A stretch of DNA of 56,030 bases, filler included, from Squatina squatina (taxonomy: Eukaryota), in the NCBI GenBank assembly GCA_031763465.1. It is 3 parts of 3 records of this genome, joined end to end, with 100 filler letters (N's around TTAATTAATTAA, not from the genome) between each part and the next. Parts side by side here need not be neighbours in the genome. Positions count along the whole stretch, not along the records: positions 29,002 to 40,910 come from JARFOE010073231.1; 2 more parts are not named here. One strand, 5' to 3'. The notes beneath the pieces are model-generated. The model ran no database searches, was not told the DNA's origin, and saw only the letters and a program-made list of their open reading frames with translations. Below are positions 1-56,030 of this stretch, in pieces. Every line of letters starts with the position of its first letter. Position 1 is the first letter of the stretch. The position numbers were made by a program, and so were the translations under genes.

Positions 1-290
1 AAACCTGCGCCCTCTAACAGCTAGAAGGACAAGGGCAGCAGGCGCATGGGAACACTACGACCTCCAAGTTCCCCTCCAAGTCACACAACATCCTGATTTG
101 GAAATATATCACCATTCCTTCATCATTGCTGGGCCAAAATCCTGGAACTCCTCCCCTAACAACACTGTGGGGGTACCTTCACCACACAGACTGCAGCAGT
201 TCAAGTGGCTCACCACCACCTTCCCAAGGGCAATTAGGGATGGGCAATAAATACTGGCTTTGTCAGCGGCTCCCACAGCCCATGAATTAT
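1..290 (+). mobile_element. 3' end of a CR1/L2-clade LINE
   Basis: Recognisable elasmobranch LINE terminus (...caccaccaccttcccaagggcaattagggatgggcaataaat...catgaat); ORF 126..362 is decayed ORF2 C-terminus/UTR. Confidence 0.65.
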
Positions 291-1718
291 TTTTTTTTTA
301 AACTCGGAAAAGCAATAACCAGAACTAGCAATGGAAATGCAAATGGCTACCTGGTCCACTGAGGACTTCAGTCCTATCTGTGCTCGTTTCTTATTCACCG
401 ATTTATCCTCATTCTTCCTGCAACATCAGTGAAGGTTTTAACTGGTAAAGTTGTAAATGCAACTGCATGTGCACAGTATTCACACATGATCATTTACTTC
501 AATATAGTGTTTCTGGCTTTAAATCAACTATATGGAGGCAAATCTTTTCCACCTCCTGTTTAGAAACCCTCCTCACAGGATAAAAACTAGGGCAGATATG
601 GCAATCGGAGAACAAGGGTGAAATTTTAGAACTGCTTCAAGTGGAACCTATATTAACATCAGGTTCGGGTGTACATTGAATAATAGGTTCACTTTGCAGC
701 ATTTCCATATATTCACTGGGACCTCATTTACAGCTGTTTGGTTTCATTAAGTCCACAAAATGTCAATGTGCCAGGCTTGCCTACTGATGTCACTATTTGT
801 ATGCATGTGTGATCATGCACAACTTCATTCAATTCTTGTAAACAGGTTTTCTGGCAACTAGGCCTGAGAGCCAGATGCCTGTTCATAGATCACTGAGAAA
901 ACAGATGGAAGAAAGATGGGTCTCCTAGTCCCACACCATGAAGAAAGATTCCTGACAGTGTTTTGAGGTGTAATAAAACAGAATAAAGATAAATGAGCTG
1001 CTGCTATTTTTCCCTCAGCCCAAGCACTGAGGAAATTGTTCAGATGCTCATCACAGTTATAATTTCAGTTTGCAGATTTACTTGATTTACACTTCGGGGC
1101 AATCAAGCTGTTAGGACTCTTTTTCGCTTTCAACACATTATGGGTTAAGAACACGTATCTTGTAGAATTTAAGGGAGCAATTTTAAAAAGGTACCTGCAA
1201 GCCATTAGTTATGCATGATCTCAGTGACTTACAAATCTGTTAACAAAAATGAACTGACCAATGAGGACTCGCCTGCAATAAAGCTTCTTTACACTTGTTA
1301 AGTATGTAAATCATTATTTAATTGGTATAAATGGCAAAGCATTTGCTCATTCAACTGCTCAGTTGCTGAATGGAATCGCTCAGTGGTGCTCCCATGAAAC
1401 AAGATACACTGTCTGGGCCAGTGACTGGGTTCTGAATGTAACTGGGAAGTTGCTGCAATTTCTAGTCTGGGAGCCATGGTGACAATAGCATGAAGATCAA
1501 AAGCATCAAATATGAAATTTCTGACAGGGTCCACCACTATGTGGTGTAAATAGCTGAAGCTAGCCCAGGACCTGTTGGTCAATTAGCCATGTGGACCAGA
1601 GCTTAAAACAAATGAGGTTTATTCATCCGTGGCAGTTGCCTCTTTGAGAGGAATGATGAACTAAATAGTAATTACTTTCCAGTGTGCGCCTTCTCCCTCT
1701 CAGCAACTTCCACCTGAG

Positions 1719-1914
1719 TCGTGCCCGGGTGTCCCTGGAGATGGAGCATGCGGTGTCCGCTGGTACGCTTGAAGCCTTCCGCGACCGGTGGGCACCGGGA
1801 GGACTGGAGTGCGTCATCACTGGGGATAATAGGGTTTTAATTTGAGCACTAGTTTTTGGTTAATTTTTGGTTTGTTTAGTTTATCATGGGTGATTTAGGT
1901 AAGCACAAAAGAGG
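1719..1914 (+). mobile_element. 5'-truncated Tx1-clade non-LTR retrotransposon with 14-bp TSD
   Basis: Encodes RARVSLEMEHAVSAGTLEAFRDRWAPGGLECVITGDNRVLI* (Tx1-like ORF2 C-terminus), T-rich UTR ending cacaaaagagg; flanked by aacttccacctgag at 1705-1718 and 1915-1928. Confidence 0.8.
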
Positions 1915-2279
1915 AACTTCCACCTGAGCTAAACCATTTCACTGGCTTTTATCCATCTAAGATGGGAGTCATTTCTGATTAATGGCAATTAAGGTCAACA
2001 ATTTCTTAAAGCTGTACCACCTTGCCTTGATCATTCTGACATTTTATACAACTTCTTAAAGTTGTATCCCTATAGCGGATACAGAGCTCGCCAAAGCCTG
2101 TNNNNNNNNNNNNNNNNNNNNNNNNNNNNNNNNNNNNNNNNNNNNNNNNNNNNNNNNNNNNNNNNNNNNNNNNNNNNNNNNNNNNNNNNNNNNNNNNNNN
2201 NAAGCAGAAGATAAGCCATACTTTCTGCTGCGGCACCCCGTTGCTCTCTTGTTTTTCTTGGAAAACGTGCTGCTCCAAT

Positions 2280-2409
2280 AATCCCTAATCCCTGAAGATG
2301 TCCAACATATATCTCTCCAGGATGTCCAACAGTTAAAAGAGAGAATCCTTAATCCCTGAAGATGTCCAACATATATCTCTCCAGGATGCCCAACAGTTAA
2401 AAGAGAGAA
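2280..2409. repeat. Tandem duplication, 64 bp x 2
   Basis: aatccYtaatccctgaagatgtccaacatatatctctccaggatgYccaacagttaaaagagag starts at 2280 and 2344; two substitutions. Confidence 0.9.
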
Positions 2410-3357
2410 ACTGTGAGCAGTCAGATGAGAGACTTCCTTAAAATGCTGAGGACAGATGAGCAGCGTAGTTATAAACGGTAGCTTCTGGAATAAGAGGAAG
2501 ACTACTGATGGAAAAGTTACAGCTTATCAATGAAAACAAAGACTGTGATGGGATAGACAGGCACAGAGCTGACAACAAGGACACAGAGGACCAGTGTATG
2601 ATAAAGCTCAAGAAATAAATAAGTAAAGGGCAGACAGTGTAGGTGGAAAGACAAAGAAGAATGACATTTCATTGAGGAAGAAATAGAAGAAAAATAAAGC
2701 ATTGTCACAAAAACATATTTTACTGTGAGGAGACCATTTGTTGCTTGGATCTGAAAGTAATGTGAAGTACAATGAACAACTATTTGGTGTTTATGAATGT
2801 GAATAAATTTAACAGCAATACTTGTTCGGTTTGTTGTGTGTAACATAATTGTAAATGCCTTCTTAATAAAATAAATTTTGCTACACATTCGGATAAGTTC
2901 ATAAATTTCTGCTACCGGTGAGGAGCTTTGCCTCATCAAGAAGACAGGTAAAGAACTTAAGGATTTTAATGGATGGACAATCCTACGAGGCCTACTGGCT
3001 TCCATTCAGAATTCCCAATTTGCAGTCCCAGCCAATGAAACTCAAGGCTCCAGGAATTGTTAAAATTTAACCTTTAGTGTGCAGAATAGTCTTTGCAATT
3101 AAATGTGACTTTTAAGACTGAATATGTATATTAGCTATAAAATAATATTGGCAACAACATGCATTATTTAAGGGTATGTTACCTAGCTGATCCAGGATTA
3201 TGACTGATATTTAAGCAAAATATTACTTTAGAGGAAAGATATTAACATTGTAGTTTTTAAATATGTAACTCCAAATTGCTATGATAAATTGATCAATTTA
3301 TAGAAATTTTGAGGCTGATAGTTATAACAGTAACCCTGTGGTCAAACAAAGTTGGAA

Positions 3358-3458
3358 GTAATCTCCTCCAGCCTCACCACCCCCTGAGATGTCTGCGCTC
3401 CTCAAATTCTGCCCTCTTGAGCATCCCTGATTATAATCGCTCAACTATTGGTGGCCGT
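3358..3458 (+). mobile_element. L2 LINE ORF2 C-terminal fragment
   Basis: Translates NLLQPHHPLRCLRSSNSALLSIPDYNRSTIGGR (L2-type R.LRSS...GGRAF region); runs into N gap. Confidence 0.75.
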
Positions 3459-3558
3459 NNNNNNNNNNNNNNNNNNNNNNNNNNNNNNNNNNNNNNNNNN
3501 NNNNNNNNNNNNNNNNNNNNNNNNNNNNNNNNNNNNNNNNNNNNNNNNNNNNNNNNNN

Positions 3559-3632
3559 GACAAAGGTTCGGCACAACATCGTGGGCCGAAGGGCCTGTTA
3601 TGTGCTGTATTTTCTATGTTCTATGTTCTATG
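3559..3632 (+). mobile_element. CR1 LINE 3' tail
   Basis: gggccgaagggcctgt...gtgctgta stem-loop followed by (TTCTATG)n tail. Confidence 0.8.
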
Positions 3633-6429
3633 CTTGCAAGAGAAGTTCGCACGTAACAAATACCAACACATGCATACTGTTTGTTGGAGGGGCATCTCAT
3701 TACAACTCCTGACTCCTCGCGAAGAGAACGCCTTGGAGATGCTGGGCAGGTAAACAACAAAAGGACTGGGGAGGGCGAGGTCAGAAGCCCACCCTATCTC
3801 ATGGCTAGTATCAATCTTTCGTTTTTTTTTCTCCCCTTACTCCTTCACTCCATCCCACATAGGCATACACAGCAACGCTAAGGCATAAAACACTAACATG
3901 CCTGCCGCATAAACTCTGTTTTAAGGGGTGGCATTGCCATTTTTCTATGTTCTTCTCCTTTTGGTGTCTTAGAGGAGGCAATGGTAGAGCCCAATGTGCA
4001 GGCTTAATCTATATGGGTTTGCCAAACAGGATTTTATCCTTTTTTCTGCATAAGCTGGTATTTCTTTGCTCTTCATATATGTTTTTTCTGTCACTGTGCT
4101 GGACGTTTGAGCAGTACTTTGTGGATTTAAACAGTTAATCATAAAGAGGTGACGCACTTCTTAAACTGTCATTATGTCACACAAAATGTCTATCTATGCC
4201 AAAAAAAACCCTGCCTTTAAATAAGCACCTCTGTATAAATATTAAATGTTAATGTGGTTGCAAAATGCCTCAAATGTAAATTGCGAGAAATAAATGATAA
4301 ACTCCAATCTAATTCTTCCAATGTGATTTTTGATTCAATTCTTCCTAAAAACCCAGTATTGAGCTTTAACTTCAGATGCACAATTTTTATTGAATTTAAG
4401 AACATAGCAGAAAACATGGTAATGGTAACGGCTATAAATTCCACCATGCATTGCATTTATTCCACAATCAAAGTCATTTTAGCTACAGGACTTCACTAAT
4501 GGGATAAATGTTATGTAATAAAGAACTGTCGACCATTCGCTGATGTCATGACCAAAATGATTTGGTAATTGAGAGATATGTTGGGCATGCAGAGAATTTG
4601 CATCACTGTACATCAGTATTGTATGCCACTTGATAAATGAATTAAGCATTGCACCAATTCAATAAAGCCACCAACAGATGTTGGGGTAGAATTTCCGCTT
4701 TGGGCACAATCAGTGAAATGGATGCAGATTGTGTCCAAAATTGCACCCATGCTGAAAAGTGTTTTTTTTTCTTGAGTTTCCATTCAAACATATTTGCATA
4801 TCGGCAAACGCAAAATCTGCCACAAATCAGTGCAATCGGACAGCATTTTAAAACCTCATTTAAAATAACAATTGCCTTGAAAAATATCCCTTGATATATT
4901 TAAGTGGTATCTAGATGCAGTTTGCTTAATACAGCGGAAAATGGGTTTATCACAAAAAAATAAGCATTTTAAATCAGTGTCAATTCACCACCTGTGAGTA
5001 ATCCAATTTTAAATCACTGAAAATGACCTTTAAAAAATATCCAAAAGCATCTGCTAGTTACATTGGGGTACAGTAGTCAGTTTCTTAGTAAATTTAAAAA
5101 ATATATAAATTCAAAAGCTTTTAAAATGTGCCTAATAGTTTCGTTGTGCCCAAAAGTACCAGCTTGATTTTTAGAGCCTCNNNNNNNNNNNNNNNNNNNN
5201 NNNNNNNNNNNNNNNNNNNNNNNNNNNNNNNNNNNNNNNNNNNNNNNNNNNNNNNNNNNNNNNNNNNNNNNNNNNNNNNNAGCGAGTGACAATGTTGGCA
5301 TGCCTGGTTGGAGTGGGGCCTGGCTCAGATTCTTATGATACGCCTAGAGAAAAAGAAGACAGCTTAGAATAGTGCTCTTAGGAACAATCTTCACAAAAAG
5401 CTTCCAGTGGAAGAACTGATATGATAAAATGCTTCAGTGACACACCAATCACAGAAAGAGTGTTAATGGATTAAATGAGCTGTAGCATTCAGCTACTTTA
5501 GATGGGGAGGTTCTTTTAAGCTAAATGAATATGATGATCTGAATACTTTCTAGGGGAAACCTGGGCATACAAGCTGCATAATAAGAATTTATGGTAAAGT
5601 ACAAAAGGACTTTACTGCAGTAGAGGGGGAAGTTATTTGTAAGTGCCACATGCTTAGAGTACTGCATTAATGTTTGCCANNNNNNNNNNTTGCCAAACTT
5701 GACTCACCCAGTAAAGTTATTGAACATTTTAATACTGTTTCCAAGGGTGCTGTATGGTAGAGATGACATTCATATCAGTTTCCACCTCCTCCCACTCTCC
5801 CTGGACTGCACCTCTTGAGTCCAGTGACATTCACTGCAGGAGAGGGCCCCTCTTCCTCTGCCTTACTTCTTGCAGGACAACCTTTCGGGGCCTCATGCAA
5901 GAAATGGATTACTCTCTGGCCTCTCAAACTCCTCACAGATATTTTTCTAATTAAGCTTGCTGACTTCTAAATCTGCAAATCACCCTTTTTAACCTGCCAC
6001 TGGGCTTTAAATCCTGTANNNNNNNNNNNNNNNNNNNNNNNNNNNNNNNNNNNNNNNNNNNNNNNNNNNNNNNNNNNNNNNNNNNNNNNNNNNNNNNNNN
6101 NNNNNNNNNNNNNNNNNNAAAATAGACTCACAACCTGGTTTCCTGCAGATCCAAGGTGATCAAGCTTAGGTAGGTGTTGGACTTCCGACTGTCCTGTGAG
6201 CTCTCACTACAAGAAGGCTGCTACCCATTCTTTTTTTTCCCTCTTTTTTACCCATCTGTCACATATTCAAAAAACCTTACAGGCATCCTGAATGAACCTT
6301 CCCCTTTAATGTGAGTCATATCACATGATGCTCAGAATGTATATTGAAGTGAGCTTCCTTCTCACCAAAACTCCAGACTTCAACATAATGGCATCTTCTT
6401 AGAAATCAAATAGGGTATTTTAGAAATCA

Positions 6430-6686
6430 AGTAGGGAATTCAGAAGAATCTTCTTTACGAAGAGTGTGGTGAGAATGTTGAACTCACTACCACAAGAAGT
6501 GGTTGAAGTGAATAGTATAGATGAATTTAGGGGTGGTTAGATATCAGGGAGAAGGGAAAGACGGTTATGCTGATAGATTTAGATAAGGGATGACGAGACG
6601 AGTCTTGAGTGTAACATAAACACTAGCATGGACTGGTTCGGACGAATGGTCTGTTTCTGTGTTGCACATCCTATGCAATCTTATGC
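6430..6686 (+). mobile_element. CR1 LINE 3' end, decayed
   Basis: RRIFFTKSVVRMLNSLPQEVVE-type ORF2 end, then gg.cgaatggtctgtttctgtg...ctatg terminus. Confidence 0.8.
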
Positions 6687-8106
6687 TTAACTGCTAATTA
6701 ATTTAACCTGATATTTCCTGCCTGACATTACAAAGGAACAGGAGATGCCCTGGACCATCCCAGATGGTTAATGTGATTACTGCCTGGTCTATTCATCAGT
6801 TTTCTGCCCCTCCATTCTTCCAGCTAACCTTCAATATTAACACATATCCTTATCTGATAATTACCTCGAGATGTGATTAAATTTGATGGGACACTTGACA
6901 CAAAGTAAATTCTAACACAGATGCTTTTCGAATCGTTGCTCAGTTGCATGCTTTTTTAGCTTAAAATGGTGGACTCAATATTTCAAAGTGCTGAGTGCGG
7001 TTAGGCATTGCTATATGCATAAAAAGGATCAAAATGTTAACGCCTATTTGACTCATTGTCAGAATGCTCAGAGTACTTTCATTCTCTGTGAGACCTTTTT
7101 ATTTCCAGGTGCAAATTTGTGAGGCTAAAGGTCTTGCCAACATGATTTTCAATTAAACTGCACTGGAGACACTTTCAAATATATTCATTTTATTAGTCAC
7201 TGGTTCCTCCATATTAAGTGGGCACAAAATCCCAGTGAACACAAAAACAGGGAAATAAAATAGGTCAGTTTTATTCAGCCGCAGCAAATTATTTTATATG
7301 CCCATCTATTGTGGTAGAACAGTTGTAATGCCCTTCATAAAATTAATGAAATATTGTTAGGTTGTGTTATAATATGTAATGTTTGCTTATCTGTTAGTTA
7401 AAACAGAATCAGTTGCGTAGTTGATTCATGGGCGTGCTCTTTTATTATTACATTGCAAATGATGAGAGGGCTTTTGCCTACGTCAAACCTGTCTTGCCCA
7501 GGGCATGTGTACTTTTACCACAGCTTACATTAAAAGATCCATTGAGTGTGTCATTAATATTCTATTACATTCGTGGAGACAGAATTTTGAAATGGCTTCG
7601 ATCACCCGCATCGTAAGGAAACAGCATGCCTTTTTTAAGCTCATTAAGGAATTAATAAAATGTAAAATGAAACACAGCATGGCATTATAGGGCTAATTTT
7701 ACAAATGCACGATCTTAACATTCCTGGTTAGCGCCTCATCATTTAATTTAATGAATGGGAAATCTGGGGAGTGTGCCCACCATTTCATAAGACTGGCGGA
7801 CAAGATTCGCCACCAGTGCAGCATGCGTTGGGGAGATTGGTTCTCATTACTTGAAATGCATTTTGAATAGAAAATTAGTATTGTATAAAATCAATTAAAT
7901 TCTGATTTTATTACCTATTCCAAAGCTGCAAACCAACTCACTGATAATCTGTAATCTAATTTGGGAACTCTACATTACAGCTCAAATATGAATTATAATG
8001 TTTAAATATATTTTCCCCTACATTTTGAATTATAAAGATCTGAGAATGCAATTTGTACAGGATTCTAAAAATACCACTGATTGAAATTATTGGCATAAAA
8101 TTATAC

Positions 8107-8440
8107 GGGTGATTTTAACCCTTGCCACCCGGTGGAAACCAGGCAGTAGTTAAAATCATCTGTAGGTCTCACTCGGGTTGTCCCGCATCAATCCCACAGG
8201 CCACGATTTTAACCTGCTCTTCCTAGCGCGTGAGAGGGACGTGCGCCTGAAACTAGCGGGGTCCTCCTTTCAATTTGCAGAACAGTGGTACCACCGTGGC
8301 CCAACTGTTATTCTATCCATGGGCCTGATTGGGGGAACCACTGTGGCTTGTGGACCAGGGAGAGGAGTCGGGACCAGAAAAGGTTCAAAATGATAGGTCG
8401 CTTCATTTTTTTTTAGCTTTCATTGTGGGGCCAGGAGGTT
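8107..8440 (+). mobile_element. Non-autonomous DNA transposon (Harbinger/MITE-like), left end
   Basis: Starts gggtgattttaaccc; the reverse complement gggttaaaatcacc ends a related copy at about 48167-48180, with shared internal ttttaacctgYtctt. Confidence 0.55.
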
Positions 8441-8540
8441 NNNNNNNNNNNNNNNNNNNNNNNNNNNNNNNNNNNNNNNNNNNNNNNNNNNNNNNNNNNN
8501 NNNNNNNNNNNNNNNNNNNNNNNNNNNNNNNNNNNNNNNN

Positions 8541-9007
8541 CCTGCGCCAACGGCTGCCATCTTAAAACATCCACTGATGTTATTGTCGGCCGATGTGTGG
8601 CGGCCAATCGCCCCATAAGAAACCACCTTATGCTCTCTGGTGTGCCGGCATCTTCTTACCTGATTTCCTCGGTCCCTGGTGGTCCAGTGGGCCCTGGGTC
8701 CCCTTCAGGAGCGCAAGCTTGCAGCCCTTGCCTTTAAGGCGGGGCTGAGGCTCATGCATGCACGTTGTGCCGGCAACGTAGCTAATGCCACGCTGCTGGC
8801 ATAACCCGGCAGTGACGCAGCATTGGCTGGGCCAACGTCTGGTCAGCACCGTGGCAACGCTGATTTAGCGTTGTTATGTTATGCTGACCTGAAATGGTGA
8901 CTAAGTCACCAAGGCCAGGTCACTATGCGTTGCTGGTGGTGCAGCGCACTTTCGGCTATGGGGCCCCGAATCCTGCGGCCGGTTTTGGCGCAGCCTAATT
9001 GGGGCCC
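8541..9007. mobile_element. GC/CpG-rich Harbinger-like non-autonomous element, right end
   Basis: Ends ...cggttttggcgcagcctaattggggccc; shares tgctgacctgRaatggtgactaagtYaccaa and cggttttggc with 47136-47435. Confidence 0.6.
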
Positions 9008-9047
9008 ATTAGTATTTTCCTCAACATCTGCCTCCACTACACACCAT

Positions 9048-9149
9048 GGGGTAGAATTTGAAGTCAATGGAAATAAAAATAGGGAGAGATGTAAAGCGGG
9101 CTGCCGATTCGCTTTCACCCATTTTACACTATCGCAAAAATCTACACCC
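9048..9149. mobile_element. About 100-bp MITE-like hairpin
   Basis: Outer ggggtagaattt / aaatctacaccc and inner aaaatggg / cccatttt inverted repeats. Confidence 0.5.
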
Positions 9150-11519
9150 TAGAGTTAGAAAAAAAATGTGTCCTTGGGCTCAGGGTCATACTTGTCTTTT
9201 TGTTTATTTGCAGGAGTAATCTTTGAGCCTTGCAAGTTATAGCCTGACAAGGAAATCACAGTGTAGATGAGTGGTTTGAATAGAGAAATTAGTTTTCCAC
9301 TACAGTAATAAGACACATGGTTGGAGTTGACTGTGGTTTTGTGATGTTTTTTACCTGGTTGATAGCACTTCCACATGACATTCAAGTGTCCTGGCCAGCT
9401 CTAACAATTCATGTGAGGTGCATTCTTTCTCCAAGACTCAAGGGCACAGAATTTTAGATGAAAATCCTTCTTTAATATGTATTCTGATTTCACGGTCTGC
9501 ATCGGTGAAATTACATTTTGCTGCATTATAGACTTAAGCACGTACAAAAGAGCATCTACAGACTCAGTTTTGTATTGTTCAGCCTACCAAAATATGATTG
9601 ATACATATATTGTGTGTTGCTTAGAAGTGAAATGATCAGTAAAAGCTTTTGTCGTCATGAAGTTCTTCATCATTTCCAGTATCCGAAAGTGTATTAAACA
9701 TGTCTTGTAAATGAGAAAGCAGAATTCTCCTATGTGCACTATTGGTGATATTTAAACCTGCCACATTTCAATCACTTCATCCATTTCTCCTGCCTTGAAG
9801 GAACTGAGTGAGGGTTGCTATATAGGCCACTGAGAGTAGATGAGGCAATCCTGGGGCTATATTCCCAGTAAAACTGTATTTTTACACAGAATTATACAAG
9901 ATATGTGGAATACACTGGGTATATGGTTACCGACTCATTCCAGACAAAGACCTGCAGCTAATCAAAGCATGAACATCTTAGAGAAATTAATTGACTATAT
10001 TCACAGCTCTTGAACTGATCTGTAATTCATCCTCAATTATTCACAAACCTGTCGTGAATATTCTTCAACCAGCATTGCCACCAGAATATTGTCTTTATCT
10101 GTTTAAAAGCTATTCTTTCATTTGCTGGAATAGTACTTGAGTCTTACAAGTTATAGACTGACAGCAAGGTGTTTGTTCCAGCAGAAAACTCCCAATTCCC
10201 CATCGAGTTTCCAGATAAATACACTACATTCAAGATGTTACAGATGATGTACGGTCTCTGCCTCCCCAGCTGTGGAATGATTTGATATTCCTGCACCGAG
10301 GAATGCAAATTGGCTGGGCACTGTCTGATGACGACACTGAATTCCATGCAGCTGTAAGGCATTGCAAATCAAACTTCCTTGGTTCCCCAGATGACTAGCT
10401 TGGAAGGATATTAGAGGACACGCTTGAGTGTACATTCCCTGAAGCAGCCTGAGAGATATCTATAAGTTAGTTGTGACATTGGCTCAGTGAACTTAATATA
10501 TTATATTCAATAAAATATCCTTAGTTTTCCACTGAACATTGTTGAAATATGTTNNNNNNNNNNNNNNNNNNNNNNNNNNNNNNNNNNNNNNNNNNNNNNN
10601 NNNNNNNNNNNNNNNNNNNNNNNNNNNNNNNNNNNNNNNNNNNNNNNNNNNNNAGCAGCCTTCAGGAGGGAGAAAGGGAGTGACCTTGGGAAGATAGGAG
10701 CAATACTGCTGGGAAAAGCAGAGAGTGAGTAAATACCACTGAAACGGATAGAATCAACACTGAGAAGGATAAGAGTAATTATTTGTGATCTTTGATTACC
10801 TGAAACACTGATGCTAAATGAATTCTTGCCTATTATTATGCGACTCAATTTGATCTGATGCAACAGTTTGGATTGCAGAATAAATGACGAACGATTGCCA
10901 AGAAAGAAATGACCTCACATAGTGCAGGAAATTTAAAGGTCCATTTCTCCCCAGGGCTGGCACAATGATAAATGAACCTATTCCATATAACGGCACTAAT
11001 GTCATTTCCTGATAATTACTGAGCGTGGAAATGTAATGTCAGTGGTGCCAAACTCCCTAAGTGGTAGCAGCTGGGGCTGAGAAGAGGAACCAAGCCCAGG
11101 GCACATTCATTTTAAATTACTTGCAATGCCCCTATAAATGTTTATTATTATGGTCCTTGTCACCAGCGGATAATAAAAAATCTGGAGCTACAGTCTACTC
11201 TTAATTCGAATTTGTTAATTCAAATTTCTTGTGCACTAAATTCCCACTCCGCACTATCAGTTGCATTGGCTAATTCAAATTTATTGGATAAGTCATTTTT
11301 TGCACTAAGACAGCTTTGAGTTACCAGAAGTAGACTCTGGATTAGAATTTTGTCTATACCACCTGGGCACTAAACAAAACCTGGGCAGAACGCAGAAAGG
11401 AAAATCTTGCGAGCAAAATTGCATGCAGATAACAGAAACCATGCGATCTTCCTTCGACAACGTGTAACAAAAAATTAGAGTCCCTTTACTGTCTGTTCAA
11501 TGGTTCGAAGCTGACTCCA

Positions 11520-12125
11520 TGGCTGGAATTTTGCCTACCTCGGCAGGTCTGGTGCAGACGGTGGCCATGATCGACCAGGACCCTGCTGCTGGCTCCGTTC
11601 TGTTGCTGCAAATGATTTTCCCTTAATAGGGCCTATTGAGCCTGCCCAGCACGTTACCCAGCCTAATTAAATGGAGTGGGTCTAGTGCCGTCATTCATGA
11701 CACGCTTCCAGCCAGGATCTTTAGAATTAACATTTAATCTAGCATAGTGTTTTCAGTGTACTACAACGTTTGAGTGCTGAAAACACTGACAATGATGCAC
11801 AGAGGCAGNNNNNNNNNNNNNNNNNNNNNNNNNNNNNNNNNNNNNNNNNNNNNNNNNNNNNNNNNNNNNNNNNNNNNNNNNNNNNNNNNNNNNNNNNNNN
11901 NNNNNNNNCTTCGGACTGCTGCACCTCTGGAGTCGCGACGGCAGTGTGGGCTGCGTGGGTGCCAGCCATGGGCAGCTTCAATGGCGGAGAGGCAACATGA
12001 CGCAAGAGTAATGGTCTAATGCTGAGAGATGAGAAGAGCTTCAGAGCCTGGTGAATGGCCAGGCACAATTAAAGCACTAAATATTTTTGCAACGCCTTCA
12101 CAGAGACGCTACCAAATTTCACCCC
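11520..12125. mobile_element. Harbinger/MITE-like remnant(s) spanning a gap
   Basis: Left end ggctggaatttt, right end aaatttcacccc, internal stem agtgttttcag...ctgaaaacact. Confidence 0.45.
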
Positions 12126-14139
12126 ACAGGGCTTTCACAACTTAATTGGAACTTTCGGTCTGCTCAGGCGCCAACAGCTGATATATCACACTACTGCATT
12201 TGAGGGAAACTGTAGCCTTCTTACACACTGTATATAGGAAAAATTTACATAGGACCTCTTTGGTCTGTAGACCTTTTGGCATGGATAGCTATGGGCTGGG
12301 TGTTGCCTGTGTGCACAATGTTAGACTCTCCTGCTTCCATCCTTTCCTCCATGTCCTCATCAAGCTGCTTCTCTGCTGCTTGTGGATACTTCCTCCTCCG
12401 GGGCCTCAATGCGGTGATCTCTTTTTAGGGCAGAGTTGTGCGGTGGATAGTACCTGGAGACTCTAGCTAGATTAGTAGCTGTAGGGAATAGTTGACCTCT
12501 GCGAACCACTGAGTTGCCTTTCAGGCTTAAACAGTTTAGCATGATGGACTGTCTTAAAATGAATACATGTGGCATCTCGAGGGAAAGCAAGCATTCACTT
12601 GCATGATCTTGTTTTGATGATCACTGACCATCTGTACATTGAAGTGGAAGCCCTTGTTCATGCAGATCATGTTACTGTGTGTTGGCCACATGGATGTCTT
12701 TTAATGATGCAAAAAAAATCCAGTGCCTTCATTGTACTGCTGGTTTCTAATGGGGAAAGAGATGTGTTTCAGTAAAGGCAAAGCACTTAATCAGTAAACC
12801 TATGAACTGCTGATTGACTGATGTTGCTTATATCCATTGGAATACCTTGGAATGAGTCATGAGGCATAAAGGTTCAAGGCAGTGAGATCTGAAGTGCAGT
12901 AGATGTTGTCTGCAGGCCAGATTCCAGCAGATCTCTGACACTGCCTCCCTGGTGAAGTCGAGCCTGCAAAGGCAATTTTCTTCAGACATTCCCAAGTCAG
13001 AAGGCCCAAAATGCATAGGTAAGGACTGTTGTGGGAAGTCTGCTTCTGGCCCAAGTGAACCTATATCCTCTTTTCATCTTCCTTATCCTCCTCCAACAAC
13101 TCAGAGAGTGGAACATGCAATTTTTAATTGCAGCAATCAAAAATATCCTTCTCCAAAACTTTAGCGAAACAAATGATTGGCATAAAAATGCAGCAGAAAA
13201 TATCATTAATGCAGCTGTCAAAATTCCGGTTAATGTCCACAATTAAAAATGTGCCTGTGAAAAATCTAGCAAGGCTCCCTTTTAAAAATTGACTTGCTGA
13301 AAGCCCACGATGGGCCTGACTTTTAATTTGACCATTTTATACAGGTGAGCTGAGCACATAACACGTTTCCCATGAGGAAATCTGCAAATTGTACTGGTTC
13401 ACATTACCATTCATTTTACCACTTAGATCAAGCTCTCACATATTTTTTGTAAGATCACCTTAGGGTGGCCCAGAACTAGATTGTGCCAAGCGTGGAAAGG
13501 AGTCCAAATTTGATGCTACCAACACCCACCCCCAGCCCACCTCACAACCCTTTAGTGCCACTCTCTTTGCTTTCTAATGCTGGCATTTCTGCATCCTTGA
13601 CATTTTTGGGTTTTATTCGTCAAGAAATACAATCGAGTCAGCCATTCTGGTTAATGTTTTTATGTCCCTCAGTGGCCCCGGTGGCATTGTTTTGGACACT
13701 TTGTTAATTTTTTTGAACTATCTTGCCCCAGCTACTTCAATACAAGGAAGTTGTTGGTATCTGATTGGGTCACACTTCATTCTCTGTGAGCTCGGCATTC
13801 CTGCAACTTTGGGTTTGGGTGTTATTTCCTACGCTTTGTCACCCTGTGTGGTATAAATCACATTTGTTAAAAAGGTCAAGTGGTTTATTTCTAGCTGTTG
13901 AAGTGGCAAATTTACATAATTTCATTTAATATACCATCAAAAAATAATCGTCCTTCAGGAATGTTGAAAATACCCTTTTTATAGCTCAGTTGGAACCATG
14001 CATAGTTCATCCATGGCTCTCTGCAGAGTTCTGACTACATCTATTACGATTGCATCCAGCGGAGCAGAGAGAGTGGACTAATGTAGGGCAAAGTAATCAT
14101 TCTTCAACATTTTCATTGCCAAGGAGATAGCAATTTTTT

Positions 14140-14428
14140 TAGTCTTTCCAATCAGATCCTAAAGCAAGGCCCTGTACGCCTGTTGAGACGGAAGTAAAAG
14201 ATCCCATGGCCCTTTTTTTAAGAGCATACAGTTCTCGTAATGTCCTGGCCAACATTCATCCTTCAGCTAACCCCACAAAAAGCAGACTGACTGGTGATCG
14301 ATTCTATTGCTATCTGTGGGACTCTGCCTGTCGGTCTTGCCTATAAAATAACTGACTGTACTTAAAAAAGGAATTAATTGGCTGTAAAACATTTTTGGAT
14401 GGGTGCAACGTTATATAAATATATCAAT
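14140..14428 (+). mobile_element. Deu-domain SINE (SacSINE1/AmnSINE1-like), body and tail
   Basis: aaagatcccatggc...tgtcctggccaacatt Deu core; L2-like tail ggctgtaaaac...aatgcaagt plus (tctt)n. Confidence 0.75.
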
Positions 14429-14548
14429 GCAAGTTATGTCTTCTTTCTNNNNNNNNNNNNNNNNNNNNNNNNNNNNNNNNNNNNNNNNNNNNNNNNNNNN
14501 NNNNNNNNNNNNNNNNNNNNNNNNNNNNNNNNNNNNNNNNNNNNNNNN

Positions 14549-14880
14549 TGATTTTCCGCCCTAATAGAAATATAAGCTCGGGTGTCACCGCCCCAAAAAG
14601 CCATGCGCTGTCACCACCCGTTTAGCGCCCAAAGAATTGAGGCCAATTCTTTGTCGGGCGGCCATTTTGGGTGGTGCGCCCTCTGATGATGTCACGGAGG
14701 CCATTTTGCACCTAGCGCCACGTTTCCAGCACTCTTGAGTTAGTGCCCATGTAGCGCCGGTGCTAAACTGAGGCCAATTTCTCAAATTTTAATTTAATGC
14801 CGAAAATGGGCATTTGACCCCTAACGCCCATTCTATGCCCATTTAATGCGAGCACCGGAGTGCCAATTGGGCGCCCGAAG
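14549..14880. mobile_element. GC-rich Harbinger-like non-autonomous element fragment(s)
   Basis: CpG-rich, repeated ggccatttt / ggccaatt motifs; adjacent to N gap. Confidence 0.45.
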
Positions 14881-14884
14881 AGTT

Positions 14885-15285
14885 TATCGTGAATGGCATT
14901 AACAGAGCAGGAGTTCTCATGGATAAGATGAAATCAGAGAAGGTATGTGGGGAGATGGGAGAGGAACAAGAAAAGGAGGTTTGGTGGGCAAAGGTATGGG
15001 GAAGAAACAGTAGAGACAGCTAAATGTAGGTTCTCTACTTTAGTGACAAAGAAGCCCATGAGCTCCTTACACTCGTTGTTAGAGGTGACAGTGGAGGGGG
15101 CAGGGGATATCGGTTTAAGGAAGCAGTTAGCAGTGGTGAAAAGAAGTTAAGGATTATCTTTGCTCTCCAGGCTCATTCCAGATTGGTAAACAGTTTTGGT
15201 AAAGGCGAATGAGATCCAGTGGAGCTTGATATGATCCAATTAGATCTAGTGTGTGTGGTTAAGCTTGGACTTGAAGGAAAGTGCT
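14885..15285 (-). mobile_element. L2 LINE ORF2 internal fragment
   Basis: Reverse complement matches the plus-strand L2 at about 21720-21950 (aaggagctcatg...tttgtc.ctaa; aaagataa.c; actgctaac). Confidence 0.75.
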
Positions 15286-16388
15286 TTTCAGTCCTCAGTC
15301 CCATTTTGGAAGCATCTAGAAAAAAGTTATATTGCTTCACTTCCAATTTTGCATGCTGATTACTGCAATCTAAAAATTATTATTATTGACAGTGTTCTTT
15401 GAAGAAAAAAATATTATCACTTTAAACACATTGCAAAACATAATAGCTTCATTACATGATGCTCTTAAGCATCATTTGGTGCTTCAAAGCAATAATGCAA
15501 CCCTAAAATCACTTGAAGAGTTCAGCCTCTGAAGAGGCTCCCTGGGGCATTTCATTATTTAGTAAGAAAAAAAACATCTTATAAGAAGTGCAGACAGATG
15601 CGGATGCAAAGTGCCCCTTAGTATTTCAAAGATTAAACATAATTACAAGCATGCGCTGTCTAGAAGCTGACAGGTTCCCTCATTAGAACACAGCAACATG
15701 GCCACAATGGCAAGTCTGCAATCTATATGATAAAAGGTCAGACAATGCCTCTTTGAAGCAGCATCTATGTAATAATCAAGGATGTGAATTTGCTTCCACT
15801 TGTGCTTTGTGTGCAAGCCTCTGAGATAATAGATTCTCTGAGGAATTTGCATTAAAAAAAACACAAGGCATTAGATTAAGTTAAACAGTCATTTATAAAT
15901 ATACAATATGATCTGAAACTGGCCAATCTCTGATCTGCCCACTTATTTTGAGGCCATATAGAAACATGTTCCAGTGAAAGTGTATTACAGAGAGGGAGCT
16001 TCATGCATTTCCTCTAATAGCATTTGGGCTATAAAACAACACCTGCTGTAAGTCATCACAGTGCTGCTGCCCAATCAAGAGCACCTTATCCAAAGTAAGA
16101 AAATATTCTCAACCAGCCACTGTTGCATTGCCATGGCAACTCTAACTACACTGTTCATCATTGAATTCTAAAAAGAGAAACCTTGTTTAACGAAATAATA
16201 AAATAATAGGTAATTATTTAGTTAAAATAATTGTTTCGAAATATAATACTTCTGGAAAATTGATACAAATATTAGAATGATGTTTGGAAGTACTTACGTC
16301 TATCTTGAGTCGCTTCTCTTATTTTCCTTTCCCATGCAGTAAAATATGCTTGGCTNNNNNNNNNNGGCTAACATCTTGCACTCATAAT

Positions 16389-17140
16389 GGGGGTGAAATT
16401 GGGCTCCGTTGCGCCTCCTGTTAGCGCCTCCGGGAGGCAATAACGGGACACGAAAGGGTTTTCCCAGTGGCTGCAGCAAGGCTTGTGGAAAGCTGCTGAG
16501 TGTCGGTGCCCGAGACTACAGTTAGACTTGCAGGATGCCTTCGACCAGCTCTGGGCCTGGAAGTCCGGGCTATCGACTGCACCACCTCAGGCTGGGCAGT
16601 GGTAGTATGGTCTGGCTGGATGCCAGGCAGCGACAATGCAATGGCGGAGTGGCAGTGGTGGAATCAGGAATGCTGTCATGCTGAGAGACTAAGCAAGCAC
16701 CTGCTCCACTGACCCACTGCCACTCCTCCGTGGCAGCACCTCAGCATTCCTACCAATTTGCTAGAGCACAGATTGGTGGTCTGCTGCGACACTGTGAGAT
16801 CCCCGGTGGACTGTGGTGGACCCAGCGGCGATGACAGCACTAAGACGTTGCATGCCATCCAGCTGAGACTGCATGAGAACAGTCTGAGATTCAATGCCAG
16901 CAACCATTGTCTGCAATACAGCACTAAGGCTTTCACCTGTGNNNNNNNNNNNNNNNNNNNNNNNNNNNNNNNNNNNNNNNNNNNNNNNNNNNNNNNNNNN
17001 NNNNNNNNNNNNNNNNNNNNNNNNNNNNNNNNNNNNNNNNNAGATCCTCTTCTTTGATTGTGCCGTCCCCCACCCCCCACCCCCCCCCCCCAACTCCTGA
17101 CTCTCTTCGGAGAACTGAGTCTCTGATCAGCCACTCATAT
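16389..17140 (-). mobile_element. PIF/Harbinger-like transposon remnant
   Basis: Terminus gggggtgaaattggg...; GC-rich decayed coding-like segment (AVLQTMVAGIESQTVLMQSQLDGMQRLSAVIAAG) resembling the accessory ORF of shark Harbinger-like elements; no catalytic motif visible. Confidence 0.45.
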
Positions 17141-17151
17141 CAAGCTGAGGA

Positions 17152-17205
17152 GCATTTAGGTTTAGAGTTAGGGTTAACCCTAACTCTAACCCTAACCCTA
17201 AATGC
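17152..17205. repeat. Palindrome of telomeric hexamers (TTAGGG/CCCTAA head-to-head)
   Basis: gcatttaggtttagagttagggtt|aaccctaactctaaccctaaccctaaatgc; perfect 28-bp core 17162-17189. Confidence 0.9.
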
Positions 17206-20054
17206 AAGTGGTGCAGGTTAAGGGATCAAGGACCTGCAGCCCCCGACTCTCTGCCTGTTAATTTAACAAAGTATGTAGCTGGACATTTTACATTCCAGCT
17301 ACTTTGGTTCAACAGCTATAAGAGTACATTTAGTTCCCCAGGTGCCAGTCTGTCTACTTTCCAATTATACCAATATTGTTATAAGACCTTCCTGTGCTGT
17401 GTAGCTCAGTTAAAATGTACCCAGCGTAATAAGTAAACAAACACGTTTTAATAGTTATTTAGACTTCTTCTAATTATCACAGTAAGAATTTTTGACAAGC
17501 AATTAAAGTTTCTTCAATGAGGCTATAAACCACTGTTCAGTTCCATGAAAAGTACAGTTGCTAACCTTGAGTTCAGTGGAGGTGTTTAATCAGCCTTGGA
17601 ATTGGTTCCCACGGGCATACCATTTAGAAGCGCATCGTCCTTCAAAATGCAAATATATGCTGGTGCACAGTCACCTTAGAAATAATTTAAAGGATTCAAT
17701 TTAATTTCAAGTTTGTTACGTCATCTGGCTTTTCATTTGCGCCGTAACCGCACACATGAGAAACCAGTTATTTGTGCAAAGAATGTACCCTGCTGAGTGT
17801 ATGCCTGAGTCTCCACAATATGTATAGACTTACGAGGTGGCCACATAAATTCTGCTATGGAAACCAATTTATTGGCCAAAATTATTGTTTTGTATTTTCA
17901 AAACTACTTGAAAGTCCTTAGTATATTTTTGTAACAATATACAATAGCCTAAATATTGCCAATGCCTTTGGAGGGTATTGACTTAGATTTTAGATTACCA
18001 CATTTAGAAGGGCAAGGTGCTAATTTGTTGTAAGCAATAAATATTGCAAAAACAATCTGAAACAACTGTGCATTTAAATGATTGAAGTTCAACACTCAAA
18101 CTCCAAACATCACAATAAAACTCAAACAAAAAAGAATAATTTTTTACAAAATTTTCTGAAGCATTGGAATCTAATGAGAGTTTCCATGGAAACAGATGCT
18201 TCCTGGTTAAGAATAAGTGTGCCAGGCAGCCTTCAAAGGATTTAAAGGATCTCCAAAAAAAACCTCTCCTGCCATAGTTCAGGAGCATTTTGACATTTTG
18301 TGGCATCTGTTATTTGCAACGGTTCTACTCTGGTAGATAGATCAACAACAAGCCAATTCTCCGTTCCAGTGGATTAGAACTGAGGGTATGGATGACAGTA
18401 TATTTAATAAGGGTTAGGTTTCCATAGAAATGAACATAGAAACATTTCGGTTTTCAAAAAAGTGACACTTTACAGTGGAGAAGGTGGTATTTAATTTTAT
18501 GGTTGCAATAATATTTTCAAACTAATAATGTGCATCATTTTTGCAGACTTTAAAGGGGCAGACCTTTTATCTGAAGAGACTGTAGATTCAGAAGACTCAT
18601 GACATCTTATACAAGTGACGTAATGATGTGTTTCAATGTACTTTATGTCATTGCATACAGTATTAGTAAATTGGTTTGACCAAGACTTTTGTTAGGNNNN
18701 NNNNNNNNNNNNNNNNNNNNNNNNNNNNNNNNNNNNNNNNNNNNNNNNNNNNNNNNNNNNNNNNNNNNNNNNNNNNNNNNNNNNNNNNNNNNNNNNCCAC
18801 CCCTCCCCGTACGTATTTCAATATAAGTTAATGTGAACATGGGTTCAAACTTTGTATGTGGCCTCCAAGGCTGTATAAGGTGCATCTAATACCCTTCACC
18901 AGCAGCAAAGCTCGGACACTACTGGGATGGACAACTGTTTATGTCCAAGTAAAATGAATACAAAAAGGCATTGGAAATCTTCAAACAGCGGCAAGGTCAC
19001 CTCAGAGAAAAAAGTGTCAAAGAGAGCAGATGTAATGCACTTATGCATTTTATTTTCTAAGAGGGCTGTGAGTCGGAACATCAGGAAGGTGGGCTAGCGT
19101 CACTGGACTTTAATAGTAAAAGACCATGGCACTTTTAAATAGCTGCTGTGAAGAAGTAACATAGGATTCTTTTATATTATAAATTAATCCAGTGGGGAGC
19201 TTCTACTAATGCCAGACCAGGAATCAATTGGGCGCGTTCATACAGTCTCTGCGCATACAGCCGCAACTGTGGTACTCAATCTTATTTTAATCACTTGTGC
19301 TGGCATGTTCAAGTATTGATGCATTTTGCCTCTTGACTCTGTCTAACAGTCCTGCAGGAAATCGTTGTTTTGGCTTTGGAGTTAAAAGCTCTAAATGGTC
19401 TTTTTTACATTTGCACTAGCTGAGTTGCACACCTTGACTTGAAGCAGGGCTGTCATTCAGAAATTAACGGAAAGATATTTTTCACAGTCTTCTGTGTTGT
19501 TCCTGTTTCATATTCTTTTATTTTTATGAAGTTTAGAGTATGTACTAAGGCTGACAAGGACAATTGTTGGTGCCAGCAGCCAATGATGACTGATTTTCTT
19601 GATGGGTATATTAATGATACTGCCTTTCAAAAGTCCTTTGGTCTCAACACTGACAGTGTAATAAATATTAATTCAACCTACACATGGATTTCTGAAGTTT
19701 TGATTTTTTTTTTAGACCAGCTATCAAAGCATTGCATAAATATATTATAAATAAATATCATTCGGAAAGTTAAGATGAATGCATGACATCAATTTTCATC
19801 ATATTTGTAAAAATAAGTCAACCATGCTCCACAGATATTTCTCCCAAAGGTTAGTGAGATAGCAAAAGGAGTTAGTTTCACTATTATTAGGTTAATTAGT
19901 ACTACACTATTGGTGAATGGGTGAATGCATGAAAATCAACATTTTCCATCGCGTAAAACTTATCCAAGGTAGACCATTTAAAAGCAGCTTCCGATTCTCA
20001 GCCCCAAGTTGGGCTAGTCTATATTCTATATTTTTTACAGAGATTTAAAAAGTG

Positions 20055-20112
20055 ACATAGAAACATAGAAACATAGAAAATAGGTGCAGGAGTAGGCCAT
20101 TCGGCCTTTCGA
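20055..20112 (-). mobile_element. CR1 LINE 3' tail
   Basis: (acatagaa)n then aataggtgcaggagtaggccattcggcc, running into gap. Confidence 0.8.
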
Positions 20113-21242
20113 NNNNNNNNNNNNNNNNNNNNNNNNNNNNNNNNNNNNNNNNNNNNNNNNNNNNNNNNNNNNNNNNNNNNNNNNNNNNNNNNNNNNNNNN
20201 NNNNNNNNNNNNATACTAGAAATATTGACTAGAAGTAACTTTCTCACTTGTATTTATAATGTCTTTATACATAGCAACAAGAGGAAATCTAAAACCAAGT
20301 AGATTTCCTTGCCCAGTTATCAGGAGTCAACTTTGTTTTAACATTAATACTGCATCAACTTTTATATTGCAGTGAAAGGATATTTGCTATTAATCATTTC
20401 TGGGTTGGCTAATTGTATTGACTATTGGATGAGATGTAGTACTCGGTTTGATAGTCACCTGAAGCATACATATGGGGTGAATTGAGAAAACTGCTGTGCT
20501 TGCAGTGCAAGCAAAGTCTGGCGTAGTTACAATGGTACCTAAAGACTACTGATATATCCTTGAAATTAGAACCTTATCTAGCTCAGAAAGGCAGTTTAGG
20601 TAATGGAGGGGTAAATCAGAACTAAGGTACCTTTGCAGCATAGCATTTCTTGCTGATTGTAATTCATAAAGCGGTAACCAAGTTTTTCTTCCTGATAGTC
20701 ATAATAAACCTGGTAGCCCCTGCACCTCTGTGCGGTAGAGTGGTTTCAGTGTCTGTCAGCGGTGGGGCCAAGGCCCTGAGTACAGCAAGATAAACCAGAT
20801 GCCTGAATTGCTATACTTCTAGGTTGCCAAACCAATGGGAAATTGGACTTGGTCCCATAACGGCTCTATCTGGGATTTGCTAGTGCTAATAGTTTGTCTA
20901 TTTAATCCCAGTTTCTACTGTAATCCCTCTCCCTAGCATTTGACCCTGCAAACAGACAAATCCAATTAGCAATATACAGATAGCACAGAGTTTAATAGCT
21001 GGTTTCTGGGGGTCTCTAAAATATTTAACTCATCAATTACTGAAACTTTTTCAAAATAGACATCACATTTCATCTGTATCACTTCTACATAATTGAAAGT
21101 TTAACAACTTCTGTGTATCCACAATATTGCACCTCTCAAACATATCATGCCTCAAAAGCATCACATCTGCTGGACAAAGAAATTATGATTGGCTCAAATA
21201 ATTACTGTCTTGTAAGTTAACTATGCTAATTAGTTCATAATG

Positions 21243-21987
21243 TTCTCTCTCCTCTGAGTTCACTAGCCTCCTATCTTGCCTTAATCTCTCCCTCCAGGTA
21301 AACTCTCCAACCCATATTCATGGCCACCCACTTGAACTTGCCATCTCTCGCGACCTTGCTACTCCCATCGTTTCAATCGCAGATAAGGCCACCTCTGACC
21401 ATTTTCTTTTTATCACTCTCCGCCCACATCCCCCTTCCCTCCCTCTGCCCATAACCCTACTTCCTTCTGTGTCCGCCCCCAGAAAAAAACTCTCACCCAA
21501 TTCTCTTAAAACAGCACTTACAAAATCATNNNNNNNNNNCCCATTCACCACGACATTTGTGCAGCTACCGATCTGCTCAACCACACCTTCACCACCACCT
21601 TTGATGCCCTGGTCCCAATTAAAACCATTACTCTCTCTCATCCTGGCCGTTTCCCCTGATATAGCCCTGATCTTCACTCCCTTAAATTCAAGGGCTGCAG
21701 ACTTGGATGGATATGGAGGACAACTGGTTTAGCCATTCACTGTCAGATCTGGCTGGACCACATAAAGCATCGGATCCTGCTCTCGCCTGCCAAAACTGCT
21801 CACTATTCCAGAATCATCCTGGAATGCAAAGATAACCTCCGGCTTCTATTCTCTACTGCTAACCATCTTCTTAAACCCCTCTCCTCCACCCTCATTTTCA
21901 ACAAGTGCAAGGAGCTCATGCACTCCTTTGTCTCTAAGATTGAGACCATCCAATCAGCTGCCTCTGCCACTTTCCTTCCTTCCCCTA
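21243..21987 (+). mobile_element. L2 LINE ORF2 fragment (end of endonuclease domain to linker)
   Basis: NSPTHIHGHPLELAISR...SDHF (APE C-terminal PTH..GH.LD / SDH motifs), C/T-rich L2 composition, frameshifted. Confidence 0.8.
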
Positions 21988-22107
21988 GCCCACCAGGCCA
22001 AACTTTTNNNNNNNNNNNNNNNNNNNNNNNNNNNNNNNNNNNNNNNNNNNNNNNNNNNNNNNNNNNNNNNNNNNNNNNNNNNNNNNNNNNNNNNNNNNNN
22101 NNNNNNN

Positions 22108-22519
22108 CTGTAACATTCCATTAGCACCTCCGAGGGGCGCTAATGGGACATATTTTTAAAAATGGCATCGGGAGGTGGCCATCTCACCTCCCCTGAAATT
22201 CAGCTGGGGCGCAAATTGTGCCCGGCCAGCTGAATTTTGCGGCGGGTCGGCGCGTGACATCATCAAAACGTGCGTCGACCCGCACCGCGCAAGCACAAGG
22301 CCCTTAGTGGCCCATTTGCGTTCCGTGGGCAGAATTCACCCAAGGGAGGCGGCCGCAGCTGAAGCCACGCCACTGGCGTCCGAGCCTTGCCGCCCCAGGT
22401 GCATCCGGGAGTGCGCTGCGTCCCGGAGCACTGAATTCTGAGAGGGGTGGGATGGAGCGGGCAATGCTGGCACTGCCCCGTACGCATTTTAAACACAGCG
22501 ACATGCAATTTCAGCCCCC
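22108..22519. mobile_element. GC-rich Harbinger-like non-autonomous element, right end
   Basis: CpG-rich; ends gcaatttcagcccc; begins ttagcacctccgaggggcgctaatgggac, as in the element at about 16420-16450. Confidence 0.55.
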
Positions 22520-23307
22520 TACAGTTTAAAACAATTATTTGCAAGTTATAAAGCCTATTCAGCTATCAATTATGGTCTATGAAAAAAGTTAAATATTAAT
22601 ATTCACACTCCTCATTTAAAATGTTCATGTTTTCAAGAAAACAGTTTACCATTCTCAGTCCAAGCTGTATTATCTCCGCTTGTACCTGTATCCCCTCAGT
22701 AATATTAAAAATCTATGATTATACCAAATAATCCCTTTATCTAGTAATACAGTAGAGGAACAGGCTTTTTACAATCTTTGCAGAGACACAATTGTTCCCC
22801 AAATTGCTTCATTAGCTTTGATTAATTAAAGAACTGTTTCATTCAAAATATTCTGCTGATTTTCTGTCAATTTGTCTTTGAGCATTTAAATTGAGATTTT
22901 CCTCTTAATTATTTTAAAATAGCACACTTCCCCCTTTAAAGTACTTGCTATTACCTTAATTTCCCCACAGCTGCTATTTAGTGCTTCCTCAATTTAGCAG
23001 CTGTTTGTCCCAAAGTGTTTATGGCTCGACAAACGAATAACAAAAACGCCATTGTACCTTTAAAGATGCCAAAAGGCAACTTTGCTTCTTGATCTGTCTG
23101 CCAGGCCACACAGTATAAGGCTTGTGTGATTAGAACTTTCTCGCTACTGTTTCCACAGCCAATTTAAACTACAGTGTTAGAACCTTAGTACTTTCCAACA
23201 TAGCAGTGCTATCCACAACTAAAAAAAAGTTGTGTTCCACAAAAGAAATGTTGCTTGGGATGTCTTAGTGTGCAACTGCATTGTTTGGTGTTATACATGG
23301 CATTGAA

Positions 23308-23370
23308 TGTCAGCTGTGGCTCAGTGGGTAGCCCTTTTACCTGAGTCAGAAGGTTGTGGGTTCAAGCCTC
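23308..23370 (+). mobile_element. tRNA-derived SINE head (SacSINE1-like), truncated
   Basis: A box tggctcagtggg and B box ggttcaagcc with ctgagtcagaaggttgtg between; no full cloverleaf. Confidence 0.65.
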
Positions 23371-23401
23371 ATATATTGGTGCATTATTTGACTGACATTG
23401 G

Positions 23402-23589
23402 TAGAATCATAGAAATTTATGGCACAAAAGGATGCCATTCAACCTGTCGTGTCTGTCCCAGCCGAAAAATAGCTATCCAGCCCAATCCCACTTTCCAGCT
23501 CTTGGTCCGTAGCCTTGTAGATTATGGCACTTCAAGTGCATATCCAAGTACTTTTTAAATGTGATGAGGGTTTCTGCCTCTACCACCCT
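23402..23589 (-). mobile_element. CR1 LINE 3' end
   Basis: Minus ORF WNTLLERVVEAETLITFKKYLDMHL (CR1 ORF2 end); tagaatcatagaa tail. Confidence 0.85.
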
Positions 23590-24706
23590 TTCAAGCAGTG
23601 TGTTCCAGCNNNNNNNNNNNNNNNNNNNNNNNNNNNNNNNNNNNNNNNNNNNNNNNNNNNNNNNNNNNNNNNNNNNNNNNNNNNNNNNNNNNNNNNNNNN
23701 NNNNNNNNNGACTGACAGTAACAAGTACAGGCACAACACTTTATTTTCTTAAAGGACAGGTTCCTAATTGCCTGGTGATAAATATTAATTTCCTTGATGT
23801 AGTAGGTGTGCCAGTATTAAGGGAGTGCACGATCTCTGGATAATCGGTAGGGATAGCCAATCCCTCATGTTTCAGTTAATAGTATACATCTATTTATTTG
23901 AGCAGCGTCCAATCCTTCATGGTCAAATGGGAAGGTCTGAATCACTACTGGTTAAATGGGGAGAGTGCTGGTTGCTGGTTGGTCCATTGAGTGAAGTCCA
24001 AAGTGAGACAGTCTGTTGCTGGTTTTTCTCAGTAAGTGTGATTAATCCATCAATATTTTATAACTTATATTGCTTTGACTTGAATAGTGGGTCACACTAA
24101 AAAAGGCAGAGAATTATAGAACGTGGTAGATAAAGCAAATAGAATCGGCTTAATTCTCAGCCAGATTCCTTTTCAACATTCGGAAATTTGGCAAAGTGAA
24201 GGAAAAAGACACCATACATTAAAAAACAACAGAATGAAAGTAGATTTCACTTCTAAATTCCATAGAATAAGTTAACAGCCCACAGAAGAAAGAGAGTTTG
24301 CATTAACCATTCGACATTTATGAAATGTAATTCCTCTGTAGCTAATTTAAATGAGATCTTTGGTTTGGATTATCACTTGACAAGATTGCATTTGGAGCTG
24401 GCATTTTAATGCCTCAATTATATAAAGACTGGGTGTGGTATTTATGGAGATCTACCACTTGAACTGGATACAGGCAATACAGCAGGTTTTTTTTTTTTAA
24501 TGCTACTTGCCTTGTCCACGGTCTACTTAAATACAATTTTTGAAAAATCTGTTGGCTGTATTGGCATTGCACAAATTATTTTGGGAGTAGTCCTGGGAGG
24601 TTGCAGGCCCACAGCACAAAACAAACTGTAAATGAAAATTATTTGGCAATCCCAGCCTATAAAGATGACAAGTGTGAAAATTGCAAAAATTCACACTGGT
24701 GAAGTA

Positions 24707-24941
24707 GCTGCTGCTGCTCCTTAGGCAGTCCCTCAGGTTCGAGGATGACTTGCATCCACTCCGGAGTTGTGGGTTCTGAGGTGGCTGAAAAGTCCAATGC
24801 GGGATCCGCAGACATGACCGCAGGTGGGGTAGGCGGTATTTGGTGAGGCGAGAGGATGGGATGCTCGTGTTTCCGCGTGCTCCTTCCGCAGCCTGCGCTT
24901 GGCCTCCACGTGCTCCCACCAGAGAAAGTCGAAGCGGTTGG
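24707..24941 (-). mobile_element. RTE-clade LINE 3' end with (AGC)n tail
   Basis: (gct)4 cc ttaggcagtccctcaggttcgaggatgacttgc, a recognisable RTE terminus in reverse. Confidence 0.7.
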
Positions 24942-25041
24942 NNNNNNNNNNNNNNNNNNNNNNNNNNNNNNNNNNNNNNNNNNNNNNNNNNNNNNNNNNN
25001 NNNNNNNNNNNNNNNNNNNNNNNNNNNNNNNNNNNNNNNNN

Positions 25042-25070
25042 CCTGCACCTATTTTTCTATGTTTCTATGT
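25042..25070 (+). mobile_element. CR1 LINE 3' tail
   Basis: cctgcacctatttttctatgtttctatgt, reverse complement of the tail at 20055. Confidence 0.75.
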
Positions 25071-25710
25071 TTGGAGGGGTTAAAAAACACACCAAAGGTT
25101 TAACTTGTAAATCATTTGCTGGGAACAGCTCTATCTTGAGGACCTGAGCTAGTCACTGGCAGTTACCATCTTTATATCATTAGCCTCTGTATTGTAATGA
25201 GCGCAGTCGATGATGAGCAAACCCTTGTGAGGAAGCTTACTAAATTAATCTTATCATTCCGAAGCAAGCAGCCTTTCCTTGTTCTCCAGATGATAACTAT
25301 TATACTGCACCCATAGAAAAGTTTCTCCATATGACGTGCCTGAGGAAAGGAACTAATCTTATCGTTCTGAAAGCACATTGCTTTCCTTTCCCAGAGGCTA
25401 CAAACACCACAAAGAGTATTCTCATTGGCCTTACTTTTCTTTTTTTCTCCCCCCTTCACCACACTTGGTTCTCATTTGGAGTAAGCACAGGCAGGTCAGA
25501 GCACGAACTGTAATACTTAACTCCTGAATTTCTGAATTAAAGGAAATCCAAGCTGATTATGTTGACTTTGCTTAAATTCTTCTTGTTACTCTCCATCTTT
25601 TATCTAAACGGCAAAGAAAAAGACAAAAAAAAGGGGGGAGGGAAAAAACAAGTGGCTTTGAATAGATAATCTACTGCTGAAAATCACCCATTTTCTAAAG
25701 TACTTAACCC

Positions 25711-25792
25711 ATGACGTGACACAGAATTGGGCAGGAGGGAATGGTACTGAGGAAGGGTTCTTATAAATGCAGCTAGTGGAGGTCAAAGGTTG
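25711..25792 (+). promoter_or_regulatory. Possible Pol II promoter-like motif cluster
   Basis: ATGACGTGAC (25711), reverse CCAAT (25726), GAGGAAG, TATAAAT (25762), DR1-like AGGTCA-A-AGGTTG (25780). Motif-only evidence. Confidence 0.25.
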
Positions 25793-27570
25793 CACTCAGC
25801 TTGCTGGTGGTCCCGAGGTTATGAATAGAAGAGAAAAAAAATAGTACAAATACCAGGTTAAAGCTACAAAGGAACAGTCATGTGGCTGTAAAGATGGTAT
25901 TGTTCACTTTTGTGGCTGTTTCCGATAATAGACAGAGAGAACCTGGTCTGCTGAAACACAGAAAATCCTGCAAAAAGATTATTGTTGTTTGAATATAAAA
26001 CACTTGCTGCAAGTTGCCTAGGTCTGTGTTGTTTCAACTAGAATATTTTTTATGCACAGGATATTTTAACACTCGCTTTTTCATTGTGTGTGGCAGATGA
26101 AATGCACTTTTTTTCCTTGTTAATTTTGTCAGTGCACTTGATAGGTTGATGTTAAATTTTGGTGCAGCACTTACAGAACTGCAGTAAAATTTGAAAACAG
26201 TTACAAAACAAAACAAAAAAAAAAATCATTAAACTCACTTGCTTTCAATATGTCGGAGACAACTGCAACTGATGTCTCACAAAGCCGGCCCGGTTCACCT
26301 GCTTGAAAATTTGTACCCGGGTGAGAAGGAACAAGCCCATAATCCCTGAATGNNNNNNNNNNNNNNNNNNNNNNNNNNNNNNNNNNNNNNNNNNNNNNNN
26401 NNNNNNNNNNNNNNNNNNNNNNNNNNNNNNNNNNNNNNNNNNNNNNNNNNNNTCAGTAAAAATGTTACAAATTTCTGTTTTCTGTATCCCGTCCCTCTAA
26501 CTGCACCAGAATCTTTATGAAAGGAAACTCTCAGTGGAAAAAGTAATAGCTCCCAGATTGAGCGCAGAAGAATTTAAGGAAGAAAGTTATTTAATTGGCC
26601 CTTGTTCTGTCTTTCCAGAAATCAGGAAATCTCAAATATCTTATCCTGTTCTACACAGATTGCTTTATTTTGGACAGTTTTCTGGCATGGGCTGAACTGT
26701 ATAAACATTAGCCGGAAATGGTCTTTGCCTTTTAAAATAAAAAAAAATTGAAGACTGGCTGAATAAAATCCTATTGTCTCCTCCTTTGACTAGTGCTTAT
26801 TGGAAACAGTTGTACAGATTTTTGTTTTCTATTTTGCTGTTTTGGTCTCACTGATTGCTCAACAGATCTCACAAAAAAATTAGCATTTTTCTTTCCGAAA
26901 AAGCATAAGGTTATAGTTTCTTGTAAAAACAGAACACTGAACAAAACCACAGAAAATTCAAAGGTACCACTTATATTTCAAAGTGTCAGCACAAAAAAAA
27001 ACTTCAATTTGCCAATTAGTAAAATGAAACTAATTCATTTCACTTGGAAACAGTGGGAAAACTGACATAAGCATCACGAGCAGGCTCTTCAATTTCTTCC
27101 AGACCCAGTTATGCATATGAAACAGAGTGTATTTAGTTCCAAATTAATAAACAGCAACAATTATAGCATTTAGCAACTGCAACGGTACTTCACTTTTTAA
27201 TCTTTCTCTTTTTTTTCTTTCCTTCCTTTTTTCTTTCTGTCTACAAGGCTAAGAGGGCGGGATCTAAAGTGTTCTGGGTTTTGATTGGTGCATCTATCTG
27301 ATTGGATTTTTTTCATGGTAAAGTCAACTACACGCAACGACATTTCTATGAAAATTCTACATCGTACTGTAGGTCTTGCAGAGTCACATACCCCATGCTA
27401 TACCCAGTGCCATAGCCTTACAGTACGTACACCTCCACAGCAATGTAACTACAGACTGCAACAGATTGCTNNNNNNNNNNNNNNNNNNNNNNNNNNNNNN
27501 NNNNNNNNNNNNNNNNNNNNNNNNNNNNNNNNNNNNNNNNNNNNNNNNNNNNNNNNNNNNNNNNNNNNNN

Positions 27571-27630
27571 CGCTTTGGAATACCCTGAGGTTGTGAAAGG
27601 CGCTATATAAGTGCAAGTCTTTCTTTCTTT
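27571..27630 (+). mobile_element. Deu-SINE/L2-type 3' tail
   Basis: cgctttgg...gaggttgtgaaaggcgctatataagtgcaagtctttctttctt. Confidence 0.75.
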
Positions 27631-28901
27631 AGACTGCCAGAGATCAGTCAACTCTCAATAGACCACTGACTTTTTAAAAAATATAGACATCAGGTCAAAG
27701 CGACTCATTAGCACTGCCATTTTTCTAATTGTGTGAAAGAACAGGCCATCCCTTCTCAAAATGGTCCATATTGGGGAAACGTCAAGTATCCGCAACTCCT
27801 ATAAAATGGCTCAATTCAGCTTCCTTCAGTTTATTAAGCTCAGCTGAGTTCACGACCCTAACAGAAAATATAATTGACCTCTTTTTTTAAAACAAACCTC
27901 TGCTGTGCTAACTAAGCAGTGCTGAACTGATTAGCTCTTCGCTGAAGTTCCTACAAGTAATTAACCATCAATCCCGGGATAGAGAATTCTCTGTGCTTTA
28001 ATTTAAAAACTTCCCGTGTCAGCACTTAACCCTGCAAATACCTCTTCACCACTATCAGGCCTATCAGCGGGCTCTCCCAGCACCTTTGACATTTGCCAGA
28101 CTCAGTTTGCCGCAGTTGGATTCGATGCCTGTACATTTACACTTATCTTGCATGCCAATATCCAATCCTCTCCCATCGGGAGGAAGTTTTGCTGTGCTCT
28201 CTTGTTTTTTTTTTCAATTTGCAAGGACATCCTGTTTAGAAACTAATCACAAGAACATTGGGCTCTTTGCCAAGCGTCACAATCAGCGAGAGCTCAGAGA
28301 CAAAAAGCCAGTGTCTAAATGTATGTGAAAGTAAAACAGAAATGATTCCACAACGGGGGATTGTGATTCAGCTGCATGTAGTGATATAAGGTAACTTTTC
28401 CTTGAATTTAATTGTAAACTTAAAGGAATTTCTAAGCATCCCAGAGTTTGCTGGCATCAAACGGGCCATTATGCCTCTCAGTAGAGGCTGGATGTTTGCA
28501 GTTGCTGGCAGCTGTTGTCCAAGCCTTGCCTAACAGCTGATAGACTGGCAGAATATATTGAAACAGTGCAGCCTGGAGCCTGGGAAAGGTCCCAGCGCTG
28601 AATGCACACAGTGGCGCAGGGTAATTAGCTTACCACAAGCAAGATTACAGTGCTAGCACTGATGATGACCCATGTGACCTGCTTTTCAAAAGTCATTATG
28701 AATTAGAAAAGGTAATTCTTTTCACAGAAATCTGCTGAATTTCTCAATGGCCCAAGTTTATGACTCAAGTTTTCAATGGTAGACAGTGTGTCAGAAACGG
28801 CTTTTGCCAACTGTCAGCTAAACTGTGCTGTTAACAAAAGACTTTTTTTTTAATGGATAAAGTAAGGCTATAAAGGCCTGACCAAGAATTAACATTAAAA
28901 T

Positions 28902-29001
28902 NNNNNNNNNNNNNNNNNNNNNNNNNNNNNNNNNNNNNNNNNNNNTTAATTAATTAANNNNNNNNNNNNNNNNNNNNNNNNNNNNNNNNNNNNNNNNNNN
29001 N
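28902..29001. other. Artificial contig-joining spacer
   Basis: 44 N + TTAATTAATTAA (28946-28957; stops in all six frames) + 44 N. Confidence 0.95.
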
Positions 29002-29815
29002 TTTTGGGTTGCGGTTTCCCATGAGTTGGTGGGGAAGTTGCATTTCTTCAATAAGGCCTTGAGGACGTCCTTGTAGCGTTTCCTCTGCCCTCCTCTGAGT
29101 TGTTTCCCATGGCGGAGTTTGGAATAGGGAGATTGTTTGGGAGTCTTGTCTCTGGCATGCAGACGATGTGACCAGCCGATCCCAGCTGATTGAGCATAAC
29201 CAGGGCCTCGATGCTATGGGTGTTTGCCTGGTTGAGGATGCTGACGTTGTTGCGTTTGTCCTGCCTGCTTATTTGCAGGATTTTGTGAAGGCAGCGTTGG
29301 TGATATTTCTCTAGAGCCTTGAGGTGTCGGCTGTACAGTGTCCATATCTCCAATGCATCAAAGCGAGCGGGTATCACTGCTACTCTGTAGACGATGATGT
29401 TGATGTCCAGCCTGAGGTTTTTGTCCTCGAACACTGTCTTCCTCAGGTGCCCGAATGCTACACTAGCGCAATGGAGGTAATGCTGGATCTCGCCGTGTAA
29501 GTCTGCCTTAGCTGAGAGGAGACTTCTGAGATATGGGAAGTGTTCCACAGTGTCCAGGAAATTGCCATGTATTTTGATGTTTGGGGCTTGGTGGTGTGTG
29601 CCAGGAGCGGGCTGCTCTAGCAGTTTAGTCCCGACTATGCTTAGAGTAAGTCCCATTCTCTCGTATGCCTCGATGAATATGTTGATGGTGGTTTGGCGCT
29701 CAGTCTCCCAGTGTGGGCAGACGTAGGCATCATCTGCATATTGCATCTCGGTGAGGAAGATAGAGGAAACCTTGGATCTGGGCTCTAGACAATGAAGGTT
29801 GAAGAATTCAGCCAA
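29002..29815 (-). mobile_element. RTE (BovB-like) LINE reverse transcriptase fragment
   Basis: ORF 29048..29824 has MQYADD (RT catalytic motif), HFPYLRS, YHQRCLHKILQI, GHIVCMPETRLP; frameshift near the end. Confidence 0.9.
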
Positions 29816-30829
29816 CATATACAATAGTTATAAGTAAATATCTGGGCTAAAGTTAAGGCGAAGAGACTTGTGACTGTCCCAAGGGCATTCCATCTTTTGA
29901 TGGCAAACGTTCATACATTGCCACTATTCGACTAACATGGGCTGCAACTTCATATGCATTTATTCCCACAGCTGATGTCACGCTTGAGATATTTGTAAAA
30001 AATTCAATCAATTTGCCCTCCAGGTCTGTCCGACAAACTCTATTAATTTGCAGTAATGTGCATGCCAATCTTTATTTTTAACCGTTGTATATGTCACCGG
30101 AGTTTTTAACCTAGATATTGGCCATCTCCTGATCTGCGTGCAGAGCATTCTCTCTCTTTGAGTATCCAAACTCTTTTTCCGAATACACAGTGACACGATT
30201 CTAATTCCTCTTTCTCCCACATTCGCCTCTGGCTAAAATGCTCAGGGCAAGCAGGCTGGGATACTTTGACGATTGACACTAATTTAGAATATTCTGACAG
30301 TAAGTTGATAATGTTGCAGTGCAGTTCTGCACTGACCGGCTTGAATGGCCGAGTCCACTTCCCTTATTTCAAAGAACAACAATCGAACATATTTTTTTCA
30401 GCATTTATCACATTTGCTTGCAATATGCACGTAGATACAATAATTCAGCTTGAAATCGCATCCACTGGCTGTTACTGTGTTTACAGACATTCTACGGATA
30501 ATAAGAGCATTGAATGTTAATGCAAGTTCCATCCTCTTTCACCTGCTATAAAATTTCAGCATTTGCTGATCAGAGGGAAAAGCTCTGAATTGTTTCTCTG
30601 TTTATTTCCTGCACTTTCCCATCCTCTCGACTCGCTACTCCCCGTTTGTTCTTGTCAGCTGACCTCTATTCTGATATCTCACCTTCCCCCTTCTCCCTTT
30701 CTGTGCACTGCTCTCCTCCGCTTCTAACCAGCGCTGCTCCAATCTGTTCGCTGCTCTTCCCCTTTCAAATCCTTTCCTCTCCTGCCCTCCTCTCCTCTCT
30801 TCATGCTCACCCCGTCCTCAGTCTTATCG

Positions 30830-31150
30830 GAAGACAGGAACAGGAGTTGGCCTTCCAACCCCTCGAGCCTGCTCCACCATCGGGATCCCTATACCCACCT
30901 TTGGCCTATAGTCATTAATACCTTTCATTAACATAAATCTTTCAAACTCTGATTTAAATTTTGCAATTGACCCAGCATCAATTGCCGCTTACTGAAGCAT
31001 GTCCCAAAATTCTACAGCCCTTTGTATGAAGAAGTGTCTCCGAATGTCACCCCTATAATAACTAACTCTAAATTTTACACTGTATTCCCCCATTCCGAGA
31101 ATCTCCAAACAGCGGACATAGTATCATTCCATCTACTTTATCTGTTCCCC
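30830..31150 (-). mobile_element. Old CR1 3' fragment
   Basis: acaggaacaggagttggccttccaacccctcgagcctgctccaccat...caattgacccagcatc...gaagaagtgt. Confidence 0.7.
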
Positions 31151-32024
31151 ATAATATGCTACTTCCGTATTCTGTCTCGCTCCCTCTCTGACATTCCCGT
31201 TCCTCGTATGGTGCACTTTCTCCATTCGCTCACCTTCCTCCCATTCCCATATGCTTCCTATTCCCGAACTGACTTTAATCAATCATCACACAGCCCTCCA
31301 ACCATTTTCTGGCCTGAATATTGCCCTTGACTTCACTCCTCCCGTGCAACAGTTTTGGAATTCAGTCATGAGTGGGGACGAGCAACTAAATCTAAGCTGG
31401 TAATTCAAACTCAACTTCCAACATATAGCTGGTAGCGAATGCTTTACAACCTATTGTGCTCACCCAATGATGTATTTCTGCACCGAACGATCTCTTTCCA
31501 GAGCATACTGTTGGATGTTAATTAAGTTGTCGACATGTCTTTCTCACCTAAGAGCATTAAATAGCCATTTCCAGCGCATATATACACTTTATTTTTCATG
31601 GTTCTGGAGCCAGCACACGTAAAATTGCTCTGATGATTCGTTTTGTCTAATTACGTTTTGCCAAATAAGATTACAGGCAAAGCATGTTCGGAAAGAAGCA
31701 CTTTCGTGTAAAACATGTTGCTACATAGATACTTGTGATAATGTGATAAGCAAGCAATGTTAAGTCTGCTAGAGAATCTGATGAAGGAATAAATCAACGC
31801 GGTAGGTTTTGTTGTTTGTATCTAGCACCAGCCTTTCACAGACCTTAATTCCCGTTCTTTCTAATTATTGGGAGGATACTCAGCCAGATTCTATAAGCCG
31901 TTTGTTTCCATGCAGGGCTTAGGATAATAAAGGCAACAGCATTTCCACCAGGATTCCCAAGTAGACATTTGTTTTCACGGGGCTTGGCGAATAACATGCA
32001 TCAATCACCCGTTGCTGAGATCTA

Positions 32025-32165
32025 TTATTTATTTTTCCCTTCGGCACACAAGCTTGTGCCGGGAACAGTGACCGAGGCAGCTTCTTCCCGATTCAGGATT
32101 GCCATATTCAAAGTGGCATAGGTGATCTCCTGATTGTCATTCTCTGCTACTTCCAAATCGAGTCT
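32025..32165 (-). CDS. Terminal exon of ITIM-bearing receptor (RLDLEVAENDNQEITYATLNMAILNREEAASVTVPGTSLCAEGKNK*)
   Basis: Acceptor tttgtctctttatcatgttgttgatcacag, phase 0, 141 nt; ITIM ITYATL at 32109-32126 after acidic residues; TAA then TAG. Confidence 0.8.
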   Translation of the reverse strand, partial: RLDLEVAENDNQEITYATLNMAILNREEAASVTVPGTSLCAEGKNK

Positions 32166-32229
32166 CTGTGATCAACAACATGATAAAGAGACAAACCTTA
32201 AATATATTTGCATAACCTGACACGTTCCT

Positions 32230-32435
32230 TGTCTCCAATTCTCACTTTCTATCTCTCTGTCTCCCATCCCCATCTTGCGCTCCATATCACACAGTCTCTC
32301 GCTCTCTTTCTCTCCGACTGTATATTTCCTTCTCTCTCCCTCTCTCTCTCTCTCTCCCTCTCTGTCCCTTTCTGAATTTTTCTGTCTTTCTCTCTGTCTC
32401 CCAGGCTCTCTCTCTCTCTCAATCCATCTCTCCCA
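32230..32435. repeat. Degenerate (CT)n low-complexity tract
   Basis: Interrupted tctctc runs; explains ORF 32275..32568. Confidence 0.85.
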
Positions 32436-32504
32436 CTTTATAATTTATATTCACGATTTTCGTTATAGGAGGCAGCAGAGAATAATTAACATTATTTCAA
32501 AACA

Positions 32505-32870
32505 TCAGAACATAAGAAATAGGAGCATGAGTAGGCCTTCCAGCTCCTCGAGCCTGCTCTGCCAGTGAACAATTTCATGGCTGCTGTTCTCCGTCAAAGC
32601 CACTTCCCTCCATATTCTGCATATCTCTTGATGCCTTTCACATCTGGAAAACAAGCAATCCATTTTGAATGTACCTCAAATATTGACCCTCTACAGTGCT
32701 CTGGGTTGGAGAATTCCAAAGATTCACCACCCTCTGTATGAAGAAATTTCTCCTCATCTCATTCTCAAGTGGCCTACCCAATATTCTGAGACTGTGACCC
32801 CTGAGTCTAGACTCCCAAAGCAGGGGAAACATCCTCCATGCATCAACCTGTCGATCTCTGTCAGAATTCT
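32505..32870 (-). mobile_element. CR1 3' fragment inside the last intron of the receptor gene
   Basis: Minus ORF MFPLLWESRLRGHSLRILGRPLENEMRRNFFIQRVVNLWNS; agaacataagaa tail. Confidence 0.85.
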
Positions 32871-32878
32871 GTGCTTAC

Positions 32879-32916
32879 ATTCCTCTCAGCATCGGAAGTA
32901 CGACTCCTTCTGACAT
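32879..32916 (-). CDS. 38-nt cytoplasmic micro-exon of ITIM receptor ((H)VRRSRTSDAERN)
   Basis: atttttcctttcag|ATGTC...GGAAT|gtaagc; phase 1 to 0, bridging the 53-nt exon and the ITIM exon. Confidence 0.75.
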
Positions 32917-34019
32917 CTGAAAGGAAAAATTTTGCATTTTATTACAGGATTTATTTGTGGTAACCTGCACATCAAAGAGAAAGTCGTCTGGCGACAATAA
33001 TTCTGCATATGATTCATGCATGATTGTATAATTTTTAATATAAGCTGATTCTGTATTCCATTTGTATTAAATAACCTGCAAATAATACAACATGGTTCCG
33101 AGCCAACGACTACCTCCAAGAACTGTCTTTGATTATTGAAATCAACTGCAGTCCTCGACTGACCATCTCTCACCGTCCAGGCACTCTGCACAGCTGCATT
33201 GCTCTGACTGTAAGGGGACATTGTTCTATTCCTACTGTAATACAACCTGGGCCTGAGCTTATGAGAAAATTAGCTACACAATACAGAGCTTGGACCTTTT
33301 GCCGTATACTCATTTCTAGGTGTTTGCCCAGCCTATAATCTTTTCAGGTTTTCATCTGTGCAAAAGCATTATTTAAAGCAGTGAGTGTGTACACAGTATT
33401 GTATATCCTACTGTGGTATATGCTGAAATTGAAACTGTCTGTTGTTCAGATTTAGAAACAAGGTTAAGAATTCCTTTTCTTCACCATTTGCGCTACCATT
33501 AAAATGTTAGAATGAGGGAAATGTGGATAACATTCTAAAGATGTTGTTCCAATTTCCATCTGTTTTCCCAGTGAGTGTTTACGGGATAGACTGCACCTAG
33601 CCTCTTGGATGCAAAGAAATATTTCGGATTTGCCAGCCATTAAATAAACCACCTATTTTTATGTTCCGTTACAAGCAGTTGATGGTCAGCCAGCCCAAAC
33701 CGTCCTGATTTGCCCATGGGGCATGTTGACTAGATGCCTTGATATGATAAATAGCACGAACAACAATGCCCCGTTGTATCTAATTGCAATCCTGAGCTCA
33801 ATTTTAGCGCGCAGAAACTACATGTTCCAGAAAAAGGAATGGACAATAGATCAGCTTCTTTCCAAAGCAGGTGTTATGCGTAACACGCTTAACAACGGTC
33901 CCAAATACCTGCAATCAATACAGCATATAGCAGAGTTTGTTGAGTTGCACTTTGCATTTTGCTGTGTGGTGTAAAATAGATGTTTATTTTCACATTTTGA
34001 TATACAGAGGTAGCGAAAG

Positions 34020-34255
34020 GATCACATAGGAAATACTGCAGTGAAACAAGCCAGGATCTCTGGTCTACTCGAGCCTCCTTTCGATTTCCTCATCCAAACC
34101 TATCAGAGTAACCCTCTGCATCTTCCTCCCTCAAATAATTGTCCATCCTCCCCTTAAATGCATCTACACTATTCGCATCAACCATTACATGTGGTAACGA
34201 GTTTCACACTCTCAGCACTCTCTGTGTTAAGAAGTTTCTACTGAATTCTCTATTA
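34020..34255 (-). mobile_element. Old CR1 3' fragment
   Basis: cccttaaatgcatctacactattcgcatcaacc...ctctctgtgttaagaagtttc; same family as 6430-6686 in reverse. Confidence 0.7.
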
Positions 34256-34668
34256 GGTTTCATTTCCACGATCGAATAAAATGATATGTTTAGCTGTGGA
34301 TGGTGACACAGCACAAGCGGTAAAGCTTTGGTCACCAGTTTAGCACAGCAATTGACATTTGGAAATTAGAACTCAATATCTGGCATGTCGTAGAATGGAT
34401 GAAAGTTATGATCCACCAGTTTTGTCTCCAATTCCACTCCTGTCGTATCAAATCCTTCACAAGCCAGTTAATTACTTTACTTTAAAAGAAACATTCGATA
34501 TTAGTTGTACTGAATAATTTAAAGTTACACTGGCTACGTATTTTGAAGGGAACATTGAAGCAATCAAAACAACTGTGACAAGGAAAATGAAAACGATCAA
34601 TATTATCGTTTGCATCTTGATGATTTAAGCCAATGATGCTGATGTAATGCCAGCAATATTGTACTTAC

Positions 34669-34721
34669 GCATGTCCTCATTGGATGCCTGAACTGTGGCT
34701 TCTCTTGCAGTGGCTGCACTT
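34669..34721 (-). CDS. 53-nt cytoplasmic micro-exon of ITIM receptor (SAATAREATVQASNEDM)
   Basis: atttttttttatcttgcag|AAGTG...CATGC|gtaagt; phase 2 to 1. Confidence 0.75.
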
Positions 34722-34891
34722 CTGCAAGATAAAAAAAAATAGTTGTTATATTATCCTATATATAACCAGAAAATAATGTTTTATTATCATTTGTCCTTTT
34801 CTAGGACAATTTAAGTGAATAATATTTCTTTGTATATTTTGTTTACAACTTTTAACAAAATAAAATGAATGTTATCCAATGAAGTTATTAC

Positions 34892-34919
34892 CTCTCAATA
34901 GGTTGCATTCTTCCTTTGT
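34892..34919 (-). CDS. 28-nt candidate micro-exon of ITIM receptor (phase unresolved)
   Basis: ttttctcattttgttttcag|ACAAAG...TGAGAG|gtaata. Entered in phase 1 it reads (D)KGRMQPIE(R) in frame with the 53-nt exon; entered in phase 2 it hits TGA. Confidence 0.5.
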
Positions 34920-35474
34920 CTGAAAACAAAATGAGAAAATATATACTAACTCACATGTTCCCAACTTATCATAATTTCAACTGTTGATTCGCTCTTATGG
35001 ATGTCTTAGTCTCAAAATTGTGTCTACTCCCTTTGTACAAAAGTACGGTGACAATACACCCACAATGCTGTCAAAATATAGAATGAGAAAATTACGATGA
35101 AAGTAATTTCCGGGACTTCAGGTTTTTTTTCAGCATAAGAGGATCTTCATTCACTTTCAAGCAAGCAGATCGACCAGGGTTAATTGCAATTTTTTTTGAT
35201 TGATTCAGCATTCAATGCTTCAGCTGATTCTCGCCCTCCACCAAACTAAATATACAGATTCACAGCTTGTTAATTGTAAGATTGCAGTAGTTTACCAGCT
35301 GAACTAATGTTCTGCTCAGATCCAATTTCTGGAGATCCCTTTCAATTGAGACAGGCAGCAGTATTCAACATTTTGTTAACCTTCCTCGCTGACTACCTTC
35401 ATTTTGGATAGAGATTGTTGGCTGATTGCAAGGTCCCTGCAGCGATTGCACGACATTCATTCACATACAAATAC

Positions 35475-35598
35475 TTCAATTTTCTAGGCGACTTCCTTCT
35501 CTTAGCGACCAAGAAGCAGATGAGGGCCACAAGCAGTAAAATGATTATCCCAGCTCCACATCCCAGGCCTGCATATAGTAACCATCCATTTCTTGCAT
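35475..35598 (-). CDS. Transmembrane exon of a type I receptor (ARNGWLLYAGLGCGAGIIILLLVALICFLVAKRRKSPRKL)
   Basis: Acceptor ttttcattttgactcacgttacag, phase 1; uncharged hydrophobic helix plus KRRK stop-transfer; donor gtattt (end 35475) or gtatgt (end 35469), both phase 2. Confidence 0.8.
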
Positions 35599-37074
35599 CT
35601 GTAACGTGAGTCAAAATGAAAACGTTATGATTTCAACTGCCACAATGTGAACCTTTTTATTACAGCATTTAATATGATTCATCACATGGGGTTAGATGCT
35701 TTTTCATTCTCTCTGGGTGCTAAGCATTCTCTCGGCCCTGCTCCCATAAGACATTTCCAGCAGTACTCCAAGCACGGACAGAACCTATCAGATGTTTGTC
35801 TTGCATCTAGTTCATCAGAACGAGCAACACAGAGATTCATGCCTAATCTTCCCTGATTTTCGTTCCTGCTCTATGCCCAGTTGAACATAATGCACACTTG
35901 GCGAAAATCGAGGTCAGATTCTAGAGCTCGATCTTCTCTCTCTTTAATAACAAATATTACAGAGATAGTGATGAGGAGGATTCTCTTCAAAAGTCCAATA
36001 GCCCTGCTGCAAATTATCAGCCATCAAACTCCTAAATTGATGGACATGTGGATGAAATTGGCGAAAGGTTAATTTACTGAGAGCAAAGGAACTGAATATC
36101 AGGCCATTCTCCAATTTCCACCCCAAGCTAAAGGACATAGATCATAGAAAATACCAGGCACCGAGTGGAGTCCTCGCACTGTAGGATTGTACCAGTGGGA
36201 TGCTTTGGGAACTGAATTTGATGTGAGCATATTAATTTCTGCATGATCGATAATCATACGGGGGATGAGCAGCGAGGTGATTTCTAAATAGAGCTCTGCT
36301 AGCTGTGGTGGAGGACAACATTTTAACCAGCAACTAAGATGAGTTTGCTGCTAAAACAGGATGATAATGCAAATGCATTGGCCAGTGGTCGCAGTTCCTA
36401 GTTTTTGTACCTAAAGCTCCTGTTATATCTCAGTTATTGCACTGATATGGAACGTCAGTTTCCTCAACCATTGCCAAGTTTTTAAGTTAAAGCATCATAA
36501 CAGAAATTTGTTGAATAAATCCGTCAAGGTGCCATTGGGAGATTGTCCGAGGCCTTGCCTATGTCTTAAATGAAAAGACAACTTAGAACACGGAAAGATG
36601 CCATTCGACCCAAATTGTCAACTTCGGCGCAGAGCCACCCCTGAAATCTTATTATAGACTGGTTATTACTTCCTGGATTTCATACTCTATCGCTCTGATC
36701 ATTAAACCAAGAATTCCAGCAGCTCTTTTTTGAACGACTTGTCAACTTGTGGTGTCACCTTTTTTGACCGGTGAACCTGTACCCCAGAATGCATTGGGTC
36801 CTGAACAGCACCAAGCAAGCTTCCATTCAGGCGACAGTTATTAGTCATTCATTTTTAACAAAACGTTTCCACCTCAAGCTCATTAATATTGAATCTACCT
36901 CAAAATTTCAACCCAACATCCATCTTAACAATAATTATTTGTAGCTGCATTTGGCTCTCAAAATGTTACCTCCATTTCCTACTTTGATACAATCTGCAGG
37001 TTTCTATGTCAGGTGCAAATAAAGATTGTAGCGTCGTAATGGAAAGGATATTGGTGGACATATTCGAGAGATAA

Positions 37075-37240
37075 TTTCAAAGCTGAGGCCCAGGTAGCAG
37101 CAGGTACGGCCACCAATGATGGAGTGTTTAAAATTGCAGGTAAGCAAGAGGGCAGATTTTGAGCAGTGGAGGGATCTCAGGTTCTCGCGAGCTGGAGGAG
37201 GTTATAAAGATAGGCAAGTGCGAGGGATTTGAACAAGAGG
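37075..37240 (-). mobile_element. Old L2 3' ORF fragment
   Basis: Reverse complement resembles 3358-3458 (ctcctccagc...ctcaaaatctgccctcttg...cattggtggccgt). Confidence 0.65.
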
Positions 37241-37469
37241 ATAAGAGGATTAGGCCATTAGGTCCTTCAAACCTGCTCTGCCATTCCATATGATCATGAC
37301 TGATCCTCAAGCTCAGTGTAATATTCCCGCTTTCTTCCATATTCCTTATTAGACTCGAGAAATCTATCTCTCTCCTACTTGAATATATTCAATGACTTGA
37401 CTTTCACAGCCTTCTGTGGTACAGAATTCATAAGGTTCACCATCATCTGAGTGAAGAAATTTCTCGTCA

Positions 37470-38015
37470 CACAGAAGTGAAATACTGAGGATGCTGGAAT
37501 GTAGAATACAAACAAAAAATGCTGCAAAAACTCAGCAGGTCAGGCAGCATCTGTGGAGAGAAAAACAGAGTCAATGATTCGTGTCGATGACCTTTCGTCA
37601 GAACTAAAAAAAACGCAGAAATACAGCAACTTTTAAGGCACTGACAGGCAAACTGGTCGTGGTCGGGGGAGGGTGGGCGGTGGTATGGAAGAATGAATGA
37701 CAAAGTGTAACATAATAGTCTGATTGTCTGGGAGGCAGAAGAGATTAAGAAATGATGCAAGGCAATCATCGGAGATAATGGCAACATAACGAAGCACATT
37801 GCATCTTGATGGGTGTAAACAGGGTGGAAAACACACACACACACACACACACACATGCAGCAATGACGGAAGGGAAAAATAGATTTAATTTAAAAAGGTG
37901 AAAAGAAAGAAATTAAGAAAATATTAGAGCAGAGGTTTTGCTCTGAAATTGTTGAACTCACTGTTAAGTCCAGATGGCTGCAAAGTGCCAAATCGAAAGA
38001 TGAGGTGCTGTTCGA
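37470..38015 (-). mobile_element. Penelope-like element 3' fragment nested in CR1
   Basis: ctcagcaggtcaggcagcatctgtggagaga...gacctttcgtcagaact terminus; flanked by cgtca at 37465-37469 and 38016-38020. Confidence 0.7.
37830..37855. repeat. (CA)n microsatellite
   Basis: About 12 perfect AC units. Confidence 0.95.
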
Positions 38016-38931
38016 CGTCATCTCAGTCCTAAAAGGCCTACCCCGTATTCTGAGACTGTGACATTTGGTTTTAGAAACCCCAACCAGGGGAAAAATCCTC
38101 TGTGCATCTAGTCCGTCGAGCCCTGTCGGAATTTTATATGTTTCAATAAGATTATCTATCATTTTTTAAAAACTCTGTGAATAAAGGCGTAGTCAACCCA
38201 ATCTCTCCCCATTCGAAAGTCCTGCCATCGGCAGAACCAGTTTGTTGAACATTCACTGCACTCCCTTTGTCACAAGTATTTCCTTTCTGAGGAAAGGAGA
38301 ACAAAACTGCACAGAGTACTCCAGGTCTGATCGAACCAAGGCCCTATATAGCTGTGTAAAGCATCTTTGCTAATTTACTCAAATCCTCTTAAAATGAAGA
38401 CCAACATAGTACTTGCCTGAATAACTGCTTGCAGCACCTGCATGCTTGCTTTCATTGACTTGTGCAGAAAGACACCCAGGTGCCTTTGTAAATCAATATT
38501 TCCCAATCTATTAACATTTAAAAAATACTTCTGCGATTTTCGCTCAATATTACCAAAGGCATGTGAGCTTTGATTGGATGGAGTTGATGTCACGGATTTT
38601 TGCTCAATCTCAAACTTCCTTCAGACCATGCAGAAAGTGGAGGAGTGCCTAAGCGTCTATAGCAGTCAGTGGACACATTTCATTATTGAATGTGTTGTTG
38701 AGCTTCAGTTCACTACAATGGACAGAATTCAATTCATACCATTTCCTGGCATGTACCCTGTGATCGGTCAATGAGAGCAATTCAGGTAAAACCAAGAGAA
38801 TGGAAGAAGATATCGGGAGTTTCCTGGGTATCCAATGCATTTCACGAATAAGAGTTAGTGCTGCCTGGGCTGTCGAGTGCCTGTTGCAACCCTATTATGC
38901 AAAACAAAGTGAGGGCTGCAAATGCCATGTA

Positions 38932-39030
38932 ACTACAACAGTGACTACACTCCAAATATTGCTACGCTGTCTGTAAAGCGCTTTGAGAAATCAGGTTGTC
39001 ATAAAAGGCGCTATGTAAATGTAAGTTACA
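38932..39030 (+). mobile_element. Deu-SINE 3' tail
   Basis: tacaacagtgactacact...ctgtaaagcgctttgag...aaaggcgctatgtaaatgtaag. Confidence 0.7.
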
Positions 39031-40422
39031 CTTTGTTCTCTTAATTTACACCACGATATTTCCAAAGGAGATAGAGAGATACACAGCTGTGGATGCATGG
39101 TTAACAGATCGACCGAATAAGTTAAAGATTTACATCAATTCCGTTAAAGAGACATTTGGTGTTTTAATTTTTTTTAAGGAGCCATCCATATCGGGGCTCT
39201 ACCTCCTTTCATCCTCTTTGAAAACTCTAGTATAAGAGTGCTCAGAACATGGGTGACATCCGTTTCTTTTTTATGATACTGGACCACATTTAGTTTGTAT
39301 GCGATAAAGATATTTTCCACTGCCATACAATTTCAAGCACTAGGTTGAATATGCACATTTTAAAAAAGTACAGCTCCGAACTTTACCTTAGCCCTGTAAT
39401 TGCTCAATTCAGGCCGTTTCCTGAACACTTCCATTTACCCTTTGAAATAAAGACAATTATCCTTCTGGAAGTTAAGCTTAAAGGACCCGAGAGCCACACT
39501 CACCGAACCCAAGAACAACTGTGAGACCAAGCATTGTGCAATAAGATTCACATAGATTGTTGGGAGTAAGTTCCTTTTCTTAGTTCTGTAATGACTGGTT
39601 TGAAGTTGACGTATATGACACTGCTGTTGCTGCAACACCCTGGAATCCAGCATATAGGTCAACAATACTGCAGTCACCAATCAGAGCACATTGTTAAAAT
39701 TAGCCAAGCTATCAATAAGGAACAAAGAGAATCACTCACTGTCAGCAGATAAGTTGACTCAGAGCAGTTCCTTCAACATTAATTGAACATGGTACAGAAC
39801 TATATATGTGTACACGAAGCACACAGCAACAGTGTCTTTTTGGTTTTTGAATTTCAGGCAAACATGAAGCATTTACCTTTGCTACAAAATTTTCAACATT
39901 GCAAATTATGTTCAATGTTAAAGGAAAGAACATTCTATATAAAAGTAGAGTGATGCTGATACTGGAACAAGCCCAGAATATCTGGTTTCCACTTTAGATT
40001 CAGTGATTTGCATTCATGACGTCAATGAGACCGAAAGTGCAGATATTCATGTTATTAAATCTCTGTTGCAAACTCTAATTAACCTTTTTTTTCAAATATG
40101 TTTAATCACTACATTGTTGATGTTGCAGATTTGTTATCTGTTTATTATAATAACTGAACTATTTCTGCAGTCAGTAATCAAATTAATAGGACACATTGTT
40201 TGCCACGGCATTTCATGGTCGCATGAGACTGCCACAGACAATTACTTCACCATTTTATACATTTCTCATCTCAAGTAAGAATATATTACATACAAGCAGT
40301 GCTTCAGACATGTCCGTTCATCTAAAGTCAATTCGTTTCCTTCTGAGAGCTAAAACACAATTGGGAAATATCAATCTTTCTCTCTCCCTCTTACGTCATA
40401 TCCACATGAAGCTACATTTGTA

Positions 40423-40424
<2 letters not shown>

Positions 40425-40470
<46 letters not shown>
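40425..40470. repeat. (TC)n microsatellite
   Basis: About 23 perfect TC units abutting a CR1 fragment. Confidence 0.95.
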
Positions 40471-40473
<3 letters not shown>

Positions 40474-40474
40474 C

Positions 40475-40910
40475 TTTGTTCATATGTCAGACCTGCCATC
40501 CCAGGAATCAATCTTGTAAACCTTCGCTGCAGTCCCTCAACAGCAAGAATGTCCTTCCTCAGAGTAGGAGACCAAAACTGCACACAATACTCCAGGTGTA
40601 GTCTCACCAAGGCCCTGTACAACTCAATAGGACCTCCCTGCTCCGATACTCAAATCCTCTTGCTCTGAATGCCAACATGACATTTGCTTTCTTCACTGCG
40701 TGCTGTACCTGCAAACCTACTTTCAATGACTGATGTGCAATGACACCCAGGTCTCGTTGCACCTCCCCTTCTCCTAATCGGTCACCATTCAAATAATAAT
40801 CTGCCTTCTTGTTCTTGCCACCAAAGTGGATACCCTCACATTTATCCACATTATACTGCATCTGCCATGTATCTGCCCACTCACCTAACCTATCCAAGTC
40901 ACCCTGCAGC
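40475..40910 (-). mobile_element. CR1 LINE reverse transcriptase fragment
   Basis: DRLGEWADTWQMQYNVDKC...QRDLGV...AVKKAN and YRALVRLHLEYCVQFWSP...LQRRFTRLIPG, one frameshift. Confidence 0.92.
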
Positions 40911-41010
40911 NNNNNNNNNNNNNNNNNNNNNNNNNNNNNNNNNNNNNNNNNNNNTTAATTAATTAANNNNNNNNNNNNNNNNNNNNNNNNNNNNNNNNNN
41001 NNNNNNNNNN
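40911..41010. other. Artificial contig-joining spacer
   Basis: 44 N + TTAATTAATTAA (40955-40966) + 44 N. Confidence 0.95.
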
Positions 41011-42849
41011 ACACCAAATCAGCTACTTTCACTTTAAACACCACCAGCAGGCATTAGGGCTCTAATGCACATTTGGTGCCGGCGCAGACTCTCCCATTGG
41101 GTCCCCCAGGCTTCTTCTCTGGGGGCCAGCAGCAGATTCCACCTACAAGTATTCAACGCAATGTCTTTTGTCACCTGGCTGCAAACCTTAATTGACTGAA
41201 TCAACCATTTGTAGAACAAAGTTAACAGCTATCAGGAGGCGAGATCAAACCAAATGGTTTCGCTATGAACTATCAACACATAAAAGCCACTGAGTATCAT
41301 CATCATGCTGGATTGTCTCTGGGAATGGATACACTAGCATAAAAATGCAGATTATAGGCTGGGTTGTTTCTTTAATAGAACCTGTTTTTTGCACCAAAAA
41401 TACCACAAAGAAAAGACAAAGTAAAAAGACAGCATGGGCAAATATTGAATTTTGTCACAGGATTTATTTCCTATAAAATATGATGAATGCAGATTCCATG
41501 GCTAACATTTTTCGTGCTCACATAGTAGAGTGATTCGAAATGCCTGGTTATAAAATGAATAAACCTCAGCCTCTAATGAATTAAGTCTGTAAAATCCAAT
41601 CATATATGTTTTTTAGTTTAGCTGGCATGATCATTGATTTATAGATAGATGGACATACTAATAACATCGCAAAATACATTTTCCTGCTCCTGGAAGGTAG
41701 ATTGTTAAAGTCAGTAGAAGCCTGTGATTGAAGTACCGAAGCTGGAGGCTTCAATTCTTGTGCAGATTGTGGTTGATAGTTAAAGGCAGAAACCTGAGCT
41801 TCATGTCACTTCAAGTTTAATACAATTTCCTTGCACAGTAAATAAAATCAGTGCAGATGATGCATATCCCAGACATTCACCAAACGATAAGGGGGATGTA
41901 GCCACATTCCTGACACTGGTTATTTGGATATGGAAACTGCCCACAGGGAACAACCTTGGGGGTCATTTCTTCTGTGCATTTATTGTAGTAAAACTGGAAA
42001 TGTGTTGTAAGGAATGCATTTGCAATTTAACTAGAATTAGTACAGAAGAGCTCTCCCACCCTGGAATCCTGCCCGACCAACACTCCCACGTAAATTCTTC
42101 CAGCCACAAAAAATCTTGACAATTTGAAGATGGTCAATACTTCAAAGTACGGTCTTCACATTATGCTGAAATATAGACACGTGGTGGGAGTTTACTGCAG
42201 ATGGGGTAAAGCCAACAGCAAAGAACATCCATCGAATAAGTGGAATAACAGAATTTTTTTTTGGAATACAGTATCAACCTTAGGAGTTTTGAAAAATATT
42301 TTTCTTCCAATTTGTAACTCTAACATAATGGCCCTAGAAAATTTGTGGCCGCTCTGGCTTACTCCTCCCAGAACGTCGACAGTTGTAGGATGGAATGGCT
42401 GGAAACGTGGCCAAGATCCAGAGATGCTGGATTCAGGTTTTAATTCGGGCCTTCTACAATGCCCTGTTGGGGATGGAGCCTCCACCCATCCCGAACATGG
42501 GCATCAGCATACCAGGGGGACCAGGCTGAGGTAACAATCCTTACATCAGAAGTTCCCATGTTCTGGGCCCTCAGTGGAATATAGCATATTATTGGTGGAG
42601 GTACCCTTGGGCAGACACGTGGCACAGGCACCTGCTAATTAAGGAATCTCCACCTAGTTCCTGCAAAGTCCACCAGGGTGGTTCTCGCCAGGCGTGATCC
42701 TGATATTGCCAGGATCNNNNNNNNNNNNNNNNNNNNNNNNNNNNNNNNNNNNNNNNNNNNNNNNNNNNNNNNNNNNNNNNNNNNNNNNNNNNNNNNNNNN
42801 NNNNNNNNNNNNNNNNTTATCCTGTCAACTAGAGTCAACACCGACACCT

Positions 42850-43200
42850 ATCTACGTGCAATCTGTGTGCAGTCTGCGTATGGCCTGTGCAGAGTCTGTG
42901 TACAATATGTGAGTGGTCTGTGTGCGGTCTGCATATGGCCTGTGTACAACCTGTGTGTGGGCTGCGTATGGCCTGTGTACCATCTATGTGGGGTCTGCAT
43001 ATGGCCTGTGTACAATCTGTGTGTGGCCTGTGTGTGGTCCGCATATGGCCTGTGCACAGTCTGTGTACAATCTGTGTGTGGTCCGCATATGGCCTGTGTA
43101 CCATCTGTGTGCGGTCTGCATATGGCCTGTGTACGGTCTGTGTGTGGTCTGTGTACAATCTGTGTGTGGTCCGCGTGCGGCCTGTGTACAGTCTGTGTAT
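42850..43200. repeat. Minisatellite of 11-bp monomers, mostly in 33-bp units
   Basis: ggtctgcatat/ggcctgtgtac/aatctgtgtgt; tatggcc recurs at 42934, 42967 and 43000. Confidence 0.9.
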
Positions 43201-45887
43201 TCCGTGTTGTCATTGTGTGATGATATTCAGTCTGAAGGACTAAAAATTGCATTGGCAGGGTCACAACATTATTGAGAAATAATTTGCTGCAGATGACTTG
43301 GCCAGTATAATTGACAACCATAATGGTGGCAGCTGTTGGCAATAAGAGAAAACCAATCGTAGTGGCAACAAACCTGAAATGTGAAACATTAGCAAGAAAG
43401 TTCATTGACAGAAAAAGAAAAGACAAGATCAGATATTGTAATTAAAAAGCTCTTTAAGAGACCTAACACAACCTGGGGAGTTCTGCTTGATAGTTAAACT
43501 AAGCTTTTCTCTGGTTCTGGTGTTCACAGAATGCTCAATTGCATAACAGTTTTGAACACATTTCAAGCTGCCTTTTTGTAGTCTATATAATTATGGTGAT
43601 AATGATGAATTACTAGTCTCTGCAAGTTGCTATTGTACTTGCTTTATGATTTCCAAATAATAGTTTCTTCCAAATTAAATGTCTAGCCCCATGTGAGAGG
43701 TACAACAGAGAAAACCCCTGAATGAAATAACATACCGGCTATACATATACAGTTTTGAATTCATCAAGTACTGGACCAGTTATAAATTCCACTTGGAGCT
43801 ACCTTATCTGTAGTAAACTCTGGTAATTCAGTGTATAACAATCTGGCGAGACTGCAACATGATTTGATCTGAGAGTAGAATCTCCAGTCTAGTTGCAAGT
43901 TGCAGCGGGACTGTGGATGTTAACAGCGAGCCCCAGCCCACCCTGCAGTGGAAATCTGTGCCTGCTGCCAACACTGAAGGTTGGGAATCTAAACTGGAAG
44001 TGGGCGGCAGAAGGAAGAAAAACAAAAAGACACATCTTGTTCAGTAATGCTGCTGTTGTTCTGATAGGCATTTATGAATAAATCCCTTCTTCTGTCCTTT
44101 TTCTTGCTGTACATTCCAGTTTACTCAGCAGAATGTTCTGAGGTTGAAGTAACGGCACCACATTTTAGAAAGCTTGCTGCAGGAGCGCGTAGGAAGAATT
44201 ATAAGCAGTGGCTGATGGCCCTGACAGGCAAGGATTCATTGCCTCGGTACAGATGGCATTGAGAGATGAGAGACTGTACATGCGGGTGAGAGATCATTGC
44301 TGTGGCAAATCTGTGCTCAAGGGGAGAAGGCAATGTTCTGATTTCAAGCTTCAGGAGTTATAGCCTAATGGTTCTTTTATCACCTGACTTTGTTGACAAT
44401 GCCTTTCTGTTCAGAGTGGTAGCATCCATTTTAATGAGCTTCACTTTTGCTTCTTTCACTAGCTGAGATTCACACTCCTCTGGATATGAGGAAGACTCCA
44501 GGTGAAAGCTATTTTATAGCTATTGCCAATGGTGCTTCACGATTAAATGGGAAAAGTTGGGTGCACAGGATGAGATGGGCGATTTCCTCTTCTAATGTCT
44601 CAGTATGGCCCCGTTTAAGAACTGATGGTTCGCACATAATTCAAGCAGCCTGGAGACTCGAGCTCATAGTTTAACAGTTAACTGCTCTGAGTTATTGCTT
44701 CAATCAGATCTTTTGAAGATGTTTTATTGATAAAAGATGATAACTGATAATCAGAAATATTAAGTGTTTGACCTGCATTTATTTTGAATTGCTTACAGTG
44801 CACTTCAGGATTGCAGCCTTAAGTATTATAAAAGGTGATACATTTTTGAAAAATGAAGAACTGTGACCATATTCTGTATTTTATGAGAATATAGAGATGG
44901 AGAAGGGGAGTTCACCAACATGCAATGTAGACTTTCATGCTTTGGAAAAGGAAGGGGATCAGCAAAATCATGGTCTTGTGAAAAAAAAAGAATTATGGAT
45001 GGGCCCTTACAGATAATTTCTTTAACAAATATTATCAAACATATCTCTCACAAATAGGCAGAGATATATCACTAGACTTCCTGTTTCCTGTTTGAGCCTG
45101 TTTCAGTGGTGTTGACTTCAGTTGAGTTTTTCTAAGTGTATAGATATACAACACATTTCTAATTACTTCATTGGAAGAACAGTTACAAGTTTTTTTTTAC
45201 CTTTCTATATAAACGACTTTGCCAAGCATGTATTGTGCTCTTGGAAGTTGTATTTTCATGTTATACAGTGTCAGGTTGAATGATCTATTGCTGCAATACT
45301 GCAGTTCCAAAATTGAGTAATTATGTTTGTGACTATTATATCTTTGTATATGAAGGTATGATTAAATAAAGTAGTTGTTAGCAGCAAAGTGAATTGTGTT
45401 CTCTTCAGCCCTCTGTACCTCTGAGGTGTGCTAATAATTAAGTCCTACCAATGCTTCACTTTACACATGTTGATGACTGAAGCTGTGTGTGGGCCTTTTT
45501 TAAACATTGCAATAAATTCCTAGACACAAACTGAAATCTTGATCCATTTCTCCTACACCCTAAAGATAGGGTCATCGTGTATGAGAAGGTAATGTGACCA
45601 TTAATCAGTTTTGATGAAAGCTTATACCTGAAATATTCCTTCTTAAATACTGTGCACTTTCAGATTTTCACCATTTACGATTTCTCTTGTTGACTGCAAA
45701 TACTATATCAATTGGTGCTCTCCCAGCCATCTATATAAGGACCACAGCAGTATTTGGTGTATAACACCCTGAAGGTGATTTTATTCACTGAGTGAACTGT
45801 TCAAATTTACCACTTTCAAAAATAGGAAAGGGTTCCTTTTAAATAGCCTAAAAGAAACTCAAATCATCCTATTCACTGGGAGACATA

Positions 45888-46940
45888 GGGCTGTATTTTC
45901 TGGGGTGCTAGTGGGCGTGATCAGTGGCGGGTCGGGTGGGAAAGTGGTTGTTTTCCACCGCGGGTCGGGACCCCGCTGTGAACCCACTGCCCCGTGCCTT
46001 TACCAAATGGCTGGTCTGTCAGCACTGAGCAGACCCAACACACATTAGCGGGGGAGGCAATTAAAATCATTAGTTGCTTGCATACAGCCACTTATCAGTG
46101 CTTTTTTCCCAGCTTTTTGAATTTGACAGGTCGCCCACCGGTTTCCTGCTGTGCCTCGGCCTCATCTGTGAAGCTGAGACAGGAGGTCAGTGGCCATTGA
46201 ATCAGTTGATGAGTTGGCAGCTTCAAATGTCAAGTCAAAGCTCCCAACTGATTGAGAAATGTTCCCTTAACCACCAGCTTCTCTAAACTGCATTTTCACT
46301 ACAGATTCAGGATGCTGCAAGTCTTTGCTCAAGTCTCCATCCAATCTGACTTCGTTACCTCTCCCACCACTGACAGATCGTTTCTGTCATATCTATTTTA
46401 CCTGCCATCTATTCCAATAGCATGGGTGCCATTGATACTCACTCATCTTGGTCCTCAAAATCCCACTGCGATCAGCCCCAACACCAGCATCACCAGGCAC
46501 ACCAGCAGCACCAACAACAATACCAACCTTCTCCGCAATCACCTGATGCTGCACAGGATACAGGGTATCAGCACCTGATCACATTGCTGCCTGGGAGGCG
46601 TGGGATGGTAAAACCATGGCCAGATTTACTTCACTTGACGCTATACAACCTGGCTGCTACATGATGCGCCAGGTTGGCACCATCCCACACCAACACCATA
46701 AAGCACCCCTACAATGCCCAAGCCATTCCTTTCACACTCATCACCATTGCAGGGATACCCTTATATCTCACCATTCACTATAACTCACTAAGCCAAATCC
46801 AAAGGTACACACAAATCTGTCCAAGAACGCAAAATGTTGAAAATAAACATTTCAATGTTTAACAACACGTCAACATAAACTTTACTTGAACATTGGCTAA
46901 AACACCCAAGTGCCTCCCCTTGCATGTTGTTAGTTGGTGC
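45888..46940 (+). mobile_element. Internally deleted PIF/Harbinger-like element
   Basis: Left end gggctgtatttt plus GC-rich subterminal region (gcgggtcgggacccc gc), Q/H-rich decayed ORF (46422..46664); no DDE motif visible. Confidence 0.5.
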
Positions 46941-46941
46941 C

Positions 46942-47035
46942 TAAGAACATAAGAAATTGGAGCAGGAGTAGGCCATTCAGCCCCTCGAGCCTGCTCCGCC
47001 ATTCAACAAGATCATGGCTGATCTTCTACCTCAAC
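46942..47035 (-). mobile_element. CR1 LINE 3' tail
   Basis: taagaacataagaaattggagcaggagtaggccattcagcccctcgagcctgctccgccattca. Confidence 0.85.
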
Positions 47036-47135
47036 NNNNNNNNNNNNNNNNNNNNNNNNNNNNNNNNNNNNNNNNNNNNNNNNNNNNNNNNNNNNNNNNN
47101 NNNNNNNNNNNNNNNNNNNNNNNNNNNNNNNNNNN

Positions 47136-47435
47136 CATCGCCGGGGACATTGTTGACGCCGGGGTCGGATGTGCAACATCATCAAGTCACGCGCTGACTG
47201 CTCTACGCCGGCTCGTGACCCCACTCTGTGTTGCTGGCGAGCCACCTCCGGAATTGGAGAGCGGCTCGCCAGTGAGACCCCAGGCATTGGCTTGCTTAAC
47301 GTTGCCATGTTGTGCTGACCTGGAATGGTGACTAAGTTACCAATGCTGCCGACCTCACCCTCGCTGCCGGCGCGGCACACCCTCGGCGAGGGGGCCTCGA
47401 ATGCAACGGTCGGTTTTGGCACCAATTAGGCCCCC
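47136..47435. mobile_element. GC-rich Harbinger-like element, right end
   Basis: Same family as 8541-9007; ends cggttttggcaccaattaggccccc. Confidence 0.6.
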
Positions 47436-47760
47436 GTAGTTTCTATAGGCTCTCAATGCTCCCCAGTCTCACTTTTCTAAAGCAGTTTGCACAGGAGAGA
47501 CATAGAACTTGTGAGGGTTTTACTCTGAACAGCTGGTTCAATGGTTCCCTCAGGACTGACTGTAAAGGATATAAAATAGAAATAAAATTAGATATTAATA
47601 CACCCCGGATGTGCGGGGGGCAAATGGTCCTGCTCCACCTGACCCAACAAGGAAAGTAAAATAAAGTTTAAAACAAACTGATCTGTTTGGGCCACTTTTG
47701 GCCCCAACTCTTCTTCCCACGAGCTGCACCTAGTGGGAAAGCCACAGTGGCTTTCTCATT

Positions 47761-47952
47761 CCTCTTTTGTGTGAACCCAATAAAACAATGATTAACAAAT
47801 TAAACTAAAACCCAAAACTTAACAGAAAAACCCAGTGCTTAAACTAAAATCCAATTGTCCCCGGTGAGGATGCACTCCAGTCCCCCCGGTGCCCACCAGT
47901 CGCGGAAGGCCTCAAGCATACCGGCGGACACCGCATGCTCCATCTCCAGGGA
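47761..47952 (-). mobile_element. 5'-truncated Tx1-clade element with 13-bp TSD, nested in a MITE-like element (about 47620-48180)
   Basis: Same family as 1719-1914; TSD tggctttctcatt (47748-47760) / tggcttcctcatt (47955-47967). Confidence 0.8.
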
Positions 47953-48639
47953 AATGGCTTCCTCATTCAGCTCGCTGGTTAAACTGGCAACTGGCCGTGA
48001 TTACATCATTGGACCCCCGATCTCCATATTTAAAGAAGGACCTTGCTGGTTTCCACCTGCTGAGAAGAACAGGTTAAAGTGGAAGACAGTAGGAAGAGAG
48101 CAGGCCGTCGGTGAGCAAGTCGCTGAGGTGATTATAATTGAGGTGGTTTTAATTACCTTGTGAGCAGGGTTAAAATCACCTTTTAGAGTTCCAATTAATG
48201 TTGTTTAATGAAAGTATGCTAGATGGTAACATTAATTCTTTTAAGCTATGTTTGTCGTGCTTTTATGAAATAACCCTTCGCTGGACATGTATACGTAGAT
48301 CCCGACTTTCAATGTGTTTTCTGTAAATTCATTTATTATTTCCATTTTATGTCTGGGAAGTTGCAAATTTTATTACATTTGTCACAAGACACTACACATT
48401 TTTCTTTTGTTATTAATGCAAATATGAGTATTGCTCTAACTTCTCTTTAAGCGAGCTAAGACATATTTTATGTTATATTGAAGAACATGGGGCAGCCAAA
48501 AATTTTATTACAAAAAATGTTGATGCAGAAATATACATTTTTAACATGCCAAAGCACATCTTTTTTTAATTGTCTCTTGTAAGTTTTCTGAGTTTTCATT
48601 TTGGGGCATTTTTGGAGCACTGTGATTGGTCAGTGGACA

Positions 48640-48737
48640 GATTTTTATTGGGAAGGGTATCAAGCGAAATGGAGTTGAGGTACAGATCAACCATGATCTG
48701 GCTGAATGGCCTGCTGCTGGTCCAAAGTTCCTATGCA
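48640..48737 (+). mobile_element. CR1 3' UTR fragment
   Basis: aagggtatcaag...tggagttgaggtacagatcaaccatgatct ggctgaatggcct...ttcctatg. Confidence 0.7.
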
Positions 48738-48921
48738 CCTCCTGCTCATTGGTGTAGGCACCTCTGTAGCACCTCTATTGGTATGGCCCGCTCGTCTTAA
48801 CTATGGAAATCACCCTCTTCCTGTGATTTGGAAAGAGGTGAATGTCATGAAGAGTTGGCGAGCAGAGGTGTCCCGCTCCCTTCCAATTCCGGCAGTCAGA
48901 AACCCTGTAATTTCAACCCTC

Positions 48922-49163
48922 ACAAGTTTAACATCAGTGTAAAGCAGTTTGGGCTTTGCATAGATATTACACTGGTGTCGTGTAAATGCAGAGTTAAGGC
49001 CTGACTTAATGGGAACAAGACAAAGTAGAGCGAGACTCCTTCTTGGCTGTCATCCTCCACTTCAGTTTGGAGCCAAGTCAAGCCTTGACTCCAGGTTTAG
49101 GCTTCACTCACAGTACAACTAAAGGTCTGATACCAAACCACTTTTCACTGATGCTACACTTGT
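48922..49163. repeat. About 240-bp imperfect inverted repeat (old palindromic DNA element)
   Basis: Outer arms acaagtttaacatcagtgtaaagcagtttgg / ccaaaccacttttcactgatgctacacttgt; inner arms gagttaaggcctgactt / aagtcaagccttgactc. Confidence 0.7.
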
Positions 49164-50049
49164 ATAAATGAACCATTAGCCAGTGCAGGGGAGCCCTGGA
49201 TTACACTACCTCTCCCTCCTGAGTGCTTGATTATATCACCAGATAGAAAAAAAAGTCAATTTCCCACTCTTGTCAGCATACATAGAAAGAAAAATATACG
49301 TAATTGTTTGGTAAAAGGAATATCAGCATTTCAGATGGCTTTTATTCTGTGATGATTAATTAAGGTTGGTGCTAGATGGTTTTGTGGAAGCGCTTGATAT
49401 ATCCTGTTTTCTCTTGTAGCATGTAATCCCCTGCATTATTCTGTGCACTGTTCTGAGTACATTGCAGACATAAACACTGAGCACTGTCTGGAAGAATAAA
49501 TAATGATTGGCATACTCATTGCTTGGTTTGCAATATCACAGGAGTGTGTGTAGTGCAAGTAATCATTGAATCATTGATCAGAAACCAAATAATTTGACAG
49601 TAAGTAGACATGAACTGTATTCCCCCCATCAGGAGCACATATTACGATTTCAAACATACAATTTCCGAGGAACATTAGGGGGGGAGCGGACGGAAATACC
49701 CAGCATGCACTCCCAGTGGGAAAACTCTGCACAGGGAGCACAGAGCCAAGAAATTGCCCCATAAGTTTCAATTCCGAACTGAACACTGAATACGTCTAAA
49801 TGTTCTTTATAGTTCCTGTTTATGAGAAGCTTGGTAGTTTTTATTTTATTTAGGACAGACTTTGCTAGGAACAATAACAAAGATAATTCCTTCCACATTG
49901 AAGTTTTCGGTTCACTACACTTTCAGTTAGGAGTTTGAATGCTGAGTTTCAAACGTTTCTTTTGACATAACCACCAGTTACTGCTGAATGAAGACTGAGG
50001 TGGACCGTTCAATTATCAGTTCTATTTCTCTTCTAAAAATTCTTGCCAG

Positions 50050-50196
50050 GAATTTCCTCGGGGCTTCTCCCGATTAGCCGCCGCAGCTTCGGCAGAAAAT
50101 CGGCGCTAACCCCAGATAAACTGCGAAAACGGGGGGCTTCTGCTAATCTTCCGATAAAGTGATGGCGGTCGAGCAGGAGAACTACTGAGCAAATTC
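50050..50196. mobile_element. MITE-like hairpin
   Basis: gaatttcctcggggcttctccc...ccgcc pairs imperfectly with ggcgg...ggagaactactgagcaaattc. Confidence 0.6.
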
Positions 50197-52074
50197 ACCG
50201 CCTTTGTGACCGCTCTGCATTCTTTGTCAATAGTGTCCTCAACTCCCATCAATTTGAGAAATCTGTTGCCTATCCAGTGGAATAAGTTATTTTGATGCAA
50301 AACTATTTTATGATAAAGCTCTTGTTCGTTAATCCTTCCACTATACTGGTTGTCAATTTGTCAGTGGGGGTCAGGATTACTGCAACTGGGAGCTACTGTA
50401 CAGAAATATTCCAACAATTTTCCCACCACATTAACCAAATAGAAAGGTCAAATGTTTTCACTGATTTTTTTCAGTGCGCTTTTATTAACTGCAATGATGG
50501 TGAATATGATTGGAAAGCAGATTCAAATAACAGTACTTTAAAGATATTTTCTTCACTGCCCCTTATTCTAAGTCTCCTCATGTCTGCCCCCATTGAGTAC
50601 GTGGGTGGGTGGCACAACCCCTGGCTTCTTTTCTCAGCCTGGCATAAGTGCACAGGTGTAGCTCAGGCTCTTACAGTTTGGGCACAACAGATTTTTTTTT
50701 AGGAATANNNNNNNNNNNNNNNNNNNNNNNNNNNNNNNNNNNNNNNNNNNNNNNNNNNNNNNNNNNNNNNNNNNNNNNNNNNNNNNNNNNNNNNNNNNNN
50801 NNNNNNNTATGAATTCCTTGCTGGTTTATGGTCTATAACAAATTTTAGGTAGTTTAGCATATGTTTGAGGGTGGGGAAAGGCAGCAGAGGTCTTAGTTCC
50901 CCATTGGTTTAGTGGTGGGCTCTATTCAAATCCTCCCCATAATTATCCCAACCTGGCTTTTTTGTGTTCATATGAGCCAATTGTTTATTTTACTTTCTTT
51001 CTTGATAACAGGAGAGGGATTGAGAGGGGCCTGAATTCATGAAGTCCCTACTTTTCACCTTTCCTTTGTGCTACTGTGTAGGCGTCACCTTACAATTATG
51101 GCCAATTCAAGGGCAACAGTTCACCTTGTTCTGAAAGTGTCTGTCAATGTGATGACATTTTCCGCTGCATCTGAGGCCAGGATCATTTGCAGCGGGATGA
51201 TTGGTTCTTTTCCCAAAGCCAGCAGTATCTTTCAGGATAGATTTATGCANNNNNNNNNNTAAACCTTAACTGTCCTGTGACCACCCCCTCATCCCCTCTG
51301 TGCCTCACCCCACCCTCCTGCACCCCCCGCAAAAGGAACAAAGTCTGGATAAATGCTCAGTTTGAACTGAAATCATTTTCTGTTTCAACCCAGTATAATA
51401 TCATCTCAAAGGGTTAATCAGCTGGAAGGTAAAAGAAGAGGAGAGGAAGAGAGTCCATCTTTTAAAATACTGACTATTCTACTTTAGCCCATTACGATCC
51501 AGAATGGACTCCTGTGAATCCTTTCATTTGGGGATAAAAGCAGTGNNNNNNNNNNGTAAGGGGTTTGGAGAGATATAACTTGTTGCTATGGTATTCTTTA
51601 TTATCTTTGTACTGAGGCTTATGTGTACCGAATGGGCAACTGCTTTAAAATAGGATTAACTGAAGTCAGGTTGTGGTTTTAAAGCTTTCCAGCTGTATCT
51701 CAAGTGGTTTAAAGTGGTTACTTTTATTTAGTTACTTTTCAAAAAGGACGATTACGACATTAAGTTCTGTAAAAGAAAAGTTGCTTCTAATAAGCTTGAG
51801 TTCTATTTCTTACTGCCTAGCTGGAACTCTTCTAACATATAATTTATCAAGCCTCGTAGTATAGATTTATAAAAAGGTGGCTATCACAGGACTAATTATT
51901 GTTACAGTTGGATTCCAGTAAGATGATTTTTATTCAACACTTTGCACTCGTGCTAACCTTCCTTTATAGCTTAACCATCTCATTCATTGGAAGTTAAAGG
52001 TATACTAATTAATTAAGGCAGTACAAAAACTGAAGGGCACTTGTTCTTGGAATATCTATACAAAACTGAAAGAA

Positions 52075-52243
52075 GAGATGGGTGACCACCAGGCAGAGTT
52101 GTAGGCACAGGCAGGTACTGCAGGAGTCCCCTGTAGCCATCCCCCTCTCAAACAGATATATCACTTTGAAGACTTTTGGGAGGGGATGGCCTCCCAGGGG
52201 AAAGCAGCAACAGCCAAATTCGTGGCACTACGAATGGCTCTGC
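52075..52243 (+). mobile_element. CR1 LINE ORF1 fragment
   Basis: WVTTRQS...RQVLQESPVAIPLSNRY.TL (CR1 ORF1 LxNRY/F motif); runs into gap. Confidence 0.75.
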
Positions 52244-52399
52244 NNNNNNNNNNNNNNNNNNNNNNNNNNNNNNNNNNNNNNNNNNNNNNNNNNNNNNNNN
52301 NNNNNNNNNNNNNNNNNNNNNNNNNNNNNNNNNNNNNNNNNNNATGTTTTATAATTGCTATTTACCTTTTTACTCAGTCTTATTTGGCCTATTTTACAG

Positions 52400-52487
52400 G
52401 GAACGATTTTCTTGCCTGGAAATAATGTCACGGAGCATTCGTATAATGGAGATGAGGCCAGGAAGTTCCTTTTTGAAATTGTGCCAG
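52400..52487 (+). CDS. ARHGAP24: Internal coding exon of Rho GTPase-activating protein 24 (FilGAP), PH domain
   Basis: tttggcctattttacag|88 nt|gtaaga, phase 0 to 1. GTIFLPGNNVTEHSYNGDEARKFLFEIVP(G) matches recalled human ARHGAP24 GTIFLPGNKVSEHPCNEENPGKFLFEVVPG better than ARHGAP22 or ARHGAP25. Confidence 0.9.
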
Positions 52488-55436
52488 GTAAGAAACAGTT
52501 TTGCTCTGATGGCCATGTTGTGAGCTTACCAAATGCCACACAGGAGAGGTCAAAGTTCAATACTTCCGAAATAAAACACTGCTGTCATATCCGAAATATA
52601 TTGAACGGAAAGGGTGAGTTTGCATGTTCTTTCAGCTAGGGGATGTAGAGCCGGCTCGAATAGATGAATAACACTCAGATTATGACCAAAAGGAAAAAAT
52701 ATATATTTCCCAAGCAATTGGAATGCTTGGTATCCCAGCTGGAGGAAAGGTTTGAAAATAGCGACAGCTGTGGTAGCTGCAGAATCCATGACCGAATCAT
52801 AATTAATGCATCATACTGTGAGCTGATCAGCTGTGGTGAACTTTGCATAACACTAAATTTATTTTAGTGGCCTAAGGTAAGAATTATTGCAATTGCCCAG
52901 TGTATATCACCATTATATAGTCACTTGTATCAGTTTATTGTGAATTGGTTAAAGGGATTTTGTTCATATTTTGTTAAGAACACCTAAAAGTGCTGCTGAT
53001 TTCATTTTAAAGGATTTACTTTTACCCAGGTTAATCTTTTGAAAAATTTAACCCTAAAAAATCCCACACTGAATTGTAATGGTGTGACAATCAAACACCT
53101 AACCTTGTAGATCTGATTCTGTCAATTAACTACAAGTATAGCCATAGTTTATATGGTAAAATCATACCTATACACGCACTGTAATCATTGCTAAACATTG
53201 AATGATAGATAAATGGGTATTGTTGCTTTTTCAGGGAGTTTTCAGGCTGGTTTGGTCATAGGAACAGCTTTTTATGAAAACAATATGATCTGTTAAGGGG
53301 GTGAAATTCTCCTAGTGCACCGAAAGTGCATTAAATGGAAATTATGCTTTCTCTTGTGTTAGTGTACTTGCAGGAACAACCTTATCCTGTGTGCTTTCAG
53401 AAAGGTCGGGTGCACGGGAATACATAAAAGTAACAAACAACTGAGTGTCTAATCTAAAGGTACTTGCAGGAACCCTGCCTAGCTGGCTAAACAGTCACTA
53501 ACCGCTATAAATAGTGCACTGTGGGCCAATGTCGCTGCTGGTTACACAGTATCTGGGGGAAATGGAGGAACGGTGCGGACAACAGAAACTATCATTATCA
53601 GATAAAAATCTGCAAGTCATAGTTGCTGGCAGAGGGGAAGAAGAACTGCTCTGTACATGGCAGTGGAGGGATGGGGGTTGTGGGTGGGAACAAGTTATAA
53701 CTCACCAATAACAAGATGGTCAAATGGGTGTTGAGCCCCAAACGACTCAACCTGCCTAAGTCTTATGCTGTTGCCTGAAAGGAGCCTATGGCAGTAAGGT
53801 TGGGTGCCATCGTTACTTTTACCATTCTTGTCATTGTGATGCTGATGTTGTTTTCCAGCTACAGGAAATGGCACACTTTCAGTTGTCTGCTGGCACAGCG
53901 TTCCTTACTGAGGTTGAGGTAGTTCTGCCATCTCTGGTAGCCACGTTTCTATGAGTGGTAACAGTTCTGTTTATCCTCCTTCTGTAATCTCCCTGGCACC
54001 ACCCCCCCTCCCACCCCTATGTTGCTGCTCCCCCTCATCCAATGCATCCAGCATCTTAAAACATGTTGATTCATCTGCACTGCCACTGAAGAGTCTTCCG
54101 CTCTGTTTCCAACCTCTTGCCCCTAAGCACCACGTTTACAGTGGTCATTGTTAATATGGGCTGTAGCTAAGTGTGAGCAAATTTATAGGTTTCCCCTGTA
54201 AAAAAAAATGCACGAATCTGGATTACTCCTTGGTTCAATTCTAGANNNNNNNNNNNNNNNNNNNNNNNNNNNNNNNNNNNNNNNNNNNNNNNNNNNNNNN
54301 NNNNNNNNNNNNNNNNNNNNNNNNNNNNNNNNNNNNNNNNNNNNNCTGCGCTTTGTTTCCATAGCCAAGATGGAAAGTGTGCCTCCTGCCTCCTTTATGC
54401 TTTGCATGGAAAAAAAAAAGCCTGAATACACGCAAGAAATTCAATCCAGACATGGTTGACCATTCCGTCAACCAACTGGATAGCAATTAGTGCTGGGTCT
54501 GTGGAGGAAAGACCATCTGCTACCATTTGGCATGTCTTGGCTAGTGGTGCATAGAGTGTGTTATTGTCTCCTCTCTCAGCGAGCAGAGTTGGCAGTTGGC
54601 CACGAGGTCTGATGTCTGTACAAAAAAATAGAGGACACGGGCTGAATTAATTTTGAAGCATTGCAGAAATTGCTAAAACCGATCTTTAGTCATCCTGAAG
54701 GTTCCATAGGCTGCAGTTTTAATAGTTTTCTGATGCAGTTTCAACAAAATAAATGAGAAGGGCATGCAATATTGGTGAAAACAGCAAGGCGAAATGGTAC
54801 ACGAATAGAGAAATGCTGGATGGCCAAATTAGCTTTCTTAGTAAATAGATTTTCCTGGTGTGATTTGGCAGGCTGCAGTTACATGTTTGCTGCCTGCTGT
54901 GAGTTACTGTTTAGCAGCATCCTTCATCTCTGCTTTACATCGCTGTGCTGCAATTGGGTAGTTTCTTGAGTGAGTATNNNNNNNNNNNNNNNNNNNNNNN
55001 NNNNNNNNNNNNNNNNNNNNNNNNNNNNNNNNNNNNNNNNNNNNNNNNNNNNNNNNNNNNNNNNNNNNNNNNNNNNNGTGCTTCTGACACTGAGATTGCT
55101 GATGCGACATCTGACATTAAATAGAGTTGATGTCTTCTGAAACTATTGTGTGGGTCATAATGTCAGTCTGAAATGTAGTTAATGCTAATGGAGGATCAGA
55201 GAGCAGATCAAATGAAGGCTGGTAAAATTAACAAAGATCAAAGAGAAGCCTGAGGCAGATAAATACAGTGAATTGTCAAACTGTCCTGACCACTTTACCT
55301 TGTTTATCTGATCGAGTTGCTGTCAATGCCATGTGGGAGACATAGCTTTTATTTGATTCTTCAGTAAACTGCATTTCTGTGAGGTATTTCATTGGTAGAG
55401 TGCGCATATGTTACGGTATCAGTTAATGCAGATGAT

Positions 55437-56030
55437 GGGCCTGAAATCGTGGTCCCTATGGGTGCGTAAAAGGTGCGCACATGCCTGTAGGGGCTACGCA
55501 GCTTCCGAGTTTAAGGATGCAAAGCGCATGCACCTAAACCCTGAACTTGCAATCTGTCAAGAATCCTCATCCGGGAGAAAAGAGCCCCTGAACTTCTGCC
55601 CAGCAAAAGCCTGTGAAATTCCTACGCTGGTAAAAGCAGACATAAGGCCTGCTTTTACCAGCGTAAGAATTTCAAAAATATAGAAAAATAGAATTTTATC
55701 ACTTATTCATATGTTTAAAAACCCTGTCCATTAAGGTAAGTTTATTTTTAGGCCTGTTGAAACATATTAAAAAAAATTCCCCCAAAAAACTTTTGTATAA
55801 CATATATTTAATTAAATTGCATTTTAATTAATATTAAATATGTAAACTTTTTTCATTTATTTAAGGGCCCTGAAAGTGCACACGTACCCGTAGGAACCCC
55901 ACAAGTTCCGGGTTTAGGGCTGCGAAGCACATGTGCCTAAACACAGATGTTGCGATCTGTCAGGATTTCTCGATAGATTCAACACATCCTCGGGAGAAGG
56001 GCCTCCGCAGGTGGAGGCTTGGGCTATTTG
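55437..56030 (+). mobile_element. Two consecutive copies of a Harbinger/MITE-like left end
   Basis: gggcctgaaat (55437) and gggccctgaaa (about 55864), each followed by ttccgRgtttaRgg...cctaaac...ttgcRatctgtca...cgggagaa. Confidence 0.55.

Follow-up and report, generated by a model that had tools for sequence, protein, structure and literature searches.

CEACAM1, an immune checkpoint and pathogen receptor of mammals, is regarded as the founding member of its family. Its genes are recognised by three tail exons, bearing ITIM and/or ITSM sequences, which follow the exon of the membrane helix, with the ITIM in the third, and intron phasing, which is not generally conserved among Ig families, backs the assignment of fish CEACAMs (PMC2832619). 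The CEACAM ectodomain starts with an IgV-like N domain, after which come IgC2 domains of the A/B type. In human CEACAM1, exon 7 is 53 nt long, and its exclusion leads to a proximal stop (PMC2490704). The phases of this exon are 2 to 1, as derived from the exon ends given by the primers in that paper and from the frame of the TEHKxS sequence. In rattlesnake CEACAM1, a 53-bp first tail exon toggles between the long and short forms (PMC13278318). CEACAM homologues of cartilaginous fish have been reported from little skate ESTs, the reports of which contain no exon map of the inhibitory tail. The synteny markers of CEACAM genes are LIPE, BCL3, ATP1A3, PAFAH1B3, and CNFN.

Exon chain on the minus strand

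The window analysed here is the whole stretch of 56,030 nucleotides from Squatina squatina. One of its records (JARFOE010073231.1) carries four exons of 124, 53, 38, and 141 nt on the minus strand (Table 1). A first-pass annotation had proposed these exons with canonical splice sites and compatible phases, and all of them were found at the coordinates it gave. Each exon has AG ahead and GT behind, except that the final one closes with TAA. The entry and exit phases run 1-2-1-0, giving a single joined frame without stops. In the joined product, the membrane helix is uncharged and leads into a basic stop-transfer run, behind which lies a tail of 86 residues that carries the ITIM ITYATL; both the uncharged transmembrane segment and the last-exon ITIM claimed earlier are thus present in this frame. 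The four exons are a real gene fragment, the splicing of which is predicted. The flanking records were rejected as parts of the same gene, since artificial spacers lie between. No other gene was found in the 11.9-kb record.

Table 1. Positions of the gene fragment and its features in the window
Feature	Position	Strand	Description
Gene-bearing record	29002..40910	.	11,909 nt; flanked by 100-nt N/TTAATTAATTAA/N spacers
Transmembrane exon	35475..35598	-	124 nt, phase 1 to 2; charge-free helix (about 35504-35581), then KRRK
Extended helix exon via donor 35468	ends 35469	-	130 nt
Read-through frame	35399..35474	-	past the weak helix donor into the intron, up to TGA
First tail exon	34669..34721	-	53 nt, phase 2 to 1; strong acceptor, GTAAGT donor
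Second tail exon	32879..32916	-	38 nt, phase 1 to 0; top-scoring internal exon candidate of the record
Last coding exon	32025..32165	-	141 nt including TAA; phase-0 entry; 46 residues
ITIM ITYATL	32109..32126	-	acidic stretch ahead; Tyr codon at 32120, 55 residues from the membrane
Likely decayed second tyrosine motif SLCAEG	32037..32054	-	Cys (TGT), Gly (GGG) at +3
Candidate polyadenylation signal AATAAA	31588..31593	-	first one 3' of the stop, ~430 nt away

Across the six frames of the window, a 21-residue helix free of charges and then three or more K/R residues are seen only once. Among 2293 simulated records of 11.9 kb, 11 contain this pattern (mean 0.005 per record). In 107 kb (both strands), only four strong micro-exon candidates occur, defined as exons of 20–70 nt that combine a strong acceptor with a GTAAG donor. 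Two of the four are the 53- and 38-nt exons, which share the strand of the helix and last exons and lie between them. A heuristic splice matrix places the acceptors of these two micro-exons 4th and 6th among the 885 AGs of the record, and those of the helix exon and last exon in the middle range (97th and 71st). The weakness of the helix-exon donor at 35474, a point overlooked in the first-pass annotation, should be noted: it ranks 222 among 620 GTs and has no G at −1 or +5. Six nucleotides downstream, an alternative in-phase donor at 35468 has a slightly higher score and a G at +5, and its use would add two residues.

The loose ITIM pattern is common: counting overlaps, the window has 47 terminal frames preceded by AG that carry it. 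A stricter acidic form, chosen post hoc after sight of ITYATL, fits only the ITYATL exon among the 47, with 0.22 expected per record. At loose thresholds, the helix and the ITIM exon are connected by 34 in-frame chains, of which the one described above comes 14th by a score that rewards a higher exon number; the exact chain is therefore predicted rather than shown. Choosing it over these other chains partly by analogy carries some circularity.

Protein searches with queries of 40–46 residues, which are word-limited and of limited sensitivity to distant relatives, matched none of 13 candidates at E ≤ 10 (last exon) and none of 51 candidates (helix exon) among longer proteins, and gave no candidate for the last exon among proteins of similar length. 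Among PDB sequences, the last exon had no match and the helix exon had three insignificant matches to FXYD helices (E 0.16–0.82). None of the 12 frames scanned against Pfam passed the curated cut-off, with FXYD-type helix matches below threshold; FXYD was rejected, as the similarity is weak and limited to the helix. In the ESM Atlas, the last exon gave unrelated clusters (scores ≤0.90) and the helix exon gave mixed single-pass proteins as the nearest look-alikes (≤0.84), both of which are uninformative. Pattern matches in metagenome contigs were confirmed in 0 of 596 and 0 of 586 cases, and Rfam gave no match. No convincing Ig motif was found in the six frames of the window. The 5.3 kb of the record upstream of the helix exon contains no Ig-sized exon; the four weak phase 1-1 candidates there (42–84 nt) are all below Ig size. 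The ectodomain is absent because the record is cut off by the spacers.

The abundance of loose ITIM matches, the assorted single-pass look-alikes of the helix (≤0.84), and the presence of only sub-threshold FXYD-type matches in Pfam and PDB would suit a non-immune single-pass protein with an incidental ITIM-like hexamer, such as an endocytic YxxL, or unrelated exon-like pieces that line up by chance. We consider such an origin very improbable, given the chance frequency of the helix-plus-basic pattern and the placement of two of the four strong micro-exons. The acidic lead-in, the phase-0 entry, and the motif-like segment six residues before the stop also fit inhibitory receptors.

Tail layout compared with known inhibitory receptors

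The locus had been annotated as an inhibitory immune-type receptor without assignment to a named gene. The sequence and the chance tests support a type I membrane receptor whose ITIM lies in the last exon, but the accompanying family list (KIR/LILR/LAIR, CD300, SIRP, Siglec, LITR/NITR, and MDIR) omits CEACAM1, the best fit in exon layout. The labels Ig-superfamily, fast-evolving, and chondrichthyan given to the receptor are inferences. On balance, the comparison of layouts leads us to favour, with modest confidence, the reading that the four exons are the 3' half of an inhibitory receptor gene of the CEACAM1-like kind, the presumed Ig exons of which would lie beyond the end of the record. Since the protein searches gave no homologue, the family call is drawn entirely from gene layout.

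As in CEACAM1 of mammals, the ITIM-bearing Ceacams of Xenopus, and the reptile gene, the helix exon is followed by three tail exons, the last of which contains the ITIM. The first tail exon is equal to human exon 7 in both length (53 nt) and phases (2 to 1), and the frame would permit a short tail on its omission. Human exon 6 is 130 nt long, a length that the shark helix exon would equal if donor 35468 were used. Contrarily, the shark gene keeps only one intact tyrosine motif, while two are the norm in CEACAM1. The tail is longer (86 residues versus 72–74), the motif spacing is smaller (24 versus 27), the predicted short-form tail is longer (19 residues versus 12–14), and the second tail exon is 38 nt versus 32 nt. 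TEHKxS, which is conserved in mammals, is absent from the translation of the 53-nt exon, and only 1 of 17 residues is identical to human exon 7 (by eye, ungapped). The gene does not fit a canonical CEACAM1 orthologue, the last exon having Cys and a +3 Gly where a second intact motif is expected and the first tail exon having no TEHKxS. The 53-nt length is not unique to CEACAM1, because the first tail exon of a dog ITAM-type CEACAM is likewise 53 nt, and KIR, LILR, and LAIR1 have tail exons of 53 and 38 nt.

Some features of the tail would also suit an intact receptor with an ITIM from a different Ig-superfamily group (SIRP-like or V-J NITR-like, LILR/LAIR/LITR-like, CD33/CD22 Siglec-like, CD300/MDIR-like, or BTLA), or of an unnamed cartilaginous-fish group with an ancient two-motif last exon. 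We regard this as unlikely, though of appreciable weight. Short tail exons are normal in inhibitory receptors of such type, and the final tail exons of LAIR1 and LILRB have phases 2, 1, and 0. In SIRP-alpha, the last ITIM has a similar downstream context, and a second motif lies about 23–25 residues past the ITIM near the C-terminus, as is also the case in Siglec-7/9. A phase-0 ITIM exon is a general feature (PMC3022915), and two motifs 23–30 residues apart are found in Siglec-7/9, KIR, LILRB1, and LAIR-1 (PMC7226588).

LAIR-1, LILRB, KIR, and fish LITR resemble the shark gene in the uncharged helix, the short tail exons, and the last-exon ITIM with a second motif. However, the motif spacing in this leukocyte receptor complex group is 30 (24 in the shark gene), and its helix exons end in phase 1. 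The LILRB1/2 tails comprise five exons (exons 12–16). At 34919-34892, a candidate exon of 28 nt is open from phase 1 to phase 2 and would complete a LAIR-like tail of four exons, but such a chain requires a phase-1 helix donor. The two phase-1 GT options after the helix have very poor scores of −6.5 and −7.6, and neither is plausible. An LILRB- or LAIR-like layout, with four or five tail exons after a phase-1 helix end, was thus rejected.

A NILT-type layout is disfavoured because there is no plausible phase-1 donor past the helix. Teleost NILT genes, which belong to the CD300/TREM/MDIR-like group, share the phase-0 ITIM exon and a short tail exon (35–62 nt) with the shark gene, but they have two tail exons in phases 1 then 0, a phase-1 helix-exon end, and usually several ITIMs (PMC3022915). 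The shark chain has neither the phase-1 helix-exon end nor the two-exon tail, and a NILT or CD300-like layout was rejected. PD-1 of catshark and thorny skate is alike in being a cartilaginous-fish inhibitory receptor with Ala at pY+1 of the ITIM, but its tail is shorter, is unlike by eye in sequence, and keeps both tyrosines. PD-1 has two tail exons, and its consensus sequences, (I/V)(D/E)Y(A/G)(E/V)L(D/E)F and (T/V)EYATIx(F/Y), do not occur in the shark tail; PD-1 was rejected. LAG-3, the tail of which comes from a single exon with (F/Y)xxL(D/E), was also rejected, as the shark gene has three tail exons. The layouts of SIRP, BTLA, CD33, and CD300A probably differ from the shark chain as well, SIRPA having phases 1-2-0 with four tyrosines and CD33 having one internal tail exon. 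In cartilaginous fish, the MDIR, SIRP-like, NITR-like, and Siglec-like groups would each be marked by an ectodomain of their own (CD300-type V, V-C1, V-I, or sialic-acid-binding V-set).

Tail motifs and predicted splice forms

The segment SLCAEG in the last exon was overlooked in the first-pass annotation. Its Cys is 24 residues beyond the ITIM Tyr and 6 residues short of the stop, and a single-base change in each codon would restore the needed Tyr and Val codons. Comparison with the two-motif tails in Table 3 of PMC7226588 suggests that SLCAEG is likely a decayed second tyrosine motif. The receptor would be of the one-ITIM type, because this motif reads Cys where Tyr is expected. Of the five non-Tyr positions in the preference found by library for the N-SH2 domain of SHP-2, ITYATL matches four, and SHP-1 and SHP-2 with conserved ITIM-binding sites occur in sharks and rays (PMC12151841).

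The ligand of mammalian CEACAM1 is homophilic or microbial. In the shark receptor, ectodomain clustering would allow a Src-family kinase to phosphorylate the Tyr of ITYATL, and phospho-ITYATL may then recruit SHP-1 or SHP-2 to damp activating signals. Each chain would offer one phosphotyrosine, because of the Cys for Tyr in the second motif; inhibition might be weaker, or two clustered chains or a single-SH2 partner might be needed.

Without the 53-nt exon, the frame would run into a TGA in the 38-nt exon and give a predicted tail of 19 residues lacking the ITIM, though any exon of 53 nt would shift the frame when skipped. Such a short form would correspond to the long/short switch of CEACAM1. 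Read-through past the helix donor is predicted to give a further form without the last-exon ITIM. For CEACAM1-derived genes of turtles, a loss of the ITIM exons via just such read-through has been predicted (PMC13278318).

This read-through frame, the donor without G at −1 and +5, and the alteration of the second motif at both key residues would be expected of a decaying or decoy paralogue that is losing its inhibitory tail, either as a young pseudogene or as a mostly ITIM-less membrane form. Such decay seems improbable, since the four exons have no stops or frameshifts, the helix and the ITIM are intact, both micro-exons retain strong splice sites, and an alternative in-phase donor with a +5 G exists. 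Receptors with one ITIM are also known, for example KIR3DL3 (PMC7226588).

Implications for CEACAM1-type receptors in cartilaginous fish

The fragment does not represent a novel type of system, and models of this sort may already exist in automated shark genome annotations. Tentatively, a cartilaginous-fish CEACAM1-type gene with the 53-nt switch exon of human and snake could mean that the long/short switch dates from the jawed-vertebrate ancestor. With the second motif lost and a possible third, read-through form, the product might be a detuned one-ITIM checkpoint receptor. The broken second motif would offer a natural test of the capacity of a single ITIM. If the assignment to a CEACAM1-like gene is true, a cartilaginous fish has the tail layout of CEACAM1, possibly together with the splice switch, and the locus supplies exon probes for orthologue hunting.

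The four-exon frame and its support

The first-pass annotation proposed four minus-strand exons with canonical splice sites and compatible phases, and the exons indeed join into a single stop-free frame with AG/GT ends and phases 1|2|1|0. The uncharged transmembrane segment and last-exon ITIM that it described are both found in the joined translation, where a charge-free helix precedes the basic stretch KRRK; the tail has 86 residues and bears ITYATL 55 residues from the membrane. AATAAA occurs ~430 nt past the stop.

Exons of the predicted receptor gene (window coordinates)
Feature	Position	Strand	Boundaries
Exon encoding membrane helix	35598-35475	minus	AG before, GT after
Exon, 53 nt	34721-34669	minus	AG before, GT after
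Exon, 38 nt	32916-32879	minus	AG before, GT after
Last exon (ITIM exon)	32165-32025	minus	AG before, TAA at end

Six-frame translation of the window shows the helix-plus-basic pattern once, and 11 of the 2293 simulated records contain it. Over 107 kb, four micro-exons are strong and carry a GTAAG donor; two of these belong to the proposed chain, on the correct strand and between the helix exon and the ITIM exon. Because of the rarity of both elements and the placement of the micro-exons, the four exons are very likely a real gene fragment. The ITIM alone is weak evidence, since the loose pattern is found in 47 terminal frames of the window, overlaps included.

All splice scores come from a heuristic matrix, by which the donor of the helix exon is weak (rank 222 of 620). 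An alternative donor at 35468, with G at +5, leaves the phase unchanged and has a marginally higher score, and a third at 35464 gives exit phase 0. Loose thresholds allow 34 in-frame chains between the helix and ITIM exons; the predicted chain in the table ranks 14th under a score that favours additional exons, and is the sole one made exclusively of the two exons having a top acceptor plus GTAAG donor. Other exon-like stretches in the introns measure 28 nt (34892-34919), 30 nt (33174-33203) and 34 nt (33174-33207), all on the minus strand; some fit in-frame chains, and they are possibly alternative exons or noise. The helix frame also stays open into the intron (35399-35474, minus strand), where a loose ITIM-pattern match near the membrane is probably due to chance. 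On the coding strand, the acceptor of the last exon is preceded, at a distance of ~100-290 nt, by a GA-rich microsatellite-like tract (32272-32452).

The missing ectodomain and the surrounding records

The window contains no ectodomain because the gene's record extends for just 5.3 kb beyond the helix exon on its 5' side. No Ig-sized exon was found in these 5.3 kb, which hold repeats. The repeats in this DNA are, we presume, shark-type SINE and CR1-like elements, and would point to a cartilaginous fish as the source. The helix exon is entered in phase 1. This phase fits a stalk or Ig exon farther upstream, since Ig exons are described as having phase-1 introns on both sides (PMC8274849).

Two artificial 100-nt spacers (28902-29001 and 40911-41010; 44 N, TTAATTAATTAA, 44 N), with stops in all frames, divide the concatenated window into three unrelated records, and neighbours across them are uninformative on synteny. 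An open frame of 259 residues (29051-29827, minus strand) gives no Pfam match at E<=1 and resembles the terminal portion of a LINE reverse transcriptase. At 42823-43218, an 11-nt unit repeated in tandem opens long frames on either strand and has a Mucin-like Pfam match below threshold; the array is likely a minisatellite. A near-perfect 64-nt tandem duplication near an assembly gap (2280-2407) is possibly an assembly artefact. Interspersed repeats 85-88% alike are common to separate records (1732-1857 and 47827-47952; 32507-32597 and 46944-47034), which fits an origin of the three records in a single genome.

Gene layout compared with CEACAM1 and other receptors

Human CEACAM1 exon 7 is the first tail exon and has 53 nt; its omission brings in a proximal stop (PMC2490704). 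Both of its ends are given by primers in that paper, and with the frame set by hand via the TEHKxS motif it is entered in phase 2 and left in phase 1. The 53-nt shark exon has equal length and phases, although it lacks TEHKxS and has almost no residues in common with exon 7. An identical 53-bp switch is described for a rattlesnake CEACAM1 (PMC13278318, preprint). In the shark gene, skipping of the 53-nt exon is predicted to end the frame at a TGA inside the 38-nt exon, so that the tail would have 19 residues. Human CEACAM1 exon 6 is 130 nt long, and use of donor 35468 would give a helix exon of the same length. The layout match is weakened because tail exons of 53 and 38 nt also occur in KIR, LILR and LAIR1. 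It is weakened in the same way by a dog ITAM-type CEACAM, for which a 53-nt first tail exon is reported (PMC2110893). By gene layout, the balance tips slightly towards a CEACAM1-like receptor.

The PD-1, LAG-3, NILT and LILRB layouts were rejected. PD-1 tails of catshark and skate, as given in PMC12151841, are unlike the present tail by eye. Published accounts assign LAG-3 a single tail exon, versus three here (PMC10768021), NILT two, its helix exon ending in phase 1 (PMC3022915, Table 2), and LILRB1/2 five (PMC12827074). A LAIR-like four-exon tail requires a phase-1 donor past the helix, where just very poor ones are present. A CD28-family survey detected ITIM-bearing CD28HL3 in bony fish and not in Chondrichthyes (PMC11599192). 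The layouts of SIRP, Siglec, BTLA and CD300A probably differ from the chain as well. No homologues were found in non-exhaustive protein searches, in PDB, Pfam or the ESM Atlas, or in metagenome scans, a blank of little weight because the queries had only 40-77 residues.

The putative second motif and predicted signalling

SLCAEG, which the earlier account of the last exon left out, lies 24 residues past the Tyr of the ITIM and six short of the stop codon. Its Cys (TGT) and Gly (GGG) codons are each one base off Tyr and Val, respectively. Inhibitory receptors often have a second motif 23-30 residues on, the listed spacing being 27 in CEACAM1, 23 in Siglec-7/9, and 30 in KIR, LILRB1 and LAIR-1 (PMC7226588, Table 3). 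We read SLCAEG as a putative decayed second ITIM or ITSM; alternatively, it may reflect an assembly error. The receptor is not a canonical two-motif CEACAM1.

Cartilaginous-fish CEACAM homologues are reported from little-skate ESTs (PMC4079198, PMC3628338, PMC5112662), and no map of an inhibitory CEACAM tail in shark or ray was found among the papers listed in searches of mainly open-access main texts. Clustering of the ectodomain would lead a Src-family kinase to phosphorylate the ITIM, which would then recruit SHP-1 or SHP-2. Sharks and rays are described as having both proteins, their binding sites conserved; on our reading, ITYATL matches the SHP-2 N-SH2 preference given in the same paper at four of the five non-Tyr positions (PMC12151841). 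With a single Tyr per chain, signalling would need either two chains for tandem SH2 engagement or a single-SH2 partner such as SHIP-1. SHIP-1 is such a partner in FcgammaRIIB. Skipping of the 53-nt exon or read-through of the weak donor would produce forms without this ITIM; read-through is likewise predicted for turtle decoy genes (PMC13278318, preprint). We hold with high confidence that the predicted receptor works like CEACAM1-type ITIM receptors.
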